This document shows, one piece after another, positions 1 through 64,000 of a stretch of 64,000 bases of DNA (positions within the stretch are counted from its first letter, which is position 1; every line of letters starts with the position of its first letter). The position numbers and the translations under genes are program-made. The stretch comes from Escherichia phage Murica, in the sequence record NC_041871.1. The stretch is one strand, 5' to 3'. The notes under the pieces were generated by a model, which worked only from the letters and a program-made list of their open reading frames with translations, ran no database searches and was not told the origin of the DNA.

Positions 1-1983
1 TTATTTGGTGTTATTCTTTGCGTCGATCAGTTCACGGTATTCAATCATAGCAGGAGTGTCCCAATATTTCAAGCCCACATGCTTCAAAAGTGGATATTTC
101 TTTTCCAATCTTGCAATATAGGCCTTCCCGCACTTGACTCGGTTGGCGATTAAGATTTTGGCACGATGATTTAGCTCACTGTGCTTCCACGCGGTGTTAC
201 CTTCCCACTTGTGGAAATGTGGCCGATAATTTCCAAAATCTTGCATGGGGATAATTTTCCCTAATTGTCTATACAGGCTGTCATATGAAGTTTCATTTGC
301 TGCGCGAGTCAGTAAGAATTTCCAGGCGTCCTCTTTCAACAAATGTTCCACATTTTTCTCTGTAACATACTGGCAATCAGGATCAGTCCAAAGCAGACGA
401 GATTCTGATACCAGGTACAGATCTTCCCCTTCAGGAATCTGGAGTGCCGCACGCACACGGTCATAATTTTGCTGGTAGATGTTACTTAGCTGTCCCAGCC
501 AACAACTTCCACGTTGGATATCACCCTCATAAGGAATGCAGTGCTTAATCTTCTTGAACTCTGCCTTAGTAATACGTTCACGACGGAAGTAACCATCCTT
601 CTCAAGCTTTTTAACCCAATAACCTGGCTCGTAATGAGTTTTTGTTTCACCTTTCTTCGCAGGTCGGCGAGGGAGCTCTGATAACAATTTGACAGTATCT
701 GCAAAGAACGGATGGTGTGCCGCCTCTTTAAACTCTTTCACCAGATCCGTGTTCCGGCAATAGAAAACGTTGCGTCCGGTGATTTCGCTTAAGTAGTTAC
801 ACTTATTTCGGTTATATTTACCATCTCCGTCGTTAAATACAAGGTATACACCTCGTAAGAACTCCGACTTTCCGTAACGAGCATAGCCTATGCGGCCTTT
901 ATTTAAGCCGCCAGCGAAAATTTCACAATCGCCTAAGTCGCCAAGCCCTGTTTCTTCCCAACGGTTCCACATAAAGTTTTTGCCGAAGATGTGTCCGAAC
1001 ACTCCACTATTCTTCATCATTTCACGTGCTTCTGCGGAGGTTTTTGCCGTCTCCAGTTCTGCAATAACTTCTGCCCCGCGAAGACGTATACCTTCTTTGA
1101 CAAAGGCCTCCAGGCGATCCTGGAATCCACCGTCGTCATGGCCCTCTATGGTCCATTCACGCCCAGGGTTAATATTGCAATCCCCAATAGGAATTTCCAC
1201 GCAGATTGCAGGGTAATCGGTCAATGTCTCCAGGAACTTGGAGCGGTAAGGTTGGTGACCCATCACAACACGGCTCTCATCAGAACTGGTATAACCTTTC
1301 AGGATGGTCATTTTCCAGCCATCCTTCTCGTAATGATACTGTGCCTCAACCTTGTCACCTTCTAACATCTTACTGGTCATAGGATCGGTGACGATGAACG
1401 GAAACTTCGCATAGCGTAAGCACGATGCAATAGCAGTGCGATATTTCAGGACATGCTCTTTCTTAACATGGAACTGAACTTTTACCCCGTTGTGCTCTTC
1501 AGTCTTCCGCTCACGGATCTTGGTAACGTTTGGGATACCCTGATCCAAGAACAATAGATATGTGCTTTCAACACCATTGTGCACACTGATAACATCGAAA
1601 GTGTCCACCATACTGAACGGAGCCTTTGAACCAACACCTTTATTACCTACCAGAGCGTTGCTGTTGCGCTTGGTTGACTCCCCGAGATTCATGAAAGTGT
1701 TGCGGACCATCTCTTCTGACATGCCCAATCCAACGTCCTGCACAAAGAAGTATGGTTCAAGGTCTGTAGGAGAGTGAATGATGATCGGTACATCACCCCG
1801 TCCAGACTCAACATGGGAGTCCACAGCATTGAAGATTGGTTCACGGCAGCTTGCCAGCACCTTATCTTCGTAAATCCCTTTAATGATTAGCCCAAAAGTC
1901 TCTTTGTTCAGAGAAATTGAGCCCCTGGTGACCTCCATATTTCCGGTCAGCACTGCTTTAGTTTCATTACTGTTTACAATCAT
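1..1983 (-). CDS. GHKL-superfamily (Bergerat-fold) ATPase domain protein, 660 aa, large C-terminal region unassigned
   Basis: N-terminal 150 aa carries N-box (REPIFNAVDS), G1 box (VQDVGLGM) and G2 box (GNKGVGSKAPF) in canonical order and spacing. Start overlaps stop of the adjacent SleB-like gene (ATGA). TAA stop at 1-3, so the ORF is complete. Confidence 0.55.
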   Translation of the reverse strand: MIVNSNETKAVLTGNMEVTRGSISLNKETFGLIIKGIYEDKVLASCREPIFNAVDSHVESGRGDVPIIIHSPTDLEPYFFVQDVGLGMSEEMVRNTFMNLGESTKRNSNALVGNKGVGSKAPFSMVDTFDVISVHNGVESTYLLFLDQGIPNVTKIRERKTEEHNGVKVQFHVKKEHVLKYRTAIASCLRYAKFPFIVTDPMTSKMLEGDKVEAQYHYEKDGWKMTILKGYTSSDESRVVMGHQPYRSKFLETLTDYPAICVEIPIGDCNINPGREWTIEGHDDGGFQDRLEAFVKEGIRLRGAEVIAELETAKTSAEAREMMKNSGVFGHIFGKNFMWNRWEETGLGDLGDCEIFAGGLNKGRIGYARYGKSEFLRGVYLVFNDGDGKYNRNKCNYLSEITGRNVFYCRNTDLVKEFKEAAHHPFFADTVKLLSELPRRPAKKGETKTHYEPGYWVKKLEKDGYFRRERITKAEFKKIKHCIPYEGDIQRGSCWLGQLSNIYQQNYDRVRAALQIPEGEDLYLVSESRLLWTDPDCQYVTEKNVEHLLKEDAWKFLLTRAANETSYDSLYRQLGKIIPMQDFGNYRPHFHKWEGNTAWKHSELNHRAKILIANRVKCGKAYIARLEKKYPLLKHVGLKYWDTPAMIEYRELIDAKNNTK

Positions 1984-2480
1984 TTATTGCGCTCCTTGTA
2001 GTAGATATGGCTCCCGAATTGAGCTGTCCTCTGCATCTTTTTTGCCCATTTCGGTCGTACTTTGGTTGTATGGTAGTGTGTTGCTCCACCTGTTATGTCC
2101 ATAGCCATGTATGCAACATGGTTGTTATTATAGACCTTTAGAAGCATCTTTGCAAGACTTTTAGCGTGATCCCATGAATCTTTTTCTGTCACCTTAAAAG
2201 TTTTGCCGTGGTTTGTCCACGAAAACTGGTTAGGTTGGTAGACAATCTTTCTTATAGTGTCTGGGTATTTAGGGTGGGATTTCCTGTTTAGTGTGGCAAA
2301 CCCAGATGCCAGCATACCCATCGTGCCATCTCCTCTAGCTTCCCTGTAGATATTGCATGCCAGAATGTTTTCCTTAGTATCTGATGGCTTGCAAGTATGA
2401 TATACTTTTTGTTTTGGTGCTGCAACAACAGGCAGCGATAAAAGTGCGCTCAAAATAATAGCAAAGATCTTAATTTTCAC
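1980..2480 (-). CDS. SleB-family cell-wall hydrolase with N-terminal signal peptide (candidate secreted endolysin)
   Basis: Motifs NIYREARGDG, LNR, QFSW and GGATHYH match the SleB/Hydrolase_2 pattern. N-terminus MKIKIFAIILSALLSLPVVAAP is signal-peptide-like. GTG start with GGAG 8 nt upstream. Confidence 0.7.
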   Translation of the reverse strand: MKIKIFAIILSALLSLPVVAAPKQKVYHTCKPSDTKENILACNIYREARGDGTMGMLASGFATLNRKSHPKYPDTIRKIVYQPNQFSWTNHGKTFKVTEKDSWDHAKSLAKMLLKVYNNNHVAYMAMDITGGATHYHTTKVRPKWAKKMQRTAQFGSHIYYKERNK

Positions 2481-2500
2481 AATGACTCCAAATAGAAAAT

Positions 2501-2516
2501 CCCCGCCGAAGCGGGG
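2501..2516 (-). terminator. hairpin CCCCGC-CGAA-GCGGGG, minus-strand terminator or attenuator 20 nt upstream of the SleB-like start
   Basis: Perfect 6-bp GC stem with a 4-nt loop, followed on the minus strand by ATTTTCTATTT. The same 16-mer recurs at 28932-28947. Confidence 0.5.
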
Positions 2517-2529
2517 GAGGTCTTAGAAA

Positions 2530-2910
2530 TTAATCGTAGTGTGCCAAAATCTCTCCATCGTTGCAAGTTCCCTCTACAAAGTTATGAAGATTCATGCACT
2601 CATCTTGATAGAAGAATTTACCGCTTTTCAGCCGTAGGCCAAACAACTCCGCATCTCCACGATGGCAAGCCTCTACAAGTTCATAGATTTCATACGGCAA
2701 CTCTCCGTCGTCATGGAAGAATCCAGCCTTATCGTTGACATAAATGAAGAAATAATCACTGCTATCGCAAGCGTCCAATATTTTAAACCAGACTTCATCT
2801 ACATCTTTTTCTCGGATATCGATCACGCAAGTGGAGCTGCATTCGTACTCCTTCTCCGGCTCCTCGGTCAATACCACCAGGTAGTTTCCCCGCTTACCTA
2901 CTTTAGCCAT
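2530..2910 (-). CDS. hypothetical protein (start trimmed to MAKVGKRG)
   Basis: ORF 2530-2958 in track. The ATG at 2908-2910 has a strong SD (AAGGGGGG) and lies 10 nt after the stop of the AAA+ gene; the longer start would overlap that gene. Confidence 0.45.
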   Translation of the reverse strand: MAKVGKRGNYLVVLTEEPEKEYECSSTCVIDIREKDVDEVWFKILDACDSSDYFFIYVNDKAGFFHDDGELPYEIYELVEACHRGDAELFGLRLKSGKFFYQDECMNLHNFVEGTCNDGEILAHYD

Positions 2911-2920
2911 ACAACCCCCC

Positions 2921-4105
2921 TTAAGCTTTAGCCAAAATGGCGCTAAACTCTTCACCAAACTCTTTTACAATCTTCATCAGGTTTGGGTATGCTTTGATCA
3001 GCTGAGCAACAATCTTGTCACGCCCTTTACCGATAAGCAAGGCATTTCCTAAGGCATTAGGTTTCATCATCGCCATAAAGACTGAGAATACAAAATCTCG
3101 GTTCTCGTCCTTGAAGTTTTCCCAAAGGAAATCGAGGAAGTTTGCCACGCAGCTGACAAGATCTTCGTCTGAGATACTTGCATTTTCCATCATATTGCGA
3201 ATAGCGATACAACCTTCAGATCCAAGAATCCACAAAATGTCTGGCTGCTTAGGACCTACGTATTCTTTGCAGCCACCTGCCATAATCCGACCGATTTCCG
3301 GTAAATTACGTTTCTTGGTGTGGTAAGTCCAGATCTCTACCGCTGCAGTGTGACCAATAGCACCTTGTAGAAGAACACGGGCCATAGCGTCAGAAATAAT
3401 ACCGCTGTCAAAATCGTGCAAGATGTCAGATGCAGCAACCCAAGATCGTGGTGTGGCAAAAGATGGACAATTAATCTCAGCCATAGCCTCATAATTATCA
3501 ATAGCTGATGGAACTCTTTTCAGATACCCAATTACAGAGGAGTGAACCCCGTTGAGGAATGCGTAGTCCTCAATAAACACCTCTGCATTGCTTGTAACCT
3601 CTACAATGATAAAACGGTTAGCCAGAGGGGCTTCGAGCGCCGAAAGAACCGCACCATCTGTAGAACGGTTACCCGCAGCCACAAAAACAGAACCCTTAGG
3701 GAATGCATAGGTGCCGCACTTGTGGTCAAGCATAATTTGCATTGCAACCTTTTGCAGGTAGTTATCTGCATGAGTGAGCTCATCCAGAAAGATAATTCCG
3801 CTCCAGTCAGGATCCGCAGGCCAAAATTCTGGAATTGCAAACACTGTACGTGTAGTTCCATCCGCTTCTACAGGGATAGGTAGCCCAGATAAGTCGGCAG
3901 GATCTTTATCTGACAGTCGCACGTCAACAAGGTTGTCATCTCGCTCACCGAACATATTATCAGCGATCTGCTTCATCACCTGGCTTTTACCCACACCCAT
4001 TGGTCCCAAAATTAGGACAGATCGGCTATGACGTTGGGCAAACTGAATAATAGCTGGCAACTCACGGACAGTGATTTGACCACTTTCGAATACGTTTCTT
4101 GACAT
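2921..4105 (-). CDS. AAA+ ATPase, MoxR/CbbQ/CobS-like (AAA_5-type)
   Basis: Walker A GPMGVGKS, Walker B IIFLDEL, sensor-1-like VAAGN. 394 aa. Confidence 0.7.
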   Translation of the reverse strand: MSRNVFESGQITVRELPAIIQFAQRHSRSVLILGPMGVGKSQVMKQIADNMFGERDDNLVDVRLSDKDPADLSGLPIPVEADGTTRTVFAIPEFWPADPDWSGIIFLDELTHADNYLQKVAMQIMLDHKCGTYAFPKGSVFVAAGNRSTDGAVLSALEAPLANRFIIVEVTSNAEVFIEDYAFLNGVHSSVIGYLKRVPSAIDNYEAMAEINCPSFATPRSWVAASDILHDFDSGIISDAMARVLLQGAIGHTAAVEIWTYHTKKRNLPEIGRIMAGGCKEYVGPKQPDILWILGSEGCIAIRNMMENASISDEDLVSCVANFLDFLWENFKDENRDFVFSVFMAMMKPNALGNALLIGKGRDKIVAQLIKAYPNLMKIVKEFGEEFSAILAKA

Positions 4106-4374
4106 TAGTAAAAGTCCTCTACTTGTGTGTAAGTGTTTTCAAAGTTTTCCAAAACAGATATCACATCGAATCTGTCAATATCATACGTGACTCTCCAGTT
4201 GTACGCAACCCTTTCTGCTGTTGCCTCTTCTGGCGCTAGTCGTCTGCTGGCATAAAAGAGTGTTGGAGTACACTTTCTTGCTTGCCCTCTAACTTTCCCA
4301 TAATAATATCTGTGAATATCTTTGTCAAAATTTAACTCTTTTTCTGCACGAAGTTCATATTGCTGGTATAACAT
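4105..4374 (-). CDS. hypothetical protein, 89 aa
   Basis: ORF in operon context; start overlaps the upstream stop (translational coupling). Confidence 0.4.
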   Translation of the reverse strand: MLYQQYELRAEKELNFDKDIHRYYYGKVRGQARKCTPTLFYASRRLAPEEATAERVAYNWRVTYDIDRFDVISVLENFENTYTQVEDFY

Positions 4375-4418
4375 CTCTACTACTCCTTAAGCAGCATCCT
4401 TGCCGCCATTCCTGCCCA

Positions 4419-4799
4419 CTAAAATGCAGTCCGAATCCAGACAAGGTTCTTATCTGCCCAATCATAGAGGCAAGTCATTGCACTATTGAATTGCTCACAC
4501 GGAGGATAATCTTCTTCCATCTGGCGCATAGCAGAGCCTTGTGGGTAAAGCTCCCGTGCTGCAAACCACGCGTCGTAGTCATCAACGGTGTCGAAGTAGT
4601 ATACAACATCCTCTAACTCAGGATCGAACTTTGAACTATCAGGATCCAGTTGTTCAGGGAACTTGGAGCGTAACTTGCCAGCCACAATACTTGCCAACTC
4701 GCTAACATGCTTATTGTCCCACTCCACTAGCTTCCCGTCTTCAGTGATGCGTCCTAACCACTGATCATGAAGGTCAACTGTTGTCTTCCACTGAGCCAT
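4419..4799 (-). CDS. hypothetical acidic protein, 126 aa
   Basis: ORF in a compact early operon; D/E-rich composition. Confidence 0.45.
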   Translation of the reverse strand: MAQWKTTVDLHDQWLGRITEDGKLVEWDNKHVSELASIVAGKLRSKFPEQLDPDSSKFDPELEDVVYYFDTVDDYDAWFAARELYPQGSAMRQMEEDYPPCEQFNSAMTCLYDWADKNLVWIRTAF

Positions 4800-4801
4800 T
4801 A

Positions 4802-5059
4802 TCAGTCCACCTCTTCTTCTCGTTGTAGTTCAAGATACCCGTAGGTCTGGACATCTTGAAGGGTGTGGAACTCCCCCTCTGCCGCTAAGGCACGAACAAC
4901 TTGGCACAAAACCTTATGAGGAACTTCATCCAAACCTAGATTCAGTGCAGGAAACACCTTATCTAAGTCAACAAAATAAACGAACTGTAGCTCACCAGCT
5001 TCAAAAGGTGTATCTTCAATAAACATCTTCTCGGCATTAGTCAAGATCTGCACTTTCAT
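4802..5059 (-). CDS. hypothetical acidic protein, 85 aa
   Basis: ORF, tightly packed; acidic C-terminus (QREEEVD). Confidence 0.4.
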   Translation of the reverse strand: MKVQILTNAEKMFIEDTPFEAGELQFVYFVDLDKVFPALNLGLDEVPHKVLCQVVRALAAEGEFHTLQDVQTYGYLELQREEEVD

Positions 5060-5415
5060 TATTCTACCTCCTCTTCTTTTTCTTCGGCATTAGTTTCATG
5101 GCTACCCCACTCGGGAGTTTCCACCTCGATAGTAAACTCACGCACTACACGGTAATTGCCCATGAAGCGCTCTACTTCGTCAAGGCTTATGGAGAGGCCA
5201 TTGGCAACCAGGTCTGCAGCACCCTCTTCTACCAGGTAGTCCAGATTGGCTTCCAGAGCCTCAGGTTCAAACCCTGTCAATGCAATCAGATAACCTTCCC
5301 CTTCATCAGGGAGGACAATACAGCCCAATTGATTTTCTTTAAAAAGGCAGTGACCATCATTATTGATTGGGTGTTCATTGCAGTAAATAGCTGCACGATA
5401 AGTAACTTTAGACAT
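5059..5415 (-). CDS. hypothetical highly acidic protein (start trimmed to MSKVTYRA)
   Basis: Track ORF 5059-5436. ATG at 5413-5415 has GGAG 9 nt upstream and sits inside the 29-bp repeat. Strongly E/D-rich with a poly-Glu C-terminus. Confidence 0.45.
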   Translation of the reverse strand: MSKVTYRAAIYCNEHPINNDGHCLFKENQLGCIVLPDEGEGYLIALTGFEPEALEANLDYLVEEGAADLVANGLSISLDEVERFMGNYRVVREFTIEVETPEWGSHETNAEEKEEEVE

Positions 5416-5420
5416 CGGTA
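5392..5420 (-). repeat. 29-bp exact repeat, copy A (inverted relative to copy B at 7254-7282), spans the start codon
   Basis: Reverse complement of 5392-5420 equals 7254-7282 (TACCGATGTCTAAAGTTACTTATCGTGCA). Confidence 0.9.
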
Positions 5421-5428
5421 AGGTCTCC

Positions 5429-5707
5429 TTAGGCAATTGTCATTTTACATTCTTGAAATTTTAACACAAGACGGTGATTGTGTCTAGTGTCTAAAAAGAT
5501 TTTTTCAACCATCAGGCACACGGTATAACCGTCCATCTTGTTGACAACAAAATCTCCAGGATGAGGGAGGATGTCTCCCGGATTGGGGAAACATAGTCCA
5601 CTCAGAAAGGCATCGTCAGTGGTGGACTTAATAGATTTCCACACACTGTCTGCCTGAACATGTTCACCGACGTAATATACATTACCACATGCCTTCATCA
5701 TAGTCAA
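5429..5707 (-). CDS. hypothetical protein, 92 aa
   Basis: ORF in operon context. Confidence 0.4.
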   Translation of the reverse strand: MTMMKACGNVYYVGEHVQADSVWKSIKSTTDDAFLSGLCFPNPGDILPHPGDFVVNKMDGYTVCLMVEKIFLDTRHNHRLVLKFQECKMTIA

Positions 5708-6603
5708 ACCCTCGCATAAATTAAACTTGTATCAGTATACTTCTTTAATGGGTAAATATCCTGTCCATAGATGCAATCATTAAACACCTCATCTACCCAA
5801 AGGCTACACTTATATCCCATCATTTCTAAAACACCCATCTCTTCTTCGGTAAACTTATCACCGCTCTTGCAAGATGTCAATACCTCATTCTGAACTCTTG
5901 CTACCTCGAAGCGGTTATTGGCAATATCGCTATTGGCGATCAAATACTCACCTAGAGGGTGTGCGGCATTAAAGATGCACAGTGGACGGCTGACGTAATA
6001 GTCTCCAGGTGTATAAAAATTGTTGAGGTCTTTCACTAGAACATTCTTATCAGTCACTTCATTTATAACATCATGCATATCGCACATCTTTATATGTTTG
6101 AGGATTCCATCCCCCATCACAAAATAAAAACTTGCTGAGACACTTTCGGCATAGATCTTACTAGATCCGTTGTAGTTGTATTTTACTCGGATGCTAACGG
6201 GGGTTTTTCCTGTCGCGTTAGCCATCATCCAAAGAAATGGCAGCTCATACTTCTCCTCTGAGGAAACAAAAGGTGAGGTAGCCAGAGATCGAAAACCTCC
6301 AGAGAAGTTGAAAGTTACAGAACCGCTCCGGCGGTATGATACCGCGTATTCTACTTTTATATCGACATACCCATTGGAATAGGTGTGTCCTTCATTATCT
6401 AAATATGTCCACTTATCAGACCCAGATACCAATCTACGCTCAATAACCTTCATCACTATAGGAATTAATGGGTTGGTACAAACCGCTTTTGAAGTAGCTT
6501 TATCATCTAAAGCCTCGTAAATTGCAGAAAGGATGTCCCCAGCTGAAAGATTGGTTGTTATGTCCTGTTTCCACCGCGTACTAAAACTGTTAAGATTTGC
6601 CAT
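5704..6603 (-). CDS. hypothetical protein, 299 aa (first gene of the minus-strand accessory operon)
   Basis: ATG at 6601-6603 preceded by AGGAG; sits directly downstream of the minus-strand promoter. Confidence 0.5.
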   Translation of the reverse strand: MANLNSFSTRWKQDITTNLSAGDILSAIYEALDDKATSKAVCTNPLIPIVMKVIERRLVSGSDKWTYLDNEGHTYSNGYVDIKVEYAVSYRRSGSVTFNFSGGFRSLATSPFVSSEEKYELPFLWMMANATGKTPVSIRVKYNYNGSSKIYAESVSASFYFVMGDGILKHIKMCDMHDVINEVTDKNVLVKDLNNFYTPGDYYVSRPLCIFNAAHPLGEYLIANSDIANNRFEVARVQNEVLTSCKSGDKFTEEEMGVLEMMGYKCSLWVDEVFNDCIYGQDIYPLKKYTDTSLIYARV

Positions 6604-6643
6604 AAGTAAGTGCTCCTATGTTAGTTTTCTTTCGAATGGGTGC

Positions 6644-6672
6644 ACTATATTGTGGAGTTAGAGTAAAGTCAA
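6644..6672 (-). promoter_or_regulatory. sigma70-like promoter, TTGACT-N17-TATAGT, minus strand
   Basis: -35 is reverse complement of 6667-6672, -10 is reverse complement of 6644-6649, 17-nt spacer; about 40 nt upstream of the 6603 start. Confidence 0.55.
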
Positions 6673-6685
6673 CACGTTTTTGATG

Positions 6686-6714
6686 TTGACATCTGTTGAG
6701 ACAATTGATACGAT
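6686..6714 (+). promoter_or_regulatory. sigma70-like promoter, TTGACA-N17-TACGAT with TG extended -10, plus strand
   Basis: TTGACA at 6686-6691, 17-nt spacer, TACGAT at 6709-6714 preceded by TGA; upstream of ATG 6746. Confidence 0.5.
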
Positions 6715-6745
6715 TTCTTCACTTACAGAGCACGAGAGACGACTC

Positions 6746-7723
6746 ATGAATCTTGAAAAATATTATACACCAGAAGAGTTAGAGCGCTTGCTCAAAAAAT
6801 ATAGACGCAAACAGAATAACGCACGGAAACGAGATATAGAGTTCGACCTGTCATGGGAAGAATACCTCCTATTTGGTAAAAAACTTTTAGGAGATGGAGT
6901 ATGCGACTATACCCTTATACCTTTTGACATGCACACAGATGAAAACGGGCTGGGGAATCCTTTCTACCCATCCCTGGAGCGGATAGATGATGAAGGTCCT
7001 TATGCGGTTGATAACTGTTGTGTGGTGGGATTGAGATGCAACTCTCTAAAGGACTGTCTGGTAGATAAAAAGACTGCAGTCTTGATTAAAGACGAAACTG
7101 ATCGAAAAATTGTCCAGCAGATGATGCTCCACCTGAGCGAAGAGCGTATGGAGAAATTGAAAGGTGATTATACTTTTGAAGATTTCATCTTGCAATATGG
7201 AACGGAAGAGGATAAACTAGCACTCTTTGACGAAGAAGAGGAGGAAGATATGCTACCGATGTCTAAAGTTACTTATCGTGCACCCAAGAAGCACATTTCC
7301 GACATTGTAAACGAGCCTATCACAGAAGAGATTGAAGAAATGACGCAACAGGTGCATGAAGAGGAAAAAGAGACTCAGGAGGTCGAAGAGGAGCTTACAG
7401 AAGAGGTTCCTGCACTACCTGATGATGTTGAGATTGCCAAAGCTTACACTTTCTATTGTCAAACGTTCTACGATGTAGGTATGAAAGTTGATCTGTCGTT
7501 CAGCCAATTTAAGAGTTCGTATATTCGCAAATGCTGTGCTTTAACTGGTGAACGTCTTGGAGCTGGACTTAAACCCCTGTTGGTGACCGACTGGAATAAA
7601 GGTTTCACTAAAGGAAACTTTATGGTAGTATCTCCAATTATGGAGAAAGCTATGACAGATCTTATGAAGACCACCCGCATGACAATGACCGAGTTGGCAG
7701 GTATTTTCAAACACGTTAAATAA
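6746..7723 (+). CDS. hypothetical protein with an internally duplicated Cys-containing domain and an acidic linker
   Basis: Track ORF starts at TTG 6680 inside the promoter; re-called to ATG 6746 (GAGAG upstream). Both halves share the pattern D-x-x-F/L-x-x-S ... G-x-Y ... N-x-x-V. Contains copy B of the 29-bp repeat internally (…MLPMSKVTYRAP…). Confidence 0.5.
   Translation: MNLEKYYTPEELERLLKKYRRKQNNARKRDIEFDLSWEEYLLFGKKLLGDGVCDYTLIPFDMHTDENGLGNPFYPSLERIDDEGPYAVDNCCVVGLRCNSLKDCLVDKKTAVLIKDETDRKIVQQMMLHLSEERMEKLKGDYTFEDFILQYGTEEDKLALFDEEEEEDMLPMSKVTYRAPKKHISDIVNEPITEEIEEMTQQVHEEEKETQEVEEELTEEVPALPDDVEIAKAYTFYCQTFYDVGMKVDLSFSQFKSSYIRKCCALTGERLGAGLKPLLVTDWNKGFTKGNFMVVSPIMEKAMTDLMKTTRMTMTELAGIFKHVK
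7254..7282 (+). repeat. 29-bp exact repeat, copy B
   Basis: Identical to the reverse complement of 5392-5420; encodes the same peptide MSKVTYRA. Confidence 0.9.
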
Positions 7724-7727
7724 TGAC

Positions 7728-7744
7728 AGGGGCCAATGGCCCCT
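7728..7744 (+). promoter_or_regulatory. intergenic hairpin AGGGGCC-AAT-GGCCCCT
   Basis: Perfect 7-bp stem immediately after the TAA at 7721-7723 and before the RBS (GGAG) of the next gene. Confidence 0.4.
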
Positions 7745-7756
7745 TCTGGAGTTTTA

Positions 7757-9217
7757 ATGGATAGCAGAAGTTCAGAAATCATTGCCTCTCAGAAAGATGA
7801 TGCCCTGAGAATGTTGCAGGCTGCACGTATGTATCTCCTTGAAAAGCTGCCGTTTTATGGCACACTACTGTCAGGGTTGCAGTTCGTAGAAAACCACACA
7901 TGGTGCTCCACCATGGCAACCGACCATAAACGCATCTATTACAGTCCTGAGTTCATTATGGGATTGGCTGATGAACGCAAGGCTATTCTTAAGGCTTCTC
8001 TAACTGACGAGCAGTTTGAGATGGCTGAAGTTTTCTATTCCCCAAAATCTGTGAAAGAGGTGGCCTTCCTTCTGTCACATGAGGTGGGGCATATTATCTG
8101 TGATCACCTAGTCCGTGGTAAAAGCTTTGAGCCGGAACTGTTCAATATTGCTTGTGATCACGTTATCAACACAGGCCTTGTGGTTGACTTTAGCAAACCT
8201 CCTTGTGTTTTCTTCCCGAAGGGGAAAAGCACTACGTTCATGAAAGGTAAGCCTTTTGGCTTCTTAGCCAGCTGCTACTGCGACATGAAGTTTCATGGAT
8301 GGATTGCTGAGAACGTTTATGCAGTTCTTGATAAGCAAAGAGATCAGAATAACGGTAAAAGTAAGAACGGTAAAGGTGAGAACTCTCAAAGCGATAAGCG
8401 ACAAACCGATGATCACATGAGTGGGAACGGTGGCACCAGTGATAATCTTGGAAAGGCTATGGGGTATGATCAGCCACAACCTGTAATCAGCCAATCTGAT
8501 AAAGATCAGGCCATGCAGGACTCTGGTGATATGCTGGAGGCAGCAATGCAAGCGTCCGGAGGCCGTTGCCCTGAGGCGGTGCGTGAGTTTGTCAAGAACA
8601 GAGGTAAGCCTGTAATCAACTATATAGACATCATTAAGCAACGTATGTTGTCTAAAAGAAAGGCCGAACTGACCTACAGAAAACCTGGTCGCCGATCTGG
8701 GTCTTTGACCAGCACAATGCGAAAAGTTGGGGCTATAAACAAGAACCAGCACGTTATTGTTCCTGGTCGTAATCCGGAAAACACTATAGATATTGTGGTG
8801 GCTTTAGACGTTTCTGGCTCGATCTCTCAAAGAACTTTAAAGAAAATGTTCAATGAAATCACCGGATTGTGCAATCTGTATAAAGAGTTTAAGGTTACAA
8901 TGTTCTGTTGGTCAACTGAGGTTGGAGAGGTTAAAGTATACACTCGCGGCAACATAGACGAGATGGTCAACTATGAGGTCCACTCAACATGGGGCACAAC
9001 AGCTGCTTGCGTGTTCGAGTATCTGGATGCCAACATACCTAATGCAAAAGATGTCATCGTCCTGACCGACCTATACTTTGAGCATAACTTTGAACAAAAG
9101 GTTGTTGACAACAAGTGGAAAAAGTACGATACTCTATGGGTCCTCACTAAGGGGTATAATAAAAATTATATCCCGAGCTTTGGGAAAACTGTGGAATTAA
9201 TCGAGTACGCTAAGTAA
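7757..9217 (+). CDS. vWA-domain protein with N-terminal HExxH metallopeptidase-like domain (DUF2201-like, usual partner of MoxR ATPases)
   Basis: HExxH in LLSHEVGHIICDHL; MIDAS-like DxSxS in VALDVSGSIS. Start re-called from 7736 (inside the hairpin) to ATG 7757. Confidence 0.6.
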   Translation: MDSRSSEIIASQKDDALRMLQAARMYLLEKLPFYGTLLSGLQFVENHTWCSTMATDHKRIYYSPEFIMGLADERKAILKASLTDEQFEMAEVFYSPKSVKEVAFLLSHEVGHIICDHLVRGKSFEPELFNIACDHVINTGLVVDFSKPPCVFFPKGKSTTFMKGKPFGFLASCYCDMKFHGWIAENVYAVLDKQRDQNNGKSKNGKGENSQSDKRQTDDHMSGNGGTSDNLGKAMGYDQPQPVISQSDKDQAMQDSGDMLEAAMQASGGRCPEAVREFVKNRGKPVINYIDIIKQRMLSKRKAELTYRKPGRRSGSLTSTMRKVGAINKNQHVIVPGRNPENTIDIVVALDVSGSISQRTLKKMFNEITGLCNLYKEFKVTMFCWSTEVGEVKVYTRGNIDEMVNYEVHSTWGTTAACVFEYLDANIPNAKDVIVLTDLYFEHNFEQKVVDNKWKKYDTLWVLTKGYNKNYIPSFGKTVELIEYAK

Positions 9218-9232
9218 GAGAGGAGGTTATTT

Positions 9233-9496
9233 ATGGCAACAGAGTTAAAATTTGCATCAAACCGTAAAACTAAGAAGTATCTGTCCTCAGTAGCTCCAGG
9301 CACTGTGGTGATGTTTGTTGATGAACTTGGGGATGTGAATACAGCACTTGTTGTAAAATCACATCCTGCAAACATATATGTTGGGGTATTTGACCTGTTC
9401 AGAAAGGTGTTTGTAGAACTGCCTCACAGTTTGGTTGTTACAGAAATGGATGCCTGCATAGAAATTCTTGGCGAAGTTATGGTGGAGGAACAATAA
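9233..9496 (+). CDS. small protein, tandem paralog 1 of 4 (87 aa)
   Basis: AGGAGG RBS; shares MAT…K…GTVV…V.K…FDL…LP…VTE.D..I.ILGE with paralog 2. Confidence 0.5.
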   Translation: MATELKFASNRKTKKYLSSVAPGTVVMFVDELGDVNTALVVKSHPANIYVGVFDLFRKVFVELPHSLVVTEMDACIEILGEVMVEEQ

Positions 9497-9759
9497 TGGC
9501 TACCAGCATTGTATTCAATTCTAAGGTGAAGAACAAAAAGCGTGCAGACAGTTTTCCGTGTGGGACCGTGGTAAGTTGCGACGGAGACGGCATTCAAAAC
9601 ATAGTTATGATTGTCAAAACAGGAGAACATTGTGTGTGGGGGTTCGATTTAGAAAATAATGAGTTGTACGATCTGCCGCCAAACATGAAAGTTACAGAGC
9701 TTGACACCAAAATTACCATCCTTGGAGAGACAAGCTATTCAAAAGAAGGAGGAGAATAA
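9496..9759 (+). CDS. small protein, tandem paralog 2 of 4 (87 aa)
   Basis: Start overlaps the upstream stop; alignable to paralogs 1 and 3. Confidence 0.5.
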   Translation: MATSIVFNSKVKNKKRADSFPCGTVVSCDGDGIQNIVMIVKTGEHCVWGFDLENNELYDLPPNMKVTELDTKITILGETSYSKEGGE

Positions 9760-10022
9760 TGACCACAAAAATCACTATCGCAGAACCGAAAGCTAACACT
9801 CAGCCTATCGAAAAGTTTAAGTGCGGTGAGGTGGTAACATTCACACCAGATAATGAAGATGCTAAGATTTTCGCAATGGTCACAGCTGAGTGGATGTGTG
9901 ACAACACCACACAGGTTCTGCGTTTTGACACCTATCTTACCGATGAAATCAGGAACGACAAGATTGTGACTGGTGTGGATACTGAGATTGTTTTCTACAA
10001 GAGCTTTTTAGAGGGTTTCTGA
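9759..10022 (+). CDS. small protein, tandem paralog 3 of 4 (87 aa)
   Basis: Start overlaps the upstream stop; KCGEVVTF and RFDTYL regions align with paralog 2. Confidence 0.5.
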   Translation: MTTKITIAEPKANTQPIEKFKCGEVVTFTPDNEDAKIFAMVTAEWMCDNTTQVLRFDTYLTDEIRNDKIVTGVDTEIVFYKSFLEGF

Positions 10023-10023
10023 T

Positions 10024-10257
10024 ATGGCAAAAATTAGAAAATTATCTAGCAATCAGGTTGTGAAAGACTTCGAATCTGGAGAGATTCTTTATGTTCGTGA
10101 TGCAGATGACGAAGGTGAAGATCTCGTTATGTTGGTGGGGCACGCTGAGGACGGATGCATCCAAGCTGTTTTTCTTGAAACAGCTATGGTGCACTGGATA
10201 GAGCTGGACCTGAAAGCACGAAAACCTAAAGCAGAAATCCTGATTTACGAAGATTAA
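10024..10257 (+). CDS. small protein, tandem paralog 4 of 4 (77 aa, more divergent)
   Basis: Same size class and position in the array; weaker similarity (GEILYV…LVMLVG…AVFLE). Confidence 0.4.
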   Translation: MAKIRKLSSNQVVKDFESGEILYVRDADDEGEDLVMLVGHAEDGCIQAVFLETAMVHWIELDLKARKPKAEILIYED

Positions 10258-10273
10258 CAAAAAGGAGATAGCC

Positions 10274-10723
10274 GTGTTGAGCAAACGTGAATGCGACAGC
10301 ATTAGCCTGAATTCTTATAAGAAACAATGGTTTGGGGTGGAAGTTTGCCGACTGCGGCTAGGCTCCTACCTGAACTTCGTTTATTATGAGAGTGACAGTC
10401 GTATCGTTTCTTATGAAGTGTTCTACACTAAGAACACATTCGAACTGCGCCGTAAAGTAGATGGCGGGAGAACTACCACCCAGAATAATTGGGAAACTAT
10501 TCTGCCTCCAGATGTTATAGGAAGTCCCCTGAATGTATCTGAAGATGAAAATCTTATGGTTCATGCTATGATGGGACTTGACAGCTTAGAGCTGGCAATC
10601 TATGATATGTCCATCGAAGCAGTTAAGCTGGACTACATCGAAAACACTTTAGAGGAAGGTATCAAGAAGTTTCTCAGTGAGAAATTAAAAGACCACTTTC
10701 ATAAGGAGCTATATCTGTTATGA
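10274..10723 (+). CDS. hypothetical protein, 149 aa
   Basis: GTG start with AAGGAG 8 nt upstream. Confidence 0.4.
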   Translation: MLSKRECDSISLNSYKKQWFGVEVCRLRLGSYLNFVYYESDSRIVSYEVFYTKNTFELRRKVDGGRTTTQNNWETILPPDVIGSPLNVSEDENLMVHAMMGLDSLELAIYDMSIEAVKLDYIENTLEEGIKKFLSEKLKDHFHKELYLL

Positions 10724-10965
10724 AGACCCGTAAAGAACGTAACAAAATTTTACCTGGAGCTCTCGAACACCTGATGAAGTGCAGATCTATTTGGCACTCT
10801 GCCAAGGAAGGGCAGAAGGTGGTTGTGGTTAGTGACAATACCAACCCGTTTGGAGATTATACCACCATGATGGCCCCATATGTCCGTGATGGCGTTGTAG
10901 AAGTGGTCCCTTACAACGGTTTGCATGAACGGCACTTTGAAAGCACTTTGCTAGTGGAGCTATAG
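10720..10965 (+). CDS. hypothetical protein, 81 aa
   Basis: ORF coupled to the upstream gene (ATGA overlap). Confidence 0.4.
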   Translation: MKTRKERNKILPGALEHLMKCRSIWHSAKEGQKVVVVSDNTNPFGDYTTMMAPYVRDGVVEVVPYNGLHERHFESTLLVEL

Positions 10966-10967
10966 TC

Positions 10968-11534
10968 ATGGCGGTCAATGTGGCTTACAACACAGGAAAG
11001 CTTGACAGAGACATTGGGTGTCTTGTCCTTTCAGATACAGAAGAGTATTGGGGTTATGGGTTGCTGTCAGACCCACACCCGAGCAACCTTGTATCAACAG
11101 TGCTATACCGCTACGACCCTGTGCCAACGGTACACGACAAAGACATTCACGACCTTCGGATCAAGTGTCTGGAAGATCTGCTGAACAATGGTTGCAACGA
11201 TCTGCGGGTAGCCAAGGAGAAGCTTACAAACATTCACAAAGAGGAAGTGATGAGTACCCTCAGTAAAAGATCAGTGCACAAAAAGATGATGCTGAACTTT
11301 GCAATGGGTATCTACATGGATGGGTATAAGGGAGGGGATCCGATCCTCAAGCTTCGCTGCCCGACACTGTGGGAAAGAGTGGTTGACAGTAAGGACGGTA
11401 CTGCCCTGCTCGAACTCCACACTGCAGGTTGGATTTGGCGGTATGTAGACGGATACCCTCTGTGGGCATGTGGACCTGGGGAATTTGTTGACAGACCTAG
11501 CGCGGTGGTGGACTTACTATTGCAGTTTGAATAA
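10968..11534 (+). CDS. hypothetical protein, 188 aa
   Basis: ORF in operon context. Confidence 0.45.
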   Translation: MAVNVAYNTGKLDRDIGCLVLSDTEEYWGYGLLSDPHPSNLVSTVLYRYDPVPTVHDKDIHDLRIKCLEDLLNNGCNDLRVAKEKLTNIHKEEVMSTLSKRSVHKKMMLNFAMGIYMDGYKGGDPILKLRCPTLWERVVDSKDGTALLELHTAGWIWRYVDGYPLWACGPGEFVDRPSAVVDLLLQFE

Positions 11535-11591
11535 AAAGGTGAGTTATAAGGTATTCATACACCTACCAACAATACAACAGGAGAGACTAAG

Positions 11592-11867
11592 ATGACGAAA
11601 GAAGAGGCCGACGTATTAGATTTTGCACTAGAGGCTACGCAGGAGGCTTTGGTGTTAGCTTGGAAAATGAACCAGCGTGCTGCAGAATGCAACCGCCGCA
11701 TCAATGAGATCTTGGGCATGTCTATGTATGATTTCACCATGCATGCCGGAGAGATTCCTGAATTAACTGCCGAGATGAATGATCTTGACGATAAAATTAA
11801 TATCATTCTGAAGACAGCGGAAACAACTCACCAAACCGCCCGTAAATTTATCAACGAGAAGGTGTGA
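11592..11867 (+). CDS. hypothetical protein, 91 aa
   Basis: ORF with GGAGAG RBS. Confidence 0.45.
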   Translation: MTKEEADVLDFALEATQEALVLAWKMNQRAAECNRRINEILGMSMYDFTMHAGEIPELTAEMNDLDDKINIILKTAETTHQTARKFINEKV

Positions 11868-12334
11868 ATATGGACTACAGCTACTGCGGGGAAGAAGTCC
11901 CTTTTAATTACAGCAATCTTACCACGAGCAATCCATATGAGACTCGCCACGGCACGCACATCATTGCCATCGACTTTGATGGAACGTTTAATGCGAGCCC
12001 TTTCATCTTCTCCCGCCTGATCAGGGATCTGAAGAAGGAGGGGTGGACAGTCTACCTTGTGACTTTCCGATTCATTACTCAAGACAATGTAGACATTGAG
12101 TATTGGCGCAAGGAGCTCGATGTTGGTGTGTTCTACACAGGTGGTGTTCAGAAGGCAGCCTACCTGGCGCAGTTTGATATCTACCCAGATATCTGGATTG
12201 ATGATTCTCCGGCATGTATTCCGGCTAAGAATCAGTTAGAGTTTGCAATGAAGGAGATTGAGTATAAGTCTGAGGCTAAGCGGAACGGATGGCCCTTTAT
12301 TATTGAAGATTACCCAGATCCTGAACCGGAGTAA
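11864..12334 (+). CDS. HAD-superfamily phosphatase (candidate nucleotidase)
   Basis: HAD motif I IIAIDFDGT (DxDxT) and motif IV IWIDDS. Confidence 0.55.
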   Translation: MNMDYSYCGEEVPFNYSNLTTSNPYETRHGTHIIAIDFDGTFNASPFIFSRLIRDLKKEGWTVYLVTFRFITQDNVDIEYWRKELDVGVFYTGGVQKAAYLAQFDIYPDIWIDDSPACIPAKNQLEFAMKEIEYKSEAKRNGWPFIIEDYPDPEPE

Positions 12335-12339
12335 GAGCC

Positions 12340-12510
12340 ATGAGGCGAAGATATCATTACCTGATGTGGAAGTTATATCAAAATGCTGCCAAAGCCTATC
12401 ATACCATGTTTGGCAATGACGATCACTACATCATGTTACATCTCACCGCTATTGAGCATCACAATGAGTGGATTCATGCAATCGTGGCAGGTGATAAAGA
12501 CTTTAAGTAA
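12340..12510 (+). CDS. small hypothetical protein, 56 aa, not in the supplied ORF track
   Basis: ATG 12340 with GGAG 8 nt upstream, open to TAA at 12508-12510; translated by hand as MRRRYHYLMWKLYQNAAKAYHTMFGNDDHYIMLHLTAIEHHNEWIHAIVAGDKDFK. Confidence 0.3.
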   Translation: MRRRYHYLMWKLYQNAAKAYHTMFGNDDHYIMLHLTAIEHHNEWIHAIVAGDKDFK

Positions 12511-12560
12511 AGTATACCTCAAAAACGTATAGTGCGGCTTTCTAGACGGAGACTGATTAA

Positions 12561-12941
12561 ATGTGCAAGTGTAAATCCTATAATTGGAAAGTGAAAGGTG
12601 CCAAGCATCCAAGTGTTATCGTTGATGTGCCTAAAAATCTTCGTGACGGCAAAAAACGTGTGTGCCTTGATAAGTGTATGGCTAAGCCTATCATGAGTTT
12701 GTGGGCAGCAGGTTTGAAAACGCTAAACTGCTGCTGTGGTCATAACAAAGATATTCCAAGCATCATTATCCCAGAAGATGCAGATCCTAAAGCTTATGCC
12801 AAAATACTGACCCGCTATCCCAGCACCTTCCTGATCGGAAAATGGTGTCACGATGAACTCCAATGGTGGATAGCCTATGGTAGTATAGGCACTACTTTTG
12901 GCTTCCCAGCTTTGTCAGAGCGCTATGTCAAAGTGTCATAA
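12561..12941 (+). CDS. hypothetical Cys-rich protein, 126 aa
   Basis: ORF with multiple Cys clusters (CKCK, CLDKC, CCCGH). Confidence 0.45.
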   Translation: MCKCKSYNWKVKGAKHPSVIVDVPKNLRDGKKRVCLDKCMAKPIMSLWAAGLKTLNCCCGHNKDIPSIIIPEDADPKAYAKILTRYPSTFLIGKWCHDELQWWIAYGSIGTTFGFPALSERYVKVS

Positions 12942-12950
12942 TAGAATTTA

Positions 12951-12968
12951 AGGCCTCAAACGAGGCCT
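12951..12968 (+). terminator. hairpin AGGCCTC-AAAC-GAGGCCT after the 12561-12941 gene
   Basis: Perfect 7-bp stem; the downstream T-tract is weak. Confidence 0.35.
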
Positions 12969-13045
12969 GTGCCTTCATAAATTTCTCCACCCTGTGCGAT
13001 TGCCTTCCTGAATAAAATACCCTCTCAGATCTCTTAAAATTAGGC

Positions 13046-13074
13046 TTGACACCACCACCAGATCTATATATAAT
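13046..13074 (+). promoter_or_regulatory. consensus sigma70 promoter TTGACA-N17-TATAAT
   Basis: TTGACA 13046-13051, exactly 17-nt spacer, TATAAT 13069-13074; RBS GAGGAG and ATG 13103 follow. Confidence 0.7.
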
Positions 13075-13102
13075 TCTCACCAACCAAACAGAGGAGATCG
13101 TC

Positions 13103-13510
13103 ATGGATAATCTTGCAGATGTAAATGTCGAAATTGTTAAACTAAAGTTCTTGGGCTTTCGAGACCCTTATTCTTTAACAGCCATACTAATGGATACTCA
13201 CTTCACACCAGGTAAAGAGTACACTGCCTTCCGTTATATTTGCGGAGATCACGAATCAGCTTACAGTGTGAATACAAACCTCGGCGAGGGATATTTCATC
13301 AGAGATATCACAGATCACTTGTGGGGTATGTGGGAGTTGGTGGAGGAAGAGAATAAATCCCTTCCTAAAGAGATTTGGGTGCACACCTTCCACACAGGTA
13401 AGTTTGGAGGTACGGAACATAAGTCTATCCACTATGATGAAGAAAGTGCCATCAAACAACAAGCTGTGCTTGGTGGATCTATAGAAAAATTTGTTAAATG
13501 CGAGGACTGA
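13103..13510 (+). CDS. hypothetical protein (start re-called to MDNLADVN)
   Basis: Track ORF starts at TTG 13046, which is the -35 hexamer; ATG 13103 has GAGGAG 6 nt upstream. Confidence 0.5.
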   Translation: MDNLADVNVEIVKLKFLGFRDPYSLTAILMDTHFTPGKEYTAFRYICGDHESAYSVNTNLGEGYFIRDITDHLWGMWELVEEENKSLPKEIWVHTFHTGKFGGTEHKSIHYDEESAIKQQAVLGGSIEKFVKCED

Positions 13511-13513
13511 GAA

Positions 13514-13714
13514 ATGGCTGATTTTTGTAAAGATTGCTCTGAAGAGTTGTTTGGCTTTGACTGCAAAGATTTGGAAGGTCTGATCACTGAGGATCAGTGG
13601 AAGGAAGGCTATGCAGCACCTGCTATTTGTGAAGGTTGTGGCTATACCTATGTTGACCATAAAGGTAAGCGCGTCAAGCCGTCTGAAGATGGGGCATGTT
13701 GGGAGTATTACTAA
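13514..13714 (+). CDS. small zinc-ribbon-like protein, 66 aa
   Basis: Two CxxC pairs (CKDC … CEGC). Confidence 0.45.
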   Translation: MADFCKDCSEELFGFDCKDLEGLITEDQWKEGYAAPAICEGCGYTYVDHKGKRVKPSEDGACWEYY

Positions 13715-13720
13715 CTATAA

Positions 13721-13748
13721 AAAGAAAGGGGCCGTTTGGCCCCTTTTT
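13721..13748. terminator. bidirectional rho-independent terminator where plus and minus transcription converge
   Basis: GGGGCC-GTTT-GGCCCC stem flanked by an A-tract upstream and a T-tract downstream. Confidence 0.7.
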
Positions 13749-13761
13749 ATTTACCCCCTTG

Positions 13762-16700
13762 TTAACGAGAAAAGGTTGCGTAGGCTTCTAGACGATACTG
13801 CTGGTCACCAGGGAACATAACACCTATAGAGGCTGTCCCTAGAATCCTGCCTTCCTTTCCAGACTCCATTCTGAACCCTACCCATCCTGAACTCCTTGCA
13901 GCCTCGATGTTGTCGCTATACCCGAAAGTGGCAAGATCGTCAACACCAGCCCCAAACAGCAACTGAAGCTGACTTCTCGGAAGCCCTATAATTTCAGGAA
14001 TATACGCACCAAAGTACACCATCTGCCCTACCTTAGGACCGCTGCCGTACTCCATCGGTTTGCTTGTAGAGAAAGTCTTCATACCAGAAGTACCTGCCGG
14101 ATTAGGGTATGCCCCGTTTGTTGCTGTACCTATCCACATTCTCCACTGTGGTGCCATCTGTTTGACAGTAAAAGATGTTGAAGACGTTTTGCGCCCTGCA
14201 TCATCTGTAACTACAAACTTTATGGTGACATTCCCAGTAGCTTTAAATGTTACCAGTCCTGTGGTGGCATCCACTGTTGCAATGTTGGTATTACTACTTT
14301 CCCAAGTCTTTCTAATCCCGGATACGTTGGAAGGGGTAATAGAAGGTTCCTGCATCTGCAGTTTACCACCAACAATCCCTATGCCGTTGCCCGGATTATA
14401 CAGCACACCAACCTCGTCTATAATGTTCCCTGCTTTGAGACTATACTTCCTTGAGAAGTTGTAGGTTCCGTTATAAGTGTGTGTCCCTGAGAAGGTGACA
14501 TCTGCCTTCCCGTAAGAGATGCAAACCAAAGCATACTTCCTGTCAGGCAACGTTTCTCCAGTCTCTGGGTGAGTTTTACCTACCTGGAACACACTCGGGT
14601 CAGTAGAGTCGTGACTATCACTAACGGAGCTTGGACCGCCCATCAACTGTGACAAACAATTCCTTACCCATGTCCAGTTATTATCGCTGGAGAAGTCCAC
14701 AGTCAAATCAAACACAACCCACTCATTTGGCTTCCACACAGGTGTTGTAATGGACTTGCCTACACCACCTCCTTGGAGTGTTGCCGACTGTTCGGTGATC
14801 AGGGCCGCATAGGCCAGAGTTCCTAAACTCAGAGTCTGGCTTGCTGTCCTCACTACCTTAGAATCAGCATCTGTGAAGTTGTTGATGATTTGGAATGTGC
14901 CATAAGTGTTTTTACAGGTAATTCTGGCGTTCAGCGTGTCAATCTTCCTCACATCTGCCATAGCAGTGTTAGACACAGAGAAGTCAGAAGCTTTAGCTGA
15001 GTTTGCCGCAACAGCAGGATCAACGTTAAGAGTTGCGTTGAACTGACAGGCAGGGGTAACCAGCAGCTTGTTATCACCTATTTGCTTCCATGAAATACTT
15101 TGGACAGGTAGATTCCATTTAATACCTGAGAAAACTTTAGCAACCCTTGGCCCCAAAGCTCCAGTCCTGTTGTCTTTACAGCACATAGACATGGTGATCG
15201 TTGACGGAGTTGCCTGACCAAATAATTGCTGTGCTTTTGCAGAGGACATAGTGTAGAAATTGTCCTTAACAAACTCATCAGCGGCTAAAGATCCGTCAGC
15301 CCTCCACCATTGAACCTGATACCCTGTTTTGTCCCAACCACCGACCTGCTTCAGGTCTTCCCAGGAGATTTCCAGATCCCCAGTGGCAGGGTTGATTGCA
15401 GCAGTTCCCGGTGTTCCGGGTGACCACAATGGAATATCGAACCACGCTGGTTTAACCGACTGCACTGCGCTGGGACCTATTGCGGCAGCAAGTTGCTGGC
15501 CCATCAATACGCGAGCATCTTTCACCAGACCCCACTCGATCATAGACCCAGAGTAACCTTCTTTCTTGTAGGCTGAGGATCCGTTCAAATGGATGAGTCG
15601 GCTTGTGCCAAAGTTATGTGCTCCACCACCGTTGTCGTCTGCAAAATTGGTTATGATTCTATCCCTGATATTTTTCCATGCCCTGCCCCCAATCTCATAG
15701 TCATGGTCATAACATCTTTGCAGTGTTGTCCAGCAAATGATCGCCATCCTTCTACCATCGCTGAATCCAAAGGCCTGATCGTTAAGCTCTCTCCACAAGT
15801 AGCAGTTAGTGGTCCACATGGCCCTATGAATGTTAAACCAGTTTATAGATTTGGCTGAGTTGTCCCACTGAGTCCCAGGTAATTCAGGCCATACTGCATT
15901 AACCAGCATGTCTTCTGTTCCTGCATCAACCAAGAACCCTCTTACCTTCTTACCCATGCCTACCCTATCTTTTGCAATCCAGCTGCCAAACAATCTCAGT
16001 TTTGGACCGTAGACAACATCTTCCGGATGCTCAAAAGAAACATATTTTAGGTATATTGTAGGGTCACCATAGGTGCCATCACAAACAGCTTTGTGCATGT
16101 TCTCGCCAAGGTCTAGACGAAGTCCTGTTACAACTTTAGACGTGTCGGTGAATTTGTCTGTTAAATCAAACTCATACCACCACCAACCTGCACCCAACAA
16201 TACTTTCTTACAACGCTGTGCGTCTGTATCAGATATTCTCTTATCCCCTGCAAAAGGTGAGTCAGCAAACTGATAGTGCAGAGCGATCTCAAAAGGATGT
16301 GTGGATGTCCCGTTTTCTGCAAGAACTTGTTTACCTATCAGGTCGCACTTAATGATCATCACAACACGTTTGTATCCGTTTGTTACCGGAATTTGCATGG
16401 ACATGGATGTCCCATCCATGTTTGATCTCAGTGCAGTCATGATGATATAAGGGTCAACTGCATTGCCCAAAGTCTCAGGACCAGGGATTATCTTATACTT
16501 CTTGACCTGCCCCATGATGTAGTCACTTGCGTAAGTTGCCTCATTCAAGCAAGATCCCCCACCAGGTAACTCACCAGGTCCCCAGAAAAATGCGCCGTAA
16601 CAGTTGTAGAACCACTTGTTAGGATCGTATTTATTCTTGAAGGTCTGAACCTCGTTGGCCTGTTTTGTCAAGAAAACCTGCGTGTCTGTGAAGATTGCAG

Positions 16701-19398
16701 GGTTTACTCTCGCCTGTCTTGGAGGGTAACCTGTAGTTTGGTTAAACCACAAATTACAAGAGTAATCCCTCATATAGTCATAATCAGAGTATTTGTTTAC
16801 ATCTTCGTTCCAACACATGTTTAGGTTGGTACCGCCCATGCATACAATATATTCTGCGACATACTTATCACTTCTGGTAGGAATACCTATGAACCATCTG
16901 TTAACAGGCTCATCCCAAGCTGTGCGCTCATCTTTAACGCAGATAGCAATCCAGTCATGTGTTCCTGTTTTCTTGCACACATCTCGCTTCATACCATAGT
17001 AGAACTCTTTAGTATTCGGCTCAGGTGCATTTATCAGGTAACTCCATGCCTGATTTGCATAAGTTCCATTGGTGCGTGGATCATGATCAAAGGCATACAT
17101 GATGATCCTTTCCCCACCAAGATGTTCGCCAAGAGTAACTTTGACATTCACATCGCCGTAACCATTGCGAACAACATCCATATTATCAATAGAGATACCT
17201 CTGGGCGTGTAGGCAATTTTCAGCGAGTTATCTTCACTAGTGCCGCCAAGTGTAATCCCTATGTTGTTTGTTGTCCCGTCGACATATCTTACTGTAGCTT
17301 CCCAGCGTATTCCGAAATATCCTGCATCATGGCTGACAATTTTCAGTGTACGAGCTCCCGGGTGAGGTTTTCCAGGATCAGGCCAAGGGTCTGGGTGTTC
17401 GTGAACAGTCAACGACGTTCCGTTCTGCTCATTAATCTGCAACATTTTACCACCCTTGCCATTAGGATTGAACTCCCACAAGGCTTGTGTTTTCACAATA
17501 TTGTCATACGTGGCGCGTCTTTGATCGTAGATCTCTTGGGTCACATCATAAGTGACTGATCCAGCATCCATTCTGTGGAGTCTGACCATATACGATGTAT
17601 CCCCTTCTACTGCAGGCTGGGTCCCATTCAGCCCAAAGTATACAGTATCGTTAACATGGAACTGCTTGTTTCTACCAACGGTATGCCACTTGCCGTTGGA
17701 CGGATACGCAGGAACTATGGTGTTCCAGTTCAAAGTCCTTGTCGTGTGAGTTCTGCCTGTGCCATGCTTGTCATGATAGGTTATTTTTACAGAGTACAGG
17801 CCACGTCTGTTAACATTTCTGTTATACTGGGTAACAACAACTTCGTTGGCCCCGCCGTGGTTCCAGTTGGTGGAGAATTGGTAATTTGCATCTGTAACAA
17901 CCGTACCTGCAGCATTCACCAGTTCAATCTTGTCAATGATGAACGTAGCTCCCTCTGGCTGAGGCTTCAATTTCATCTTGACCGTGTCACCAATGTAGAT
18001 ATTGCTAACACTGCTAACACCATTAACGTCGAAAATATCATCAACGCCCCAACTGTCTACTGGGACATTTTTATACCAATTCTCAGGAACCTCTGTGAAC
18101 CCCTGACTATTAAGTCTGCCGCCAAACAGGTTATTAGAGCCTGTAAAACTTCCCCTTGGGATACCTGACCACCAAAGTTTACCATTAACAACAGTAAAGG
18201 TCCCTAAGAAACCTTCTCTGTGGATGCCTTGGAAATAAACACTCTCTGTCCAGCTGACTGGCAGGCGTTGCTCAACATATTTAGCTGTAGCAAGAGCTTG
18301 ATAGTGGATAAAATCGGCCCTAGGACTATTGTTTGCAGATTGTGCACCAATATCATTACATAAGTTGCGAGAGAACCCACGATACTGCTTAGTGCCATTA
18401 TTGAAGAAAATGCCACTTGTGCCGTACCCACGAGCCATCATTACCTCATGGGTGTAGGTGATATTCAGTTCCCGCCATGTATCATCTCCCCAAATGTTTT
18501 GACCATAAAATACGTTAACAAGCTGCTGGTCATCGGGTCTATGCATCCTCTGTGTAGCAATTACTGCCCCGTTAGGACCACACATAAACCCTTTCCACTC
18601 CTCATCTGCAGGAATGCCCCTCAAATCGTTACGAGTAACCTGCACAGGAGGCCAAACAAGGTCGTTTCTACTGTTATTTCTCAGAAAGTCGTATCCAGCA
18701 ATCCAGAAACCCCTAGGACCACCGAAAATAACAGAGTTGTCATGCACCTCACAGTTGATGCTTGGATTTTTCCAAGGGCCTGTTTCAGGATTTTCCGATG
18801 TCTCACCAATCTTTACAGGGGTTGCATGCTGATTTTTATCTACATGCAAAGATCCGTAGGTGTTGTTACCAGATCCATACAGGTTAAGTATGCCAGTACC
18901 TTCTGCCTCTGCAATAACCCAGACAGTGTTGTTAATACCGCCCATCACCTCAATAAGGCGTTCTGGGTGGGTGTCAAGGTGCAATCCTTTAACAATCTGC
19001 TCTGGGAGTGGTGTCCACTCGTTTACGCAAACATCATTACCGCCTGCCGCAGTGGATCCGATAAGACCTGCAGTGCAGCCGATGTAGAAAAACTGGTTAT
19101 CAAAAGTCCGGATCACAAACGCGCGGTCTGCTCTCCACACATGATCAACATTCCAGGCTGTTTCGCTCGGATAGTTTATAGGGCTACGATCCCCAGTGCG
19201 GCACTCTCCGAACTTGTTATAGCCAGTAATATTAAGCTGACCATCATCAAAAAGTATAGCTAAGCTATTTACATAGGATACTGTGTTGCTTGTACCATCA
19301 CTGTTGTCTATTGGGTATGACAGAACAGCAAGTTCCTTAATTCCACCCCTCTTATCGAGGAAATGACGACCAAGTTTTAGCAAAGGGATTGGAAGCAT
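13762..19398 (-). CDS. giant tail fiber/adhesin-like structural protein (1878 aa) with C-terminal Ig-like (Big_2-like) segment
   Basis: Very long ORF at the distal end of the structural operon; Gly/Asn/Thr-rich beta-rich composition; Ig-like stretch SNVSGIRKTWESSNTNIATVDATTGLVTFKATGNVTIKF. Confidence 0.45.
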   Translation of the reverse strand: MLPIPLLKLGRHFLDKRGGIKELAVLSYPIDNSDGTSNTVSYVNSLAILFDDGQLNITGYNKFGECRTGDRSPINYPSETAWNVDHVWRADRAFVIRTFDNQFFYIGCTAGLIGSTAAGGNDVCVNEWTPLPEQIVKGLHLDTHPERLIEVMGGINNTVWVIAEAEGTGILNLYGSGNNTYGSLHVDKNQHATPVKIGETSENPETGPWKNPSINCEVHDNSVIFGGPRGFWIAGYDFLRNNSRNDLVWPPVQVTRNDLRGIPADEEWKGFMCGPNGAVIATQRMHRPDDQQLVNVFYGQNIWGDDTWRELNITYTHEVMMARGYGTSGIFFNNGTKQYRGFSRNLCNDIGAQSANNSPRADFIHYQALATAKYVEQRLPVSWTESVYFQGIHREGFLGTFTVVNGKLWWSGIPRGSFTGSNNLFGGRLNSQGFTEVPENWYKNVPVDSWGVDDIFDVNGVSSVSNIYIGDTVKMKLKPQPEGATFIIDKIELVNAAGTVVTDANYQFSTNWNHGGANEVVVTQYNRNVNRRGLYSVKITYHDKHGTGRTHTTRTLNWNTIVPAYPSNGKWHTVGRNKQFHVNDTVYFGLNGTQPAVEGDTSYMVRLHRMDAGSVTYDVTQEIYDQRRATYDNIVKTQALWEFNPNGKGGKMLQINEQNGTSLTVHEHPDPWPDPGKPHPGARTLKIVSHDAGYFGIRWEATVRYVDGTTNNIGITLGGTSEDNSLKIAYTPRGISIDNMDVVRNGYGDVNVKVTLGEHLGGERIIMYAFDHDPRTNGTYANQAWSYLINAPEPNTKEFYYGMKRDVCKKTGTHDWIAICVKDERTAWDEPVNRWFIGIPTRSDKYVAEYIVCMGGTNLNMCWNEDVNKYSDYDYMRDYSCNLWFNQTTGYPPRQARVNPAIFTDTQVFLTKQANEVQTFKNKYDPNKWFYNCYGAFFWGPGELPGGGSCLNEATYASDYIMGQVKKYKIIPGPETLGNAVDPYIIMTALRSNMDGTSMSMQIPVTNGYKRVVMIIKCDLIGKQVLAENGTSTHPFEIALHYQFADSPFAGDKRISDTDAQRCKKVLLGAGWWWYEFDLTDKFTDTSKVVTGLRLDLGENMHKAVCDGTYGDPTIYLKYVSFEHPEDVVYGPKLRLFGSWIAKDRVGMGKKVRGFLVDAGTEDMLVNAVWPELPGTQWDNSAKSINWFNIHRAMWTTNCYLWRELNDQAFGFSDGRRMAIICWTTLQRCYDHDYEIGGRAWKNIRDRIITNFADDNGGGAHNFGTSRLIHLNGSSAYKKEGYSGSMIEWGLVKDARVLMGQQLAAAIGPSAVQSVKPAWFDIPLWSPGTPGTAAINPATGDLEISWEDLKQVGGWDKTGYQVQWWRADGSLAADEFVKDNFYTMSSAKAQQLFGQATPSTITMSMCCKDNRTGALGPRVAKVFSGIKWNLPVQSISWKQIGDNKLLVTPACQFNATLNVDPAVAANSAKASDFSVSNTAMADVRKIDTLNARITCKNTYGTFQIINNFTDADSKVVRTASQTLSLGTLAYAALITEQSATLQGGGVGKSITTPVWKPNEWVVFDLTVDFSSDNNWTWVRNCLSQLMGGPSSVSDSHDSTDPSVFQVGKTHPETGETLPDRKYALVCISYGKADVTFSGTHTYNGTYNFSRKYSLKAGNIIDEVGVLYNPGNGIGIVGGKLQMQEPSITPSNVSGIRKTWESSNTNIATVDATTGLVTFKATGNVTIKFVVTDDAGRKTSSTSFTVKQMAPQWRMWIGTATNGAYPNPAGTSGMKTFSTSKPMEYGSGPKVGQMVYFGAYIPEIIGLPRSQLQLLFGAGVDDLATFGYSDNIEAARSSGWVGFRMESGKEGRILGTASIGVMFPGDQQYRLEAYATFSR

Positions 19399-19446
19399 TG
19401 TGTTCTCCAGATAAGAAAACCGCCCCGTCAGGAGCGGTTAGATATA

Positions 19447-21192
19447 TTAACGTTGTGCAATTACTACGTCTACGATATCACCAACACCACAATACGTTAA
19501 TTGCAGCAAGGTAACACTGTTAGCCCTGTTGTTAATAACAGGTGTTGCCGACAGGATAGCATACTTATCGTGCAAAGTCACGTTGTGACCTACAGCATCC
19601 TGAATTACATAGATAACCGCAGTGAACGGATAAGGTTTATCTTCCGCTGATGTCCCAGGCCACTGCCCTATTGTAAAATCCCCTTTAGCGTGGACAACAT
19701 ACATACTGGCCTGCCCGTTAGGTGTCCATGTCCCACTGGACGCGTCAACCTCCTCTAAATCGAAATCTACCTTCCCTGCGTGGAAAGTAGGGGCAGTGAT
19801 GGTTTTACCAGCCTCAATTTCTTGAGAGGTGGTTATCTTACCACTGGAGTTAATGCCATTACAGACAAAGTTGACATTAGAGAAGTCTGGCAGCCATCCG
19901 GTCACCGTGCCGGATATTTCAAGGTTGTGAACAGAGGTGGTGCCAGTCCCTGCTGCGTTTAAACTGACATCTCCATTTACCTGCAAGTTGCGGGTAACGT
20001 TGCAGTTTTCAGAGTTTGCAGTTGTTGCAGTTAAAGTGGTTGTTGTCAGCTCGGTAATTACACCTTTGTTGGCTGTAAGCCCTTCTCCTTCAAAAGTTGC
20101 ACGCTCATTGACTCTTAAGGTATTCAGAGCTATGTTTTGGATAGAGGCCGTACCTCGAATAACTACAGACCCGCCAACCTCCAAATCACCATTTATTAAT
20201 GCGTCACCCGTGCTTTCAATATAGCTAGGGTAGATCATGGTGCCATCTACAGAGTAGGTTATCCCTGTAACGGTGCCTGTCACCTCAAGGTTCTTAACCC
20301 TGGTGGTCCCATCGACCTGCAATGTCGGTTCGGTTGCTGACTTCATGGCATTACCACGAATGTACACGTAGTCAAAAAAGTTATTACCCAGACCATCAAA
20401 ATGCACATCGTTATTATTAGCCACTGGTTTCCCGGAAGTTATAGTGTCAGCTATAATCCTGTGGGTGGACACTTCATGAGGTTGCAGCTCTGTGCTTCTC
20501 CAGTCTGCATGCTTAGGATCGCTCCACGCAAAAGTGAGTGTAGAAGTATTTGCCGTGAGGATTAGGTTCCTGAAGCGTGCAGTAGAATCTGCTCCATTAA
20601 CAGGCCCATGTAAGGTAAGGGTGCCTCCAACTATGGTGTTGGCGAGTTCTGTAAGACCTTTTACCACCAAAGACCCTACAGTAACTTTCATCCCCTCCAT
20701 GGCTTCAAATATGCTATCAACATAGTCAACAACAAACTCTGTGTTTGCTATAGACTCTGACTTATCGTCCATTGGAGGTGTAGGTACTCGCGGGTCACCT
20801 TCGAACCTTGGGCTGTTAAGTTTTGCGTAATATTTTGCCATTACTGCAGAATCGGTGTATAATCTCCAGTTTGGAGATTGTGAAGGATCTGCTGGCATTC
20901 TAACCGGGTTAGATTTTGATGCTGCGGGAGCGTACCACCACTGAGGGCCTGTGTCCCCTTTAAACTCATACAGCTGGTTAAAAACTGTTGTGGATGCACC
21001 ATACGCCCAAGGGATCGGTGGCGTTTTAAAATAAAGGTTGTCAAGCATGGCTTTTCGTACCGTAGGGATGGTGGTCCCATCCTCTACGACAACTTCATCC
21101 ACAGCGTTACCGTTGACAACCAAGTGCAAACGTTCAGAATCAACAATTACTTGATCTACCGCCTGCTCAAAGCTTGTCATGTCTTGCGCCAT
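19447..21192 (-). CDS. tail fiber-like protein, 581 aa
   Basis: Position in the fiber cluster; Thr/Gly/Asn-rich repetitive composition. Confidence 0.4.
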   Translation of the reverse strand: MAQDMTSFEQAVDQVIVDSERLHLVVNGNAVDEVVVEDGTTIPTVRKAMLDNLYFKTPPIPWAYGASTTVFNQLYEFKGDTGPQWWYAPAASKSNPVRMPADPSQSPNWRLYTDSAVMAKYYAKLNSPRFEGDPRVPTPPMDDKSESIANTEFVVDYVDSIFEAMEGMKVTVGSLVVKGLTELANTIVGGTLTLHGPVNGADSTARFRNLILTANTSTLTFAWSDPKHADWRSTELQPHEVSTHRIIADTITSGKPVANNNDVHFDGLGNNFFDYVYIRGNAMKSATEPTLQVDGTTRVKNLEVTGTVTGITYSVDGTMIYPSYIESTGDALINGDLEVGGSVVIRGTASIQNIALNTLRVNERATFEGEGLTANKGVITELTTTTLTATTANSENCNVTRNLQVNGDVSLNAAGTGTTSVHNLEISGTVTGWLPDFSNVNFVCNGINSSGKITTSQEIEAGKTITAPTFHAGKVDFDLEEVDASSGTWTPNGQASMYVVHAKGDFTIGQWPGTSAEDKPYPFTAVIYVIQDAVGHNVTLHDKYAILSATPVINNRANSVTLLQLTYCGVGDIVDVVIAQR

Positions 21193-21201
21193 GATTTCTC
21201 C

Positions 21202-21468
21202 TTAAGCTTTTTGCTCTTCGTTTTTAACGTGGTCAGGGTGCTGGCAACCCCACCGGAGCGAGATGAATTTGCTAATAAGCTGGGGGCAAGCTACTGAAGG
21301 CGCGTATATCCACGCATACCATTCAGGTAGCGTATCATTATACCCCATATGAATAAACACCCCAGTCATCACCGCCATGCCTATGTTAGACCATAGCTTA
21401 GATTGGGACACTTTCGTAGGGTCATCAGATGCCGCAACCAGTCCCCATAAAAACTGAGTTAGTTTCAT
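21202..21468 (-). CDS. small hydrophobic protein, 88 aa
   Basis: Two hydrophobic segments (NIGMAVMTGVFIHMGY; WYAWIYAPSVA). Confidence 0.3.
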   Translation of the reverse strand: MKLTQFLWGLVAASDDPTKVSQSKLWSNIGMAVMTGVFIHMGYNDTLPEWYAWIYAPSVACPQLISKFISLRWGCQHPDHVKNEEQKA

Positions 21469-21479
21469 TTACCCTCTTT

Positions 21480-22523
21480 TTAAGCATAAGATATAGTGAT
21501 CCATTGACCATTTACAAGTTTTTGGATAGCACCTGTCCAGTAATCACCTTGATAAGGGTGTTTATAAGCGTAGTTACCAGAGCACATCACATGTCCAGGG
21601 TAGACTCTTGACTCTCTGTAGGTGGTTTTGAAACGGTTTGCTATCCTTACGTCATCAACCCCTCTGCTGGGCATAGGGATAGTAAGGTTACCACTACTGT
21701 CTGCGCCGTTACCATTTACCCTGCGGACCACGTTTCTTCCACCAACTGTTGCATATTGACCCCTGACTGTTTCATCGTTACAATCAACTCTTCCACCTAT
21801 TTGAGCGCTTCCGCAGGATTGTTGTCCGTTAACAGTGGCTCTTGGTATCGTGACCGCATTGGCATTTGCAGAGGAACTTTTTGCATCGTTGCATTCAAGA
21901 TTTCCTTGGATAGCCAGTCTTGCACGGTTGGCAGTTATAGCATTGAGCTTCATAGCCGAAAACACAGGCTGCCCACCAGAAGGTTGAAATCTCCAACGGA
22001 ACCCGTCTATTTGGTGAGAAGGATCATCAAGGTCTGTGCCGTCAGCACCACCGATGTTGTCCATAATCCAGAAATCCATCGTCGTCTTGTCTGGAGTTAT
22101 GGTGGTATATATTGCCGCATTGTCTGTTGACGCAGATGCAAACTCGATTCTTTGAAGACCTAAAGTTTGAGTCTGAGTCATTATGTCTCCAGACTTGTCA
22201 ACATACAGATCGTCCATTTCTTCAGGCGAGTATACATTGAGAACTTGACGTGCAGCAGCTTTGTCTGGAACGTCTGCTAGATTATTAGTGACCCTTAAGA
22301 ATCTATTATCCCATCCTGGGACAACATCTTCTGTTAGATGCTTTAACCACGCAGAAAGCATGTGAAGTTCAAAGTTAACAACTTCACATGCCACTCTTTG
22401 TGTCATATCCCAACCTTTCAATCTCTCTTCTTTTTTTGGTTGAGACTTATTCAACTCTCCTGTATTTTCAAGCACAACATCCTGATTGGCCCAAATATCA
22501 AGAGGGATAACTGGTTTAGTCAT
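21480..22523 (-). CDS. tail fiber protein, paralog A (347 aa)
   Basis: Homologous over N- and C-terminal regions to 23538-24578 (N-terminus …PLDIWA…; C-terminus QKLVNGQWITISYA). Confidence 0.5.
   Translation of the reverse strand: MTKPVIPLDIWANQDVVLENTGELNKSQPKKEERLKGWDMTQRVACEVVNFELHMLSAWLKHLTEDVVPGWDNRFLRVTNNLADVPDKAAARQVLNVYSPEEMDDLYVDKSGDIMTQTQTLGLQRIEFASASTDNAAIYTTITPDKTTMDFWIMDNIGGADGTDLDDPSHQIDGFRWRFQPSGGQPVFSAMKLNAITANRARLAIQGNLECNDAKSSSANANAVTIPRATVNGQQSCGSAQIGGRVDCNDETVRGQYATVGGRNVVRRVNGNGADSSGNLTIPMPSRGVDDVRIANRFKTTYRESRVYPGHVMCSGNYAYKHPYQGDYWTGAIQKLVNGQWITISYA
21495..21524 (-). repeat. 30-bp exact direct repeat at the 3' end of the fiber gene (copy 1)
   Basis: AGTGATCCATTGACCATTTACAAGTTTTTG is identical at 23553-23582. 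Confidence 0.85.
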
Positions 22524-22581
22524 CGCGTTCTCCTGAGAAAATTCCTTAGGACTATTTTAACACTTTAGAGAACAAAATGCA

Positions 22582-22603
22582 AGAACGGAGTCCTTTCCGT
22601 TCT
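22582..22603 (-). terminator. rho-independent terminator after the 22613-22927 gene
   Basis: Stem AGAACGG/CCGTTCT with an 8-nt loop, followed on the minus strand by TGCATTTTGTT. Confidence 0.5.
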
Positions 22604-22612
22604 GACCTTTGT

Positions 22613-22927
22613 TTACCTTTTACTATGCTCTACGAGCATGTGCAAAATCTTTTGTACATCGGCTCTGATGCCGGAGACATCTGTCCTGACATCCTGCTTA
22701 AGGTCGTTAATATCGGCCTCTAGCTTGCTTAACCGGGTCTCTATAACGGAATCAAGTTTATCTTTTGTAACCATACTGTTTTTCACTAAGATGAGGTCTT
22801 TCTCCAGCTCATCCAACCTCTTGGAAATGCCTTTCCATTTGGTGTGCCACTGGTTGAAAGCCCATACACAGATCGGGACAACGGTACCCATGCAGATACC
22901 GTACAATGCCGCCAAATCCAACTCCAC
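22613..22927 (-). CDS. small membrane-anchored coiled-coil protein, 104 aa
   Basis: N-terminal hydrophobic segment followed by a heptad-like charged region. Confidence 0.4.
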   Translation of the reverse strand: MELDLAALYGICMGTVVPICVWAFNQWHTKWKGISKRLDELEKDLILVKNSMVTKDKLDSVIETRLSKLEADINDLKQDVRTDVSGIRADVQKILHMLVEHSKR

Positions 22928-22938
22928 AACACCTCCTC

Positions 22939-23523
22939 TTAGAGGGTAGGTCGCTCCGGGAAGAAAATGTCAGGGGCTTTAGATGTATCTATTTCAAGAA
23001 GTTTTACCCTGTACATTTTCAAATCTCTGATGTTACGTTTCTGGTCATCAGTAAGATCATATTCAAGGTCAATCATGTCTTGATAGGCACCAATTCTAGC
23101 AGTAGCCCAAGCAAGTTCTGTCTCTATGACACCCTCTGCCTGTTGAACAAAGAATTCATTGTCTGTGACAAATTCATCACCAACTAAACGCAAAGCGTCG
23201 TGGTGAAGCATAATGTTTTCTGGTACCTCTTCTTTTTTGGCGATAACCACACGAAGACCTGGAGCAGGCCATAAGGCATCAGGTTCTTCTGTAGATGTCT
23301 TAAGAATTCCCTTCTCGTCAACAAGTAGGAAGATACAACCTGGATTTTCTTGTCGTAATGTTCGTGACTGCACATACCAATCACCATCATCATTACGTAA
23401 AAAATACCCAGTGTATGCGGTGTAATCCTCGACCTCTTGAGGGGTCAGCTCCTTGGTTTCCTTGTTGGAGTGGTATTCGCCAGATCCCGGTTGGTAAAGT
23501 TTAAACTCTTGAAGTATTTTCAT
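22939..23523 (-). CDS. tail fiber assembly chaperone (Tfa-like)
   Basis: C-terminal pattern …YRVKLLEIDTSKAPDIFFPERP resembles the conserved Tfa C-terminus (…YR..L..D.S.APDI.WP..P); sits directly downstream of a fiber gene. Confidence 0.6.
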   Translation of the reverse strand: MKILQEFKLYQPGSGEYHSNKETKELTPQEVEDYTAYTGYFLRNDDGDWYVQSRTLRQENPGCIFLLVDEKGILKTSTEEPDALWPAPGLRVVIAKKEEVPENIMLHHDALRLVGDEFVTDNEFFVQQAEGVIETELAWATARIGAYQDMIDLEYDLTDDQKRNIRDLKMYRVKLLEIDTSKAPDIFFPERPTL

Positions 23524-23537
23524 GCTAGTCCTCCGAT

Positions 23538-24578
23538 CTATGCATAATTAACAGTGATCCATTGACCATTTACAAGTTTTTGTAAAGGTCCTGCCCAGTA
23601 GGTTGAACCACGCATCTCTTTTTTGTCACCGAAATGCCAGCCTGTGACAACGTATCCGTTGCGGATTGGAGATTCAGAAACGCCGTCCACAAGTCTTGCA
23701 CCGATTCTGATGTCTTGCACACCTGTCTGCGGGATAGTGATCGTTACATCACCGTTACCGTTAGCCGTCACTCCATTCACGGAGCGCACCACATTTCTGT
23801 TGCCGACAACACAGTGCTGGCTTCTTACAACCATACTGTCACAACTTGCACCACCATTAACATATACTGACCCAGCCGTCAACTGACTGGCCACATTACA
23901 GTTGGTGAATGTTGCTGTATTGCTGATAGTAAGGTTATTGCACCTCATGTTATCAACAACTTCAACATTGCCTACCACTTTCAACAGCGCACGATTAGCC
24001 GTGATCGCGTTAAGGTACATCAAAGTGAACTCTGGATTAATATCCGGCTGAGTTGGCTGGAATCTCCAACGAAACGCATCTACTGTAGATGTACCACCAT
24101 CATCAAACGGCCCGGTATTATCACTTAACCCAAAGTCGAGGGTTGTCTTATCTGGGCCAATAGTTGTCTCTATCCAAGCCTTATCTGTCTCGGCAGCTTT
24201 AAAGTTGATACGTTGCAACCCCAAAGGGCCTGTCATTGTATCACCTGTAACTTTTACATACCTGGCGTCTGCCTCTTCCTTAGTGATAATCCCAAGGTTT
24301 CTACGGGCAACAGGAATGTTCAAAAGATCGCTCAAGTTATTATCACGTACCAGATAACGGCCTTCTTGAGCTGGGATCTGCTCGTCAGCAATGTATTTTG
24401 CCCAAGTCCCGAGCATATTGAAAATATAGTTAAGTTCTTCACATGAGGGCTTTTGACCAAGATCCCAACCTTTTCTCCACAAATCATCAATCGGGCGTAG
24501 CCTGTTCTGTCTGTGGGTGTTAGGCAGAACCTGATCCTCCTCTGCCCAAATCTCTAATGGAAAACTAGGTTTTGACAT
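23538..24578 (-). CDS. tail fiber protein, paralog B (346 aa)
   Basis: Paralog of 21480-22523; followed by the Tfa-like chaperone. Confidence 0.55.
   Translation of the reverse strand: MSKPSFPLEIWAEEDQVLPNTHRQNRLRPIDDLWRKGWDLGQKPSCEELNYIFNMLGTWAKYIADEQIPAQEGRYLVRDNNLSDLLNIPVARRNLGIITKEEADARYVKVTGDTMTGPLGLQRINFKAAETDKAWIETTIGPDKTTLDFGLSDNTGPFDDGGTSTVDAFRWRFQPTQPDINPEFTLMYLNAITANRALLKVVGNVEVVDNMRCNNLTISNTATFTNCNVASQLTAGSVYVNGGASCDSMVVRSQHCVVGNRNVVRSVNGVTANGNGDVTITIPQTGVQDIRIGARLVDGVSESPIRNGYVVTGWHFGDKKEMRGSTYWAGPLQKLVNGQWITVNYA
23553..23582 (-). repeat. 30-bp exact direct repeat (copy 2)
   Basis: Identical to 21495-21524. Confidence 0.85.
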
Positions 24579-24590
24579 TTTATCTCCTGA

Positions 24591-26663
24591 TTATGAGAAG
24601 TCTGGCGGGACAACATCTTCTACATACCCTTTCAGAGCAACCTGCCCCATATGAAGCACGGTAGAATCTCTAGCGGTAACAGTGATGCTGTCAGACATTA
24701 CTTGCGGGTATGCCCACACATACTGTTTTACCTCAGGATATCTATACTCTATAGTTGCCATGTTTCCGCAAATACATCTCCATAAAAATTCTTGGTAATT
24801 CCTGGTTGGGTCGTAACCATATACCGGAGCAAGCTCTTTACTAGGAACGAACCCTGCAAGGTATTGTATTTCAGACGGTTGCCAACCTAACTTAACGATA
24901 GGTATGTTTACAGACTCTTTTGCCTTTTCAATACCTCCCTGCATCACCCAATCGTAGCACTCGGTGCAGAAGAAATCAAGAGCACCTGCTTCCTTTTTAT
25001 ATTGGTCAGCAAGGTTAAGCTTTTGCGTAAGCTCGGTTTCCATAATGGTTGGGAAAAACAGCAGAGCTGTCATCTGAGCTGATGCAGCGTGTGCCTTTAT
25101 TGCCTTTGAAATAGCCGCAATACGAGCGCCAAGCTTACCACGACAAAATGCTACATACTTATCGTAAACACCTCCAGTTTTAGGATCGTCAATAGTCCCA
25201 ATATCTAATGCATACTCGCCTGTCTCATCATAAAACGCCTGTTTTGTAGGGTAATCATAAATACAAGGTCTACGAGTATCGGTATTGTACCACCACCACG
25301 GTTCACCAACCTGCATAATCACTGGCAGGTTGTTTCTCATAGCGGCTGATGCAAAATTCTTAAATACTGCAGTAAGGAAATTCATACCCTCTTCAATGGT
25401 TGGAGACAGGAGGTAGCTACAAGGTGTATACCCTGTTTTAGCGTAGTTATCGTTCCAGTCTCTTTGGGTCCATTCCAACGGGCAGGCATCGCTGAAAAGC
25501 TCAAAACTTACAGATTGCATAACGTCGAAGTTATGTCGTTTGGCATTGTACATAAAATCATCATGCCATTTATAAGCTGCAGCGTTTAGCGCTCCTGTTC
25601 TGTTTATAGACCATTGGGTTCCTGACCATGTGTAGTCATAATAATGACTCATACCAACATAATGGTTTATGGTTCCGGTATAGCCCAGACGCTTGATATT
25701 GTTCAACACCCTTAAAGGAGACACGTTCCACATATCGTCATATGCGGTGCAGATCCCAACATCGTGCTCTCTCACCTGGATATTGTTAAGTTGCATCATT
25801 TTCCAGCCTGTGTCTGGCTGAAGCAGATCTAGGCGCAACTCACACTCTACATTTTCCGTTCTCGGGTCTGTGCTATTACTTACCCAGTCTTTAGGCATAA
25901 GCGGTATTAAAATCCTTCTCACCTGCCGAGGATCAACACCCATCATGTTGTTGTTCTGGTCCATCCCGACGCAGTCCTCAAAATCAATATGAATTTCTGC
26001 AACATTCTTATCCTCTGAGATGCTGACAGCATATTGAGCTAAAGGAACATAGATGATTGTGCCATCAACAAGGTCTACAGTCATAATCATCTTTTCAGGA
26101 GTGGAGAAGTTGCTGGCGTTGGTTATTGACATTCTGAACCAAAGCTTGGTGTTTCTCATCTCATAGTGATCATCAAACCCAATACCGAAATGGTCATACT
26201 TGTCAACTGTTTCCCAAATGCACCCAGCCATACCTCCATATGTTCTTGACACTAAACGGTTAATACAACAGTTGTTATCTGCAACAATACAGGTACTTTC
26301 AGTCTGCTGAGTGGTTGTAACCCAATATCTTGGGTGAAACATTCTCTCCTCAATAGTATCCCAAGATATCCTGTCAAGATTCTCATCTGAAACTATTGTA
26401 CATTTCGCCCTTTGTGTTCCAATCATCACCCCTTGAGATTTTGATGAAAACTCCATAAAGAAGCTTCTTGGCAACCTGTTGGGTAATTTGTCAACAATTT
26501 CCACGGGGATCTCAATACTGGTTGCCCCAACTGGGATAGTTACATCGCCCTCAACATGATCATAATCCCTACCAGGAACGGCAGTATCCTGAACTGTTCG
26601 GTAATGAAACCGTGCAGCCATTGTAGAGTAATCACGGTAAGGTTTAAAAACAGCTGTTGCCAT
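24591..26663 (-). CDS. structural (fiber/baseplate-associated) protein with N-terminal Calx-beta-like domain, 690 aa
   Basis: N-terminal AVPGRDYDHVEGDVTIPVGATSIEIPVEIVD resembles Calx-beta; position between baseplate-like genes and fiber genes. Confidence 0.4.
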   Translation of the reverse strand: MATAVFKPYRDYSTMAARFHYRTVQDTAVPGRDYDHVEGDVTIPVGATSIEIPVEIVDKLPNRLPRSFFMEFSSKSQGVMIGTQRAKCTIVSDENLDRISWDTIEERMFHPRYWVTTTQQTESTCIVADNNCCINRLVSRTYGGMAGCIWETVDKYDHFGIGFDDHYEMRNTKLWFRMSITNASNFSTPEKMIMTVDLVDGTIIYVPLAQYAVSISEDKNVAEIHIDFEDCVGMDQNNNMMGVDPRQVRRILIPLMPKDWVSNSTDPRTENVECELRLDLLQPDTGWKMMQLNNIQVREHDVGICTAYDDMWNVSPLRVLNNIKRLGYTGTINHYVGMSHYYDYTWSGTQWSINRTGALNAAAYKWHDDFMYNAKRHNFDVMQSVSFELFSDACPLEWTQRDWNDNYAKTGYTPCSYLLSPTIEEGMNFLTAVFKNFASAAMRNNLPVIMQVGEPWWWYNTDTRRPCIYDYPTKQAFYDETGEYALDIGTIDDPKTGGVYDKYVAFCRGKLGARIAAISKAIKAHAASAQMTALLFFPTIMETELTQKLNLADQYKKEAGALDFFCTECYDWVMQGGIEKAKESVNIPIVKLGWQPSEIQYLAGFVPSKELAPVYGYDPTRNYQEFLWRCICGNMATIEYRYPEVKQYVWAYPQVMSDSITVTARDSTVLHMGQVALKGYVEDVVPPDFS

Positions 26664-27349
26664 TAACCCTCCTGTCTAGTTGCGTTTACTGTAATACTTT
26701 CACAATAAATGGTTGTGGTGTCCCAATCAGGTCTTACGTCAGGAACATATAGCAAAGTAGCCAGCCCACCAACTCCGAATTGGTTTTCTTCCCACACTGA
26801 TCCGAAGCCAAGAGCTGTAGAGTCCCCTTCAAAACCAAAAGCTTGCCCTTGCGATTCTGTAAGACGCAAATGACAAGGTAATGGTAGCATATCTAAGATC
26901 TGATCGATAGACTGCAATATGTCAAAGCAAGTTTTTCTAATATTTATGTCAAACCTGAAGTTGTCTCCTTTCCACGTATCGAAATTGTCTCTTCCGAACA
27001 ATTGTCGCAAGGTGGAGATGACATCTTCGCGAGTCCCGCCCCTTGATGCTGCGGCCTGCTGAATAATTAGTGTGGCACGAAAATCAGCATCTGAAAGTCC
27101 ATTCCTAAGAATACCAAGTTGATTACCAACTTCGTCAAGGTATCTTCCGCTGGCATTGTTAAGCAATCTTCCTTCAGCCAAACCTACCAGCATCTTATCA
27201 ACATCCTCCAACCTTTTAAGGTATACGGTTAAGAATGTGACTAAATTAACCTTCTCAGCCAGAAAATCTCCAGGCAGGTAGTCAAGACCTCCCTGAACAA
27301 AATCTGGCAGAGTGTGGATGTGATTAACATCCGACTTAATCTCTGCCAT
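26663..27349 (-). CDS. putative baseplate/tail protein, 228 aa
   Basis: Coupled to the upstream baseplate-J-like gene; assigned by gene order only. Confidence 0.3.
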   Translation of the reverse strand: MAEIKSDVNHIHTLPDFVQGGLDYLPGDFLAEKVNLVTFLTVYLKRLEDVDKMLVGLAEGRLLNNASGRYLDEVGNQLGILRNGLSDADFRATLIIQQAAASRGGTREDVISTLRQLFGRDNFDTWKGDNFRFDINIRKTCFDILQSIDQILDMLPLPCHLRLTESQGQAFGFEGDSTALGFGSVWEENQFGVGGLATLLYVPDVRPDWDTTTIYCESITVNATRQEG

Positions 27350-27360
27350 ATCTCGCCGCC

Positions 27361-28851
27361 TTAAATAGTTTGTTGGAAAGTTATATTACTTTCGTCGAGG
27401 TCAAACACCTCGGTCATGTTCGCAACAATATCGTTTGTAGTGTAAGCTTCATCAGAAGCTCCTACGGATTTAACTTGAATTACCAGCCTATTAAATCTAC
27501 CTATTGACACAGCAGCAGATGCAGCACCTACCAATTGGATATTATACAACGTATCTGCAACATCCAGTCCGTTAACAACCTGCAAAAGAGCCTCTATAAT
27601 GGCATCTTTTTCGGTTGTAGAAAGCGCAGCACCGGAGTAGGTAATTCTTACATCTAGGCGGTAGGTGTTTGCCTTGGAGTAATAAATTCTTTCAGTTTGA
27701 CCGTCAGATGTAGTGACATCGTAGAAAATATTACCATAAGTCCTGTTCGTACAGGCTATAGTTTGGTAAAGTGCTTGGCAAATGTCTTCTGTTGCACCAC
27801 CAAACACAACCACTTGGAACTTGTAAGGAGGTATACCTTTAGCATCAGTTTTATCGGTGTTGTTGGAGAACACTCTCACTTTCTCAACACCTTTCACCTC
27901 GCTTACAGCGCTAAGGATTGCAGGACGGGTAGCCTTAGATGTTAACTGTTTTGTGCTGGAAGCTCTTAAGCGATACTCTGAGTCTTTCTCAACATCCCTG
28001 CCCTCATTGAATCTTTCTCGGTTGGTAAGCTTGATAAATCCACTAGGAGTAGGTGACATTGTTGTCACGGTTTCTGCTTCTCTTGACAGCTCACCAGCCT
28101 CGTTAGCGATAACATCCAGTGTGATAGTTCTTTCCCCTACAATCGGGGATACTCTGAAATCTACCCTACTGTTAAGTCCAACTTGATCAAGATTCGAATT
28201 GTACCCTATCCACAACGTTCCTGTCAACATATCGATCTGAATCAAATCGTCGTTCAACAGGGTTGTATTATCGACAATGAATTGCTTAATCTCTCCGTAA
28301 AAGCTTGGCAAATCAGAAGAGTCCAGAGATTTATCTGTTAAAACCAGGCTTTTTGTTTTGATACTTCCATCTGTCTGGTTGGTAATTTGGAAGTTGTATT
28401 TCCCAATCCTTAGGTCTGGAGCATTTATTCTGTGAGCAATAAGATTCCCTGCTACTTGCACATCGTTGCTAAGAACAAAGTTGCCACTGTCCAGCGTATA
28501 AGTTTTGGAATCATAAATCATATTGTACGGCACAGTTGTGTTGATTGTCAACTGGCAGGTACCTGATGATTTAGAACGGCCTCTTCGGTAAATACCCTGT
28601 CTTCCAAGAAGCTCATCTAGGTAAATACCTTCTGCCCCATACAGCGTCTGTGATGCGTATACAGATGCTGCCATAAGAATAAGTTGATACTCTCGCTCGT
28701 TGAAGATAGTGGTCAGCTTATCTGCAACGGAGTTACTCTGTACGTTGAAGTTTTCGCCAAAAGCACGGATCAGGCTTTGCTTAGTTTCAACGATTAGGTC
28801 ATTTAGGGTTGGTATAACGAAACCAGCCTCTGTCAATCCATACTTAGCCAC
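27361..28851 (-). CDS. putative baseplate wedge protein (J/gp6-like), 496 aa
   Basis: Size and position in the tail module; no diagnostic motif. Confidence 0.35.
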   Translation of the reverse strand: MAKYGLTEAGFVIPTLNDLIVETKQSLIRAFGENFNVQSNSVADKLTTIFNEREYQLILMAASVYASQTLYGAEGIYLDELLGRQGIYRRGRSKSSGTCQLTINTTVPYNMIYDSKTYTLDSGNFVLSNDVQVAGNLIAHRINAPDLRIGKYNFQITNQTDGSIKTKSLVLTDKSLDSSDLPSFYGEIKQFIVDNTTLLNDDLIQIDMLTGTLWIGYNSNLDQVGLNSRVDFRVSPIVGERTITLDVIANEAGELSREAETVTTMSPTPSGFIKLTNRERFNEGRDVEKDSEYRLRASSTKQLTSKATRPAILSAVSEVKGVEKVRVFSNNTDKTDAKGIPPYKFQVVVFGGATEDICQALYQTIACTNRTYGNIFYDVTTSDGQTERIYYSKANTYRLDVRITYSGAALSTTEKDAIIEALLQVVNGLDVADTLYNIQLVGAASAAVSIGRFNRLVIQVKSVGASDEAYTTNDIVANMTEVFDLDESNITFQQTI

Positions 28852-28884
28852 GTCACTCCTCCGGTATGAAAATCTCTACAAGGT

Positions 28885-28913
28885 ATTTTACCAAATTTTG
28901 TAACAATAGTCAA
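28885..28913 (-). promoter_or_regulatory. sigma70-like promoter TTGACT-N17-TAAAAT with TGG extended -10
   Basis: -35 is reverse complement of 28908-28913, -10 is reverse complement of 28885-28890, 17-nt spacer; follows a terminator. Confidence 0.55.
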
Positions 28914-28931
28914 TCTGAGCATAAAAATAAA

Positions 28932-28947
28932 CCCCGCCGAAGCGGGG
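28932..28947 (-). terminator. rho-independent terminator, hairpin CCCCGC-CGAA-GCGGGG
   Basis: Same 16-mer as at 2501-2516; followed on the minus strand by TTTATTTTTAT. Confidence 0.65.
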
Positions 28948-28956
28948 CTTTAAAGG

Positions 28957-31900
28957 TTAGTCGTGAGACTCGTTCCAAGGTCCCTGGAAGCTTGAGTTAG
29001 AACGACTAACGATCACAGTGGGACAGGAGATTGTGACACCTGTCACGCTAGACGTTGACCACGGTGTGTAAATCTCGACAATAATGTCTATAGTTTGTTC
29101 ACCTAGACCAGTTATCCCTACCGCACACATGCCGTTGTTGTCGTTTCCGTACTTCTTACCTGCAAGGATTTGATGTCCGGCTATCCAAACGTTAAGCTGG
29201 GAGCCAGACAATGTTCCGTTTAGTTTAAAGAAGAATGTTACGTTCTTACCTTGTCCTGAAACGTTGTCCACATATCTCCACCTCCAACGGCAAACCCTCT
29301 GCTGCGAGTTGTATACTGGAGGACAGTCACCGTAGGTTCTGTGTGCAACTATTGCACCTTCGAACTGGTTAGCACGGATAACAGAAGCTTCTACCCGCCC
29401 ACGGAAGGTACCTCCAGTTGCATCTATGGTACCCCTAAAGTTACCATTATTGGCATAAACATCTCCACGGAAGGTACCACTGGTGGCGTTAACTGCCCCT
29501 GTGAAGTTACCAGAACTGGCGTTGATGTTGCCTTTCACCCACACATCCATAAATTGGGCGTGCCCGTTCTTGTTAATGTACCAACCGTATTTATGGTACC
29601 CGTTGCCATCGTAGTTGTTTGACGAAATTTCTTGTGCGATCTTGGCAGAGGAGATCGTGCCATTCTCTATAAAAGCGTCTTTCAAGAACGCTTGGTTGTT
29701 CTTGATTGCGAAAGCAAGGGTTGCTGTTCCATTTCCAGGGTTGTATACCGCAAAATTGTTTGCACTAACCATGAAGTAGGATTGAACTTGTCCTCCAGAC
29801 CCCTCCATGCCTAGCTGGATACCTGCAACATACTTATTCCCTGCAGAGTCTACCTGAATCTTAGCTCCCCACTGAGCATTTATTTTACCCTCAAGTGTTG
29901 TTACAGCTTTAGAGGTATTAGATACTGTAGCCCTGAGCTCATCAATATTACCCATTTCGTCAACAATTTCTTGTTTTGCAGAGGTAAGTTCTTGACGGAT
30001 CGCTGTGGCTGTATTATTAACAAGATCAACTGTTGTACTATTAGTTTCTTGAATAGATGCTTGCAGATTGGCAACCTCTTTCTGCACATCATCTTCCAGC
30101 TTGGTGATCTTCCCTGTAGCTGCCACCAGATCCTGCTTAATAGCTTCCGTTGTCTTATTTAGCAGATCTGTTGTTGCCTTGTTGGTTTCTTGAATAGAGG
30201 AGTTAAGTTTGCTCTCAGTGTTCTTCAACTCTTCCCGCAGAGTACCTTGAGTTGCAGTTATTTGCTCACTCAATGCTTGAGTTTTACGATTAACAAGATC
30301 AACGGTTGATCTATTTGTTGTCTCGATTAGTGACCCAAGCCTACCAGACTCTGCTGCAAGTTTATCGTCAAATGATTGCTGAGCTGCTACCAGCTTACTG
30401 TTAAGGGCAGAAATTTCTCCATTAACCCCTGTAAATTTTTCTGTCGTCTCTCTGACAACACCCTCTATTGTATCCCCAAGCTCTTCAAAAATGCTAGTAA
30501 CACGGTCATTGACTGCACCAACATTTTTATCCATTTCCTTGACTGCATTATCAAGATTGGCGGTAAGCTCTTTATAAGTCTCTGTCTTTTTGAACTCAGC
30601 ATCAATCTGTGGCATAAGGTCTTCTATGGATGTGTAACAGTGGGCTGCACACTCCACAAAAGCAGATGAACCAAAAGCATTTGTTGTCCTGATATACCAG
30701 TAATAAATCTTATCGTTCTGCAGACCTTCAGATGTCCAAGTTGAACCAACACCCATACGAGTGGCTTTTGAAGTAACGGTTGCATCACTGGTATCTGGCA
30801 ATCTTGTCATCCCAGATGTCCAAAAGTCGTACTGGGTGCTTACACTAGCCAAGTCTCTGCTGTGCGGGATCAGGGTAATAGCAAAGTATCCCTGTTTAAC
30901 CTCCACAGAAACAGGAGCTTCAGGTGCCTGAATGTTGAACTCACAATATGCTTCCGGAGATACGCCACCTTTATAAGATGTTGCAACCACGGTTGCTGTG
31001 TATGACCCTTTTGTCAAACCTTCTACTCTGACAAACTGCTCAACTGTCTGTGCTGTCCAAACAATCTCTCCGTTCTTTCTTACCTGCACAATATTTTGAG
31101 CGTAAGTCCCAACGTTGTCCCAGGCCAAAACACCGTGAGTTACTTCCCCAGCTTGGAGAACGGAGTATCTGAAGTTTTGCGGCTGAGCTACACCGGACGG
31201 GGATATCGGAATATCTACATCGCCGGAATCCGGAAGTTGCCCTGTGGCATCATTCCACTCTTTAGCATCTTGACGAAGTTTTACCTTGACACCGCCCTTT
31301 TTGGTGAACTCCCATTCAAGAACCCTCATTTCTTGGCCCACTATACCAATACTTGGGAGGTCCATTGTAACATAACGGCCAGGCTTAAATTTAAAACCTC
31401 GCATATTGCAGGTGACTTCAATAATCCTGCCAGCTCTAGCACGTCTTAAGAAGATTGCAGAAACACGCTGAGCTTGATAAGGGCTGGTAACAAAGCGATA
31501 GTCTATATCGATTATCTTTCTTTCTCCATCCTTCTCTATCCACTCTGGGACAAACACTGATGGAAAATCTGTTTCAGAATACCCTTTGGTAGGACTGGTG
31601 AATCTGCCAGTTATTGTGTTGGATCTTTTGTCAAATGAGGCTTCCGGATAGATCTTGACCTCACCACAGACACAATCCTCACTCAGTGTCATTGTTGCCG
31701 GGCCATAGTATGCACCAACCAGCAAACCATACTTACCAGCTACATAGCTGAGATCTGCACCACAAGCTTTCAGCATTTCTGCCATAATGCTTGCTGGGGC
31801 CTCATCCATGTCAAACTCACCGTTAATGGTGTAACGTCGCTCACTGGTTCCGTCAGCGTTTTTTACCGCCTCGTCGCATATGTTGGCAGCCTCCTTGAAG

Positions 31901-32556
31901 GACTCCCAGTTAATGGTTTCGTCAGGACATTTGAGGTACGTTCTTAAATAGTCTAGGATCACCAAGGCCGCGTTATTGGTATACACTTCTTTACTGATAC
32001 GAGGATCATAGCATTTTTTACCAACCTTGACAAGTGTAACGTTTGGCAACCCAAAAGGAAACTTGTTAGGGTCAAACCTGAAGCTGGCACGTAGCCAACT
32101 GATCCCTCTACCTATCATGTCGGGTGACCATGATGGGCAGTGTGTACCCATGAAAGGATCAGATGTTTTTCTGTCGTTATGTAGCTCCCACGATACCAGA
32201 TCTCCATACGAGGAAATAGGATTACCGTCGATAAGTATATCTTCTATACCTTCCAGAGGGTGATTGGCAAGAACAATAGCACAATGGAGGGTTCTGTCGC
32301 TATCCTGCTCCAAAAACGCAAGCAATCCGGATGTGCGTGTCTTCCCATACACTACAGAGCAGGGTGCAGCAGAAGATCTGAGAAGCTTTTGTCTATCTTG
32401 CTGACTTCTGTAAGATTTGTTGCCCTCAAAAATCTTATCCAGAGTTCTGGTGGTAACAGTGTTCAGGCTGTCAGCCAGAGCTGCCTTGGATGCGTTCCAG
32501 TCATAACTTGAAGATCTTGCAGAAGCAACGATGTTATCAATCATTGCAATTGGCAT
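28957..32556 (-). CDS. large tail protein (host-specificity/central fiber-like), 1199 aa, with long repetitive coiled-coil and Gly-rich C-terminal repeats
   Basis: Internal repeats (…IQETN..TTDL.N.T..AI.Q.L… several times); C-terminal SGNFTGAVNATSGTFRGDVYANNGNFRGTIDATGGTFRG repeats. Confidence 0.45.
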   Translation of the reverse strand: MPIAMIDNIVASARSSSYDWNASKAALADSLNTVTTRTLDKIFEGNKSYRSQQDRQKLLRSSAAPCSVVYGKTRTSGLLAFLEQDSDRTLHCAIVLANHPLEGIEDILIDGNPISSYGDLVSWELHNDRKTSDPFMGTHCPSWSPDMIGRGISWLRASFRFDPNKFPFGLPNVTLVKVGKKCYDPRISKEVYTNNAALVILDYLRTYLKCPDETINWESFKEAANICDEAVKNADGTSERRYTINGEFDMDEAPASIMAEMLKACGADLSYVAGKYGLLVGAYYGPATMTLSEDCVCGEVKIYPEASFDKRSNTITGRFTSPTKGYSETDFPSVFVPEWIEKDGERKIIDIDYRFVTSPYQAQRVSAIFLRRARAGRIIEVTCNMRGFKFKPGRYVTMDLPSIGIVGQEMRVLEWEFTKKGGVKVKLRQDAKEWNDATGQLPDSGDVDIPISPSGVAQPQNFRYSVLQAGEVTHGVLAWDNVGTYAQNIVQVRKNGEIVWTAQTVEQFVRVEGLTKGSYTATVVATSYKGGVSPEAYCEFNIQAPEAPVSVEVKQGYFAITLIPHSRDLASVSTQYDFWTSGMTRLPDTSDATVTSKATRMGVGSTWTSEGLQNDKIYYWYIRTTNAFGSSAFVECAAHCYTSIEDLMPQIDAEFKKTETYKELTANLDNAVKEMDKNVGAVNDRVTSIFEELGDTIEGVVRETTEKFTGVNGEISALNSKLVAAQQSFDDKLAAESGRLGSLIETTNRSTVDLVNRKTQALSEQITATQGTLREELKNTESKLNSSIQETNKATTDLLNKTTEAIKQDLVAATGKITKLEDDVQKEVANLQASIQETNSTTVDLVNNTATAIRQELTSAKQEIVDEMGNIDELRATVSNTSKAVTTLEGKINAQWGAKIQVDSAGNKYVAGIQLGMEGSGGQVQSYFMVSANNFAVYNPGNGTATLAFAIKNNQAFLKDAFIENGTISSAKIAQEISSNNYDGNGYHKYGWYINKNGHAQFMDVWVKGNINASSGNFTGAVNATSGTFRGDVYANNGNFRGTIDATGGTFRGRVEASVIRANQFEGAIVAHRTYGDCPPVYNSQQRVCRWRWRYVDNVSGQGKNVTFFFKLNGTLSGSQLNVWIAGHQILAGKKYGNDNNGMCAVGITGLGEQTIDIIVEIYTPWSTSSVTGVTISCPTVIVSRSNSSFQGPWNESHD

Positions 32557-32993
32557 TAATACCTCCAGACATCAACAACTATAGAATCTTTCATGTCGAA
32601 CATAAAGACCCCTTTATCACCTTTCGCCAAAATCTGGTTGTTCCAGAACACACCAGCGGTGAGCCCGTTCAGACCTTCGAAGATAACAATATCGCCACGC
32701 TGAACCTGTTTAGGAGTATCTAGTCGAGTCATAAAGAGATCAAAAACAGTAGGCAGGTGTGTGGTTTTGAAACGGAGCATGCACCATCTTTTGCTTTCCA
32801 ACTCTGTTTTATACGTTCCTTCGAAGTTAGAAAGAAAATCTGTTCCGTATTGGGCATCAACACACTTAGCTGCAAAGGTGCAGCAATCGTGGAATCCCCA
32901 TTCAAAAGGTATGGTGGCCTCTTCGTCAAACACTTTCCACAATCTTTCTTGCCAATCCACTAAACGAGGGTGTGTGCTCATTAAACCTCCCAA
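32556..32993 (-). CDS. tail-associated protein, 145 aa, with FHDCC motif
   Basis: Coupled to the 1199-aa gene; the conserved Cys cluster hints at a peptidase-like or assembly role. Confidence 0.3.
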   Translation of the reverse strand: MGGLMSTHPRLVDWQERLWKVFDEEATIPFEWGFHDCCTFAAKCVDAQYGTDFLSNFEGTYKTELESKRWCMLRFKTTHLPTVFDLFMTRLDTPKQVQRGDIVIFEGLNGLTAGVFWNNQILAKGDKGVFMFDMKDSIVVDVWRY

Positions 32994-33547
32994 ATGATCG
33001 GGCGGCTCGCCACCTGATCCACATATTTAAAAAATCTGTCATTATCGTTTCTTGAGCTGTGGCTTTCCTCCGTGTACCGATAAGGAAAACCTCTTAACCA
33101 ACTGTTGAAGATGGAAGAAATGGATATGGACAAAGCACTATTCTCACCCGTCTGAATAGCCATATCTGTTATAAGGCCGTCAAACAAGCCATTGGTTGTA
33201 ACAGGCAGACCATTCTCCATAGCGGTAATGTACAACGTGGCACGACACCCAGAATACTCCGTCTTCAGCAGATCACCCACATACTTAGGATCAAACCCGT
33301 TCAATGTCGCTACCACAGATCCGAAGTTGGTGGCATCTTTCTCAGACACAGCAGTTAATGTTGCTGATCCACCTATCCCTATAAAATGTTGCCCCTCAAT
33401 TACTACAACACCAGTGCCTGAGCACACCCTGACAGTTCCTGTCGGTAGCTCCAGCTTTGCAGCAATTAAGATCTCAACACCATCAAGCTCCAGCTTTTCA
33501 AGAAATAAATTATCTAATGGCGCTCTAATCATCTTAGAAATCCTCAA
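32981..33547 (-). CDS. putative tail protein, 188 aa
   Basis: Overlapping, coupled ORF in the tail module. Confidence 0.35.
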   Translation of the reverse strand: MRISKMIRAPLDNLFLEKLELDGVEILIAAKLELPTGTVRVCSGTGVVVIEGQHFIGIGGSATLTAVSEKDATNFGSVVATLNGFDPKYVGDLLKTEYSGCRATLYITAMENGLPVTTNGLFDGLITDMAIQTGENSALSISISSIFNSWLRGFPYRYTEESHSSRNDNDRFFKYVDQVASRPIIWEV

Positions 33548-34124
33548 AGAAGTTGATAACTATATTATCACCTTTTTGCATAGCATCGACTTTTTGCTTA
33601 ATTTTATAAATATCTCTGATATGAAACCTACCCTTTGGGGATTGAGTTATTATCTCCATAGTATCCCCTGCGGCAATAGGTTTTCTAAGTCTTGGAGATA
33701 TGCTTATAACAGCAGACCCAACACCATCGCTACGCACTGGAGCGGTTACCACTTTCAATTCATCATTGACAGATATTTTATCCCCAGCTCTAGCTATGTC
33801 TCTGTTTGGCTCCCACCCAACCGTCTTCAAAAAATCGTCGTTACCAGTAGGCCCAAGGGCGATTGGCTCATTAGCTGTAACTGAGTGACCGTAAGTTTTA
33901 ATAAGAAAGATGTTTCCATCTTTATACACCTGATCAACAAAGCTCTTAAGCTCTAGCAACTGTGACTCGCTGATATTGGAAACCGTCAAAGTGCCTTTCC
34001 AGTTAGGTGTGGCATAGGTTACTTTTTGCGTTTTACCTGTAAACGGACTTTTAAACGTAACAATATCTGCCAGCAGCTCCAATCTAATATCTGGAAGGTA
34101 TCTAGGCCTTTCCCATAAAAACAT
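33534..34124 (-). CDS. putative tail protein, 196 aa
   Basis: First gene downstream of the 34156-34184 promoter. Confidence 0.35.
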   Translation of the reverse strand: MFLWERPRYLPDIRLELLADIVTFKSPFTGKTQKVTYATPNWKGTLTVSNISESQLLELKSFVDQVYKDGNIFLIKTYGHSVTANEPIALGPTGNDDFLKTVGWEPNRDIARAGDKISVNDELKVVTAPVRSDGVGSAVISISPRLRKPIAAGDTMEIITQSPKGRFHIRDIYKIKQKVDAMQKGDNIVINFFEDF

Positions 34125-34155
34125 TGTGCCTCCAGGTTAAACAATCATGATAGTT

Positions 34156-34184
34156 ATTTTACCAGATTTTAAGTTAATACGCAA
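34156..34184 (-). promoter_or_regulatory. sigma70-like promoter TTGCGT-N17-TAAAAT with TGG extended -10
   Basis: Same -10 context (TGGTAAAATA) as the promoter at 28885-28913. Confidence 0.5.
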
Positions 34185-34193
34185 TACAAACAA

Positions 34194-34220
34194 AAAGCCC
34201 CCGCCGAAGCGAGGGCAAAA
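34194..34220 (-). terminator. rho-independent terminator (variant of the CCCCGCCGAAGCGGGG hairpin)
   Basis: GCCCCCGCCGAAGCGAGGGC stem-loop followed on the minus strand by TTTTTGTTTG; directly after the stop of the fiber gene. Confidence 0.55.
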
Positions 34221-34223
34221 CAG

Positions 34224-37200
34224 TTACTTCAGTTTCTCTTGCAACCCAGTAACAACCTCTGTCAATTTTTTAACCTGCTCCTCAAGGGCGGTTATTTTAT
34301 CGTCCTGTTCCCTGCAAACCTGGACAAGCAAGCCTGTTACAGCTGCGTAGTCAACGTTATAGAACCTTTCTTCTGTTATCAAAGGAGTTCCATCTTGATC
34401 AGGATTTGGGATTTCCTTCCTTTTCACGAAAGACCCTACTGCCTCTGGCAATGCTTCCATGACCTCTTGAGCAATTACCCCCGCGTGAGGCATACCATTC
34501 TCTTTTAAAGTGTAGGTATAGCCCTTCATCTTACGGATAGCTTCCAGCGCGTTAGGAATAACCTCTATATTGTCCTTCAGGTCTCTATCAGAGCTCTGGC
34601 TCACAGTGGTGCACTCTACTACACCGTTGACAGCAAAATATCTTGACTTAGCCTCGTCTGACCTAGTGCCACAGTGGAATACCCAGCTAGCAGATGCAGC
34701 GTTGTCGTTTACCTGAAACTCAAGCACGTTCTTCCTGTCTGCGTTACCCCAATAGAACATTCTACCTGTATTGGTAGGTAAGTTATCGGCGTTGCTAGAA
34801 AGACTATTAGCACCGACATGAATTTCCAGTTGATTACTGGTTTCACCAAAAGTGTAATTAGGTCTTAACTGAATGCCTTTACCAGCATCGTGTCTCCATT
34901 CTTCCCAAGTAAAGACATCGCCAACGTAGTTACCAGCACGAGTATATCTGTCACCAAAATAGGTGATATATTCCTGCACACAACCTTGAGGTCTGTTAGC
35001 TGTGTTTTTGTAAACAAGCAGTGTACCAGCGTACGGAGCAGGGTAGTGGCGATCTATTACAAGTGCGTCAGCGTTTGAACCTTGGTGATAGAAACCTTCA
35101 CGGCTACCATCGTAGGCATTAAGGTCTTCTGTCCCCAGACCTTGACCACGGTGCTGAATAACTTTGTTCCACGCCCTGTGGTTACCACCCTCAATAGATC
35201 TGGTGTATAACTGATCAAGGCGACCAGCCATTTGGAAAGCATAGTTTCCAGAAAACGCCACAGACAGTCCACCAACAACCATCGAACCTTCCGGTCCGTT
35301 GACATTGCCAGCCATTATCTTGGAGGGGTTTGTATTACCAAACTGATTGTTCCAGTCAGCACCTGTCTGGCAAACATAGCCTCCAGGAGGGAAAAATGTG
35401 CCGTCTTTGTTGAAATTGTAGAACTTATGAGCTGTACCTACAACATCGCGAACGATAACTTGACCAGCTTCCGGAGTAGATCTGAACTCTGCCTGGCCTT
35501 GCAGTCTTGCACCATTACCACATTTAGAGGTAAAGGTGTTGTTGATCAGATCCTCTGTTCCTTCCGATGCAGCTTGGAACCCTGCGTTAGAGAACAGTGC
35601 TTTTCTAGTGGTCTGACTACCAGGACAAATGTAGTCAATACCGTCTGCCCAAAGCTCGACTTTAGGCATGTTCATTTTGCTCATCACTGCATAGCGTTCA
35701 GGAGTCCCCAGGTAGTGCCACATAGTTCCACCACCAGTGTAGAAACCTGATGTTCCTTTGAACTCAACCAGAGGTCTGGTGTTTGTTACATCATCACCTT
35801 TGATTGCAAGACTCAAATCTGCAGATTCCAGAGGAGCACAGAACTTGACACCATCTTGGTTACCTGTCACGTTGCCTACCTGCCAATCAGCCTCCCTGGT
35901 TGACACTTCTATTACAGTAGCGCCAGCATATACCGTAACAGGGAATGCACGTGCCTCTACATAGAATGCAACATACTCCTGCTTACCTCTGGTTGGAGAT
36001 ACACATCCGAGGATTGCTCTCTCGTTTTGGTAGAAATTAATAACCCCTTGGAAAGAATCACCTCTGTCTGTCCAGCCACCAGTTCTGTAGTGACACTGTA
36101 GTGTAGCACAGTTCATTGGGTCGCCGCCAGAAGAAGATCTGGTGACAATGGTTAAATCTGTCCCGATAGTTGCTGCAAAGTTGGGGTCAGTTCTGACGAT
36201 AATAGGATAATACTTACCGTCCTGCATAGCTGCAGTTCTAGGCAGGTTTACATATGGTCTAGCACCTGCTGCCAGAGGGATTCTGAATTGTGCTTGAGCA
36301 TCCCCTACAGTCCTGGCACTGGTACCACCACAAGCTATCGGTAGTGGTTCCCATTTGGCTTTCCGGTTGTTATAAACACCCCACTCAAGCGTTCCTTCAC
36401 CTTGCTCGTCCATACCGCCATCCCAAATGACCATCTTGGCGGCTTTCTTAGATCCCCAGAAACCTCTTTCTGCTCCTGAACTGCGGATCCATTCTCCAAG
36501 TCCCCAGTTTGTCAGCTGACCAGTAAGATCCCCAACCTGCATATATTTAGGGCAGTCTAATACGCCGTCTTCGCGGAAACCTAAATATTTATGAGTTTCA
36601 GATCCTTTTGCACCTTTGTGCAGGTGGATTGTCAGCCAAGCCTTATTGTCGTTTCTTACCTCAGAGTAGATCCTATATCCATGCTCAAGAACACCATCGG
36701 TGTTATATTTATCTCCATGGAGAATACCTGAGGCCGATTTAACATCTCCAGAGTATTGAGCTAAGTAAAGGTGCCCAAAGGCTGGCGAGTTGTTTTTACC
36801 AAGGCCAATATGAGATCTGAAGGTATCATCGTTACGAGGTCTGACCATCGGCTGCCATGCAGTCCACTGATTTGTGTTGGCCTGATAGGTTCTCAAATAC
36901 CAAACATCTACGTTAGAGAATGGATAGTATTCCTGACGACAACCTGTACCTCCGTTAGCATTGTTCTGCCAAACAATCAAGTGACCAGCACCAGAACCTG
37001 CAGGGTAACCATTTGCCTCGGTTGCATAAGCAGTCATCGGCTGGTAGTATACACCATCCTGATTACCAGTCAAGTTATTGATATTGAAATTTGACTCAAG
37101 AGCTGCACGTTGCTTATAGAAAGCCCCTAAGTTAATGCGTGCACCTGCGGCATCTCTGGCCCCCGTACCGCCTTGCTCTATAGCAAGAGGCTGCCACGAG

Positions 37201-38036
37201 GCTGTTTGTTGGTTCCACATGCCCCAACGGCCTGTTGCGTCAAGCTGCAAGTACCCTGCCGTGTTTAAATCATCTCCAGCACGGATAACTGTTCTTGTTG
37301 GGTTGTTTGCCTCCAGGCGTTTAAATTCATCACGAAGTGCTATTCTTTTTGTTGTTGCTACACCGTTGGTTACTGCGATGGTATACATGGCTCCGGATGT
37401 AGCGCCACGGAAAATACCATCAACAGTTGTAGTATCACGACGAGATACCACACCGTTCAGAAATTTTTCACCAGCTGCTACAGAAGGGTAGTTGGTGGTT
37501 CTTCCCTCTTCAATAACTGCAGGACCCACAAAGTTATCAAGGTGAATAACATCACCTACAGTGTGCACCGTACCAAAATCTACACGCTGTGCAAGTGCTT
37601 TAGCATCGTTAGCTGTCTGAACAGTAACATCCATTACATCCTGGACAGACTGCCCTTCGGCTGTCATGATCATAGATGCGCCAATGGTAGATTCCAGCTC
37701 CTCCCTTAGGGACGGGTCAGTATATACCATCCATGCAGCGTCAGTAATCCCACCATCGGAGTACGGTGAAGATAGTGCAGGAACAGTGTGTGGAAATTCG
37801 CCTTTCCAACGCAGGTAGAGATCTTCCTCTTCGAAATAGGCAAAATCCATTGGGCCGTTTAACTTACCACCTTCCTTAAAGGAGATTACATGAGAAACAG
37901 TCCCATCCACATGGACAACATCGCCAATTTTTACACGACGGGTCAGGTCTGGTTGTTGAACAACCAGGTAATCATCCTCTGTCACTGCGGTAGTGGCAGG
38001 AAGAGATTCAATTCTGACAACTTTAATATCAGCCAT
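34224..38036 (-). CDS. tail fiber/tailspike protein (1270 aa) with C-terminal intramolecular chaperone (S74-like) domain
   Basis: C-terminal SDRDLKDNIEVIPNALEAIRKMKGYTYTLK followed by a coiled-coil, typical of the self-cleaving chaperone domain. N-terminal 100 aa homologous to the N-terminus of 40671-41339. Confidence 0.6.
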   Translation of the reverse strand: MADIKVVRIESLPATTAVTEDDYLVVQQPDLTRRVKIGDVVHVDGTVSHVISFKEGGKLNGPMDFAYFEEEDLYLRWKGEFPHTVPALSSPYSDGGITDAAWMVYTDPSLREELESTIGASMIMTAEGQSVQDVMDVTVQTANDAKALAQRVDFGTVHTVGDVIHLDNFVGPAVIEEGRTTNYPSVAAGEKFLNGVVSRRDTTTVDGIFRGATSGAMYTIAVTNGVATTKRIALRDEFKRLEANNPTRTVIRAGDDLNTAGYLQLDATGRWGMWNQQTASWQPLAIEQGGTGARDAAGARINLGAFYKQRAALESNFNINNLTGNQDGVYYQPMTAYATEANGYPAGSGAGHLIVWQNNANGGTGCRQEYYPFSNVDVWYLRTYQANTNQWTAWQPMVRPRNDDTFRSHIGLGKNNSPAFGHLYLAQYSGDVKSASGILHGDKYNTDGVLEHGYRIYSEVRNDNKAWLTIHLHKGAKGSETHKYLGFREDGVLDCPKYMQVGDLTGQLTNWGLGEWIRSSGAERGFWGSKKAAKMVIWDGGMDEQGEGTLEWGVYNNRKAKWEPLPIACGGTSARTVGDAQAQFRIPLAAGARPYVNLPRTAAMQDGKYYPIIVRTDPNFAATIGTDLTIVTRSSSGGDPMNCATLQCHYRTGGWTDRGDSFQGVINFYQNERAILGCVSPTRGKQEYVAFYVEARAFPVTVYAGATVIEVSTREADWQVGNVTGNQDGVKFCAPLESADLSLAIKGDDVTNTRPLVEFKGTSGFYTGGGTMWHYLGTPERYAVMSKMNMPKVELWADGIDYICPGSQTTRKALFSNAGFQAASEGTEDLINNTFTSKCGNGARLQGQAEFRSTPEAGQVIVRDVVGTAHKFYNFNKDGTFFPPGGYVCQTGADWNNQFGNTNPSKIMAGNVNGPEGSMVVGGLSVAFSGNYAFQMAGRLDQLYTRSIEGGNHRAWNKVIQHRGQGLGTEDLNAYDGSREGFYHQGSNADALVIDRHYPAPYAGTLLVYKNTANRPQGCVQEYITYFGDRYTRAGNYVGDVFTWEEWRHDAGKGIQLRPNYTFGETSNQLEIHVGANSLSSNADNLPTNTGRMFYWGNADRKNVLEFQVNDNAASASWVFHCGTRSDEAKSRYFAVNGVVECTTVSQSSDRDLKDNIEVIPNALEAIRKMKGYTYTLKENGMPHAGVIAQEVMEALPEAVGSFVKRKEIPNPDQDGTPLITEERFYNVDYAAVTGLLVQVCREQDDKITALEEQVKKLTEVVTGLQEKLK

Positions 38037-38071
38037 TCTTTCTCCTGAAAGGGGGCAAACAGCCCCCTATG

Positions 38072-40669
38072 TTAAAGGTACAATCCACGGTATTGAGCAT
38101 AAAGGCCCAGACCGCGAAGGATTTCGCCAGAGTGATAGCCCACCGGATCAGAAACTGCCCAGCAGCCGTTTAAAACATTATCCCCATTGATGAAGTGGTG
38201 CTTTTGCAGTAGCTTCATACAGGCTTCTACAACAATGTCTATTTGAGGTATTGTCTCTGAATACCCGCACAGACCTAGCCAGCAGCAACCTGCAAGCCAT
38301 TCACCTACCACCCACATCCTGTCCCCTCTGTCTTGATAAGAATATCCCCCAGAGGTGTTAAAGTCTGTAGGCAGATTTCCTGAATGAGATGACTGGAATC
38401 TGTTGAGGAACCATGCCCATTTCTGGCAGAACAGGAATAATCTTTCATCAACAGGTTCTTTATGTTTCTTGAGCTCATAGATTGTGCGGCACGCAGCAAC
38501 AAAAGATCTTGACTGGAGCTTAGAGTTATCTACCATCTCCCACCAACCAGTCAGCCCTTCATTACCTCTCTGCCATACATAACGCGAGGCAACTGGACCC
38601 TCTGTCTTAAATGTATTATTATACCAGACTTGAGCGTCATACAGAAAGCCTATTGTATTTGACAATCTATGGCGATCTATGTTTTCTGCACCCATGCAGT
38701 ATACTGCTGGGTATTGCATGCCAGGGTAGGGCCAATTTGGCTTTTCCTCTAAGAGATAGTTTTCCTTATCTATCACCTTTCCGGCAGGGAACACACCTGG
38801 TGTGTGCCTGTATGCACCTTGCTTGTAGTTTCTGACATAGCAATCACCAACCTTAGCGGTTGATTCTGTCTTGCTTGCCATCCATACGCTAAACCATATT
38901 AGATAAGCATCCCTATCTGCAATATAGAACTGCGGCAGCGTGTTTACGCAGTACAGATCAAACAAGCCATTACCTATCTGCCTGTCGCTTAGGCTGAAAT
39001 CTACAGAGGTGAGCCCCTTAGGATTAGCAAAGAAAGGTTTAATCTCTTCTTCGGTGTGATGAGGTTGTGTCGGATCTAGTTTGAAATCTCCTAGAGTAAG
39101 AGTTTCTGTTATCCATTGTCCATTAGTGGCATATAGATCAGCATACCATAACCACCTATCTTTGTCAAGAAATTTGACCCTTACCATCTCATCATCTGAT
39201 CGATAAGTTACTGAGTTTAAAGAAATCTCTCTACCAAAATTGAAAGTTACTTTACCTCTTGCTATATTACAACGGGTGAAGTTGTCAGAGTGGTTGTAAA
39301 TGTCGGTATCATACTGCATACTAACACTAGCGCCACCGCTTACGACAATGTTTTCCTCTTTAGGTAAGAGATACGGATTACCGTCTTTACCAACTACCTC
39401 TACGAAATCAGTAACCTTGGCAACTATTTCTGTTACCTCTGCCCCTCCAAAAGGAACCCCTATCCTGTACTGTTTTTTGTTATTGTTGCCATCATTAAGG
39501 ATGAAATGTGGCTGGAACAGAACCCCTTCTCCTCCGAAATTCATAACAATTTCAGCATCTCTGCCTATTTTGTATGTAGTCCCTTTTTGAATTATTTCGC
39601 AAGGCTGGCGTGCGTTCATTCTAAAATTGATATACCCGTCACTGTCCCTGCTCATGGCAGGAACTGTTCCTGCAACAAGGCAAGTACCATCTGTAAACGG
39701 TGCCTTAATCAACGTGGTCTTCCTAAACAGTTTGTCGTAGGCGTTTATATCACTGAAATTAAGCAATTTGTTGTAAGACTGTTTAAACGCGGTGTAATAC
39801 TTTTCCTCACCTGTCAAGGTGTAGAGTTGATAACAAGCGTCACACCACATTTCTTCCCCGTCCAACTCTGGGGCCTGATTATCTGCAACCACGTTTATAG
39901 GATTTACAATTACAGGGGATCCTGCAGGTATCACCGATCCGCCCTGCTCTTGAGGTAATCTTACACAATAGGTCACCTTGTGGCTGCCTGTAACACCCTT
40001 ATCTTGTAATTGGATTGTGCCGAACTCTACAGACGTATGACCACTGTCGGCTATGCTACCGTTAGCCCAATAGCGGTTACCATCCCATGCTATGTACCAC
40101 TCAACCCACCAACTTAATCCGGATGTTGTCCAATCTGGGTTAGCATCTGTGCCACCGTAAACATCAGAGTCTACAGTGTTTCTTCCTAACACACCGTTAT
40201 ACGCTTGGAATGCCTTGTCAAGGTATTCCCCCCATGTCGGAGATCCAGCTGGGATTTTTCCTCTACCGTTGGTAAAAGACACCACCACATCTTTAAACCC
40301 ACCATGTGATGGAACCCCATCTGTGGATAGAGGGTAGTGGGACAATCTTTGCATTTTACTTTCTACTGCATATGTACCCAGAAGATGGCTATTGTAAGCT
40401 TCCCAAGCATCTTTTGCCCTATCCAGATAGAAATCGCTTTTCGATGCCCTGTATGCTTCAATGTATCCCAGAATCAACACAGCTTGGGACTCATGCATTG
40501 CCCAATCATTATTTATCTTATTACCTGCCCACCCTGCAGCTATAAGACCATCAGGGTTTACTAGCTTATTTTGTGTAGAGGTGTTGGTAATACCTGTGTT
40601 GTTATCGAGGCACTTCCTGTGCCCCTCAATCATCTGAAATACGTTATCAATGTTATGTTGAATACGCAT
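38072..40669 (-). CDS. large tail-associated protein, 865 aa (possible enzymatic tailspike)
   Basis: Coupled to the anchor-domain protein upstream; Trp/Tyr-rich composition suggestive of a carbohydrate-active fold. Confidence 0.35.
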   Translation of the reverse strand: MRIQHNIDNVFQMIEGHRKCLDNNTGITNTSTQNKLVNPDGLIAAGWAGNKINNDWAMHESQAVLILGYIEAYRASKSDFYLDRAKDAWEAYNSHLLGTYAVESKMQRLSHYPLSTDGVPSHGGFKDVVVSFTNGRGKIPAGSPTWGEYLDKAFQAYNGVLGRNTVDSDVYGGTDANPDWTTSGLSWWVEWYIAWDGNRYWANGSIADSGHTSVEFGTIQLQDKGVTGSHKVTYCVRLPQEQGGSVIPAGSPVIVNPINVVADNQAPELDGEEMWCDACYQLYTLTGEEKYYTAFKQSYNKLLNFSDINAYDKLFRKTTLIKAPFTDGTCLVAGTVPAMSRDSDGYINFRMNARQPCEIIQKGTTYKIGRDAEIVMNFGGEGVLFQPHFILNDGNNNKKQYRIGVPFGGAEVTEIVAKVTDFVEVVGKDGNPYLLPKEENIVVSGGASVSMQYDTDIYNHSDNFTRCNIARGKVTFNFGREISLNSVTYRSDDEMVRVKFLDKDRWLWYADLYATNGQWITETLTLGDFKLDPTQPHHTEEEIKPFFANPKGLTSVDFSLSDRQIGNGLFDLYCVNTLPQFYIADRDAYLIWFSVWMASKTESTAKVGDCYVRNYKQGAYRHTPGVFPAGKVIDKENYLLEEKPNWPYPGMQYPAVYCMGAENIDRHRLSNTIGFLYDAQVWYNNTFKTEGPVASRYVWQRGNEGLTGWWEMVDNSKLQSRSFVAACRTIYELKKHKEPVDERLFLFCQKWAWFLNRFQSSHSGNLPTDFNTSGGYSYQDRGDRMWVVGEWLAGCCWLGLCGYSETIPQIDIVVEACMKLLQKHHFINGDNVLNGCWAVSDPVGYHSGEILRGLGLYAQYRGLYL

Positions 40670-40670
40670 C

Positions 40671-41339
40671 TTAGATAGCTCCTGCGATAATCAGTGCCCC
40701 GTACCAAGTTAACCCGTTGTCGTAGGTTTCCAACTTGAAAATATCTGTTGCACCAGCTGTAAATGTTAGGATAGGATCTCTTCCGTAGGACCATTTAACA
40801 TTACCAGGCCAATAGACTTTGTTGCCGCCAGAGGTCTGAGTAATGCATACGGTTATAGTTCTCGCCACCCCTTCAAGACCTTCTGTTTGATTTTCAAAAG
40901 AGATTGTGGTATTTGAAGTTAGTCGAACCTTAAAGGTATCCGCAACTTCAAGATCCATATCAAGCTGACCACCGATAGATCCGTAATCAACTATTCTGCC
41001 AGAAGAAGTTGCAGCAAGCTCACCAAAAACAGACCAGGCATTTGCAGACACGCCCCCAGCACCCTCTACGGTGGAGTCTGGGAGGATTATTTTAGGATAA
41101 TCCCCGTTCCACGTGTAGTAGCGCTTAGTCTCTGGGTCATAAGCAAAGTCCTTCTTGCTCTTAAGATAACCACCCTCTGTGAAATAGACTATCTTAGTAA
41201 TACTAAGATCGTTGACAACATCGTCAATCTTAGCCTTTCTTGTCCCATCAGTCTGGTTGACAACCAAGAAGTCATCACTCAGGACTGTTTCTGCATCTTC
41301 AAGATCTGGAATTGGTATTGTAGGATAAGCTACAGCCAT
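40671..41339 (-). CDS. tail fiber N-terminal anchor-domain protein, 222 aa
   Basis: Shares DDFLVVNQTDGTRKAKIDDVV…EGG.L…DFAY with the N-terminus of 34224-38036. Confidence 0.45.
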   Translation of the reverse strand: MAVAYPTIPIPDLEDAETVLSDDFLVVNQTDGTRKAKIDDVVNDLSITKIVYFTEGGYLKSKKDFAYDPETKRYYTWNGDYPKIILPDSTVEGAGGVSANAWSVFGELAATSSGRIVDYGSIGGQLDMDLEVADTFKVRLTSNTTISFENQTEGLEGVARTITVCITQTSGGNKVYWPGNVKWSYGRDPILTFTAGATDIFKLETYDNGLTWYGALIIAGAI

Positions 41340-41348
41340 GATTTCTCC

Positions 41349-42065
41349 TTAGTTAACATCAATAGCACGACCAGACTGGTTGGCAATAGCCTCATCATTG
41401 GAGGTAGCAATAACACCAGAGTATTCGCGCTCATCTGGAGCAAGCGTCCAGGTATTGCGGTTAATGGTTTGTTCTGCCTCAGTCATCAGCAGATCTTTAT
41501 CCTGAGTCAACAGAGAGCCTACAGGGATCGGGTTTTCCATCTCAGGGCCAGCATACTGGTTCCACCATGTGGCATCTCCTGTTCTAGGCAATCTGAAGTT
41601 GATCAGATAGTACAGTTTATTAGCCCACTTAATCCAACCCTCATCATCACAGAGAGAGGTTGTCCCAGAATCAGGCTGTGGGTAGGTGAACTGATCAAGA
41701 CCTACGAAAGCCAGCCTTACAATCTCGTTCTCTTTGGTAACAACCTCGAAGAACGCTTGGTATGTTCTCGATCTTCGGTCCATGGTAGACTGGAAGTTTA
41801 TGATGTTTAGCACATCCGGCTCTTGTCTTGCCACTTCCATGATCTTGTTATCAAGAACAGTCTTCATGACCTTCTTGCTGAGAAAGTCCATATAAGGGAA
41901 GCCAAACAGCTCGTCAAAGTACCAGCTCCCCTTCCACGTATTAAACCTCATCCACAAGCGCTGGCGCAGACTTACCTGGTTTGAATCTATCAACTCAAGA
42001 CCTTTGTCTATCGCCAAATCGCCTGTCTGCGGGTCCATCAATATATCACTATAAAGCGTAGCCAT
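41349..42065 (-). CDS. putative baseplate protein, 238 aa
   Basis: Position directly after the spike gene. Confidence 0.3.
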   Translation of the reverse strand: MATLYSDILMDPQTGDLAIDKGLELIDSNQVSLRQRLWMRFNTWKGSWYFDELFGFPYMDFLSKKVMKTVLDNKIMEVARQEPDVLNIINFQSTMDRRSRTYQAFFEVVTKENEIVRLAFVGLDQFTYPQPDSGTTSLCDDEGWIKWANKLYYLINFRLPRTGDATWWNQYAGPEMENPIPVGSLLTQDKDLLMTEAEQTINRNTWTLAPDEREYSGVIATSNDEAIANQSGRAIDVN

Positions 42066-42077
42066 GAAAGCCCTCTA

Positions 42078-42755
42078 TTAGTGCGGTCCACTTGTCTCGC
42101 CATCAGGGCAAGAGTGGGTATGACCTTTATATTCTGCATAGAATGAATCCAAATCCACGCCAGCAGCAGTTATAATTCTACCAGATGGGTCTATTGTAGC
42201 ACCATTCATTCTGATATTCCCATCCACAGCAGCTCGCAAATTGGCAGCCCCGTTAGTGAAAGAAAACTCCCCGCTGCTGTCGCACCGTAATGTCCCACCA
42301 GGTGTTTGAAGCTCAAAATCGCCAGAAGGTGTCAGTTTAAAATAAACCCTATCATTCCATAACTCTACGTTATCAGGATCGATCTGTAAGGCGTTTGAGT
42401 CTGAATGAACAGAGGTGATTGCCCACCCTGGAAACAGGCCGTGAGTTTGTTGATCGTCGTTATTGTTTTCATTTCTCTCTGAAAACTGCAATCCTACAAC
42501 ATCTCCAGCCTTAATAGGGAGTGTTAACCTTGCCTTTCCGCTGTTTGCAGACATCACCTGAATTGGAACGTCATAGATAAGAGGGTATCTCTCCACATCT
42601 CCGTCATCAAACGTAGTTTCAGCTATTGGCTGCACGGCTGCAGAAGGTATACTGTAGTCTACACTGACAACTCTGGCCCTGATACTGGTGTGGTAGTCCC
42701 TCATTATTTTTTCTATAAAAGATCTTACAGCAGCATCTTTCCTATTTATTGCCAT
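42078..42755 (-). CDS. baseplate central spike (gpV/gp5-like)
   Basis: C-terminal apex motif YKGHTHSCPDGETSGP (HxH); size and position. Confidence 0.55.
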   Translation of the reverse strand: MAINRKDAAVRSFIEKIMRDYHTSIRARVVSVDYSIPSAAVQPIAETTFDDGDVERYPLIYDVPIQVMSANSGKARLTLPIKAGDVVGLQFSERNENNNDDQQTHGLFPGWAITSVHSDSNALQIDPDNVELWNDRVYFKLTPSGDFELQTPGGTLRCDSSGEFSFTNGAANLRAAVDGNIRMNGATIDPSGRIITAAGVDLDSFYAEYKGHTHSCPDGETSGPH

Positions 42756-43759
42756 TATACCTCCTCAGTTTTGTCAACAACTCCACCCACTGTTTCCCCA
42801 AGGCCAAGCTCTGTAGTGTAATCACCACCTTCTATGGTGCCCTTATGATGCACCGTGATCACCTTATAGAAGCCTGTATATTGCTTGCTTTTAAGATAAA
42901 TAGTGGACTCTGGGAGGATAGCTCCGTTAAGGCATGTGGTTACAGTAAGGCCAACATCCTCTCTCGGGTTTTTCTTTTTCTTTTTAGATGTCGAACCACC
43001 TTTGGCAGCAGCTTTAGCTTTTCGTTTTTTAGCAGGTTCTGGGTTTTTAGGGGTAGGAGATCCGTGCATCCCAGACTCTGCACTTATTTCAAACACAGAG
43101 TCTTTGAACCTTTTTCCAACCTTGGTCCAATACAAAGCCCCATCCTGAACGCTAAATGTTGAGTTGGTCAGCCTTGCAAACCTGCGGAGGTTCTCTGCAG
43201 TGTTTCCAGAGAAAGCCATAGAGTATTGCAAAGTCTGGTTTCCAAAACCAACAACCCTACCTTTTGGCAAGTTCATATCCTTCAGTAGGTCATTAAGCAC
43301 AGAGTTCAGAGGTGTACCTTTCTGATAAGATCTTGTGCTTTGGCACTTAATGATGTTCTCAGTGCCATCCCCAAAGATGAACTTAGTTTTTCTGGTCGGA
43401 CCTTCCCACCTGTCTTCAACAAACTCCACAGTTCCGGAGAATATCAACTGGTTCTCATTATCATAGCCAGCTTCAAACATAACTGCAAGGGCATCAGCCT
43501 GATGCATATCCAGATAGTTAACTGTATCGTCAGACAGGTTGTAAACTGTCACATAACCTTTGTTTGGCTCTTTGGTATTGTCCTTTTGTATGTCAAACTC
43601 TATATTGGCAGCACCAGTGTCCGAGCTAACTTCATAAACTCCGGAATCACTCTCCCCTTTCTTTTCAACAGATTTTGGGATATTGGTTTTTGATTTACCG
43701 CCATGTTCTACAGGACGACCAAACAATAATCGCCATGTTCTACGTCTGTACTCTGCCAT
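42755..43759 (-). CDS. putative baseplate hub/tail protein, 334 aa, with Lys-rich segment
   Basis: Position before the spike; KKRKAKAAAKGGSTSKKKKK patch. Confidence 0.3.
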   Translation of the reverse strand: MAEYRRRTWRLLFGRPVEHGGKSKTNIPKSVEKKGESDSGVYEVSSDTGAANIEFDIQKDNTKEPNKGYVTVYNLSDDTVNYLDMHQADALAVMFEAGYDNENQLIFSGTVEFVEDRWEGPTRKTKFIFGDGTENIIKCQSTRSYQKGTPLNSVLNDLLKDMNLPKGRVVGFGNQTLQYSMAFSGNTAENLRRFARLTNSTFSVQDGALYWTKVGKRFKDSVFEISAESGMHGSPTPKNPEPAKKRKAKAAAKGGSTSKKKKKNPREDVGLTVTTCLNGAILPESTIYLKSKQYTGFYKVITVHHKGTIEGGDYTTELGLGETVGGVVDKTEEV

Positions 43760-44139
43760 TATTCTAACCCTTGCTGTTCCTTGTAAAGATCAACCGGGGT
43801 GCCGTATACAAGTTGTAGCTCAGATCTCGCCCCAAGGTTATATCTTCCAACTCTACCCCAATATTGATCGTCTTTAAACGACAGCACCATCAGTCTTCCT
43901 TTCGGTAAATCATCTCTGTAATGCAGTCCGTCTAAAATATCTTGACAAGCTGTTACTTTTCTGGTTACTAAAGGGCTATCACCTACTGGACCAAGAGATA
44001 ACCACCAGGACTCATCCCTCTCATTCCATTGCATACGCATTTCATACGTTTCATTGTCTAAAACAACACGCATGGTTTGGTCAGGAAAGCCGTCAATGTC
44101 CCACACAAAGGTGATTATGCACCAATCTTTAAGCTCCAT
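43759..44139 (-). CDS. putative tail protein, 126 aa
   Basis: Coupled ORF in the tail module. Confidence 0.3.
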   Translation of the reverse strand: MELKDWCIITFVWDIDGFPDQTMRVVLDNETYEMRMQWNERDESWWLSLGPVGDSPLVTRKVTACQDILDGLHYRDDLPKGRLMVLSFKDDQYWGRVGRYNLGARSELQLVYGTPVDLYKEQQGLE

Positions 44140-44151
44140 TATACGCTCCCC

Positions 44152-45063
44152 TTATTTCCCGTTAACTTTGTTGTAGTTTCCCTGCTCAGATGGGACTATG
44201 GTAGAAGGTCTTCCATATTCCTGATAATACCAATCCGCAGCCGATTGGGTAACACCGTTTTCATCTGTCCACATCATAGATTTGTATGGCTGCCACTCCT
44301 CTGCAGCGTTTGTGGATGCAGTGTCTGCGAATGCTCCTGTGTCCCTCTTGTTACCTACGTTACTACCATTCTTACAGTCGTTGACAGCGCCTTTTTGTTG
44401 GGTCTTGCCTACTTTCTTAGGATTGCTGTATACAGTTGCATTAACAACCTTATTCAAGTAGAATGTGCGGAACTCTGTAAGTTCTACATCAAACACCATT
44501 GCAGCGCCTTCACCAACAGACTTGTTGGCAGAAAGACTGGTTATGATGTAGTTCTCAAGAAGTCTCTCCTCGGTAACCAAAGAAACCAACTGTCGCTTAT
44601 TGATAATCTCAGTCAAAGCCTCCAATGCAGCGCCTGGTCGCATAGATGCTGCAGGGTTTTTAGAGTCAGTATTCCTATCAATGTAGTTTTGCTCATAGAT
44701 TATGTGTGGGGATGTATTTACCCTACCAGTAAAAGAAAATACACCATCTTTAATTACGGCGTGGTCTGACAGGGTAGATTTATCTTCCACCGCAAACCCA
44801 GTCTTATCAACAGAATGTTTGAAAGAGTAATTCTCAACCTGATCGAAGATAATGGCAAGATCGTTAGTAAAGTTTTTACCCTTCATCTCCGTATTGCGAC
44901 CGCCATAGTTAAGACCGCTGACAAACATAGTGTACTTTACATCGCTTTCAGTTTGCTGCTCTGCCTTTTCAGCCTTTGGAGATTTAACCTCTTGAGGCTT
45001 GTACAGGTCTTTTTCATCAACTATATTGCTTGGCATAACCTCTCCAGGACACTCCGATACCAT
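44152..45063 (-). CDS. putative tail protein, 303 aa
   Basis: First gene after the tape-measure terminator. Confidence 0.35.
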   Translation of the reverse strand: MVSECPGEVMPSNIVDEKDLYKPQEVKSPKAEKAEQQTESDVKYTMFVSGLNYGGRNTEMKGKNFTNDLAIIFDQVENYSFKHSVDKTGFAVEDKSTLSDHAVIKDGVFSFTGRVNTSPHIIYEQNYIDRNTDSKNPAASMRPGAALEALTEIINKRQLVSLVTEERLLENYIITSLSANKSVGEGAAMVFDVELTEFRTFYLNKVVNATVYSNPKKVGKTQQKGAVNDCKNGSNVGNKRDTGAFADTASTNAAEEWQPYKSMMWTDENGVTQSAADWYYQEYGRPSTIVPSEQGNYNKVNGK

Positions 45064-45113
45064 CTAGATATTGTATCATAAAATAGCCGTTTTTACAACA
45101 CCGATAAAATAAA

Positions 45114-45129
45114 GGGGGCCGGAGCCCCC
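45114..45129 (-). terminator. rho-independent terminator GGGGGC-CGGA-GCCCCC
   Basis: Perfect 6-bp GC stem, followed on the minus strand by TTTATTTTATC; just after the tape-measure stop. Confidence 0.55.
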
Positions 45130-45141
45130 CTGCACAGTTTA

Positions 45142-47478
45142 TTACCAAAGGTCGGTAGACATGAAGTTGATATCTTTATTGTTCTCCCACTCAAGTTTTG
45201 CATCAAATATTTTGTTAAACTCACCCTCATCTATTGAAATCGTGATTTTCCCATCACTGATCTCTAAAGGTAGCATTTCCATAGTTCTTAACTGAGAAGC
45301 AAAACCAGGGCCACCCGGCAACGGAAGAGTCCCGCCAGGCAAGGTGTCCAAAGGATTAACAAACCCGTTACCTCCCGATATGATATCTTTGCGAATCATA
45401 TCGCTGATAGTATCCAGCTGCTGATTTCTTTCACTTAGTGGGTTGTAACGGTCATTAAATAATTCCCCGGCGCTTAGTATTGTACCGATAATGCCCAGCT
45501 TACCGAGCAGACCAACTTTGCCACCAGGTGTCTTGAGGCCACCTCCACCTTTTCCTGCCGGAGCTCCACCACCAGATCCTTCTGTAGTAGCGGCACCTGC
45601 TGCTCCAGCTGCACCCCTTAGAGAGTTAAGGAATTTAAAGGTTTTTACAAGCATAGATGCCATGACAAAACCTTTTGTTAGGGCGTTGACGACCAGCATG
45701 ATGGCAGCAGCAAACCCTGCCCATTTAGCATAGCTAAAGGTGTCATGAAGCTCTTCAGAATATTCCTTCGTCTTAGCTGTTATGAACCCCCATTTAATCC
45801 CCCATTCAAGGAAAAACATGCGGATCTTGACTATAGTGTTGTTTAGTTCACCAACTACCCAGTTAAGGCCTCTCACAAACCCGCTAACAAAATCACCAGA
45901 GGCATCCCACACAAATTGCAGAGTCTCGCCCGTGCGGATCAGTGTATAATAGAACTCTGTTAGTTCGTCAGACCAACGGGTGAACAGTTTCTGACGAGTC
46001 AGTTCGATGAAGGTTTTCAGTCTGTTTTCTGCCAGCACGTTAGACTTCTGCATTCTTTCATAACCAGCTGCAGATGCCTCGTTCATGTACTTAGCCACAT
46101 ACTTCATGATCTTGGCTGTTTTAACCTCACCTTTCTTCATCATGTCCATGAACTGATCCATGGAGAGTTCAGAAAGACCAAAAGCCTCTTTGGTGGCCTT
46201 GATAAAAGGTTCGTATGCACCAGGCAATGCTTCGGCAAGTTGTTGCTTCAGTTCTTCGGACATTACTTGTCCTTTCCCAAGCATCTGTTGGATTGCCATG
46301 ATACCACGCTGGTATTTTACCTCATCGGCACCATAAGCAGCAGCATACTGGGAGTATGCAGAGAACAGCTCATGAACCTCCTGATTTGTCATCTGGTTTT
46401 TGGCGTTTACCGACATCTGGGCGTAACCTTGAAGACCAGATTTGAGATCAAAACCAAGACGCATAGCCTCTTGCTGGACAAACGCAACCTCACTGTTGGC
46501 TTTGTTTGGATCTCCAGTAACAGCAGTAAGAGCAGCACTTGCCCCCTCCATCATGTGACCGGATCTGTTAACCGCAGCAAATCCAGAAAAAGCTGTATAC
46601 GCAGCTGTTGCATTAATAACAGATCTACGTAAGTCTCTCATGGCATCGCCTAGTGTAAGCGTTTGGCTGGTGGCGCTTTTAAACCCAGACTGCAGCGCTG
46701 ACAGGTGGGCGTTAAAGGTTGACTTCTTCATCTCCCCGCGAGCAAACCTGGACTCTAACTCTGAGTATCCTGGCAAGCTTCCACGGAATCCGGCCCCATA
46801 CTTGGCAGAAAGTCTTATCGCGGAGTTGTAGAGGTGGGTTCTCCTTGCCTCACGATCCGACATAAGCCTATTATCCATACCAGCTTTACTGTCTCTTCTT
46901 AGCTGTCTATGATAACGATTCATAGCGGCTGTCTGAGCTTTCACAAGGTTAGGGTCGGAAGCCACACCACCCATATTAGGGTTACCGGGGATATATTTGA
47001 AAGATTTGGCATTAGCCAAAACTCTTGCCTTAGGTGCCTTATAACCACCGTAAGACACTGGTGCAGATTTGGCAGCCTTTTTGGCCTCTTTAGCTTGCTG
47101 CTGGTAGAACTTACGCATCCTAGCCATTTCTGGATTTTTAGCGGTAAGATTACCTACAGCTTGTTTACGTCTCGCATTCTCCCTACGTTCTATTGCAGCC
47201 CTTACTGCAGCCTCTTTCTTGGCCTGTGCTACGCTCTCTCTGTGCAGTTTAGCATTTGCCTGAGATTGCTGTCTGGCAACCCTCTGCATTGTCTGCTGGG
47301 TTTTAACAGCTACCGCCTGCCATCTACTCATGGGGTTGGCTGAGTTAAAATCCTCGCCCAGTTTCCTGAACTCCCTCCCAATACTGCGAATTTTCTCTAC
47401 AGCTTTTTTGTAGGAGGAGTTCTCTATCTCAAAGCCAATCTTGTTGACTGTTGTGGCAACTATTTTGTTTGTAGCCAT
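45142..47478 (-). CDS. tail tape measure protein, 778 aa
   Basis: Long Ala/Gln/Lys-rich helical protein with a Gly-rich segment (GAAGAAGAATTEGSGGGAPAGKGGGG); located after the tube and chaperone genes. Confidence 0.7.
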   Translation of the reverse strand: MATNKIVATTVNKIGFEIENSSYKKAVEKIRSIGREFRKLGEDFNSANPMSRWQAVAVKTQQTMQRVARQQSQANAKLHRESVAQAKKEAAVRAAIERRENARRKQAVGNLTAKNPEMARMRKFYQQQAKEAKKAAKSAPVSYGGYKAPKARVLANAKSFKYIPGNPNMGGVASDPNLVKAQTAAMNRYHRQLRRDSKAGMDNRLMSDREARRTHLYNSAIRLSAKYGAGFRGSLPGYSELESRFARGEMKKSTFNAHLSALQSGFKSATSQTLTLGDAMRDLRRSVINATAAYTAFSGFAAVNRSGHMMEGASAALTAVTGDPNKANSEVAFVQQEAMRLGFDLKSGLQGYAQMSVNAKNQMTNQEVHELFSAYSQYAAAYGADEVKYQRGIMAIQQMLGKGQVMSEELKQQLAEALPGAYEPFIKATKEAFGLSELSMDQFMDMMKKGEVKTAKIMKYVAKYMNEASAAGYERMQKSNVLAENRLKTFIELTRQKLFTRWSDELTEFYYTLIRTGETLQFVWDASGDFVSGFVRGLNWVVGELNNTIVKIRMFFLEWGIKWGFITAKTKEYSEELHDTFSYAKWAGFAAAIMLVVNALTKGFVMASMLVKTFKFLNSLRGAAGAAGAATTEGSGGGAPAGKGGGGLKTPGGKVGLLGKLGIIGTILSAGELFNDRYNPLSERNQQLDTISDMIRKDIISGGNGFVNPLDTLPGGTLPLPGGPGFASQLRTMEMLPLEISDGKITISIDEGEFNKIFDAKLEWENNKDINFMSTDLW

Positions 47479-47532
47479 GGTTTCCTCATAATAAAAAGGG
47501 CCAGATCCCAGAAAAGGAATCCGGCCCTTAGA

Positions 47533-47781
47533 TTATCCTCTCCTGCGCTTAGCTTTCGCAGCAGCTGCGGCAGCCTTCTGCTCCCGCTCCATTTCCCTGT
47601 TTTGGACGGTATCTAGGAATTCTTCGATATCAAGATACTCACAGAGCTTCAGGAAATACGCCATATCTGCAAGATTTAGCGATTCAAAATTTTCCCCTTT
47701 GAAATTCTTGAGCACCCTACACCAAAGAAAGTCGAACCAGTTGAGTGAACTGTTCTTGGCTGCCCACTCACTGGCCCTCAC
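47533..47781 (-). CDS. putative tail assembly chaperone, distal ORF, 82 aa
   Basis: GTG start; its frame is open upstream into the end of the preceding ORF. Confidence 0.3.
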   Translation of the reverse strand: MRASEWAAKNSSLNWFDFLWCRVLKNFKGENFESLNLADMAYFLKLCEYLDIEEFLDTVQNREMEREQKAAAAAAKAKRRRG

Positions 47782-47792
47782 AACAACCTTGC

Positions 47793-48266
47793 TTATTCCT
47801 GCTCTTCCGGAGTCTGATCCAGGTTGTTCACCTGCTGAATCATACCCATCTGCTGTAACATCTCCAGAAGGCTTCCTAAACCGTCTTGTGTGAAAAAACA
47901 GCCGTAGTTAACCTCCAGAACCTTACCTGCCAGCTTAATCATCTCCAGCAGATGCCCTGCAAACACAACATCTGGGTTAAGCTTATCCACACCATCTACG
48001 GTAATATCTTCGAACAAGATTTTAAATAACTCTTCAATAGAGCTATCATCAAGTTCTTGGAACAGGTAAGCCAGAGCAGTAGGAAGGACCTCTGCCATAT
48101 TCTGACCACCAGAGATAATAGATCCACCGATAGCACCTAGCGGGACAGCCACAATCTTACCGATTTTAGGCATGTTTTTCATTGCTTTCATCGGTCCCCA
48201 GTGGGTGATCACAAAGTTGTGCCCTGCTAAATCAATCTCTGTTGTAGGTCTAAAGTTTATAGCCAT
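47793..48266 (-). CDS. putative tail assembly chaperone, 157 aa
   Basis: Acidic protein between the tube and tape-measure genes. Confidence 0.35.
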   Translation of the reverse strand: MAINFRPTTEIDLAGHNFVITHWGPMKAMKNMPKIGKIVAVPLGAIGGSIISGGQNMAEVLPTALAYLFQELDDSSIEELFKILFEDITVDGVDKLNPDVVFAGHLLEMIKLAGKVLEVNYGCFFTQDGLGSLLEMLQQMGMIQQVNNLDQTPEEQE

Positions 48267-48309
48267 TTTATAGCATCCTTATTAGTCATGTTGTGCACCA
48301 TATTTGTGT

Positions 48310-48338
48310 ATTTTACCATGATTATGGTGCATTGTCAA
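48310..48338 (-). promoter_or_regulatory. sigma70-like promoter TTGACA-N17-TAAAAT with TGG extended -10
   Basis: -35 is reverse complement of 48333-48338, -10 is reverse complement of 48310-48315; about 45 nt upstream of ATG 48266. Confidence 0.5.
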
Positions 48339-48380
48339 TTTAACCTTTCAAGCAATTCAAGAACGTGTGTCAAAACCATA

Positions 48381-48410
48381 AAAGCAAAAAGCCCCACCCG
48401 AAGGTGAGGC
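48381..48410 (-). terminator. rho-independent terminator after the tail tube gene
   Basis: GCCCCACC-CGAA-GGTGAGGC stem (7 of 8 pairs), followed on the minus strand by TTTTTGCTTT. Confidence 0.5.
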
Positions 48411-48428
48411 TTATGCTAAAGTGTGCCC

Positions 48429-48902
48429 TTAGATAATACCTGCAAGACCTGCGAGGCCAGTAAGAGCACCAGTGATGTTATCACGGTTGAGCCATGCATC
48501 CAGAATACCGATATCCCAGTCCAGCTGACCTACTTCGGTTCCGTAAGTCAGGTCAGGCTGTTTCTGGATCCAACCAATTGTGGAAATACCAGGACCCTGG
48601 CTACCTTCCAGCAGAACTGGGAAGAATACCAGACCAGTAATCGATGCCTGTTTCTGCCAGTCAGAAAGGTAAGCGTTCCATACAGAAGTGTTCTGCAAAG
48701 ATACAGTCATAACACCAGATTGGTTACGAGACAGGGCCGCAGACATTTCGCCATCCACACCAACGTGAGGGTAGATGTTGTCTTCGTTTCTTGAAACAAC
48801 GATCTTGGTGTCAGCAGCGAAGCCAGTGACACGCTGCTGCATCAGGTACAGTTTGACCTTTTTAGGGTCATACGCATAAGGAGTTAAAATTTGAGTTTCC
48901 AT
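48429..48902 (-). CDS. tail tube protein, 157 aa
   Basis: Small protein immediately downstream of the sheath-like gene; high-expression context. Confidence 0.5.
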   Translation of the reverse strand: METQILTPYAYDPKKVKLYLMQQRVTGFAADTKIVVSRNEDNIYPHVGVDGEMSAALSRNQSGVMTVSLQNTSVWNAYLSDWQKQASITGLVFFPVLLEGSQGPGISTIGWIQKQPDLTYGTEVGQLDWDIGILDAWLNRDNITGALTGLAGLAGII

Positions 48903-48912
48903 CTAGTCTTCC

Positions 48913-50289
48913 TTATTCAGTCATTGCAACAGCATTGGTGGATTTAGAACCAACTTTGTCCAGAAGAACGTTGATCCGGATACGAACGAAGTGCAGGGCG
49001 TTGTTATACACCAGTTCTACTTTCACACCTTCCAGAACACGAGCAGCCAACTGATTGGTTGGGATTTCTGCACGTTTAGGAACTGTGATGATCGGGTCGT
49101 AGAATACATTATTGTCTTCGTCGAAACCTGTCAGGATCGCACCATTCTTAATGCCAGTGTTGATTGGGTTGTTCATCAGGACAGACTTGATAACCGGAAG
49201 ATCATCATCAGACATCTTCATGCTTAAACCCATGTTGGAGCGACGATGCATGTACCCAAACATAGATTCTTCAGATCTGAACTTGATCCAGTGTGCAAAA
49301 CGAATAGCGTCTGCATACTGACCTGAAGCACACTTACCTTCCCAGAAAGCGCCAACACCGTTAATCATTCTGTAGAAGTTAACGTGGTTTTCCCAAATAG
49401 CCATACGCTGAGTTAAAGTCAGAGACGGTGCAATCACACCTGGCATCTGTTTTAAGTGCAAGCTGTCGCCGTAAGACGGATCGTTGGATGCCATAGCACC
49501 TATGATACCACCCTCCGGGAAGTCCTTATCTGCACGAGGATCGTACATGCCGACACTGTCATATTGTGCAGCTTTCAGTTTGGTGGCGATGTTATTATCT
49601 TTACCAGTCACATCTTCTGCAGTAGAGTAGACATGCAGCTTGTAGTTAGCCTGAGCCCACTTAGCACATGCTTCAATGTCGGTGTGGTCTTCATGGCACA
49701 GGAAGTACCAATTGTCACGCTCAGCATTGATCTTATCAACTACTGTAGAAGGTTTTTCAGCATTGGCGATATTTTTGATTGTATAGTTACCAGTATGGTA
49801 ACCAACAGTACAGTCACCAGTGATGGTGATAACACCATCAGCAGCCTCTACAGTGATATCGTCCAAGTTATCATCTGCTTCGATTTTAGTCTTCATTGAC
49901 TCTGCAATCTGAGTTGCAGCTGTTCCACCAGAGATAGGGACTATCAAAGAGGTATTGTAGCTACCTTTTGCAATAGTCATTACGACATCGGTATCAGCTG
50001 CGGCAGCAATACCTTTAAAATCTACAGTGGTCTTTTCTTTGGCCTGTCTGCCGATCATAACGTATTGTGGAGGGAATACACCACCAAAAGCTTTTGCTGC
50101 AAACTCATACGCTGCAGAGCCTTGTGCGAAACCATCTTCCACCATCTGATCCAGCTCTGCATATACGCGAGCTCGCTCAGTAAAGTTGTTGTGGATAGCG
50201 ATGAACAGGGGAGTTTCGAAACCTACAGTGTCAATAGGCTGGGTTCCGAGGTTAACTGTAACATCTACCACTTTATCTAAATATGGCAT
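48913..50289 (-). CDS. tail sheath protein, 458 aa
   Basis: Size and position (sheath, tube, chaperones, tape measure); implies a contractile tail. Confidence 0.55.
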   Translation of the reverse strand: MPYLDKVVDVTVNLGTQPIDTVGFETPLFIAIHNNFTERARVYAELDQMVEDGFAQGSAAYEFAAKAFGGVFPPQYVMIGRQAKEKTTVDFKGIAAAADTDVVMTIAKGSYNTSLIVPISGGTAATQIAESMKTKIEADDNLDDITVEAADGVITITGDCTVGYHTGNYTIKNIANAEKPSTVVDKINAERDNWYFLCHEDHTDIEACAKWAQANYKLHVYSTAEDVTGKDNNIATKLKAAQYDSVGMYDPRADKDFPEGGIIGAMASNDPSYGDSLHLKQMPGVIAPSLTLTQRMAIWENHVNFYRMINGVGAFWEGKCASGQYADAIRFAHWIKFRSEESMFGYMHRRSNMGLSMKMSDDDLPVIKSVLMNNPINTGIKNGAILTGFDEDNNVFYDPIITVPKRAEIPTNQLAARVLEGVKVELVYNNALHFVRIRINVLLDKVGSKSTNAVAMTE

Positions 50290-50361
50290 TTGTTTCCTCT
50301 TAATATCTGTGCACGGATATCAAACACGCAGTGTAATCATTACACTACACAATTATAACGA

Positions 50362-50913
50362 TTACTGACCACTGTCTGTAACCGCTTTACCAGAATTGGG
50401 TGAAGGGAAGTGTGTGGTTATTTCAGCCTTAATTCCCTGAAGATCCTCAAAAGCCCCAATGTCTGTTTCAACAAACCTTACGTTAAATGTCAGCATCACA
50501 GTGGCTCTATTTTCATACGTCTGCTTATTCAACGGCACTCTTTGAGGTGAGATTGTTGAATTGTTAGAGTAGGCAAAGCACGATCCCAGAGGGAAATACT
50601 TGTCATAAAACATTGGAAGGTTTATTGCTTGCAATACTCTGCTAAGTGCAGCATATGCTCTGCCACGATAAGCTGTTAGCAGATAGGTAACAGTGTAGCT
50701 GTGGGTGACGTAAGCATTACCCTCCGCATCTTGAAACTCATTATCTTCCCAAGTGGTGGGATTGATCGCCAAGGTTTGTAAGAGTACAAACTCACCTTCC
50801 GGCTTCGGTATGGTAGAGCTTTCTGCCAGAACTACAGTTCTTCCTGTGGCAACCTTGACAAGCTTAGCAATGGTTGTTTCAAGATCAGAAAAAACTTTTT
50901 CGAAAGCTTCCAT
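50362..50913 (-). CDS. putative tail completion/terminator protein, 183 aa
   Basis: Position between head and sheath genes. Confidence 0.3.
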   Translation of the reverse strand: MEAFEKVFSDLETTIAKLVKVATGRTVVLAESSTIPKPEGEFVLLQTLAINPTTWEDNEFQDAEGNAYVTHSYTVTYLLTAYRGRAYAALSRVLQAINLPMFYDKYFPLGSCFAYSNNSTISPQRVPLNKQTYENRATVMLTFNVRFVETDIGAFEDLQGIKAEITTHFPSPNSGKAVTDSGQ

Positions 50914-51338
50914 CAGTTTTCTCCTTCAGGCTCTTCTACCACAAAAAATCTATATCTCCCACCACCAGAGGTAACATATGCATCGCATTTTAAAACAGTA
51001 AACCATTTCAAGTCACCACGGATGTCAGGCAGCTGAATTTGGTCAGCCATTGCATATGTTCCTTCGTCCGGACTATACAACTTGGTTGAGGAGTAAACTG
51101 TAAAAGCCTCGTACTGTCTGTCACCTTCAGGGTTTATTTGAGAGGAGTAATCTTTAGCTGCCCTTCCTGTCAACGGCTGCACAACACACTCTAAGACATC
51201 AAACTCTTCATACTCAAGTTCTAACCCCTCGTTGGCAAAAGGGCCACCAACTGTTTTGTTATACACTCTGTGGCGACCTTTGAATGTTTTACGAGGTATT
51301 AGTCTGTTCTTTCCTATCAGCTTATAACCTGCTGCCAC
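50913..51338 (-). CDS. putative head-tail joining protein, 141 aa
   Basis: Position only. Confidence 0.3.
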   Translation of the reverse strand: MAAGYKLIGKNRLIPRKTFKGRHRVYNKTVGGPFANEGLELEYEEFDVLECVVQPLTGRAAKDYSSQINPEGDRQYEAFTVYSSTKLYSPDEGTYAMADQIQLPDIRGDLKWFTVLKCDAYVTSGGGRYRFFVVEEPEGEN

Positions 51339-51354
51339 TCAACCCCCTTATTTT

Positions 51355-51825
51355 TTACTGTCCGATTTTAAAGGTTGCAGATTCAAGCAGCACATCGTAA
51401 TGCCGCATAGCCTCGTTGAAGCCTTTCTCTTGTGCCCACTGCTCGCTAACAGTAGGATTACTAAACTGCCCAGCCTCAATAACAAACTGGATAGCTTTGG
51501 CCCCTGTGTCCCCCATCTGCTTAAGAATAGCCTCTGCACTTGATCCTCTAGCCATAGCTCTCAACAATTTTTCTGTCAAGGTCTGTAGTTGAGTGCTGTG
51601 AAATGCAAAGGCTGTCTCCATGAAATTGCGAACAGGCAGCCCGTTCCAACCGAAGTTGTGAATGGCTGCCAATGTTGCCATATTTAAGCCTGACGGGTGA
51701 GGTTCATCATAAAAGCCGTAGGTTATTGTTTTACTTTCAAGTCTCACAAGTTCTTTGTAGAAGCTATCTAAACGCTTTAGGTTGAACCTTGTTTGACATT
51801 TAACCTTTAGCATTATATCCCTCAC
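51355..51825 (-). CDS. putative head-tail joining protein, 156 aa
   Basis: Position only. Confidence 0.3.
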   Translation of the reverse strand: MRDIMLKVKCQTRFNLKRLDSFYKELVRLESKTITYGFYDEPHPSGLNMATLAAIHNFGWNGLPVRNFMETAFAFHSTQLQTLTEKLLRAMARGSSAEAILKQMGDTGAKAIQFVIEAGQFSNPTVSEQWAQEKGFNEAMRHYDVLLESATFKIGQ

Positions 51826-51866
51826 TAATGTATTTTACCACAAAGATACATCAAAAGCAACAATTT

Positions 51867-52487
51867 TTAAAAACTGCGTTTGCGTCTTGGGTGGCGGGGA
51901 GGTTGGTTATTTAGACCACTGATAGGTGTAATACCCTGGACATCGAACGGCCCGTTGCTGTTTTCATTAAATTTAACCCGAATTCCTTCATCTACACGAA
52001 CACCACCAATGATAATCATTCTACTGTAAGCATCTAGCTCAGAATCTACATAGTCGGGGTGTGCCAGCAGCCAATCAAGGAAATCTTTCCATTGAGCGTA
52101 GGAAGATCCACCACGAATCTCTATAGTCTCATCACCTATTTTTTCCAGACGGGAAGTTATACTTGCATTACCGCTGGACACTTCCTGCATCATCAGCCAC
52201 CGCACAAGTTGCACAAGCACATTGTACTTAAGCAGAGGTAGCTTATCAGGATCTGCCGGATAATTTAGTTTCAACTTCTCCATGTCAAGGAATGTTTTAA
52301 TTACCTCATCAGGGAGAGTTTCCTCATCAACATTGCCGAGCAACAACCTCATAATATTAATAAGAGGTTGGTCTGGATCAGGTTCCGGAAGTACAGGATC
52401 TTCTTTTGGTGGTTCTTCTGGGGTATCGACTACACCATCATGGTTAGGCGGTGACGGGATAATCTCTTCATCTTCATACCATGCCAT
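51867..52487 (-). CDS. putative head-tail connector protein (start trimmed to MAWYEDEE)
   Basis: Track ORF extends to 52544; an imperfect hairpin lies in 52500-52546 and ATG 52487 follows it. Confidence 0.3.
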   Translation of the reverse strand: MAWYEDEEIIPSPPNHDGVVDTPEEPPKEDPVLPEPDPDQPLINIMRLLLGNVDEETLPDEVIKTFLDMEKLKLNYPADPDKLPLLKYNVLVQLVRWLMMQEVSSGNASITSRLEKIGDETIEIRGGSSYAQWKDFLDWLLAHPDYVDSELDAYSRMIIIGGVRVDEGIRVKFNENSNGPFDVQGITPISGLNNQPPRHPRRKRSF

Positions 52488-52546
52488 TTGAAAATACCTC
52501 GTAAAAATAAAGCCCCATTCCTGATTTGGAAGGGGCCTTAACAAAA

Positions 52547-53392
52547 TTATGCCAGTGCAGCCTCAAAATCTTTCATCATATTTTGGAAAGTTTTTGCCTT
52601 ACTTAAGGTAACACCGTGCTCTTTGGCGAAGGTTTGGAGTGCATCTTTTGAACCACTTTTGTCATCTTCGTTGTTAAGAGCTGCGGCCTGCTGCAGTATG
52701 GCATCAATATCACTGCGAGAAGATCTTGATTCTTGTGCCTGTTCAGGATCCTGCTCAGTGCCTCCCGGTGCAGCCGGATCTGGGGATTCTTCACCGTCAC
52801 CACCAGGTTCAGTAGGACCTACAGGCGGCTCCGGTTCTGGTTCAGGCGGTGGAGCTATTGTAGAAACCAGTCCAAGATTTACAACCTGAGAACGTTTCTT
52901 AGGCCACTCAATGGTGAAAGTTTGGGTATCTTCTTCATAAACAATGTTGCATTGCTCATCGTTTATGGTCACTTTTTTAGGCATCCCTACAGGGTCCCAT
53001 AGATGGCCCTCTGCCACGGAAACTTGGAAAGCAGCATCTACCTCTTTAAACACTGACGGGGTGAGTGTGATATTGACATCCCCGCTTTGCAGTGTTAAAG
53101 TGCTTTCATCAAGGTTCTCTGTGAAGAACAGAAGAATAACACCCATACGGATAGTTGAAATACCAGTATCAATTGGCAGGCCTGTATGTTTTGCAATCTT
53201 CTCGAAGAAGTCTACAATCGTTCTGCACGGATAGTGAACACTGCCAATAACGAATTCTGTTGGTGGCAGCAGGGCTGATAAACCAACATTGATTTCTGGG
53301 TTATATTGTGCTAAAAATTGATAAAAACTTAACTGATTGTTGAAAACTCTTAATAGAGGATCATACTCAACTGGATATACGGCTCTCTTCAC
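52547..53392 (-). CDS. virion protein with Pro/Glu-rich linker, 281 aa
   Basis: PPPEPEPEPPVGPTEPGGDGEESPDP linker; first gene after the capsid terminator. Confidence 0.35.
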   Translation of the reverse strand: MKRAVYPVEYDPLLRVFNNQLSFYQFLAQYNPEINVGLSALLPPTEFVIGSVHYPCRTIVDFFEKIAKHTGLPIDTGISTIRMGVILLFFTENLDESTLTLQSGDVNITLTPSVFKEVDAAFQVSVAEGHLWDPVGMPKKVTINDEQCNIVYEEDTQTFTIEWPKKRSQVVNLGLVSTIAPPPEPEPEPPVGPTEPGGDGEESPDPAAPGGTEQDPEQAQESRSSRSDIDAILQQAAALNNEDDKSGSKDALQTFAKEHGVTLSKAKTFQNMMKDFEAALA

Positions 53393-53425
53393 GGGGCACT
53401 CCTGTTAAACCCTAATAAATAAAAA

Positions 53426-53449
53426 GGGGAGGGGGAGAACCCCCTCCCC
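53426..53449 (-). terminator. strong rho-independent terminator directly after the major capsid gene
   Basis: Perfect 10-bp stem GGGGAGGGGG-AGAA-CCCCCTCCCC, followed on the minus strand by TTTTTATTTATT. Confidence 0.75.
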
Positions 53450-53473
53450 ATATGGGATGAATCACCTTAGTGA

Positions 53474-54481
53474 TTAGTCACCTTTCAGAGTTGCTTTAAC
53501 AACCAGCTCTGGGCGGGTGTTAACTGCCAGCATAGAAGTTTCAGATTCAATCTTCTCTTCACGCAGGTATGCAGAGTGTTTATACCACATGTACAGTTCC
53601 TGTGCTGGAGTGTTTGCTTCGTTAACATCGTCTGCCGGAGCAAAGTGCAGCTGGAACATCTGATCAATACCCATCGGCAGGATGCGGGCCTCTTTCTTAG
53701 GAATATTGCCAGAGATATCTTCGATAAAGGTGATACCTTTATGCTCAAACACACGGTATACGCTGTCTTGACCGCCAGCACCCAGACGGCGACGCAGAGG
53801 TTCCTGAGCAGAGCCGTAATAGGTGTATGCCAGTTCTACCAGCGGGTGATGGGTAATAGCACTGAAGAACTCCGGTGAGCACAGGGCTACGATGCGATAG
53901 CCAGCTGCGTTATCGCCAGCCTGCAGTGCAATGTGCAGACGAGCTTCTTCCAGAACCTCCATGGGATCCTGATCTGCTTTTGCAGGGTCAATTTCAACAG
54001 ATTTCTGAGACACACCCCACAGAGTGTAGTAATCATACTGACAGGTGGTGTCACCAGGTGCATAGGATTTACCCAGAATAGCCTGGAACAGCGCTTTCTC
54101 ACGCAGTGCTTCATGAGAAACACGGATACGGCGAACAACGCGGGTTACTACGTCCTGAACAGTTTTCGGAGCATCAGGAGTGAAGTAACGACGGAAGTTC
54201 TGAACATCTGCGGCAGTGATGCCTTTGTCCAGAGGGAAGAACGGGATGTTCAGGTTTTTAACCTGAGCACGTTCACTACCAACGTAGTTACGCTCACCAC
54301 CACGACGGCGTGCCGGAATGTCGGTTACAACTTCATCAACACGTTCGATCTGAGCAATTGTTGAGGTGCCGAGACGAGTTTCGAACAGATCCATACCAGT
54401 AATCAGGCGGAATTGACGCGGAACAAGGTCCAGAGTAGCACCTAAATCAACAATGCCAAATTCATCTTTACGAGTAATCAT
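53474..54481 (-). CDS. major capsid protein, 335 aa
   Basis: Position after scaffold; locally biased codon usage and higher GC; strong terminator downstream. Confidence 0.65.
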   Translation of the reverse strand: MITRKDEFGIVDLGATLDLVPRQFRLITGMDLFETRLGTSTIAQIERVDEVVTDIPARRRGGERNYVGSERAQVKNLNIPFFPLDKGITAADVQNFRRYFTPDAPKTVQDVVTRVVRRIRVSHEALREKALFQAILGKSYAPGDTTCQYDYYTLWGVSQKSVEIDPAKADQDPMEVLEEARLHIALQAGDNAAGYRIVALCSPEFFSAITHHPLVELAYTYYGSAQEPLRRRLGAGGQDSVYRVFEHKGITFIEDISGNIPKKEARILPMGIDQMFQLHFAPADDVNEANTPAQELYMWYKHSAYLREEKIESETSMLAVNTRPELVVKATLKGD

Positions 54482-54529
54482 TTATTTCTCCAAAATAAAA
54501 CTTAAATATTTTCCCGAACAATTTAGGGC

Positions 54530-54919
54530 TTACTCTTCACCAAGAGTCTGGACCTGAACCTTGTTGCCCAGAGCCTCAAGCTTGTCTAACACAGCCTGTT
54601 CTGCTTTAGCGCCACCAGTTGCCAGCAATTTATCCTTGGCAAAAGTAACACCACGCACAGCAACAACCAGTTTATATTTCTTTGTGCCAAGAGGTTCAGC
54701 GATATGTACTTTACCAGCAGCGTCCGGAATTAAAGCACGATCCACCAGAACGCCATAGGCGTCTGAACCGTCCTGATTGGCAATGCTACCATCTTTGGTC
54801 ACAACCGTGCCAGCATGATGGTGCTCTGTCAGTGTAATTTCCATCTCTTTAAAATTGTAGCCAGCATCGCTAGAATCAACTTTGCCGAGCACGATATCAG
54901 AATATTGAGCGGTAATCAT
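54530..54919 (-). CDS. capsid-associated small protein (possible decoration/accessory), 129 aa
   Basis: Between the scaffold and capsid genes; Gly/Ala/Val-rich. Confidence 0.35.
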   Translation of the reverse strand: MITAQYSDIVLGKVDSSDAGYNFKEMEITLTEHHHAGTVVTKDGSIANQDGSDAYGVLVDRALIPDAAGKVHIAEPLGTKKYKLVVAVRGVTFAKDKLLATGGAKAEQAVLDKLEALGNKVQVQTLGEE

Positions 54920-54939
54920 TTATTTCCCCCGTTAATGTC

Positions 54940-55917
54940 TTATTTGTTAGATTCTGCACGTGCACGAGCAAGTGCTTTTGCAACGTTTTCAGCAAGAATT
55001 TCTTCTGCGGATTTTGCAATATCATCCACAACAGGTTCGCCATCATTACCATGTTCAGTGGTGGCAAACTCTTCTTTGGTTTTATGCACCTCTGCTTCCA
55101 GCTCTTCAATTTTTGCTTGAGCTTTCTCCAGCATAGCTACGATAGGTTCGTTAGCTTTTTCCAGCATGAAGTCAACCAGGGTTGCATGATCTTCTTCACC
55201 AACAAAGCTTAAAGCTTGAGCCTTAGTCAGCATTTTAGCTTTTTCAACTTCAACCTGGGCCTTGATGATTTCTTCAGCTTTACTCTGGGTTGCTTTCAGC
55301 TCTTCTACTTGCTTCAGCAGATCCAGATACTCTTTAGTTTTGGTTACGTCCACCGGATTCTCCTCGGTATTTGCGGATTTTGCAATATCATCCACCTCGG
55401 TAGTTTTATCCACCTCAGCAGGTTCCTGTACCGCCTTGATCAGGTTCCCTTCTTTATCGAAGAGATCAGCGGTTACTTGTTCAAAAATCTGTTGTGTTTT
55501 TAACAGGCTGTACTGATCTACCACACTAAGCTGCTTGCCTTCTTTTGCAGCCTTATGAATGGTCACGTTATCACAACGCTCTTCCAGCCATGCAATACAA
55601 GACTCTGCGTCAGCTTGCGCCCATTCCCAATCAGGATGCTCTTTAGCCCAAGCCTCCTCTTCAATCTCAAAACCAAGAATGTGTGCAAGTGCTTTAGCAT
55701 CATCATACCACATATCGAAGAAACGACGCAGGTATTCTTCAAAACTAAGCTCCACAGTAACTTGGCGAAGTGCCTTAACAATATCGTCTGTTAACTGCTC
55801 CGGCTTAAGATCACTCTTCATCAAAAGAGATACAGGTCTGTTGTTAGCGCTATAGCCTTGCGCCTTATGGCACAGGGCGATCCCCTTCTCTTTAATAGTA
55901 ATCGTTTTTTCAGACAT
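54940..55917 (-). CDS. scaffolding protein, 325 aa
   Basis: Acidic, Lys/Glu/Ala-rich helical sequence; position between protease-like and capsid genes. Confidence 0.5.
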   Translation of the reverse strand: MSEKTITIKEKGIALCHKAQGYSANNRPVSLLMKSDLKPEQLTDDIVKALRQVTVELSFEEYLRRFFDMWYDDAKALAHILGFEIEEEAWAKEHPDWEWAQADAESCIAWLEERCDNVTIHKAAKEGKQLSVVDQYSLLKTQQIFEQVTADLFDKEGNLIKAVQEPAEVDKTTEVDDIAKSANTEENPVDVTKTKEYLDLLKQVEELKATQSKAEEIIKAQVEVEKAKMLTKAQALSFVGEEDHATLVDFMLEKANEPIVAMLEKAQAKIEELEAEVHKTKEEFATTEHGNDGEPVVDDIAKSAEEILAENVAKALARARAESNK

Positions 55918-56348
55918 TATTCATTGCCCTCTTCTACAACACTGATCCCGAAGTTTACGTTGGTAATTTCACCAGTTTCTTCATCAACATTACCTGTTGC
56001 CTGAATGCTTAGGCCACCAACAATGCCAGCCTTCTTAGCTTCCCATAATTCAGGATTATTGTATTTAACTTTAGCAACCCAAGAGCCAGCCTTGATGACC
56101 TGCTCAGTGCCAATTACTACAACATCAAACTCTTCTTGAATCCACGTCTTTTCAATAGTGAAAGCATCTGTAGAGGTCAAGTGGAAAAGGTTTTCAGAAA
56201 CTAGGCCTGCGGCGTATGCTGCGTCCCAGTTATCTTTAGCCTTTTTGATGGTGTCTTTACTCATCCACTCACCGTGAGCATCTTTAGTGTCAGGTTCGTA
56301 GATGATTTCGTAGGAAATCATTTCTTCCTGTGGCATCTTATTCCCCAT
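55917..56348 (-). CDS. putative prohead protease (XkdF-like), start trimmed
   Basis: Track ORF overlaps the portal gene by 89 nt; re-called to ATG 56348 (MGNKMPQEE…). Motif YEPDTKDAHGEWMSKDTIKKA resembles the XkdF-type protease N-terminus. Confidence 0.4.
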   Translation of the reverse strand: MGNKMPQEEMISYEIIYEPDTKDAHGEWMSKDTIKKAKDNWDAAYAAGLVSENLFHLTSTDAFTIEKTWIQEEFDVVVIGTEQVIKAGSWVAKVKYNNPELWEAKKAGIVGGLSIQATGNVDEETGEITNVNFGISVVEEGNE

Positions 56349-56403
56349 GTGGATTATTTTATCACGCCAAAGGAGGTTTTGCAACCCCCTGTGTTGATAA
56401 TTT

Positions 56404-57960
56404 TTAATTTTCCATGTTGGATATGGAATTATCTCTGGTTGATGACATCTTAGAAGTGCCGTTACCAGTGGATCCTGCAGCCATTCCATCACCAGCTCTA
56501 CTGATGTCCTGGCCCAAGAGCTTCATCAGCTCTTCCTGATCCATGTCCTCGTCAAATCTTTCATCAAACCCACCTACTTCAAGAATCTTATTAATTACTG
56601 CAGGAGTTTTTGGCAAGTAACCTACAGCACCGATCCTCTGGACAAACTTGGAGAAGCTCTCCATGTCCACCTCTTCAATCAGACCAGGTTTCAGTTTAGG
56701 CATATCATCATCTTCAAGGATGATACCATTCAATGCCAGAAGTTGTGGAATAAGATCTTTGTTGAAGGCTTCAGTGATAATATCTATATCACGCTGAACA
56801 AAATGACCATGGATAGACTGTTTTGACTCAGACAGAGAGAAGGATCCAACGTTATCGTTACCGAGGTTAATAAAGCCAGCACCGAAACGGTCAAGAATCG
56901 CCTTCTTACGGGCATCAATCAAATCTTTAGTGGAATACTGCTTACCCATACCGTCAACCCCCTTCAGGGTCATGGAGTAAAGCTCTTTACCAGACTTATC
57001 TCTATCAGACGGAAGTATAAAGAAACTTTGCTCACCACTATGGGCGTTTGCTGCGTCAAGCATAAGGTCTGCAACCATTCTCCCCTCCATTGAATTCGGG
57101 TCAATGCTGGCCTTGTTCAAAATATTGGAAGGAATTTTCAGCTCAAGCACACCACCAAGGTCTTTGGAACAGCCAACAACCTCAAGGTTTTCAATCAGAA
57201 CTTTCTCACGGAAAGATCTGTAGCAACCTATCATAGGTGACACACCTGCAGGGTTAGATTCTGTTCCTGACAGGGTCATGAGCATAAGCTTTTTAGCAGG
57301 GATGAAAATTTCAGGCTCATTAAAGCCTTTTGAAGGCATTGCAGCAAGAGGTCCAGCCCAGCGTGCATTCTGAGTGTTTAGAAATGCATTAGGTGACTGA
57401 TAAATACCTGTCAGTGTTCTACTGTTCTTGTCAAAGACAAACGGCTCTGATCTGGACAAACTGGCCTGAGGTCGGAATGCAATTTTATCAATAAGAAGCA
57501 TCCCGGCGTATTTACCTTCTTTCTCTCTGCGGTATACTTTCTCAAACAGTGAAAAACCATACTCGTTAAAGGTAGCTGCGCTTCTTGCAATATCTCGAAG
57601 AGTTTGTTGGTTTGCCAAATTACGCAAAGAATACTCTATAAGCTCTGCAGCTTTCTTAGAGTCTTCACTTTTAACATTATAAAGGATCTTAAAATCATTG
57701 AATGCTTTCGTGATGAAAACATATTTTGTATCTAAGGCAGTAGCAACTGTGGAATCACATTTCATAGTCTCCACTGTAGCAATCAGCTGAGGCCAACGCA
57801 ATTCCTCAACCATCATAGATTGCGATTCTGCCATAATTTGGGAAAGTGCGCCAGAACCGATCTCACTCATACGAACATTATGAGTTGGTGCGCCTGCGTT
57901 CCCAGATTTATTCACAGTTTTGGCTGTGGCGTTGTGTTTCCTGCGGTTCTTTTTGGACAC
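56404..57960 (-). CDS. portal protein, 518 aa
   Basis: Size and position immediately downstream of the large terminase; acidic C-terminus. Confidence 0.6.
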   Translation of the reverse strand: MSKKNRRKHNATAKTVNKSGNAGAPTHNVRMSEIGSGALSQIMAESQSMMVEELRWPQLIATVETMKCDSTVATALDTKYVFITKAFNDFKILYNVKSEDSKKAAELIEYSLRNLANQQTLRDIARSAATFNEYGFSLFEKVYRREKEGKYAGMLLIDKIAFRPQASLSRSEPFVFDKNSRTLTGIYQSPNAFLNTQNARWAGPLAAMPSKGFNEPEIFIPAKKLMLMTLSGTESNPAGVSPMIGCYRSFREKVLIENLEVVGCSKDLGGVLELKIPSNILNKASIDPNSMEGRMVADLMLDAANAHSGEQSFFILPSDRDKSGKELYSMTLKGVDGMGKQYSTKDLIDARKKAILDRFGAGFINLGNDNVGSFSLSESKQSIHGHFVQRDIDIITEAFNKDLIPQLLALNGIILEDDDMPKLKPGLIEEVDMESFSKFVQRIGAVGYLPKTPAVINKILEVGGFDERFDEDMDQEELMKLLGQDISRAGDGMAAGSTGNGTSKMSSTRDNSISNMEN

Positions 57961-58062
57961 AAGCTTTACCCCTCAAAACAGTATAACAAAATAGCCCTCG
58001 TGTTAGAGGGCTAGTATCTCCGATTACTCTATTCTACCACATCTAATTAAGATTGGCAACAC

Positions 58063-59610
58063 TTAGATAAAACGCTTGAACATAGAAGGTGATGAGATTG
58101 ATGGAATCACACAAGGAAGTGCTACCTCCTCTTTCTCCAGGAAATTAATCGCAGAAGCTACACAGTCTGCCCAGTCGTCTTTTCTGTTAAATGTTGATCT
58201 TTCTCCGTTGAATTTTTCAAGTTCAGTCAGAAATGCTTCCAGAGTATCAGGATGGAAACTGGATTTTACAATCCTCACCATTCCTTGTTGTGCAAGATTG
58301 GCAAAAGGTGAGAACCTTGTCAGTTTAGATTTGTTGGAAGGCATTGGGTCTTCTTCAACCCTGAACCCTTCGGCGAGCAAGGATCTGGATGAGGTTAAGA
58401 ACTCACTCTTACCTGCCTGACCAGGGTCCACAGAGAATACGATTATGCAATCATCACCATCAAACTGCGCCTGTTTCCTGATGATCACATCTCGTTCACC
58501 AGCCTTTTTACAGAACTTGCCTTCCAGACCTGTGGAATACCTCCCGTCATCCACGTTCTCAGGACAATAATCACCGGACAGGTAATAAAAGCCGTCGCTA
58601 TCTTTACTTACCTTAATACTGGCGGTAAAGTCAGGAAATTTATTACCGGAAGTTCTCTCGGTTCCTGCCTTATCCCATGCCCTGCAAGATACTGATCCAA
58701 TGGGTACTCTATCGGCATCACGAAGGAAAGATCTTTGAAAATAGTTTGCACCCTCAGGCTTTGCAAACCAGTTACCATGAAGAAGCTGAGCTTTTTCCAG
58801 TTCCGGCAGACCTTCAAGGAAAGCAAGGTATTCTGGGTTGTCTCTTAAGCAGACAGGATTATCGAATATTGTTGCGCCTATAAACGAGAATGACAACGGT
58901 CTTGGCTTGATCTCTACGCCAAGTCCGTTAACCGTGGTGTATTTCTCTATCAACTCTTCTTTAGAGTCTCCCCAGATAAATTCACCGTCGCGTCGGATAA
59001 AATATCTTTTCTTACCGCATTTCTCCGGATCTGGATACCCTTCATCGTCCAACCACCATCTAACCAGTTTGGCAAGCATGTGTTCTGAATCGGGGTTACA
59101 GCTGATAACCATTCTTGATGGATACTTTGACTGAGATCGCAGACGAGACATCAGATAGTCTATCTGCTCCCATTCGAACTGCGTGCCCTCATCGAAGCAA
59201 ACCATGGTGTACTCAAGCCCCTGATGGTTAAGCTTATCTTGTACATACTCCATATGGCAGTATTTTACAACAGCTCCCTTTTTGCTTCTATCCCACTTAC
59301 CAGTGTTCGGATCAAACCGTGGAAAAATGAACTTATGATCCTTCTCTCTGAACTTTGGCTTAATGTTTTCAGGCAGATCACTGTAAATAGCTACTGCTTT
59401 AGGCCATAGTCCACCCTCACCTTCCAACTGTGGGGTTGTTCTTCGGAACATAACCACAGAGCTGTGGGGGTCATCAATAATTTTAAGTGGCATCAACTGC
59501 AAGAGGAACGACTTGCCAGACCCTGCGGCACCGCCGATTACCAAAATATCTGCATCGTTTTCTAGGATCATCTTCTGCTTTTCAGAACACGGTCCGTAAA
59601 TCTTAGACAT
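58063..59610 (-). CDS. terminase large subunit
   Basis: Walker A GGAAGSGKS near the N-terminus, Walker B-like MVCFDEGTQF, C-terminal nuclease-like region with acidic residues; 515 aa. Confidence 0.85.
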   Translation of the reverse strand: MSKIYGPCSEKQKMILENDADILVIGGAAGSGKSFLLQLMPLKIIDDPHSSVVMFRRTTPQLEGEGGLWPKAVAIYSDLPENIKPKFREKDHKFIFPRFDPNTGKWDRSKKGAVVKYCHMEYVQDKLNHQGLEYTMVCFDEGTQFEWEQIDYLMSRLRSQSKYPSRMVISCNPDSEHMLAKLVRWWLDDEGYPDPEKCGKKRYFIRRDGEFIWGDSKEELIEKYTTVNGLGVEIKPRPLSFSFIGATIFDNPVCLRDNPEYLAFLEGLPELEKAQLLHGNWFAKPEGANYFQRSFLRDADRVPIGSVSCRAWDKAGTERTSGNKFPDFTASIKVSKDSDGFYYLSGDYCPENVDDGRYSTGLEGKFCKKAGERDVIIRKQAQFDGDDCIIVFSVDPGQAGKSEFLTSSRSLLAEGFRVEEDPMPSNKSKLTRFSPFANLAQQGMVRIVKSSFHPDTLEAFLTELEKFNGERSTFNRKDDWADCVASAINFLEKEEVALPCVIPSISSPSMFKRFI

Positions 59611-59897
59611 TAACCTCTCTCCTTTGGAAACAGTGTTCTAATATAGTCTTGCAAAATGATCAATTTAGCTCTATCATTGCTACAAGACAGATTATTATCC
59701 CTCATAATGCCAGAATTCACTGCATCTGGCGCACCTTTCTTCAAAGGCATAGCTTTAGCAGGTGGTTTCATGGCACCTTCCGGGGGTTTAACAATCAACC
59801 TTCCTACATCCGGAGGGTCAATCTTGTATTCTCTCTCAACGCTGGTTGCACACCCACATAATAACAAGCACACAATAAACAGTGTAGCAACTCTCAT
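59610..59897 (-). CDS. o-spanin (Rz1-like outer-membrane lipoprotein)
   Basis: Lipobox-like LLLCGCA after a hydrophobic N-terminus; Pro-rich mature region; coupled to the i-spanin gene. Confidence 0.55.
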   Translation of the reverse strand: MRVATLFIVCLLLCGCATSVEREYKIDPPDVGRLIVKPPEGAMKPPAKAMPLKKGAPDAVNSGIMRDNNLSCSNDRAKLIILQDYIRTLFPKERG

Positions 59898-60292
59898 CTA
59901 CCCTCCTGATTAATACTCTCATTATAAATATCTATAAGCTGATCAGGAAGTGTTGACTTCTTACCCTCAGGTGACTGGAGGTAAATAATCTGCTTTTCTT
60001 TACCTGCCTTCTCAGCCATATTTAATTTATCCTGTAGATCAGAAAGGGATTTTTCAAGGTTTTTAACCTCCTCTGCGTGGCCCATTTTAATTTTGTCGGC
60101 CTGCTTTTGTTGCTGATCAAGGATCCGTTCCCACTTTAACTCTGTTGCTGACACACCTTCTTGGTAGGCATCATTAAGCTTAGAGTTAAACCAATACACG
60201 GCCCCAAGATAAGCTGTACCTATCGCAGCTGCAAAAACTAAACCTTTTATGATCCCTCTATACCTGCTCAGCCATGTTAAAACTGAAATCAT
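59894..60292 (-). CDS. i-spanin (Rz-like)
   Basis: Single N-terminal transmembrane segment (IIKGLVFAAAIGTAYLGAVYWF) followed by a charged coiled-coil. Confidence 0.55.
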   Translation of the reverse strand: MISVLTWLSRYRGIIKGLVFAAAIGTAYLGAVYWFNSKLNDAYQEGVSATELKWERILDQQQKQADKIKMGHAEEVKNLEKSLSDLQDKLNMAEKAGKEKQIIYLQSPEGKKSTLPDQLIDIYNESINQEGR

Positions 60293-60309
60293 TTTAAGGC
60301 TCCAGAAAC

Positions 60310-60340
60310 GAAAAAACCCCGCAGCTATACAGCTAACGGG
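60310..60340 (-). terminator. rho-independent terminator after the 60398-60667 gene
   Basis: CCCCG … CGGGG stem with an inner AGCT palindrome, followed on the minus strand by TTTTTT. Confidence 0.45.
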
Positions 60341-60397
60341 GCGGGTTAAAATTGAGTAACCTAAATAGATCGAAACTAACTAAAAGGAGACTAATAC

Positions 60398-60667
60398 TTA
60401 TCGAGGCACTCGGTGGATGATTCTAACAGTAACTGCGTTTTCATTCATCAAGTATGCATCTACATCTCTGTAAATATAAAACTTCTGCTCACTATCAACA
60501 ACACAAGCTACCGCCCCTTCAGAGTTGTCTTCAAAAAAGACCACCACTGCATCGCAGCTGAGTTCATGATATGACTCTCGAAGATTTACAGCCAGAGGAT
60601 TGAAATCGTCACGAAAATCTACGGTATGGGTTGGATTTACACGCTCTACAATTTTAAGTGTATACAT
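60398..60667 (-). CDS. hypothetical protein (start trimmed to MYTLKIVE), 90 aa
   Basis: Track ORF extends to 60757, overlapping tRNA-Pro; ATG 60667 has AAGGA upstream. Confidence 0.4.
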   Translation of the reverse strand: MYTLKIVERVNPTHTVDFRDDFNPLAVNLRESYHELSCDAVVVFFEDNSEGAVACVVDSEQKFYIYRDVDAYLMNENAVTVRIIHRVPR

Positions 60668-60713
60668 TTTAAAGGTTCCTTTTGTTTGTATATGTTTAAA
60701 GTATAACTGAAAG

Positions 60714-60790
60714 TGGTCTCCACGGAGTGATTCGAACACTCGACCTCCTGATCCCAAATCAGGCGCTCTACCAAGCTGAGCTACGCGGAG
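60714..60790 (-). tRNA. tRNA-Pro (anticodon UGG)
   Basis: Hand-folded cloverleaf: 7-bp acceptor, D arm GCTC/GAGC, anticodon loop TTTGGGA, T loop TTCGAAT, encoded CCA. Confidence 0.7.
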
Positions 60791-60801
60791 TATTTATTAT
60801 T

Positions 60802-60876
60802 TGGTGGCCCTGGGTGGAATTGAACCACCGTCTGGCGATTATGAGTCGCTTGCTTGAACCTTCCAGCTACAGGGCC
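60802..60876 (-). tRNA. tRNA-Met or Ile2 (anticodon CAU)
   Basis: Perfect 7-bp acceptor GGCCCTG/CAGGGCC, anticodon loop CTCATAA, T arm GGTGG-TTCAATT-CCACC, encoded CCA; G1-C72 pair argues against an initiator. Confidence 0.65.
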
Positions 60877-60877
60877 T

Positions 60878-60953
60878 TGGTGCTGATGGCAGGACTTGAA
60901 CCTACAACCTATTGATTACAAATCAATTGCACTACCGATTGTGCTACATCAGC
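60878..60953 (-). tRNA. tRNA-Thr (anticodon UGU)
   Basis: Perfect acceptor GCTGATG/CATCAGC, anticodon stem ATTGA/TCAAT with loop TTTGTAA, T loop TTCAAGT, encoded CCA. Confidence 0.7.
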
Positions 60954-60958
60954 AAAAA

Positions 60959-61057
60959 GGTGCTAGGTGATGGAATCGAACCACCTATGTATTCAACGAC
61001 TACCTCGTCTATTTTCAGGATTAAAAATCCTCGCCCTTGCCAAAGGGCTTACCTAGC
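60959..61057 (-). tRNA. atypical tRNA-like element (99 nt): tRNA acceptor, D and T arms, but no canonical anticodon arm
   Basis: Perfect 7-bp acceptor GCTAGGT/ACCTAGC, D arm GCCC/GGGC, T arm GGTGG-TTCGATT-CCATC. The intervening 47 nt form two small hairpins (AGGAT-TTTTT-ATCCT and ACGA-GGTAG-TCGT). A Lys (UUU) reading needs a mismatched stem and a 29-nt variable region. Confidence 0.4.
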
Positions 61058-61154
61058 TCAGTATGTTGACCATGTTGCTAGTCGGCGATGACGACTGTAA
61101 CATTTGATAATCCGGTTCTGCTTCCGGCTTTCGCTTAATTACAAGGTCAACAAT

Positions 61155-61246
61155 GTGGCGGAGAGTAATGGAATCGAACCATCATCGAGTCATCCTCAAC
61201 GGGACGGTTTTCAAGACCGCTTGAGCACCATTGCTCCCTACCCTCC
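61155..61246 (-). tRNA. tRNA-Ser (anticodon UGA), type II
   Basis: 92 nt, acceptor GGAGGGT/ACTCTCC, anticodon stem GCGGT/ACCGT with loop CTTGAAA, long variable arm, T loop TTCGATT, encoded CCA. A TATAAT -10 lies 7 nt upstream. Confidence 0.65.
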
Positions 61247-61360
61247 TTTATAAATTATACTGATAATGACACTGATTTTCGAGCAGTTAGTGACTAGTAT
61301 AAACGACGATAAATATCAATGCCATTATCTGTATTATTTATGCATCTAAAAATATAAATT

Positions 61361-61447
61361 TGGTGGGGAGTGGTGGAGTCGAACCACCCGAGTCGCAATG
61401 ACAATAGATTTACAGTCTACACCGCTACCTCTACGGGATAACTCCCC
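61361..61447 (-). tRNA. tRNA-Tyr (anticodon GUA), type II
   Basis: 87 nt, acceptor GGGGAGT/ACTCCCC, anticodon loop CTGTAAA, T arm GGTGG-TTCGACT-CCACC, encoded CCA. Confidence 0.65.
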
Positions 61448-61451
61448 AATT

Positions 61452-61526
61452 TGGCACCCCGTACTGGACTCGAACCAGTGTCAACGGCTTAGAAGGCCGC
61501 TGCTTTATCCACTAAGCTAACAGGGC
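61452..61526 (-). tRNA. tRNA-Arg (anticodon UCU)
   Basis: Acceptor with two G-U pairs, D arm GCTT/AAGC, anticodon stem GCGGC/GCCGT with loop CTTCTAA, T arm ACTGG-TTCGAGT-CCAGT, encoded CCA. Confidence 0.6.
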
Positions 61527-61622
61527 ACTGGGTGGCTTTCTTTTACACCTTAGCCGCCAGAAAAGGTGGGAGACCATGTTTACAATATTACACTGTTAAG
61601 CAAAGTTTGTCAAGAAAATATT

Positions 61623-61961
61623 TTAGCTATTGCTAACAGGCTGTATTTCTGTAGTAAATGGCATAAAAGGTGCTGGTTTTTCAGCCTCTTCCACTACCAC
61701 CTCTTCCTCTTCACCAAACATCTCATCATATTCTTCCTGCATTCGGTCTGCCTTATCAAGAACATACTCTGCAATGCTTTGACGAATATTTTGTTTGGTT
61801 TTCGGGTCCAACATCAGCTCTCTTAAAACTTTGTGAGCTTCTGGAACCATCGCTATAAAAGATTCCTTCATATCAAGGATGTTCTTCTCTAGCTGAATGG
61901 CGTTGGACTCCTCTTTCAGAGGTCTGCCTCTACGGCGACGCTTTTTAGTTGTATCCGCCAT
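61623..61961 (-). CDS. small protein with basic N-terminus (KKRRRRGRP) and acidic C-terminal region (start trimmed to MADTTKK)
   Basis: ATG 61959-61961 with GGAGG RBS; the track extension upstream runs into a GC-rich noncoding island. Confidence 0.45.
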   Translation of the reverse strand: MADTTKKRRRRGRPLKEESNAIQLEKNILDMKESFIAMVPEAHKVLRELMLDPKTKQNIRQSIAEYVLDKADRMQEEYDEMFGEEEEVVVEEAEKPAPFMPFTTEIQPVSNS

Positions 61962-61989
61962 GTTTCCTCCATTATCACGTGATAGGTGG

Positions 61990-62230
61990 ATTTTATCATA
62001 GCAAATACTGATTGTCAAGTTCGCCGCAGGGTGGTATTCCCTGCGACTTGTCCAGCGTCCTGGACCAGCAAGACCCAACAAGTGGGTTACCAGAGCCCAT
62101 TACCGCACTTTGGCTCGACCTTATTACAGGTTGGCCGGGGTCACATCGTCATGTGCTGGCTGCCCCTACCATTTTAAGTGTGGTGCACTATCAAGCCCTC
62201 TAAGGGGAACTCAGCCTTCTCCGAACCCTG
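61990..62230 (-). other. GC-rich hairpin-dense noncoding island (candidate structured RNA or 5' leader)
   Basis: Perfect hairpins at 62026-62044 (GCAGGG/CCCTGC), 62050-62065 (GTCCAG-CGTC-CTGGAC), 62073-62087 (ACCCA/TGGGT), 62142-62155 (CACAT-CGTC-ATGTG); only short overlapping ORFs in all frames. Confidence 0.35.
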
Positions 62231-62305
62231 TTTCAAAGCATCCGGAGATAAAGCCATCAAATTCATCTTTAAATTGGATATTCATCATGATACACGAAAA
62301 CAACC

Positions 62306-62548
62306 TCATTGTAAAGCACAAATAAATAAAACATACTTAATTTGTTTGTTATCAGGCTCAGGGTAGAAGTAGAAGATCTTGCTATCACCGATCTGAACAC
62401 CACCATCCCAACAGCATAGCCCATAACCAGTATTCATACAAGCTAAGTCGTTGGCAAAATCTATTGCATCATCCAGTGCACGAAATTCACCTTCATCTTC
62501 TAAATAATCCTCATTCATGGAACGAAAAACGAGCTTAACCTTAAACAT
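62306..62548 (-). CDS. hypothetical protein, 80 aa
   Basis: ORF in track; weak RBS. Confidence 0.3.
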   Translation of the reverse strand: MFKVKLVFRSMNEDYLEDEGEFRALDDAIDFANDLACMNTGYGLCCWDGGVQIGDSKIFYFYPEPDNKQIKYVLFICALQ

Positions 62549-62624
62549 AGCATTACCTGTAGACCTCGTAAGTTAAAATTGCATCACATCATATTGCAGA
62601 TCTTATCAGGTAACACTATTTTTG

Positions 62625-62834
62625 TCAACAGATTCCGGCCTTATCCTTCCTGTCTGCGTATTCTTTAATCGCAACCTCATCTGCATTAGTGACCAGGTCT
62701 TCAAAGTAACTCTCAAGCTCCTCGTCAATGTCAGGAGACCAGCTCTTTTTCCTGTCAGTGTGAATTGCAGACTTGTTGAACTTATTACAGTTCTTTGCTA
62801 CCGGGTTGTTCATTAAGCGCTCCTCAGCGTTCAT
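62625..62834 (-). CDS. hypothetical protein, 69 aa
   Basis: ORF coupled to the upstream gene. Confidence 0.3.
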   Translation of the reverse strand: MNAEERLMNNPVAKNCNKFNKSAIHTDRKKSWSPDIDEELESYFEDLVTNADEVAIKEYADRKDKAGIC

Positions 62835-63402
62835 AGTAAATCTTATTTAACATTACCTCATCCTTTGCAGAAAGGATATCAAGATATGCATCACCAAATC
62901 TTCCTGCAACAACCTCTGCATGATACATCACTTCGTTAACATCGTCAAGAGTGATAACCGGATGACCATATCTTTCTGAATATTGTCTCAGGGTGCGATG
63001 TAACGAGTCGTCATCATATGCAGACTTTTTAATATCACAAACACGACGAATAGCCTTGATGTCGAAAAAACCTGTGCGATACCACCCAAGAAAAAGGTTT
63101 CGTGCAGTGTCAACATCTACATTGATACCATCAAGAACCTTATCTACAAGATAGCTGTCATCCTTTGGACCAGCGTCCTTAGTGCGAATGTAGTTGCCAT
63201 CTTTTCCAGGCGACATCTCCTTCTCATCCCCAACATGCATGCCATCATTTGGCGGTGTTAGCCACTTATCCGGATGCTTACGATCACGAGCGTTAGAATG
63301 ATTACGCTGGAAACCTGGCTTCCACTTGAAAGTTTTCTCCATCTGTTCTTCATTCTGATAACGTTTTGCAATCTTTTCACGGTCATCTTTGCGTGGACTC
63401 AT
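62824..63402 (-). CDS. hypothetical protein, 192 aa (first gene downstream of the regulatory region)
   Basis: ATG at 63400-63402 with GAGGAGG RBS; basic, Lys/Asp-rich. Confidence 0.45.
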   Translation of the reverse strand: MSPRKDDREKIAKRYQNEEQMEKTFKWKPGFQRNHSNARDRKHPDKWLTPPNDGMHVGDEKEMSPGKDGNYIRTKDAGPKDDSYLVDKVLDGINVDVDTARNLFLGWYRTGFFDIKAIRRVCDIKKSAYDDDSLHRTLRQYSERYGHPVITLDDVNEVMYHAEVVAGRFGDAYLDILSAKDEVMLNKIYYER

Positions 63403-63422
63403 AGCTGCCTCCTCTTCAAGTT

Positions 63423-63464
63423 ATAGAAAAACTCGCTGTATCGCTTTGTAACGAGCTTTTCTAT
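63423..63464 (-). promoter_or_regulatory. long hairpin in the 5' leader of the 62824-63402 gene
   Basis: ATAGAAAA-A-CTCG … CGAG-C-TTTTCTAT: 8-bp plus 4-bp stem around a 16-nt loop. Confidence 0.4.
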
Positions 63465-63509
63465 CAAACTGGTGCGATTGCCTTACTTGGTATAGTTTAT
63501 ATGGCTGTG

Positions 63510-63750
63510 GAGCGATTTAGGGGCCTCATTGTCCGTTTCCACACATAAACTTTATCCAAACTCGCGCGGGAGGCTCTCAACCGACTCCTTACGGCGCTGG
63601 CAAGCTTTCGTCGGTGGTCCACATTAGTGCTCGGCCTTTGGCCTGCGCCGCTTCGCTCCCACACATGTTAACAGACCTGCATGTGTGCACTATGGAGGCC
63701 CGGCATCTCGCCCCTCGTAGGCGAGTGCCAATGAAGGGCCGACACTACCT
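63510..63750 (-). other. second GC-rich hairpin-dense noncoding island (candidate structured RNA or regulatory region)
   Basis: No ORF of 60 aa or more; hairpins at 63643-63653 (GGCC-TTT-GGCC), 63660-63687 (CACACATG … CATGTGTG, 8 bp), 63707-63725 (CTCGCC-CCTCGTA-GGCGAG). Confidence 0.35.
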
Positions 63751-63772
63751 ATAGAAAGTAATAAATTTAAAA

Positions 63773-63842
63773 CATGGTACTTAGGATCTAGTATATTCTA
63801 CATAAGTTAAGTATATGTACTTAGTACCATAAGTACTAGATC
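63773..63842. repeat. AT-rich cluster of short inverted and direct repeats
   Basis: GATCTAGTA at 63785-63793 and its reverse complement TACTAGATC at 63834-63842; GGTAC/GTACC; TACTTAG twice. Confidence 0.6.
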
Positions 63843-63884
63843 TTTTATTTTTTATTATTTAGTTATTTTAGTTATATTCTTTAT
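63843..63884. repeat. AT-rich tract with short direct repeats (AGTTATTTT x2), candidate DNA-unwinding or UP-like element
   Basis: Near-pure A/T run TTTTATTTTTTATTATTTAGTTATTTTAGTTATATTCTTTAT immediately beside the palindrome array. Confidence 0.5.
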
Positions 63885-63967
63885 GTGTCCGTATCACGGA
63901 CAGTTAGTGTCCGTATTACGGGCAGATGTGTCCGCGTGACGGACAGTGGTGTCCGTATCACGGACAG
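63885..63967. repeat. array of four 19-bp palindromic repeats at 21-22 bp spacing (candidate operator or iteron array)
   Basis: 63885-63903 GTGTCCGTATCACGGACAG; 63907-63925 GTGTCCGTATTACGGGCAG; 63928-63946 GTGTCCGCGTGACGGACAG; 63949-63967 GTGTCCGTATCACGGACAG. Core GTCCGT-N3-ACGGAC is a perfect inverted repeat in copies 1 and 4. Confidence 0.85.
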
Positions 63968-64000
63968 TTAATAGTTTCTGTTCCATGGTGAACATAAAAC

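Follow-up and report, generated by a model that had tools for sequence, protein, structure and literature searches.

How does an rV5-like coliphage break through the envelope of its host, if its putative spanin genes stand in front of the gene for the large terminase, with neither a holin nor an endolysin beside them? The question is raised by a stretch of 64 kb of DNA, here called the window, which is the left 64 kb of the genome of a Vequintavirus, an rV5-like coliphage. Phage FFH2 has 99.2% DNA identity to the window, and the Bas54 proteins that were checked against those of the window are 97–100% identical. Statements on essentiality are taken from published transposon data for Bas54 and are given as TA sites hit per gene. 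With a probability of about 90%, the two open reading frames encode a two-component spanin of the rV5 family, as judged from their sequence, and the wider lysis functions are encoded elsewhere. The features are compiled in Table 1.

Table 1. Positions of the features in the window
Feature	Position	Strand	Match or property
rIIA homologue	1..1983	(-)	phrog_612 at 4e-124; immediately downstream of SleB-like gene
SleB-like cell-wall hydrolase	1980..2480	(-)	Pfam Hydrolase_2 at 2e-19
88-aa fibre-cluster protein	21202..21468	(-)	phrog_1322 'membrane protein'
104-aa fibre-cluster protein	22613..22927	(-)	phrog_5345, function unknown
Large terminase (TerL) gene	58063..59610	(-)	Pfam Terminase_6N 6e-20, Terminase_6C 5e-6
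o-spanin gene (predicted)	59610..59897	(-)	ORF, 95-aa precursor
i-spanin gene (predicted)	59894..60292	(-)	ORF, 132 aa
Intrinsic-terminator-like hairpin	60311..60342	(-)	11 pairs, one bulge, then U6
89-aa ORF	60398..60667	(-)	phrog_8729, function unknown; no membrane segment
Cluster of 7 tRNA genes	60714..61526	(-)	upstream of spanin-terminase unit

The gene pair ahead of the terminase

The i-spanin contains a single hydrophobic segment near residues 14–35 (KD19 1.80 at residues 14–32), flanked by a charge of +3 on its N side and of −1 after it. Its predicted topology is that of a type II inner-membrane protein, N-in/C-out, with an N-terminal anchor; the rV5 paper reports one transmembrane domain for the i-spanin by both TMHMM and Phobius. 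In an AlphaFold2 single-sequence model of moderate confidence (mean pLDDT 72), residues 12–99 form a helix, 100–114 are disordered and 115–129 form a second helix. The periplasmic part would accordingly be mainly alpha-helical, a short C-terminal helix being joined to the long one by a linker. The protein matches phrog_4297 at 1.5e-49.

The partner carries the lipobox L13-C14-G15-C16 (LFIVCLLLCGC), which fits the PROSITE-type lipoprotein pattern, and its residue +2 is Ala, not Asp. It is therefore a predicted lipoprotein of the outer membrane, probably lipidated at Cys16. The mature protein is small and rich in proline: 80 residues, nine of them Pro (11%). Its PHROG is phrog_1267, 'Rz-like spanin' (1.3e-22). 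The G-C of the lipobox is invariant in the homologues of PVP-SE1 and FENT2. The i-spanin contains no cysteine at all, and the only periplasmic one of the o-spanin, Cys72, gives way to Ala or Gly in the two mentioned Seunavirus phages; therefore, the covalent dimer link of lambda and T4 may be missing from the rV5-type pair. T4 PseT.2, in contrast, needs two Cys. In the spanin census about 4% of the pairs lack Cys.

The two genes are the first ones of a unit that runs on into the large terminase gene. The stop of the i-spanin gene and the start of the o-spanin gene overlap by 4 nt (ATGA, 59894–59897), and the stop of the latter overlaps the start of terL as TAATG at 59610; i-spanin, o-spanin and terL are thus predicted to be translationally coupled via ATGA and then TAATG. 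The spanin genes are nevertheless separate, not embedded, and the spanin census classes even an 8-bp overlap as 'separated'. The original prediction of a separate i-/o-spanin pair directly upstream of terL is borne out by the reading frames, the lipobox, the two overlaps and the PHROG matches. It had, however, been drawn too wide, from 59610 to 60667. The spanins occupy 59610–60292, while 60293–60667 holds the terminator hairpin and the unrelated 89-aa ORF.

This ORF is not a lysis protein. Its counterpart in Bas54 by position, order and length is bas54_0227 (89 aa, the last gene before the i-spanin), which was hit at 17 of 19 TA sites and called non-essential. The order of tRNAs, i-spanin, o-spanin, terL and portal is kept in Seunavirus (PVP-SE1, FENT2).

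The i-spanin gene has a ribosome-binding site, GGAG, at 60300–60303. The hairpin, with a centroid of −16.9 kcal/mol by RNA folding, ends about 20 nt ahead of the i-spanin start, and the rV5 terminator list contains none corresponding to it. A promoter for the spanin-terL unit was not found between 60293 and 61584, either by a simple scan or with the rV5 late-promoter motif. A strong hairpin terminator just upstream of the spanin unit, with no late-promoter motif nearby, counts against the spanin reading.

Between 56 and 64 kb no genuine ORF was detected that encodes a membrane segment or a muralytic domain, which agrees with the earlier statement that no holin or endolysin lies beside the spanins. 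A contiguous holin-endolysin-spanin cassette of the lambda type is found neither in this part of the window nor in the layout of FFH2.

Which enzyme opens the wall

FFH2, like all relatives, encodes a 156-aa endolysin of the lambda R type about 6.3 kb past the right end of the window. It aligns to lambda lysozyme (PDB 1AM7; E 3e-56) and lacks a signal sequence; the ECP26 homologue has been purified and is lytic. Its Bas54 gene, bas54_0202, was called essential, with none of 24 TA sites hit. From these relatives we infer that the window phage has its own endolysin beyond 64 kb. Wall degradation would then be due to an essential cytoplasmic transglycosylase of the lambda R type, encoded about 6 kb beyond the window, as is shown in the relatives.

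A canonical holin-endolysin cassette just outside the window, which would have spoken against dispersed lysis genes, did not turn up. In FFH2 the endolysin gene is 10 kb away from the spanins, on the opposite strand and in another transcription unit. The small neighbour of the endolysin is dispensable: this 68-aa protein, which follows it (FFH2 ORF83), begins with a hydrophobic stretch, but its Bas54 homologue was hit at 7 of 8 TA sites. The lysis functions are indeed dispersed, with the spanins before terL, the SleB-like gene by rIIA and the endolysin of the relatives about 6 kb past the window.

The SleB-like enzyme was proposed to be the only recognisable muralytic enzyme in view, and to be exported by Sec instead of being released by a holin. 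That a SleB-type hydrolase with a signal peptide is present is correct. Its N-terminus is hydrophobic (KD 2.34), signal peptidase might cleave it at VVA|A or VAA|P, and the Sec-type signal-like character is conserved in three genera, including the homologues of Certrevirus and Mydovirus. Alignment to the SleB structures 4F55 and 4FET reveals that the motif Y-x-E-[AS]-R-G is retained as Y-x-E-A-R-G. Two other proteins have suggestive names in BASEL, 'tail lysozyme' (42078–42755) and 'cell wall hydrolase protein' (32556–32993), yet Pfam yields no muralytic domain in either of them.

Could lysis, then, be driven by the Sec-exported SleB-like hydrolase, activated on membrane depolarisation, so that a holin-released endolysin is not needed? 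The conserved signal-like N-termini and the preserved catalytic Glu motif are compatible with the idea. So is the CB7 paper, which describes for a homologue a predicted signal peptide and toxicity on expression in E. coli, and cites an implied role in lysis for the homologue of phage CR3. In Certrevirus and Mydovirus, moreover, a gene for a small membrane protein follows. In the window there is no such gene after the SleB-like one, the stop of which overlaps the start of rIIA. T5-like and PB1-like phages, too, have a SleB-family enzyme as a second hydrolase. The transposon data point away from the idea: the Bas54 counterpart bas54_0065, matched on its annotation, its length of 501 bp and its place just ahead of rIIA, was hit at 32 of 36 sites and called non-essential, as opposed to 0 of 24 in the endolysin gene. 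SleB-driven lysis is very improbable. The adjacent rIIA gene, bas54_0066, is dispensable, too (90 of 101 sites hit). The SleB-like protein, which Bas54 can do without, is an accessory muralytic enzyme and not the key lysin. It looked like the sole muralytic enzyme because the edge of the window hid the real endolysin; the case cautions against promoting the 'only muralytic enzyme in view' when a 64-kb window is all that is seen.

Muralytic enzymes with an N-terminal export signal are known as Sec-exported or signal-anchor-release (SAR) endolysins, such as Lys44 of fOg44 and Lyz of P1. The SleB-like enzyme shares with them the predicted export signal, but the phage can dispense with it and has an essential cytoplasmic endolysin besides.

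The pair compared with known spanins

Both spanin genes are scored essential in Bas54. Among 29 TA sites in bas54_0001, the product of which is identical to the i-spanin in 128 of 132 residues, and 19 sites in bas54_0002, which is identical to the o-spanin in all 95, not a single one was hit. By the same transposon method T4 t, e and pseT.3 were scored essential, and T4 PseT.3/PseT.2 likewise proved essential or showed a strong fitness defect.

In principle, the pair could be some other membrane protein and lipoprotein of the envelope, e.g., for superinfection exclusion or receptor masking, and its essentiality could be due to terminase expression. Homology to validated spanins is indeed missing (the window's spanins have no detectable sequence similarity to those of T4), the spanin reading of the rV5 family rests on prediction, and because of the coupling to terL insertions could reduce TerL synthesis. 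However, exclusion genes are typically dispensable, whereas bas54_0001 and bas54_0002 did not take any insertion. Polarity is an unlikely cause of their essentiality, because insertions upstream of essential genes of the same operon are tolerated, as in bas54_0028, 0030 and 0031; they are also tolerated in the endonuclease gene of the terL intron. Further, the pair has the predicted architecture of two-component spanins: topology and helices of the i-spanin, lipobox and proline richness of the o-spanin, and adjacency in the order i, then o. The family is kept at the same position across Vequintavirinae, and the gene lists of FFH2 and Bas54 name no other spanin candidate. A non-spanin function is, in consequence, even harder to believe than lysis by the SleB-like enzyme.

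As a spanin, the pair would work along the lines of lambda Rz/Rz1 and T4 PseT.3/PseT.2. The N-terminal segment of the i-spanin would hold the protein in the inner membrane, and its long helix would span the periplasm; the o-spanin would be lipidated at Cys16 and then sorted to the outer membrane. The two proteins would bind to each other via their C-terminal parts, and the complexes would be threaded through the peptidoglycan mesh. Degradation of the wall would set them free to fuse inner and outer membrane as the last step of lysis.

The nearest relatives are rV5 gp67/gp66, FFH2 ORF66/65, Bas54 bas54_0001/0002 and LL12 gp66/gp65. They belong to the same family with proteins that are 97–100% identical, have the same 4-nt overlap and head the terminase unit at the same place; they do not differ materially. 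Only terL downstream does: it is uninterrupted and intron-free in the window and split in rV5, Bas54 and LL12. Lambda Rz/Rz1 has the same predicted topology and presumably the same mechanism of membrane fusion after wall degradation, but there Rz1 is embedded in Rz within the S-R-Rz/Rz1 cassette, whereas the genes of the window are separate and outside any cassette. In T4 the spanin genes are found among early/middle genes near pseT, while those of the window precede the terminase. Spanin genes beside the large terminase and outside the lysis cassette are also reported for the podoviruses SP6 and VP4, a likeness known via the citation in the CB7 paper; these belong to phage groups and spanin families unrelated to that of the window.

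As first written, the finding repeats what is already published for the subfamily: a spanin pair, placed in front of the terminase, lysis genes that are scattered, and a SleB-like enzyme with a signal peptide. The rV5 spanin family is already catalogued, and the paper on Pectobacterium phage CB7 places these spanins beside the terminase gene and apart from any lysis cassette. In the BASEL collection of E. coli phages, the genome maps begin at the i-spanin gene of the rV5-type pair, and both genes are labelled 'Rz-like spanin' in the RefSeq record of FFH2. The spanin names in PHROGs are predictions of the same kind as the present assignment.

Candidates for the holin

If spanins and endolysin can be named, where is the holin? 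Several proteins have been called putative holins in this group. One is rV5 gp129 (FFH2 ORF119, bas54_0164), with two membrane segments and hits at 17 of 19 TA sites; another is bas54_0115 of BASEL (FFH2 ORF166), dispensable with 27 of 28 sites hit. A third, the 149-aa 'putative holin' of JLBYU08 (window 10274–10723), is devoid of a hydrophobic segment, and its PHROG match is to a 'tail protein'.

Two products of the fibre cluster deserve attention instead. In the 104-aa protein a single strong membrane segment at the N-terminus (KD19 1.91) is combined with a coiled-coil-like C-terminal part. The protein is conserved in all genera of Vequintavirinae and is identical to bas54_0037, which is essential (1 of 20 TA sites hit). 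Its 88-aa neighbour had been described as a hydrophobic protein with two segments. It does exist in the fibre cluster, yet it is weakly hydrophobic (maximum KD19 1.05), and neither TMHMM nor Phobius detected a membrane segment in it, according to the rV5 paper. Its core is conserved and its C-terminal tails are charged (acidic/basic) and variable. The family comprises 367 phage records, always near fibre genes; a homologue search yielded 13 close relatives, with uninformative names save for one label 'DUF2644'. Its Bas54 gene, bas54_0039, is essential (0 of 19 sites hit). This protein may be a holin partner or serve in fibre assembly.

We tentatively propose that the holin of rV5-like phages is the 104-aa protein, its 88-aa neighbour or both, being aware that the odds are clearly against this guess. 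The two are considered because two of the earlier putative holins are dispensable and the third lacks a membrane segment, because the Bas54 data show no other small membrane-type protein of the late operon, besides the spanins, to be essential, because the true holins of T4 and Bas37 were scored essential by the same method, and because neither was detected in rV5 virions by mass spectrometry. Their place in the fibre cluster would resemble the situation in T4, in which the holin gene t directly follows fibre gene 38. Searches with both proteins in Pfam, NCBIfam and PHROGs yielded no holin family, apart from a sub-threshold match of 20 residues to XhlA; the 88-aa protein had no match in Pfam.

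Vequintavirinae, for which no holin is known, are widely used in cocktails for phage therapy and biocontrol. The window, together with the published essentiality data, narrows the search to a few small essential proteins, and these candidates are directly testable.

The spanin pair and its surroundings

The spanin pair lies directly upstream of terL, the large terminase gene, as originally predicted; open reading frames, topology, lipobox and PHROGs agree, and only the coordinates had to be corrected. The stretch 60293-60667, formerly counted with the pair, is not spanin: it consists of a hairpin and an 89-aa reading frame that has neither a hydrophobic segment nor a known function. All genes around the pair are carried by the minus strand.

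The flanks of the i-spanin segment (+3 on the N-terminal side, a slightly acidic -1 on the C-terminal side) indicate type II topology. A single-sequence AlphaFold2 model (mean pLDDT 72) predicts a continuous helix 12-99, an unstructured part 100-114 and a short helix 115-129. In the o-spanin, the lipoprotein pattern predicts Cys16 as the lipidated residue, followed by Ala at +2; the mature protein has 80 residues, 11% proline and one more cysteine at position 72. Both proteins match PHROGs labelled 'Rz-like spanin' (phrog_4297 at 1.5e-49 for the i-spanin, phrog_1267 at 1.3e-22 for the o-spanin). The i-spanin stop overlaps the o-spanin start (ATGA), the o-spanin stop overlaps the terL start (TAATG), and Shine-Dalgarno sequences precede all three starts. 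The spanin genes head the terminase unit and are translationally coupled to terL.

Features of the window and of FFH2, with transposon insertion data of the relative Bas54 (KD19, hydrophobicity score of the segment)
Feature	Position	Strand	Properties	Bas54 gene	TA sites hit	Outcome
rIIA	1-1983			bas54_0066	90/101	non-essential
rIIB				bas54_0067	56/59	non-essential
SleB-like hydrolase	1980-2480	-		bas54_0065	32/36	non-essential
88-aa protein	21202-21468	-	weakly hydrophobic (maximum KD19 1.05), charged C-terminal tail		0/19	essential
104-aa protein	22613-22927	-	strong N-terminal segment (KD19 1.91), positive flank, coiled-coil-like part		1/20	essential
terL	58063-59610	-	uninterrupted
o-spanin, 95 aa	59610-59897	-	N-terminus MRVATLFIVCLLLCGC; PROSITE-type lipoprotein pattern match	bas54_0002	0/19	essential
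i-spanin, 132 aa	59894-60292	-	single hydrophobic segment, residues 14-32, KD19 1.80	bas54_0001	0/29	essential
89-aa ORF	within 60293-60667			bas54_0227	17/19	non-essential
Hairpin	60311-60342	-	11 pairs with one bulge, then U6; centroid -16.9 kcal/mol
tRNA-like gene	60959-61057	-	97-99 nt; four-base anticodon (atcc)
113-aa protein	61623-61964	-	arginine-rich N-terminus KKRRRRGRP (AT-hook-like), very acidic C-terminal part; PHROG 3330	bas54_0220	1/20	essential
Lambda-type endolysin, 156 aa (FFH2 ORF82)	FFH2 71544-72014	+	from FFH2 record	bas54_0202	0/24	essential
68-aa protein after endolysin				bas54_0201	7/8	non-essential
BASEL 'putative holin'				bas54_0115	27/28	non-essential
rV5 gp129				bas54_0164	17/19	non-essential

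Much of this was known. A spanin census contains an rV5 family with the i-spanin members rv5, 2_JES-2013 and FV3, and for the o-spanin additionally Av-05, 4MG, PVP-SE1 and GAP31; overlaps of a few bases are counted there as 'separated' (PMC6139136). In the Pectobacterium phage CB7, the Rz stop codon overlaps the Rz1 start, as in T4 (PMC7344957). For LL12, the endolysin (gp90), i-spanin (gp66) and o-spanin (gp65) were named, and a holin could not be identified (PMC6658697). The spanin finding as first written is, therefore, already described; it is an ordinary, published feature of rV5-like phages.

The o-spanin occurs in 144 phage records, all of them Vequintavirinae or mislabelled copies thereof. 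The Seunavirus phages PVP-SE1 and FENT2 keep the same gene order (tRNA cluster, i-spanin, o-spanin, terL, portal). Their spanins have an overall identity of 25-38%, with conservation of the lipobox G-C and of each protein's C-terminal half. Cys72 (codon 59682-59684) is the sole periplasmic cysteine of the pair in the window. The i-spanins of the window and of Seunavirus are devoid of cysteine and Cys72 is not kept in the Seunavirus o-spanins, which leaves the latter phages without a periplasmic cysteine. Roughly 4% of two-component spanins lack disulfide links, and those of the subfamily may be among them.

The hairpin separates the 89-aa reading frame from the spanin-terL unit and ends some 20 nt ahead of the i-spanin start; it is absent from the terminator list of the rV5 paper. 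The late-promoter motif TGGTAAAATA (rV5 core), scanned with one mismatch allowed, is enriched window-wide (20 matches versus 5.9 expected); 18 of these matches lie on the minus strand, the coding strand of the structural module (e.g., 28884, 34155, 48309, 51831). From the i-spanin to the tRNA promoter-like site at 61585-61613, a stretch that includes the hairpin, there is no match, nor is there any promoter-like site between hairpin and spanin genes.

Some neighbours deserve mention. ARAGORN assigns no amino acid to the tRNA-like gene; it scores 35.5 bits with the Rfam tRNA model, over the gathering score, and is labelled tRNA-OTHER or tRNA-TERM elsewhere. The Bas54 counterpart of the 113-aa protein was recognized by position, order and length. 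Since a small terminase is named in neither the FFH2 nor the Bas54 gene list, this protein is a possible candidate. The uninterrupted terL is shared with FFH2, whereas in rV5, LL12 and Bas54 the gene is split by one or more introns with a homing endonuclease gene.

Reference genomes and essentiality

By megablast, 57900-61700 is 99.2% identical over its full length to Escherichia phage FFH2, an rV5-like myovirus of the genus Vequintavirus, and also matches about 100 similar genomes. Window position 1, where rIIA ends, is also where the FFH2 record starts, which makes the window the left 64 kb of a ~136-kb genome. The whole FFH2 record and part of Bas54 (= MaxBurger, MZ501093.1) served as annotated references. 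About 18 records named 'Campylobacter phage' (MG0656xx, e.g., MG065654.1) are 97-99% identical to this E. coli Vequintavirus across the region and are probably contaminants or mislabelled deposits.

Aligned with their Bas54 counterparts, the o-spanin is identical at 95/95 residues, the i-spanin at 128/132, the 104-aa protein at 104/104 and the 88-aa protein at 87/88, so that the Bas54 transposon data can be transferred to the window; other Bas54 genes were paired by annotation, length and gene order. The same method finds T4 t (1/65), e (4/45) and pseT.3 essential and pseT.2 with a strong fitness defect. Polarity hardly explains the essentiality of the spanins: bas54_0028, 0030 and 0031 tolerate insertions upstream of essential genes of the same operon, as does the endonuclease gene within the Bas54 terL intron.

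Endolysin and SleB-like hydrolase

That neither holin nor endolysin accompanies the spanins holds true: 56-64 kb contains no gene with a membrane segment or muralytic domain. Nor, judged from FFH2, does a canonical cassette adjoin the window from outside. The search past its end, run in FFH2, yielded ORF82, which belongs to another transcription unit, 10 kb away from the spanins and ~6.3 kb beyond the point equivalent to the window end; the lysis genes are indeed dispersed. ORF82 lacks a hydrophobic N-terminus, matches the lambda lysozyme structures 1AM7 and 3D3D (E 3e-56) and keeps the SEGT catalytic region. Such an endolysin is present in Vequintavirus genomes; its homologue LysECP26, once purified, lysed 29/29 Gram-negative strains tested (PMC9728275).

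According to the CB7 paper, every genus of the subfamily has a SleB-like protein with a signal peptide, and the protein was toxic in E. coli (PMC7344957). An N-terminus resembling a signal, with motifs of the A-x-A type, is seen in the homologues from Vequintavirus, Certrevirus and Mydovirus; alignment to SleB structures shows the catalytic Glu motif in place. Judged from sequence, export of the enzyme is plausible. The further idea, that Sec export takes the place of holin release, is not supported, because the enzyme is dispensable in Bas54 and the cytoplasmic endolysin is essential. [quoted passage not shown]

By topology and the lambda and T4 paradigms, the spanins would build up in the envelope as periplasm-spanning complexes. 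The lambda-type transglycosylase, being essential and devoid of a signal, would be released by a putative holin; degradation of the cell wall would then free the spanins to fuse both membranes. The SleB-like enzyme would be accessory.

Candidates for the holin

rV5 gp129 and the BASEL candidate bas54_0115 are both non-essential, whereas true holins are essential by the same method. Also 10274-10723 (+), whose JLBYU08 homologue is called 'putative holin', can be dismissed: it encodes 149 aa without a hydrophobic segment and belongs to a 'tail protein' PHROG. The JLBYU08 annotation looks wrong. The two published 'putative holin' assignments for the genus, gp129 and bas54_0115, correspond to 44440-44664 and 12150-12521 in separate sections of the FFH2 record (L002 and L003, respectively).

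Besides the spanins, the late structural operon encodes only two membrane-like proteins, of 104 and 88 aa. Conservation of the former extends to every genus of the subfamily; the latter, whose C-terminal tail varies in length among homologues, appears in 367 phage records, in each case close to fibre genes. One of them, or both as a pair, might be the holin, an assignment that we consider unlikely; T4 t is likewise placed in a fibre cluster. Family searches link neither protein to holins. A role in fibre assembly is equally compatible with the data; mass spectrometry of rV5 virions provides no evidence of either protein. As holin candidates, the two fibre-cluster proteins offer one modest, testable lead toward the holin of rV5-like phages.

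Follow-up and report, generated by a model that had tools for sequence, protein, structure and literature searches.

Phage tRNA genes have lately been recast as counter-measures against tRNA-cleaving immunity, and it is established that phage tRNAs counteract PARIS, PrrC, retron-Eco7 and P2-OLD. Known nuclease-resistant examples are the T5 tRNA-Lys (PARIS), tRNA-Thr(UGU) (P2-OLD), tRNA-Tyr (retron-Eco7) and tRNA-Lys (PrrC). [quoted passage not shown] These nuclease-resistant tRNAs are canonical decoders of 75-85 nt that replace the host tRNA, are encoded in phage tRNA clusters and have altered or shortened anticodon stems. The five-arm RNA described here shares the last two properties with them. 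Its copy in the rV5 lineage displays a Lys(UUU)-type loop and lies beside Thr(UGU) and Tyr(GUA) genes. In contrast to them, the five-arm RNA has an extra arm, an anticodon-like arm of 15 nt and no anticodon conserved across orthologues.

Pseudo-tRNAs and tRNA mimics such as tRNA-Other of Bacillus cereus, the tRNA-like domain of tmRNA and the YrlA module keep the acceptor, T arm and elbow and have lost anticodon function (review cited in PMC10690425); none of these three has a sequence relationship to the five-arm RNA. Allo-tRNAs are defined by an 8/4 or 9/3 acceptor/T-stem and a long variable arm, and for the allo-tRNA-like sequences found in soil metagenomes by Mukai et al. (2017) "possible five-stem-junction structures" have been noted (PMC7609411). 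Whereas those sequences are bacterial, have the 8/4 or 9/3 arrangement and were described as carrying destabilising mutations, the five-arm RNA is restricted to phages, is well paired and has a 7/5 architecture in 38/38 sequences, so that membership in the allo-tRNAs was rejected. The stable RNAs C and D of phage T4 (species 1 and 2; rnaC, rnaD) are also encoded within the tRNA cluster of a phage and are small, stable and of unknown function; rnaC in addition possesses a T arm and a terminal stem. However, they are 139 and 119 nt long and differ in architecture. A search of the T4 cluster with the family model, filters off, gave 9.5 bits (E = 0.13) for rnaC, and rnaD was not among the matches (E up to 10); homology was rejected on these scores of 9.5 bits or less.

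The element in the tRNA cluster of phage Murica

The window, that is, the whole analysed stretch of 64,000 nucleotides from Escherichia phage Murica (NC_041871.1), contains the rV5-type copy (Vequintavirus), a 99-nt element at 60959-61057 on the minus strand. ARAGORN called a gene at exactly these positions, labelled "tRNA-???", between tRNA-Thr(UGU) (60878-60953, minus strand, 5 nt downstream of the element) and tRNA-Ser (61156-61246). The Rfam tRNA model RF00005 matched this copy with 35.5 bits, above its gathering score of 29. A tmRNA was rejected because ARAGORN in tRNA and tmRNA mode reported none in the window and 99 nt are too few for a tag ORF. A YrlA-type RNA was rejected as well, the match having only 25 bits against a gathering score of 69 and lying elsewhere in the cluster. 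Nothing points to a coding role of the element.

In RNA sense the rV5 copy reads GCUAGGU-AA-GCCCUUUGGCAAGGGC-G-AGGAUUUUUAAUCCU-GAAAAUA-GACGAGGUAGUCGUU-GAAUACAUA-GGUGGUUCGAUUCCAUC-ACCUAGC-A-CC, and all of its parts lie on the minus strand. The acceptor stem is a perfect 7-bp helix of GCUAGGU (RNA positions 1-7; 61051-61057) and ACCUAGC (60962-60968). It is followed by the connector A8-A9 (61049-61050), in which A8 is invariant where tRNAs have U8, and position 9 is A or G. The D arm GCCC-UUUGGCAA-GGGC (61033-61048) has four outer pairs or, alternatively, 6 bp with the 4-nt loop UGGC; the G at 61040, corresponding to G19 of tRNAs, forms the predicted tertiary pair of the elbow with the T-loop C (C56). 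The T arm GGUGG-UUCGAUU-CCAUC (60969-60985) has a canonical T loop and one G.U pair. The discriminator A73 and CC (60959-60961) encode the CCA end only partly and are followed by UUUUU and then by tRNA-Thr. The 47 nt between the D and T arms (positions 26-72), which the sequence-only reading had folded into two small hairpins, formed two hairpins in the minimum free energy (MFE) fold as well: hairpin 1, AGGAU-UUUUA-AUCCU (61017-61031), a shortened anticodon-like arm of 15 nt, and hairpin 2, GACGA-GGUAG-UCGUU (60995-61009), an extra hairpin resembling a variable arm. Between them lies linker 1, GAAAAUA (61010-61016), which is single-stranded and A-rich with a nearly invariant G-A-A-A, and linker 2, GAAUACAUA (60986-60994), which contains an invariant AUACAUA, abuts the T stem. 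The variable region of the rV5 copy measures 31 nt, with a hairpin between single-stranded linkers of 7 and 9 nt. The MFE fold has a dG of -34.2 kcal/mol (z = -3.66), and none of 200 shuffled sequences folded equally well. The tRNA-like element seen in the letters alone was thus confirmed by the ARAGORN gene, the RF00005 match, a fold beyond that of shuffles and 38 homologues that keep the structure.

A sigma-70-type promoter (TTGACA-17-TAATAT, 61585-61613, minus strand) with 10/12 matches in a consensus scan lies upstream of tRNA-Arg and matches the "P(tRNA)" that the annotation of NC_011041 places immediately before tRNA-Arg; no convincing terminator was found between this cluster promoter and the element. 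The element sits inside the tRNA operon at tRNA spacing, and in most lineages it starts 2-3 nt past the CCA of an upstream tRNA. Thr(UGU) adjoins it or is one gene away in Av-05, KE22, pEa55, Mydovirus and the metagenome contig L049; relative to tRNA-Thr, the element is upstream in rV5 and downstream in other lineages. ARAGORN detected Tyr(GUA) and Thr(UGU) among the tRNAs of rV5 and no other tRNA-Lys. An RnlA-like RNA ligase is also encoded by rV5. The acceptor stem, T arm and elbow, on which maturation like that of a tRNA depends, are kept, in line with the suggestion that the element could still be processed as a tRNA.

A conserved RNA family in phages of enteric bacteria

The element occurs in about 190 phage records (about 187 by blastn), all from Vequintavirinae apart from one N4-like phage; its homologues span five or more genera of Vequintavirinae and one phage of the Schitoviridae. 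Further members came from 15 IMG/VR contigs and 28 metagenome contigs. The family motif was absent from 185,579 bacterial and archaeal species genomes, and a bacterial origin or chromosomal copy was therefore rejected. A covariance model separated members (81-125 bits) from ordinary tRNAs (at most 30 bits) and detected one copy per genome. ARAGORN missed the element at every non-rV5 locus scanned, Rfam gave no match at E<=0.05 at a Seunavirus (L002) and a Mydovirus (L022) locus, and the sole Rfam match of the Henunavirus and Schitoviridae copies was tRNA-Sec, below threshold. Public annotations conflict (none, Lys, OTHER, TERM, ???), the BASEL records giving tRNA-Lys. Some relatives lack the element, and V18 and JES2013 are deletion chimeras without it; given these chimeras, the five-arm RNA is accessory. 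The rV5 genome paper lists six tRNAs without mentioning the element, and a literature search returned no earlier description of this RNA and, for any phage, no data on its expression, processing or binding. The family is conserved, so far undescribed and limited to phages of enteric bacteria.

In the 38 distinct sequences compared, pairing was 100% in the stems of acceptor, D arm and T arm, with many compensatory changes. Paired cells of the alignment amounted to 92.7-92.9%, compared with 76-79% in shuffles (0/500 reached the observed value) and 34-48% in register-shifted controls. Cells changed on both sides numbered 169 against 56.5 expected, and 18/27 pairs showed changes on both sides. Such double changes affected 5/7 pairs of the acceptor stem and 3/4 outer pairs of the D stem (GCCC/GGGC, GACC/GGUC, GCGG/CCGC, GCAG/CUGC), whereas in the T stem the pair 51:63 alternates between U:A and C:G. 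The elbow pair 19:56 (alignment columns 18 and 94) is G:C in 27 and U:A in 11 of the 38 sequences with zero exceptions, and this switch from G19:C56 to U19:A56 indicates that the L-shape of tRNA is kept. The 6-bp form of the D arm was predicted by both MFE and RNAalifold; its extra pairs U14-A21 and U15-A20 are invariant and hence give no covariation signal. The connector positions 8-9 are AA in 24 and AG in 13 distinct sequences. Moreover, 21/21 first-round members folded independently into the five-arm shape.

At the position of hairpin 2 every member has a hairpin, of at least four lineage-specific types; within one type the loop sequence is constant and the stem covaries (GACGA/UCGUU and GACGG/CCGUU; CCCCC/GGGGG and CCUCC/GGAGG; GCC/GGC and GUC/GAC). 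Linker 1 is constant in all members although the flanking helices change in sequence. Linker 2 is invariant across all homologues found by blastn; in the pattern-found contigs its invariance is partly a product of the pattern used to find them. The 3' tails of 37 sequences are UCCA (28), ACCU (4, the rV5 type), CACA or UACA (3), CCCA (1) and ACAU (1), and N-CCA is encoded in 29/37. Three candidate interactions were rejected: an antisense role of linker 2, whose complement occurs in the window no more often than expected (12 matches against 15.9, the sole exact match being the element itself); pairing between linkers 1 and 2 (AUGU/ACAU), which is present in Henunavirus and the contig L045 and is not a family trait because it is impossible in rV5, Seunavirus and Mydovirus; and a pseudoknot of the hairpin-1 loop with linker 1 (UUUU/AAAA in rV5), which other lineages lack.

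The sequence-only reading had considered a tRNA with an insertion. This is true only in a historical sense: the extra 26-31 nt are not an intron or a recent insertion because they are ancient, structured and conserved in all members. Removal of an intron as a route to a standard cloverleaf was rejected, as no intron family was matched in Rfam and the insert lies in the variable region; an intron-containing tRNA was rejected also because the insert is far too short for a group I intron.

Comparison with class II bacterial tRNAs (Leu, Ser, Tyr) revealed a common 7-bp acceptor, D arm with GG, T arm, elbow and extra hairpin before the T arm, and class II tRNAs are the ordinary tRNAs that score best on the family model (about 25-30 bits). 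The gap to members nevertheless exceeds 50 bits. In the five-arm RNA the extra hairpin stands between conserved linkers of 7-9 and 8-10 nt, against 1-2 nt in class II, the anticodon arm is 15-16 nt, U8 is replaced by A8 and no anticodon is conserved. tRNA-Sec (RF01852) likewise has a long extra arm, and its 6-bp D stem with a 4-nt loop is one predicted form of the D arm in the five-arm RNA; the loop CAUCAAA of the Henunavirus and Schitoviridae copies is one base away from the Sec loop CUUCAAA, and Sec is their best Rfam match (39-40 bits). These scores are, however, below the gathering score of 47, acceptor and T stems have 7+5 bp instead of 8+5 or 9+4, position 33 of these copies is A, where Sec has U33 and a UCA anticodon, and their discriminator is U and not G, while rV5 has the loop UUUUUAA and the discriminator A. 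Membership in tRNA-Sec was rejected on the 7+5 bp, the missing G73 and the scores under 47 bits.

The anticodon-like arm and competing explanations

The anticodon-like arm comprises 15 nt in rV5 and 15-16 nt across the family, compared with 17 nt in tRNA. Its loop has 5, 6 or 7 nt depending on the lineage, in most lineages 5-6 nt with Watson-Crick closing pairs. Among 37 distinct sequences the loops were AUCAA (13), CAUCCA (12), UUUUA (5), UUAUA (3) and others (4), and position 33 held A (26), C (2) or U (9). Orthologues differ in their would-be anticodons (UUU, UAU, UCC/GCC, UCA), and near-identical Mydovirus copies differ solely at loop positions 2-3. Since the loop varies by lineage and position 33 is mostly A, no anticodon is conserved. 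The stem covaries in its own register (AGGNN/NNCCU): pair 1 is AU in 23, GC in 12 and GU in 2 sequences, pair 4 UA in 15, CG in 14 and AU in 8, and pair 5 CG in 16, UA in 10 and C.A in 11. Of the features of canonical elongator tRNAs, the 7-bp acceptor, the T arm with a T-Psi-C-type loop, the D-loop GG and the elbow interaction are present, whereas U8, a variable region of 4-5 nt or an abutting long arm, and a 17-nt arm with U33 and a conserved anticodon are missing. The short arm, the lack of a conserved anticodon, A8 and the linker-flanked extra hairpin agree with the earlier view that this is no standard type I or type II tRNA.

In rV5, hairpin 1 can also be written as AGGA-UUUUUAA-UCCU, a 4-bp stem with a 7-nt loop, U33, UUU at 34-36 and A37, and the Rfam alignment takes it in this form as an anticodon arm with position 27 deleted. 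The hairpin with a 5-nt loop that had been proposed is possible, but the statement that a 7-nt anticodon loop is missing was too strong for the rV5 copy because this second form is available, and the same second form accounts for the tRNA-Lys label of some annotators. The loop UUUUUAA and the discriminator A73 resemble tRNA-Lys(UUU). The rV5 loop carries hallmarks of a working anticodon (U33, UUU, A37, U32/A38) which, with A73, fit a real tRNA-Lys and speak against a decoy.

The element of the rV5 lineage may accordingly be a working, architecturally odd tRNA-Lys(UUU) that is charged by LysRS and decodes AAA/AAG, a reading to which we give a minor but substantial share of belief. Its shortened and resequenced anticodon stem would confer immunity to nucleases that attack the anticodon arm, and, like the T5 tRNA-Lys, it would take the place of host tRNA-Lys lost to PrrC or PARIS. 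The Rfam alignment with U33, UUU and A37 argues for it, as do the limitation of A73 to the rV5 lineage, the LysRS identity set being a UUU anticodon plus A73, the tRNA-Lys annotation in BASEL and the lack of another tRNA-Lys in rV5. Phage tRNA-Lys gives rescue from PARIS and PrrC, and a 4-bp anticodon stem makes a functional phage tRNA-Thr resistant to P2-OLD (PMC12445682). The arm is, however, 2 nt short and not merely mispaired, U8 is replaced by A8, and the variable region has 31 nt with single-stranded linkers of 7 and 9 nt. In the sister lineage Av-05 the loop reads UAU, position 73 is U or C and the tail is not CCA, a combination that matches the identity set of no synthetase. Most other orthologues have 6-nt loops or A33, so that one conserved scaffold would have to serve a different purpose from lineage to lineage. 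We know of no decoder that combines A8 with a 31-nt variable region containing such linkers. The ARAGORN model, also adopted in the slur16 annotation, of a quadruplet-decoding frameshift-suppressor tRNA with an AUUUU/AAAAU stem, an 8-nt loop and the anticodon AUCC is highly improbable and was rejected because its all-A.U stem is absent in relatives distant from Av-05, such as KE22, GAP31, Mydovirus and Henunavirus, where the AGGNN/NNCCU hairpin covaries instead.

It is unlikely that the element has no function in trans and is kept for the structure or processing of the polycistronic tRNA precursor (for instance as a spacer in folding or an entry site for RNase P or RNase E, with a benefit for the maturation of neighbouring tRNAs) or hitch-hikes in the cluster. 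Its constant location inside tRNA clusters at tRNA spacing, usually beside tRNA-Thr(UGU), and its dispensability in V18 and JES2013 would suit such a role, which leaves unexplained the invariant linkers, the covariation of the elbow, the conserved hairpin-2 loops on covarying stems and the encoded CCA; the position within the cluster also varies, being upstream of Thr in rV5 and downstream elsewhere. Still less probable is an RNA that is aminoacylated but not used by the ribosome and instead supplies its amino acid to some other reaction or sequesters a synthetase or EF-Tu. The pairs G1:C72 and C2:G71 hardly vary, U73 occurs in 29/37 sequences, and the Seunavirus and Mydovirus loops hold C35-C36-A37 with variable positions 33-34, which resembles the identity set of bacterial GlyRS, just as the UUU loop accompanies A73 (Lys) in rV5. 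Against this, no member has the G3:C70 of the Gly set (the pair 3:70 being C:G, A:U or U:A), the discriminator is not fixed and no candidate transferase was identified. Finally, inconsistent or absent annotation and the absence from some relatives could suggest a decaying pseudogene, as the sequence-only reading had also considered, or a chance tRNA-like fold. This is effectively refuted by the comparative data: five helices are kept through compensatory changes in 38 sequences from several genera, the tertiary pair covaries and the linkers are invariant.

A possible role in counter-defence

The comparison points to a tRNA L-shape that carries a too-short anticodon-like arm with a lineage-specific loop and an extra hairpin between two conserved purine-rich linkers. 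Because the tRNA shape is kept but the anticodon arm is shortened and an extra arm added, a tRNA mimic is likelier than an ordinary decoder, and a tRNA-derived RNA with a non-standard role, one of the options of the earlier reading, is still the best description. Our preferred reading, at a probability of roughly 0.4, is that the five-arm RNA is a functional, phage-specific family, an accessory tRNA mimic that is matured like a tRNA and probably acts in counter-defence. Transcription would start at the cluster promoter, RNase P and 3' exonucleases would release the RNA, its end would be completed to CCA, and a stable product of about 97-100 nt would accumulate. It would not decode regularly, and the mimic may compete with real tRNAs for a tRNA-directed host factor, a step that is less certain. 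Specificity could reside in hairpin 1, and perhaps in hairpin 2 too, as a module that can be exchanged while the scaffold stays conserved. In E. coli, the targets would probably be the tRNA-Lys(UUU) nucleases, that is, PrrC-type enzymes and the AriB protein of PARIS.

A narrower and rather doubtful version is a modular RNA decoy, in which the tRNA-shaped scaffold (elbow, acceptor/CCA end and a conserved five-way junction) would show exchangeable look-alikes of host anticodon stem-loops and neutralise tRNA-cleaving nucleases without decoding. In this version rV5 would display a Lys(UUU) loop, Salmonella and Klebsiella phages a Gly-like one and Erwinia phages one of the UCA type, and the decoy would bind immune nucleases such as PrrC and PARIS AriB. 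We infer a decoy function from anatomy and genomic context only. To our knowledge, no nuclease would match the loops that other lineages carry, Gly-like (NCC) or UCA-like. The functional site may also be elsewhere, since conservation is highest in the elbow and the junction linkers and not in hairpin 1. Competition of a decoy with host tRNA pools would demand high abundance.

In more than 150 genomes of therapeutic-candidate phages the gene is unannotated, labelled in four ways or overlaid by spurious protein genes, and "tRNA-TERM" (suppressor) labels may be understood as pointing to a safety issue or to recoding. An Rfam entry could be built from the covariance model, which sets the family clearly apart. 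Located among phage tRNA genes of the kind now viewed as counter-measures, the five-arm RNA is under clear structural selection and cannot be a standard decoder in most lineages. If the modular decoy is true, it would represent an RNA-based anti-defence principle distinct from the supply of replacement tRNAs, carried by virulent enterobacterial phages. Whether decoy or nuclease-proof substitute, such a role would widen the RNA-based anti-defence repertoire and offer a handle for finding the nucleases targeted.

The tRNA cluster and the fold of the element

The region is 99.8% identical to that of Escherichia phage rV5 (V5) and its relatives of the genus Vequintavirus (NC_011041 coordinates equal window coordinates + 1262). 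On the minus strand, a sigma-70-type promoter (61613-61585) precedes tRNA-Arg(UCU) and is followed further by tRNA-Tyr(GUA), tRNA-Ser(UGA), a 98-nt spacer, the 99-nt tRNA-like element (61057-60959), tRNA-Thr(UGU), a CAU tRNA and tRNA-Pro(UGG). ARAGORN, proposed as a check in the sequence-only reading, called a gene at exactly 60959-61057 on this strand as 'tRNA-???'. The RNA reads GCUAGGU AA GCCCUUUGGCAAGGGC G AGGAUUUUUAAUCCU GAAAAUA GACGAGGUAGUCGUU GAAUACAUA GGUGGUUCGAUUCCAUC ACCUAGC A CC. It folds at minimum free energy (MFE) into a cloverleaf with five arms (-34.2 kcal/mol, z = -3.66), and the Rfam tRNA model scores it at 35.5 bits, against a gathering score of 29. The description given from the sequence alone proved accurate: the acceptor stem is perfect, the D arm good and the T arm canonical, and the 47 nt between D and T arms form two small hairpins. 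The view that neither hairpin carries a 7-nt anticodon loop does not hold for the Rfam alignment, in which hairpin 1, the anticodon-like arm, is a 4-bp stem with the 7-nt loop UUUUUAA (U33, UUU, A37) and the remaining nucleotides become a variable-region insertion.

No convincing terminator was found between the cluster promoter and the element. The CCA of the upstream tRNA ends 2-3 nt before the element start in most lineages, and 29 of 37 distinct sequences encode N-CCA; in rV5 the element ends in A-CC followed by UUUUU, and tRNA-Thr starts 5 nt on. From this arrangement, RNase P and 3' trimming would be expected to release the RNA, its end being completed by the CCA-adding enzyme. A literature search turned up no report of its expression. 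In the Vequintaviruses V18 (locus L064, 919-985; junction ...GUCGUU joined to GAAUACAUAGG) and JES2013 (L065, 919-1010; junction within the T arm), deletions that take out tRNA-Ser, the spacer and most of the element fuse the tRNA-Tyr 5' half to the element 3' end. The acceptor strands of these chimeras are mismatched and they are therefore dead hybrid genes. The element is a dispensable, accessory gene like other phage tRNAs.

Several neighbouring sequences deserve mention. The CAU tRNA (60802-60876, minus strand) is labelled 'tRNA-Met(CAT)' in rV5 and AUA-reading tRNA-Ile in the BASEL records. Its acceptor stem GGCCCUG contains C4:G69 and C5:G68 and its anticodon arm (GCGACUCAUAAUCGC) is very like that of E. 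coli ileX, features that are the determinants for lysidine synthetase (TilS); it is therefore probably a tRNA-Ile2 rather than the extra tRNA-Met discussed in the rV5 genome paper. That paper already described the large terminase gene in three pieces (56765-59610, minus strand), with an HNH endonuclease gene within one intervening sequence. About 85 nt of the spacer (61058-61155, minus strand) match other phages in sense orientation at ~83% identity: lambda at 44866-44952, where the untranslated late leader separates orf-64/tR' from the holin gene S, as well as further lambdoid phages and phage D6. The rV5 and lambda versions each fold as a three-way junction, and their closing helices pair despite unlike sequences (rV5 UGUUGACC/GGUCAACA, lambda UGUGCUG/CAGCACA); no Rfam family matches, and this may be a conserved RNA motif preceding lysis genes that has so far gone unrecognised. 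About 1.5 kb past the window end, rV5 encodes a T4 RnlA-like RNA ligase (NC_011041 66779-67714), which, beside tRNA genes, suggests a capacity for tRNA repair, and gp076, a 'phosphoesterase', lies at NC_011041 65706-66260.

A conserved family under structural selection

The element is one member of a conserved family, which blastn searches started from the rV5 copy and from a divergent Salmonella-phage copy recovered in ~150-190 phage records: Vequintavirus and Avunavirus (Escherichia phages), Seunavirus (Salmonella, Cronobacter, Escherichia), Mydovirus (Klebsiella, Raoultella, Proteus), Henunavirus (Erwinia) and one N4-like Schitoviridae phage, Salmonella phage UTK0002. A conserved-motif scan, whose homologues are biased towards that motif, added 15 IMG/VR and 28 metagenome contigs; the motif was absent from all 185,579 species genomes of bacteria and archaea. 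Trained on 21 distinct sequences, a covariance model gave members 81-125 bits and all ordinary tRNAs at most 30 bits; by this model the gene is single-copy per genome and the window holds only this copy.

Two alignments were scored, one made with MAFFT from 21 sequences and one fitted to the model with 38 distinct sequences, and standard pairs filled 92.7-92.9% of their cells; the model-based one leans towards structure and the independent MAFFT alignment agrees with it. Shuffles, which ignore kinship, reached 76-79% and none of 500 equalled the observed value, while sliding the 3' partners by 1-3 columns, a control that corrects for phylogeny, left only 34-48% of cells paired. Pairing was 100% in the acceptor, D and T stems, and both sides had changed at 18 of 27 pairs (38-sequence alignment). 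Hairpin 1, when its pairs are counted in the hairpin's own register, covaries (pair 1: AU 23, GC 12, GU 2; pair 4: UA 15, CG 14, AU 8; pair 5: CG 16, UA 10, C.A 11). Hairpin 2, the extra variable-arm-like hairpin, is present in every member in at least four types, each with a constant loop sequence and a covarying stem. The D-loop G equivalent to G19 becomes U exactly where T-loop C56 becomes A (G:C 27, U:A 11, no exceptions). This compensation within the tertiary elbow pair shows that the tRNA L-shape is maintained. The single-stranded linkers (GAAA... between the hairpins and ...AUACAUA before the T stem) are essentially invariant, for linker 2 of the pattern-found contigs partly owing to how they were found. 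The decaying pseudogene considered in the sequence-only reading is excluded by the fully paired stems and their compensatory changes, the elbow switch and the constant linkers.

Decoding capacity and public annotation

The anticodon-like arm comprises 15 nt (rV5, Avunavirus and Henunavirus types) or 16 nt (Seunavirus, Mydovirus), not 17, with the loops UUUUA, UUAUA, AUCAA and C-N-N-C-C-A. The U33-equivalent position holds A in 26 of 37 distinct sequences, U in 9 and C in 2; at the discriminator, U (29) outnumbers A (5) and C (3). Would-be anticodons vary across orthologues (UUU, UAU, UCC/GCC, UCA), and near-identical Mydovirus copies differ solely at loop positions 2-3. From these sequence features, the element does not appear to be a standard decoder. 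The 8-nt-loop model of ARAGORN needs an A.U stem which other lineages are without, and ARAGORN missed the gene in every non-rV5 locus scanned; Rfam at E<=0.05 gave no match on the Seunavirus L002 and Mydovirus L022 loci. The sole Rfam match of the Henunavirus and Schitoviridae copies was a sub-threshold tRNA-Sec (39-40 bits vs 47), because the D arm can form 6 bp + 4 nt beside a C-UCAAA loop and a long extra arm; tRNA-Sec is excluded by the 7/5 architecture, A33 and U73.

Public annotations of the element contradict each other. The rV5 reference, like the rV5 genome paper, lists six tRNAs and leaves it out; other records label it tRNA-Lys (BASEL phages), tRNA-OTHER, tRNA-TERM/Stop(tta), tRNA-???(atcc) or not at all, tRNA-TERM being the label in Erwinia phage records. 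Hypothetical protein genes annotated across it in several phage records (L002 1400-1519; L023 667-951; L026 769-1116; phage Mydo NC_048741 90278-90314), one even with a ribosome-binding site, are almost certainly ORFs called in error where an RNA gene lies. About 18 unannotated 'Campylobacter phage' records (GenBank MG0656xx, including matches H4-H7, H17 and H18) are 99.6-99.8% identical to rV5 here and look like rV5-type coliphages, mislabelled or contaminant.

Relatives carry further unusual sequences beside the element. Directly downstream, Seunavirus and Avunavirus share a conserved, unannotated stretch (Salmonella phage KE22, L002 1423-1492, minus strand; equivalents in L001, L015, L018 and L019) with a tRNA-like start (GUGCAUUAGCUCAG...) and ACGGA-CUGAUCA-UCUGU, a 7-nt loop with GAU. 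ARAGORN and Rfam (E<=0.05) made no call on this stretch, which may be either another aberrant tRNA-like gene or a relic. Another unannotated sequence after the element, AAUCUAUUCUGCGAGGUUCUGAAACACUUAAAAUCUCCUGCAUCUA... (L022 ~729-798, minus strand; also L025 and L021), is nearly identical across Mydovirus (Klebsiella, Raoultella) and Henunavirus (Erwinia). Immediately upstream of the element in Klebsiella phage KNP2 (L020 911-985), ARAGORN calls 'tRNA-???' with a 2-base anticodon (ga), at the position occupied by tRNA-Ile(GAU) in Seunaviruses. The 151,860-bp metagenome contig ERZ808232 NODE-18, a phage contig which carries the element, has at the end of the fetched locus (L045 7862-7934) an amber-suppressor-like tRNA with anticodon CUA ('tRNA-Pyl' in ARAGORN).

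Possible functions of the element

The element belongs among the tRNA-derived non-canonical RNAs of phage tRNA clusters. In the way it would work it comes closest to a class II tRNA scaffold whose standard anticodon geometry has been lost. A literature search and an Rfam scan found no paper or family describing it. In location it resembles the T4 stable RNAs C and D, which are unrelated (family model at most 9.5 bits on the T4 cluster).

As to function, which we infer throughout, the strongest rival reading takes the rV5 copy for a functional tRNA-Lys that is proof against nucleases. In a functional phage tRNA-Thr, a 4-bp anticodon stem has been documented as a means of resistance (PMC12445682). 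The arm shorter by 2 nt, A8, a variable region of 31 nt and sister lineages whose identities do not fit together count against this reading, which is the less probable. Less likely again are a role confined to processing in cis, then a donor of aminoacyl groups outside the ribosome, and lastly a pseudogene. In structure the element recalls the non-translating 'five-stem-junction' allo-tRNA-like sequences (PMC7609411), but these have an 8/4 architecture and come from soil bacteria, whereas the element is 7/5 and phage-only, and the two are unrelated.

Since most orthologues are unable to decode and the scaffold is conserved everywhere, we favour, tentatively (probability about 0.4), a family-wide non-decoding tRNA mimic or decoy with exchangeable loops. 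The top of rV5 hairpin 1, GA-UUUUUAA-UC, agrees with E. coli tRNA-Lys(UUU) over positions 30-40 (GA-CUUUUAA-UC; PMC11464382 for the E. coli sequence) at 10 of 11 positions, and A73, the tRNA-Lys discriminator, occurs in the rV5 lineage only. PrrC and the PARIS effector AriB target tRNA-Lys(UUU), AriB cutting between positions 40 and 41 (PMC11464382 for AriB), and rescue from PARIS, PrrC, retron-Eco7 and P2-OLD comes from phage tRNAs of the types Lys(UUU), Tyr(GUA) and Thr(UGU). The small rV5 tRNA set includes Tyr(GUA) and Thr(UGU) alongside the element. Together, the Lys(UUU)-like loop, A73, the Tyr and Thr neighbours and the RnlA-like ligase would place the element in the tRNA-centred arms race.

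Follow-up and report, generated by a model that had tools for sequence, protein, structure and literature searches.

A putative structured non-coding RNA beside the tRNA genes of rV5-like coliphages, with a junction conserved in T4 and other virulent phages

Clusters of tRNA genes in phage genomes are now regarded as modules of counter-defence and host takeover. To our knowledge, rnaC and rnaD of T4 have had no function assigned to them in fifty years. Both are stable non-tRNA RNAs of the T4 tRNA cluster, of unknown function (PMC9697503). They are released together with the tRNAs and are non-essential. In phage lambda, the gene of the N protein follows shortly after its nut site, and the N-terminus of N bears an arginine-rich motif. 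The pRNA of phi29 is confined to phi29-like phages; it is a three-way-junction RNA of ~120–174 nt which works with terminase-type ATPases and relies on intermolecular loop–loop pairing. The put RNA of HK022 consists of two abutting stem-loops, ~70 nt in all; it binds the conserved zinc-binding domain of β′ in cis and suppresses termination (PMC9378689). Like nut, it is a cis-acting phage RNA whose neighbouring stem-loops are made early in a long transcription unit, and its target is a conserved host machine. PhiTE, an rV5-like phage, carries a pseudo-ToxI (PMC3475682). Pseudo-ToxI and the RNA anti-CRISPRs are non-coding RNAs of virulent phages which mimic host RNA so as to neutralise a defence protein.

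The element described here, island 1, lies in Escherichia phage Murica (NC_041871.1), an rV5-like Vequintavirus, of which 64,000 nt were analysed; this whole stretch is termed the window. A preliminary description had noted a GC-rich island bearing four perfect hairpins, two of them with the loop CGTC, and had taken it for a regulatory device directly upstream of gene 61623–61961. The island is indeed GC-rich (0.51–0.54 over 61900–62199, against ~0.38–0.44 in the flanks), and a scripted scan of 61990–62230 returned exactly four perfect hairpins with stems of at least 5 bp, at the positions first described, including the two with the common loop at 62050–62065 and 62142–62155. In 2000 dinucleotide-preserving shuffles of this region the mean was 1.18 ± 1.09 such hairpins; four or more are above chance (P = 0.036), and two with a common 4-nt loop are rarer still (P = 0.0005). 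The folding energy of 62019–62211 is mildly unusual and does not discriminate between the strands (z = −1.93 for the minus strand, −2.45 for the plus strand); for the 344-nt span 61962–62305 the values are −2.52 (minus) and −1.70 (plus). The comparative evidence is much stronger and far outweighs these within-window statistics. Judged by the alignments, island 1 appears to be a real, conserved, structured non-coding RNA of this rV5-like coliphage. Its parts and neighbours are collected in Table 1.

Table 1. Positions of the putative RNA, its parts and the adjoining features in the window
Feature	Position	Strand	Description
Whole putative structured non-coding RNA (island 1)	62019..62211	minus	~193 nt; conserved block in rV5-likes and more distant relatives; begins right after the stop codon of a small ORF and ends immediately short of the P74 −35 box
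Invariant 46-nt core, predicted three-way junction	62092..62137	minus	Sole window match of covariance model R1, 67.9 bits
Predicted core helices			P2 CCA/U(G)GG with bulged G; P3 ACCU-GUAAUA-AGGU; P4 C(G)AGC-CAAAGU-GCGG; junction UAA
P1 domain	62137..62166	minus	Closing stem GGGG/CCCC around inner hairpin CACAU-GACG-AUGUG (62142–62155)
3′ hairpin, second GACG loop	62050..62065	minus	GUCCAG-GACG-CUGGAC; perfect hairpin
Lineage-specific hairpin	62073..62087	minus	ACCCA-CUUGU-UGGGU; dispensable
Terminal hairpin	62025..62046	minus	CGCAGGG-AAUACCA-CCCUGCG, 7 bp; rV5 subgroup only; no U-run after it
5′ conserved block of the rV5 family	62169..62206	minus	CCCU-UAG-AGGG hairpin, CUUGAUAGUGC, then ACCA-(A-rich loop)-UGGU hairpin
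Sigma-70 promoter P74	61990..62018	minus	TTGACA-17-TAAAAT, 11/12 matches plus extended TG; annotated P74 in rV5; kept in relatives
Candidate sigma-70 promoter upstream of the element	62287..62315	minus	TTTACA-17-TATCAT, 10/12 matches; moderate
ORF74, not part of the RNA	61623..61961	minus	Basic RRRRGRP arm, three helices, acidic tail ending PFTTEI

A conserved ORF is ruled out in island 1 because its length varies by 1, 3, 6 and 10 nt among close relatives. These indels break the frame, and a coding region was rejected. The T4 reading frame across the core was likewise rejected as coding, as stops close it in other T4-likes. Annotation needs correcting in many rV5-like records, where hypothetical proteins are called across island 1, and in T4, where the RNA is overlaid by the opening 40 codons of the vs.8 annotation. 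The stretch 62211–62305 lies outside the structured RNA and holds a small conserved ORF and the end of ORF75.

Comparison of the copies supports a predicted P1 hairpin followed by a three-way junction. In P2, 38 of the 39 distinct sequences form the pairs 6-39, 5-41 and 4-42, which have undergone 13, 10 and 7 double changes, respectively. None of 500 shuffles reached the P2 covariation score; pairing was 89.9% as against 23–38% in slid controls, and the register without the bulge fits worse than that with the bulged G. None of the 56 distinct sequences lacks a P1 hairpin directly 5′ of P2, and its closing stem takes 25 different forms. Variant copies show the register of P4 and compensatory changes in P3: the P4 pair 25-32 occurs as C-G, as G-C in L073 and as U-A in the second copy of L056, in which the first pair of P3 is G-C; the covariation of P3 and P4 is based on three variant copies only, and their invariance is partly an ascertainment effect, the sequences having been gathered by exact patterns inside these two helices.

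The peripheral hairpins vary by lineage. The GACG loop (CGTC on the plus strand) is kept on two inner P1 stems, CACAU/AUGUG and, in L030, L034 and L053, CUACG/CGUAG, which differ by four double changes around an unchanged loop. It is also kept on three stems of the 3′ hairpin, namely GUCCAG/CUGGAC, GCUCAG/CUGAGC (L073) and GCUGG/CCAGC, the last in the L034 group with the loop RGACGGA; U-G wobble variants of this hairpin occur in L015 and L029. A constant loop on variable arms is, in the sequences compared, the opposite of the pattern for a protein-bound palindrome in double-stranded DNA, and the repeated loop does look like a recognition element, as had been proposed. P2 and the GACG hairpin contain G-U and U-G pairs, which the opposite strand would turn into A-C mismatches. 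Lying in covarying helices, these pairs point to the minus strand, which island 1 shares with all neighbouring genes and tRNAs. The hairpin at 62073–62087 has the compensatory form UCCCA-CUUGA-UGGGA in L073 and is deleted in L040. The 5′ block is nearly invariant in both rV5 subgroups, and the L034 group has a second, partial copy of it, CCC-AUAGA-GGG-CUUGAAAGUGC, 3′ of the core. Applied to both of these subgroups, RNAalifold reproduced the local hairpins and no reliable long-range fold. The GGCUUG of the 5′ block is complementary to the core segment CGAGCC.

Matches to the element were found in 803 phage records. Of these, 117 are full-length and come from rV5-likes, whilst ~686 extend over a 43-nt core only, at 90–97% identity. 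The 46-nt core is 90–100% identical in the ~686 T4-like records and other phage groups, the latter comprising 150-kb coliphages, a Pseudomonas phage, the N4-like phage Pylas and 46-kb siphophage contigs. By sequence identity, the core spans Straboviridae, Vequintavirinae, Schitoviridae and further virulent phages, T4 included. It is restricted to phages: exact 20-mers of the core were absent from all 185,579 bacterial and archaeal genomes searched, the 23 half-pattern matches in such genomes reach at most 22 bits, as against 60–70 bits for phage copies, and are attributable to chance, and E. coli genomes gave no match to island 1. An origin as a host-derived sequence or mimic was rejected on these three grounds. 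R1 finds one copy in the whole window, and tandem copies of the core occur in some T4-likes (L056, L058). WPEC4 has lost the core and retained the rest of the Thr–Gly spacer, which implies that one lineage, at the least, can do without the module.

On the minus strand of the rV5-type window the order is RNA, P74, ORF74, tRNA promoter and seven tRNAs, which ARAGORN places at 60714–61526, with none in 61962–62305. Outside the T4-likes the core lies on the tRNA strand, within or beside tRNA clusters. It is found between tRNA-Thr and tRNA-Gly in phiWec188, L032 and PsgM04F, downstream of tRNAs in Pylas and L054, and 200–360 nt upstream of tRNAs in the 46-kb contigs. There it belongs to a cassette that interrupts the structural module on the opposite strand, with the neck genes on one side and the major tail genes on the other. 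The GAP31-like relatives of rV5 have tRNA genes at the equivalent position. In the T4-likes, by contrast, the core is not near tRNAs; it lies between denV and vs.8, in the vs.8 5′ leader, 12–20 nt from the vs.8 ribosome-binding site.

In relatives the element has gene-like boundaries. The L034 group has its own promoter (TTGACA-16-TATACT, 11/12 matches plus TG), which ends ~7 nt before the conserved RNA block, and in L044 the element coincides exactly with a 111-nt spacer that separates two tRNAs. The core of L054 is followed after 20 nt by an intrinsic terminator of 11 bp, without complementarity to the core, and then by a gene. The candidate promoter upstream of the rV5 element has the −10 box TATGAT in L038, and a scan of the minus strand over 61400–64000 gave no terminator-like sites, including after the rV5 element.

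No known RNA family accounts for the element. The Rfam/Infernal run that the preliminary description had suggested used Rfam 15 (4227 models) and gave no match for the island or its copies. At gathering thresholds the window yields six tRNAs only; over 61500–64000 at E ≤ 10 the sole overlap with the island is the snoRNA sR38 (12.8 bits, E = 8.6), and for the T4-like and other copies the matches at E ≤ 1 were confined to tRNAs, to group I introns at other places and to some weak, unrelated hits. Neither the tRNA model at E ≤ 10 nor ARAGORN calls the island as a tRNA. No description of the motif was found in the literature, although a 2023 catalogue of ~10,000 candidate viral structured RNAs might include it (PMC10690425).

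Of the described systems, rnaC and rnaD are alike in being phage-encoded, structured small RNAs on the tRNA strand, in or beside a tRNA cluster. They show no homology of sequence or structure to the island-1 family, which spans several phage families, and homology was rejected directly: R1 matches the T4 locus L063 only at 2357–2402, between denV and vs.8, and not at rnaC/rnaD (8409–8672), T4's own copy of the core lying 6 kb from these genes. Phi29 pRNA, a lead only, might be likened to the core as a three-way-junction RNA, and the core has terminase-like neighbours, namely a small-terminase-like gene in rV5 and the terminase-ATPase-like vs.8 in T4-likes. The core, however, has no homology to pRNA and no intermolecular loop–loop pairing was seen in it; most other copies are without a terminase neighbour, and a general link with terminase genes finds no support in the 46-kb contigs, where the cassette is flanked by neck and tail genes. 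Pseudo-ToxI and the RNA anti-CRISPRs differ in having repeats copied from host loci, whereas the rV5 core is single-copy and without a counterpart in the bacterial genomes searched. At its 5′ end the rV5 element carries GAGUUCCCC, a 9-nt resemblance to the beginning of the type I-E CRISPR repeat of E. coli. A CRISPR-repeat mimic was nevertheless rejected, as GAGUUCCCC is replaced by GCGUAUCCC or GCGUUCCCC in relatives, the stem differs and no E. coli genome matches. A CsrA sponge was dismissed on inspection, five GGA motifs in ~300 nt being about the chance expectation. A T4 replication origin was also rejected, oriC lying near rI.-1 with no shared origin motif known (PMC3016281).

We tentatively favour, while holding it slightly short of probable, the reading that island 1 represents, in its rV5-type form, a family of non-coding phage RNAs that no catalogue yet lists, a stable small RNA acting in trans through its junction. 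It would be transcribed, on the minus strand, within the unit that covers the tRNA region and would fold into the variable P1 and then the near-invariant 46-nt junction, surrounded by lineage-specific hairpins, two of which display GACG. The element may be made as, or processed into, a discrete small RNA that accumulates stably like rnaC and rnaD of T4, and in some phages it could be excised simply through the flanking tRNAs. Constraint at the nucleotide level across phage families implies one specific, conserved and so far hypothetical partner. As a decoy, sponge or cofactor, the junction might bind with high affinity a single host factor conserved across Enterobacteriaceae and Pseudomonas. 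The same module would have been acquired horizontally by unrelated virulent phages. The 111-nt inter-tRNA spacer of L044 lends indirect support to processing from a tRNA precursor. Counting against a small RNA, the rV5 element is not followed by a terminator and is preceded by no more than a candidate promoter of moderate quality, and in the T4-likes, the largest group, the core occupies the vs.8 leader, more like a cis-regulatory leader.

It is a possible, if doubtful, extension that a new class of functional phage RNA has the 46-nt junction as its active centre, and that virulent enterobacterial and Pseudomonas phages, T4 among them, exchange it horizontally as one self-contained unit. Candidate roles for such a class would be a decoy or protein aptamer directed against a conserved host machine or an anti-phage nuclease, an element modifying RNA polymerase, or a new ribozyme; a tRNA-targeting effector is an example of a decoy target, because the core keeps company with tRNAs. 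The core offers a sharp experimental handle, being present in T4, with its easy genetics, and absent from all bacterial genomes searched. If there is one specific partner, then pull-downs, mutagenesis and screens of defence libraries could be designed directly.

Several other explanations have to be weighed against a trans-acting RNA. It is on the whole unlikely that the element acts in cis, co-transcriptionally, within the tRNA-region transcript, whether in antitermination or as punctuation that processes or stabilises the RNA between cistrons. In the antitermination version the nascent junction would bind RNA polymerase or Nus factors and, in the manner of put or nut, render elongation resistant to termination, so that neither Rho nor intrinsic terminators cut short the long, untranslated arrays of tRNAs or the genes downstream; RNA polymerase binding would explain the invariance of the core across host genera. 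The orientation is always that of the downstream genes and tRNAs, and the element is upstream of the tRNAs in rV5 and the 46-kb contigs, directly before an intrinsic terminator and a gene in L054, and in a leader between cistrons in the T4-likes. The copies in Pylas and L054 are nonetheless downstream of tRNAs, and past the element transcription is restarted, both in rV5 and in the L034 group, by strong promoters (P74, tRNA promoter), so that downstream expression is independent of read-through. ORF74 and its homologues have an arginine-rich N-terminus, as does lambda N, yet ORF74 looks like a small terminase and not like an N-type factor. Adjacent P3 and P4 recall the abutting stem-loops of put (PMC9378689), but the adjacent hairpins (P3 14 nt, P4 15 nt) are all that is shared: put, at ~70 nt, has long irregular stems of variable sequence and no closing helix, while the core stems are invariant and of 4–5 bp. 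Of the hallmarks of nut, no boxA-like sequence was seen on inspection of the element, the GACG tetraloop is not of the GNRA type and there is no boxB consensus. That the junction is instead a small-molecule aptamer (riboswitch) or a self-cleaving ribozyme, controlling or processing the transcript, is decidedly improbable. Such cores typically combine a compact junction of extremely conserved sequence with peripheral helices that covary, and purine-type riboswitches in particular share the compact junction with two hairpins, the covarying closing helix and the conserved junction sequence; the core, however, has freely varying loops on invariant stems, the reverse of the purine aptamer. The T4-like copies stand in a 5′ leader, tandem in L056 and L058, and the rV5 ACCCA can pair with the P2 3′ strand or with the downstream UGGGU, giving alternative structures. 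There is, though, no consistent expression platform: the rV5 element contains no terminator and no helix sequestering a ribosome-binding site, and a promoter follows it. A riboswitch would have no target between tRNAs, where many of the copies are situated, the associated genes have no common metabolic theme, and no Rfam riboswitch or ribozyme matched.

The part of the preliminary description which saw a functional element in the hairpins has stood, as the stems covary; the part which made it the 5′ regulatory device of gene 61623–61961 has not. Island 1 is not directly upstream of this gene, ORF74, from which it is separated by the near-consensus sigma-70 promoter P74, with the ORF74 ribosome-binding site beyond the promoter. 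To judge by its sequence and predicted fold, ORF74, whose N-terminal arm is arginine-rich or AT-hook-like, is better taken for a probable small terminase subunit than for a dedicated regulator. It belongs to PHROG 3330 (function unknown), and Pfam and PHROGs assign it no function. Its profile finds as best match in the PDB 7joq_I, the NV1 small terminase (weak E = 0.33 over 48 residues), and the top six Foldseek matches to its AF2 model (pLDDT 68) are all NV1 or PaP3 small terminases (weak E = 0.46–1.7, TM ~0.28). Terminase recognition sites are often in or beside the small terminase gene. It is nevertheless improbable that the element is a recognition site for ORF74, be it an RNA operator bound through the two GACG loops or a DNA pac site for a small terminase. 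The GACG loops stand on covarying stems in all rV5-family members, each with ORF74 immediately downstream, the K/R-rich RGRP arm is invariant in the ORF74 family alignment, and binding of the GACG hairpins by this arm is possible. The T4-like core, moreover, precedes vs.8, which has weak terminase matches and is a homologue of the terminase ATPase (bioRxiv 10.64898/2026.04.30.721860). Against this, the small-terminase assignment is weak (E 0.3–1.7), and ORF74 homologues with 50–62% identity, located inside tRNA clusters in GAP31-like Vequintavirinae, have tRNA genes upstream and not the island-1 RNA. The core conversely occurs in many phages with neither an ORF74 homologue nor a terminase gene nearby, and G-U wobble covariation and a conserved loop on variable arms favour an RNA hairpin over a duplex DNA site. 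That the element is a relic without function, left by the decay of a tRNA or intron sequence or made up of chance GC-rich hairpins, is strongly disfavoured and very improbable. The element does occupy a tRNA-cluster position, odd tRNA-like stretches occur in Vequintavirinae tRNA regions, and on inspection parts of the core loosely resemble tRNA anticodon-arm and variable-loop sequence; a remnant would hardly retain a core this similar across phage families otherwise without nucleotide similarity, nor compensatory changes preserving P1, P2 and the lineage-specific hairpins, and neither the tRNA covariance model nor ARAGORN recognises it.

The preliminary description had also joined island 1 to a second GC-rich island of the window, island 2, as one shared regulatory device. 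Their relatedness was rejected: the two give no meaningful alignment, R1 has no match in island 2, and the distributions differ, island 2 being found in rV5-likes only. An 'ORF 78' is called across island 2, a further annotation in need of correction. The 9-mer AUAGUGCAC, common to both islands, occurs three times in the window against ~0.5 expected and varies in the island 2 of relatives.

There is firm support for island 1, a GC-rich hairpin cluster, as a structured, minus-strand, non-coding RNA element, and for its membership of a new, phage-restricted and horizontally spread family which is defined by an invariant three-way junction and typically embedded in tRNA regions. Across the surrounding region, identity to Escherichia phage rV5 and some 117 other Vequintavirus genomes is 97-98%, and the minus strand carries all of the genes there. 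Transcription runs from ORF77, ORF76 and ORF75 through island 1 to ORF74, seven tRNAs, spanin-like ORFs and the large terminase; sigma-70 promoters P75 and P74 and a tRNA promoter are annotated in this stretch of rV5.

Positions of the features discussed (window numbering unless a locus or record is named)
Feature	Position	Strand
ORF75	62306-62548	minus
Candidate promoter before island 1 (rV5)	62287-62315	
Small ORF, MMNIQFKDEFDGFISGCFETGFGEG	62211-62288	minus
Island 1	62019-62211	minus
Core; sole match of covariance model R1	62092-62137	minus
Segment shared with T4-like phages	62096-62138	
Promoter P74	62018-61990	
ORF74	61623-61961	minus
Seven tRNAs	61526-60714	minus
ARAGORN call 'tRNA-???'	60959-61057	minus
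Island 2	~63480-63770	minus
Tandem 21-bp units	63883-63967	
9-mer ATAGTGCAC	6640-6648, 62183-62191, 63685-63693	minus
Annotated start of T4 vs.8, reading through the core	L063 (NC_000866) 2293-2413 = record 64792-64912	
Diverged second cores	L056 5093-5136; L058 9136-9179	
Group II intron domain V/VI matches	L003 4879-4961; L017 611-693	
WPEC4 spacer	L048 1503-1818	
GAP31-like ORF74 homologues	L079-L083 2501-2866	

Base composition bears out the GC-rich island of the preliminary description, and its four perfect hairpins were recovered in place. Dinucleotide-preserving shuffles yield 1.18 ± 1.09 hairpins of this kind on average (for four, P = 0.036), and the same tetraloop occurs on two hairpins in 0.05% of them; folding energies are just mildly unusual and single out neither strand. 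Two points of that description need correcting. Island 1 is not directly upstream of ORF74, since the near-consensus P74 intervenes, and the upstream third of the region (62211-62305) carries the last part of ORF75 together with a small ORF, and no structured RNA. Residues KDEFDGF of this ORF are conserved and a GAA/GAG change is synonymous. The ORF lies between ORF75 and the RNA element, its stop codon abutting the first base of the latter, and in the L034 subgroup it has eight codons (MKDEFDGF) and a strong Shine-Dalgarno sequence. Because the lengths of island 1 differ by 1-10 nt among rV5 subgroups, no conserved ORF spans it. In rV5 a candidate promoter precedes island 1, and no terminator follows it.

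A distant BLAST search with the 344-nt region 61962-62305 matched 803 phage records, as against 117. The roughly 686 additional matches are T4-like phages, with only 43 nt in common at 90-97% identity; in T4 this core lies just 3' of the denV stop codon, within the annotated 5' end of vs.8. Scanning viral and metagenome collections for exact patterns, together with further BLAST searches, revealed at least five contexts for the core: T4-like phages, in which it invariably precedes vs.8 while the upstream gene varies; rV5-like phages and a more distant rV5 subgroup (L030, L034, L053, L074, L077, L078); the tRNA-Thr/tRNA-Gly interval of ~150-kb coliphages (phiWec188, L032) and of Pseudomonas phage PsgM04F; the N4-like Klebsiella phage Pylas and 46-kb siphophage contigs, adjoining tRNAs; and the single contigs L044, L054 and L061. 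Exact 20-mers of the core are absent from 185,579 bacterial and archaeal genomes, the core was not found in the E. coli genomes searched, it has no model in Rfam 15, and a literature search found no paper describing it. Twenty-three half-pattern matches in bacterial and archaeal genomes, scoring at most 22 bits, were dismissed as chance.

The 39 distinct 46-nt cores align without gaps. The closing helix, P2, lay outside every search pattern and is therefore free of ascertainment bias. When a bulged G is allowed, the three main pairs form in 38 of the 39 sequences, with 13, 10 and 7 double substitutions and pair types AU/UA/UG/CG, CG/UA/GC/AU/GU and CG/GC, respectively. None of 500 shuffles reached its covariation score, and sliding the partner strand reduced pairing from 90% to 23-38%; a register without the bulge was clearly worse. 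A hairpin domain, P1, lies directly 5' of P2 in all 56 distinct sequences, on 25 different closing stems. P3 (ACCU-GUNNNA-AGGU) and P4 are nearly invariant, in part because sequences were collected through them, whilst their loops vary freely (seven P3 variants; CNNNGY in P4). The few diverged copies, among them the second copies in L056 and L058, carry compensatory changes: the usual C-G of P4 pair 25-32 is U-A in the second tandem copy of L056, where the first P3 pair is G-C, and it is G-C in L073. The P2 covariation, the ubiquity of P1 and these compensatory changes point to a predicted fold of P1 followed by a three-way junction of P2, P3 and P4 with a UAA joiner. The U-G and G-U pairs of P2 and the lineage-specific hairpins are compatible only with minus-strand RNA. 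The covariance model built from the cores, R1, has exactly one match in the window (67.9 bits) and also recovers the degenerate tandem copies in L056 and L058 (35-43 bits). Some T4-like phages have a second core ~110 nt downstream of the first, likewise upstream of vs.8.

Alignments of two rV5 subgroups define the periphery. A nearly invariant 5' block consists of hairpin CCCU-UAG-AGGG, then CUUGAUAGUGC, then a hairpin with an A-rich loop. The inner P1 hairpin changes its stem from CACAU/AUGUG to CUACG/CGUAG and retains the loop GACG, which occurs on three different stems in the 3' hairpin; one peripheral hairpin has a compensatory change in L073 and has been lost from L040. As GACG is kept across subgroups while stems change, the shared loop noted earlier is no coincidence of one genome. 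RNAalifold recovered the local hairpins and no reliable long-range fold in these subgroups. The 9-mer ATAGTGCAC has three exact copies in the window against ~0.5 expected, two of them within the GC-rich islands, and AGUGC is also repeated in core P4 and in flanking modules of other phages.

Outside the T4-like phages the core lies on the tRNA strand within 750 nt of tRNA genes, except in L061, which has no tRNA within 3.3 kb. The element of L044 coincides exactly with the 111-nt spacer separating two tRNAs. In the L034 subgroup the conserved 5' block begins ~7 nt after the end of a strong promoter, and another promoter follows the element; in L054 a strong intrinsic terminator begins 20 nt past the core. 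The 46-kb contigs carry an RNA-plus-tRNA cassette on the opposite strand, between neck and major-tail genes, which looks like an independent insert. The core domain of Pylas, the 46-kb contigs and the 150-kb phages (L049, L051, L052, L057, L060, L045) is enclosed by a stem, GUUGUGA/UCACAAC. Flanking it are repeats of a long hairpin module in which certain bases are conserved (ACAACAGGUAAGAGCA...UGCUCUUAUCGUUGU) and the tips vary; the whole amounts to several hundred nucleotides of multi-domain non-coding RNA adjoining tRNAs. In WPEC4 the tRNA-Thr/tRNA-Gly spacer survives over its 3' two-thirds (85% identity) but the core module is gone (no R1 match); this phage is a natural deletion variant, useful for tests of function.

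As to how the RNA works, we tentatively favour a small stable RNA which would be made together with the tRNAs and present its junction to one conserved partner. In its favour are the copies between tRNAs, the boundaries that a promoter or terminator sets in relatives, the moron-like cassettes and, as a precedent, T4 rnaC/rnaD, in which R1 has no match. A cis-acting antitermination, processing or stabilising element is less likely; it would suit the leader position in T4-like phages and is weakened by the downstream promoters and post-tRNA copies. That the element is a riboswitch or ribozyme seems improbable, and that it is a non-functional remnant scarcely credible.

Recognition by the ORF74 product, as an RNA operator or pac site, is also doubtful. 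The ORF74 family is characterised by a basic arm, K/R-RRRG-K/R-GRPLKEESNAIQLEKN, that is invariant, by three helices and an acidic linker, and by a PFTT(E/D)I motif conserved at the C terminus; neither Pfam nor PHROGs assigns a function. Small terminase subunits of Pseudomonas phages NV1 and PaP3 supply the best PDB profile match and the six highest-ranking Foldseek matches, all of them weak (E = 0.3-1.7). A small terminase subunit is plausible, with slightly better than an even chance, and ORF74 is probably the one missing from Vequintavirinae. In GAP31-like Vequintavirinae, ORF74 homologues (50-62% identity) lie inside large tRNA clusters, mid-cluster among 19-23 tRNA genes in L079-L083. These loci lack the core motif, and tRNA-Leu, tRNA-Arg and tRNA-Cys occupy the position of the rV5 island; island 1 is therefore a resident of the tRNA region and not an appendage of ORF74. 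The downstream gene in T4-like phages, vs.8, encodes a terminase-ATPase-like protein (bioRxiv 10.64898/2026.04.30.721860). This doubled terminase flavour is intriguing but is absent from the other contexts.

In T4 the annotated vs.8 frame (219 aa) starts ahead of the core and runs across it. Stop codons interrupt the equivalent frame in other T4-like phages, where the conserved protein starts 120 nt further downstream, at MRTFLTGPYLSLMNAF. Judging from these sequences, the start annotated in T4 is probably wrong, and the spacer would be a leader with RNA structure. There may also be an upstream ORF of 16 codons (MDNSCATEWPKLIEKK); its terminal ATGA overlaps the proposed start. Two T4-like contigs have weak group II intron domain V/VI matches just past vs.8 (E = 0.97 in L003, 0.12 in L017), which are probably a conserved terminator-like hairpin.

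Island 2 is likewise GC-rich, structured and non-coding. The reading frame annotated there in rV5, 'ORF 78', is broken among close relatives by three indels (18, 3 and 1 nt), the first of which removes a whole hairpin (GUGCAC...GUGCAU) missing in the window and rV5. Island 2 is confined to rV5-like phages and has no Rfam match. It is unrelated to island 1, and the suggestion that the two are one shared device finds no support, as they do not align and R1 has no match in island 2. Within the tRNA cluster, a 99-nt ARAGORN call with a 4-base anticodon (atcc) scores only 35.5 bits with the Rfam tRNA model and is not annotated as a tRNA in rV5; possible identities are a tRNA bearing an insertion, a tRNA of the frameshift-suppressor type and a pseudo-tRNA. 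Just upstream of island 2, near the rV5 GntR-like regulator ORF79 (past the window end), four tandem 21-bp units (consensus ATGTGTCCGTATCACGGACAG), each with the palindrome TGTCCGT-N3-ACGGACA, look like an operator or iteron array.
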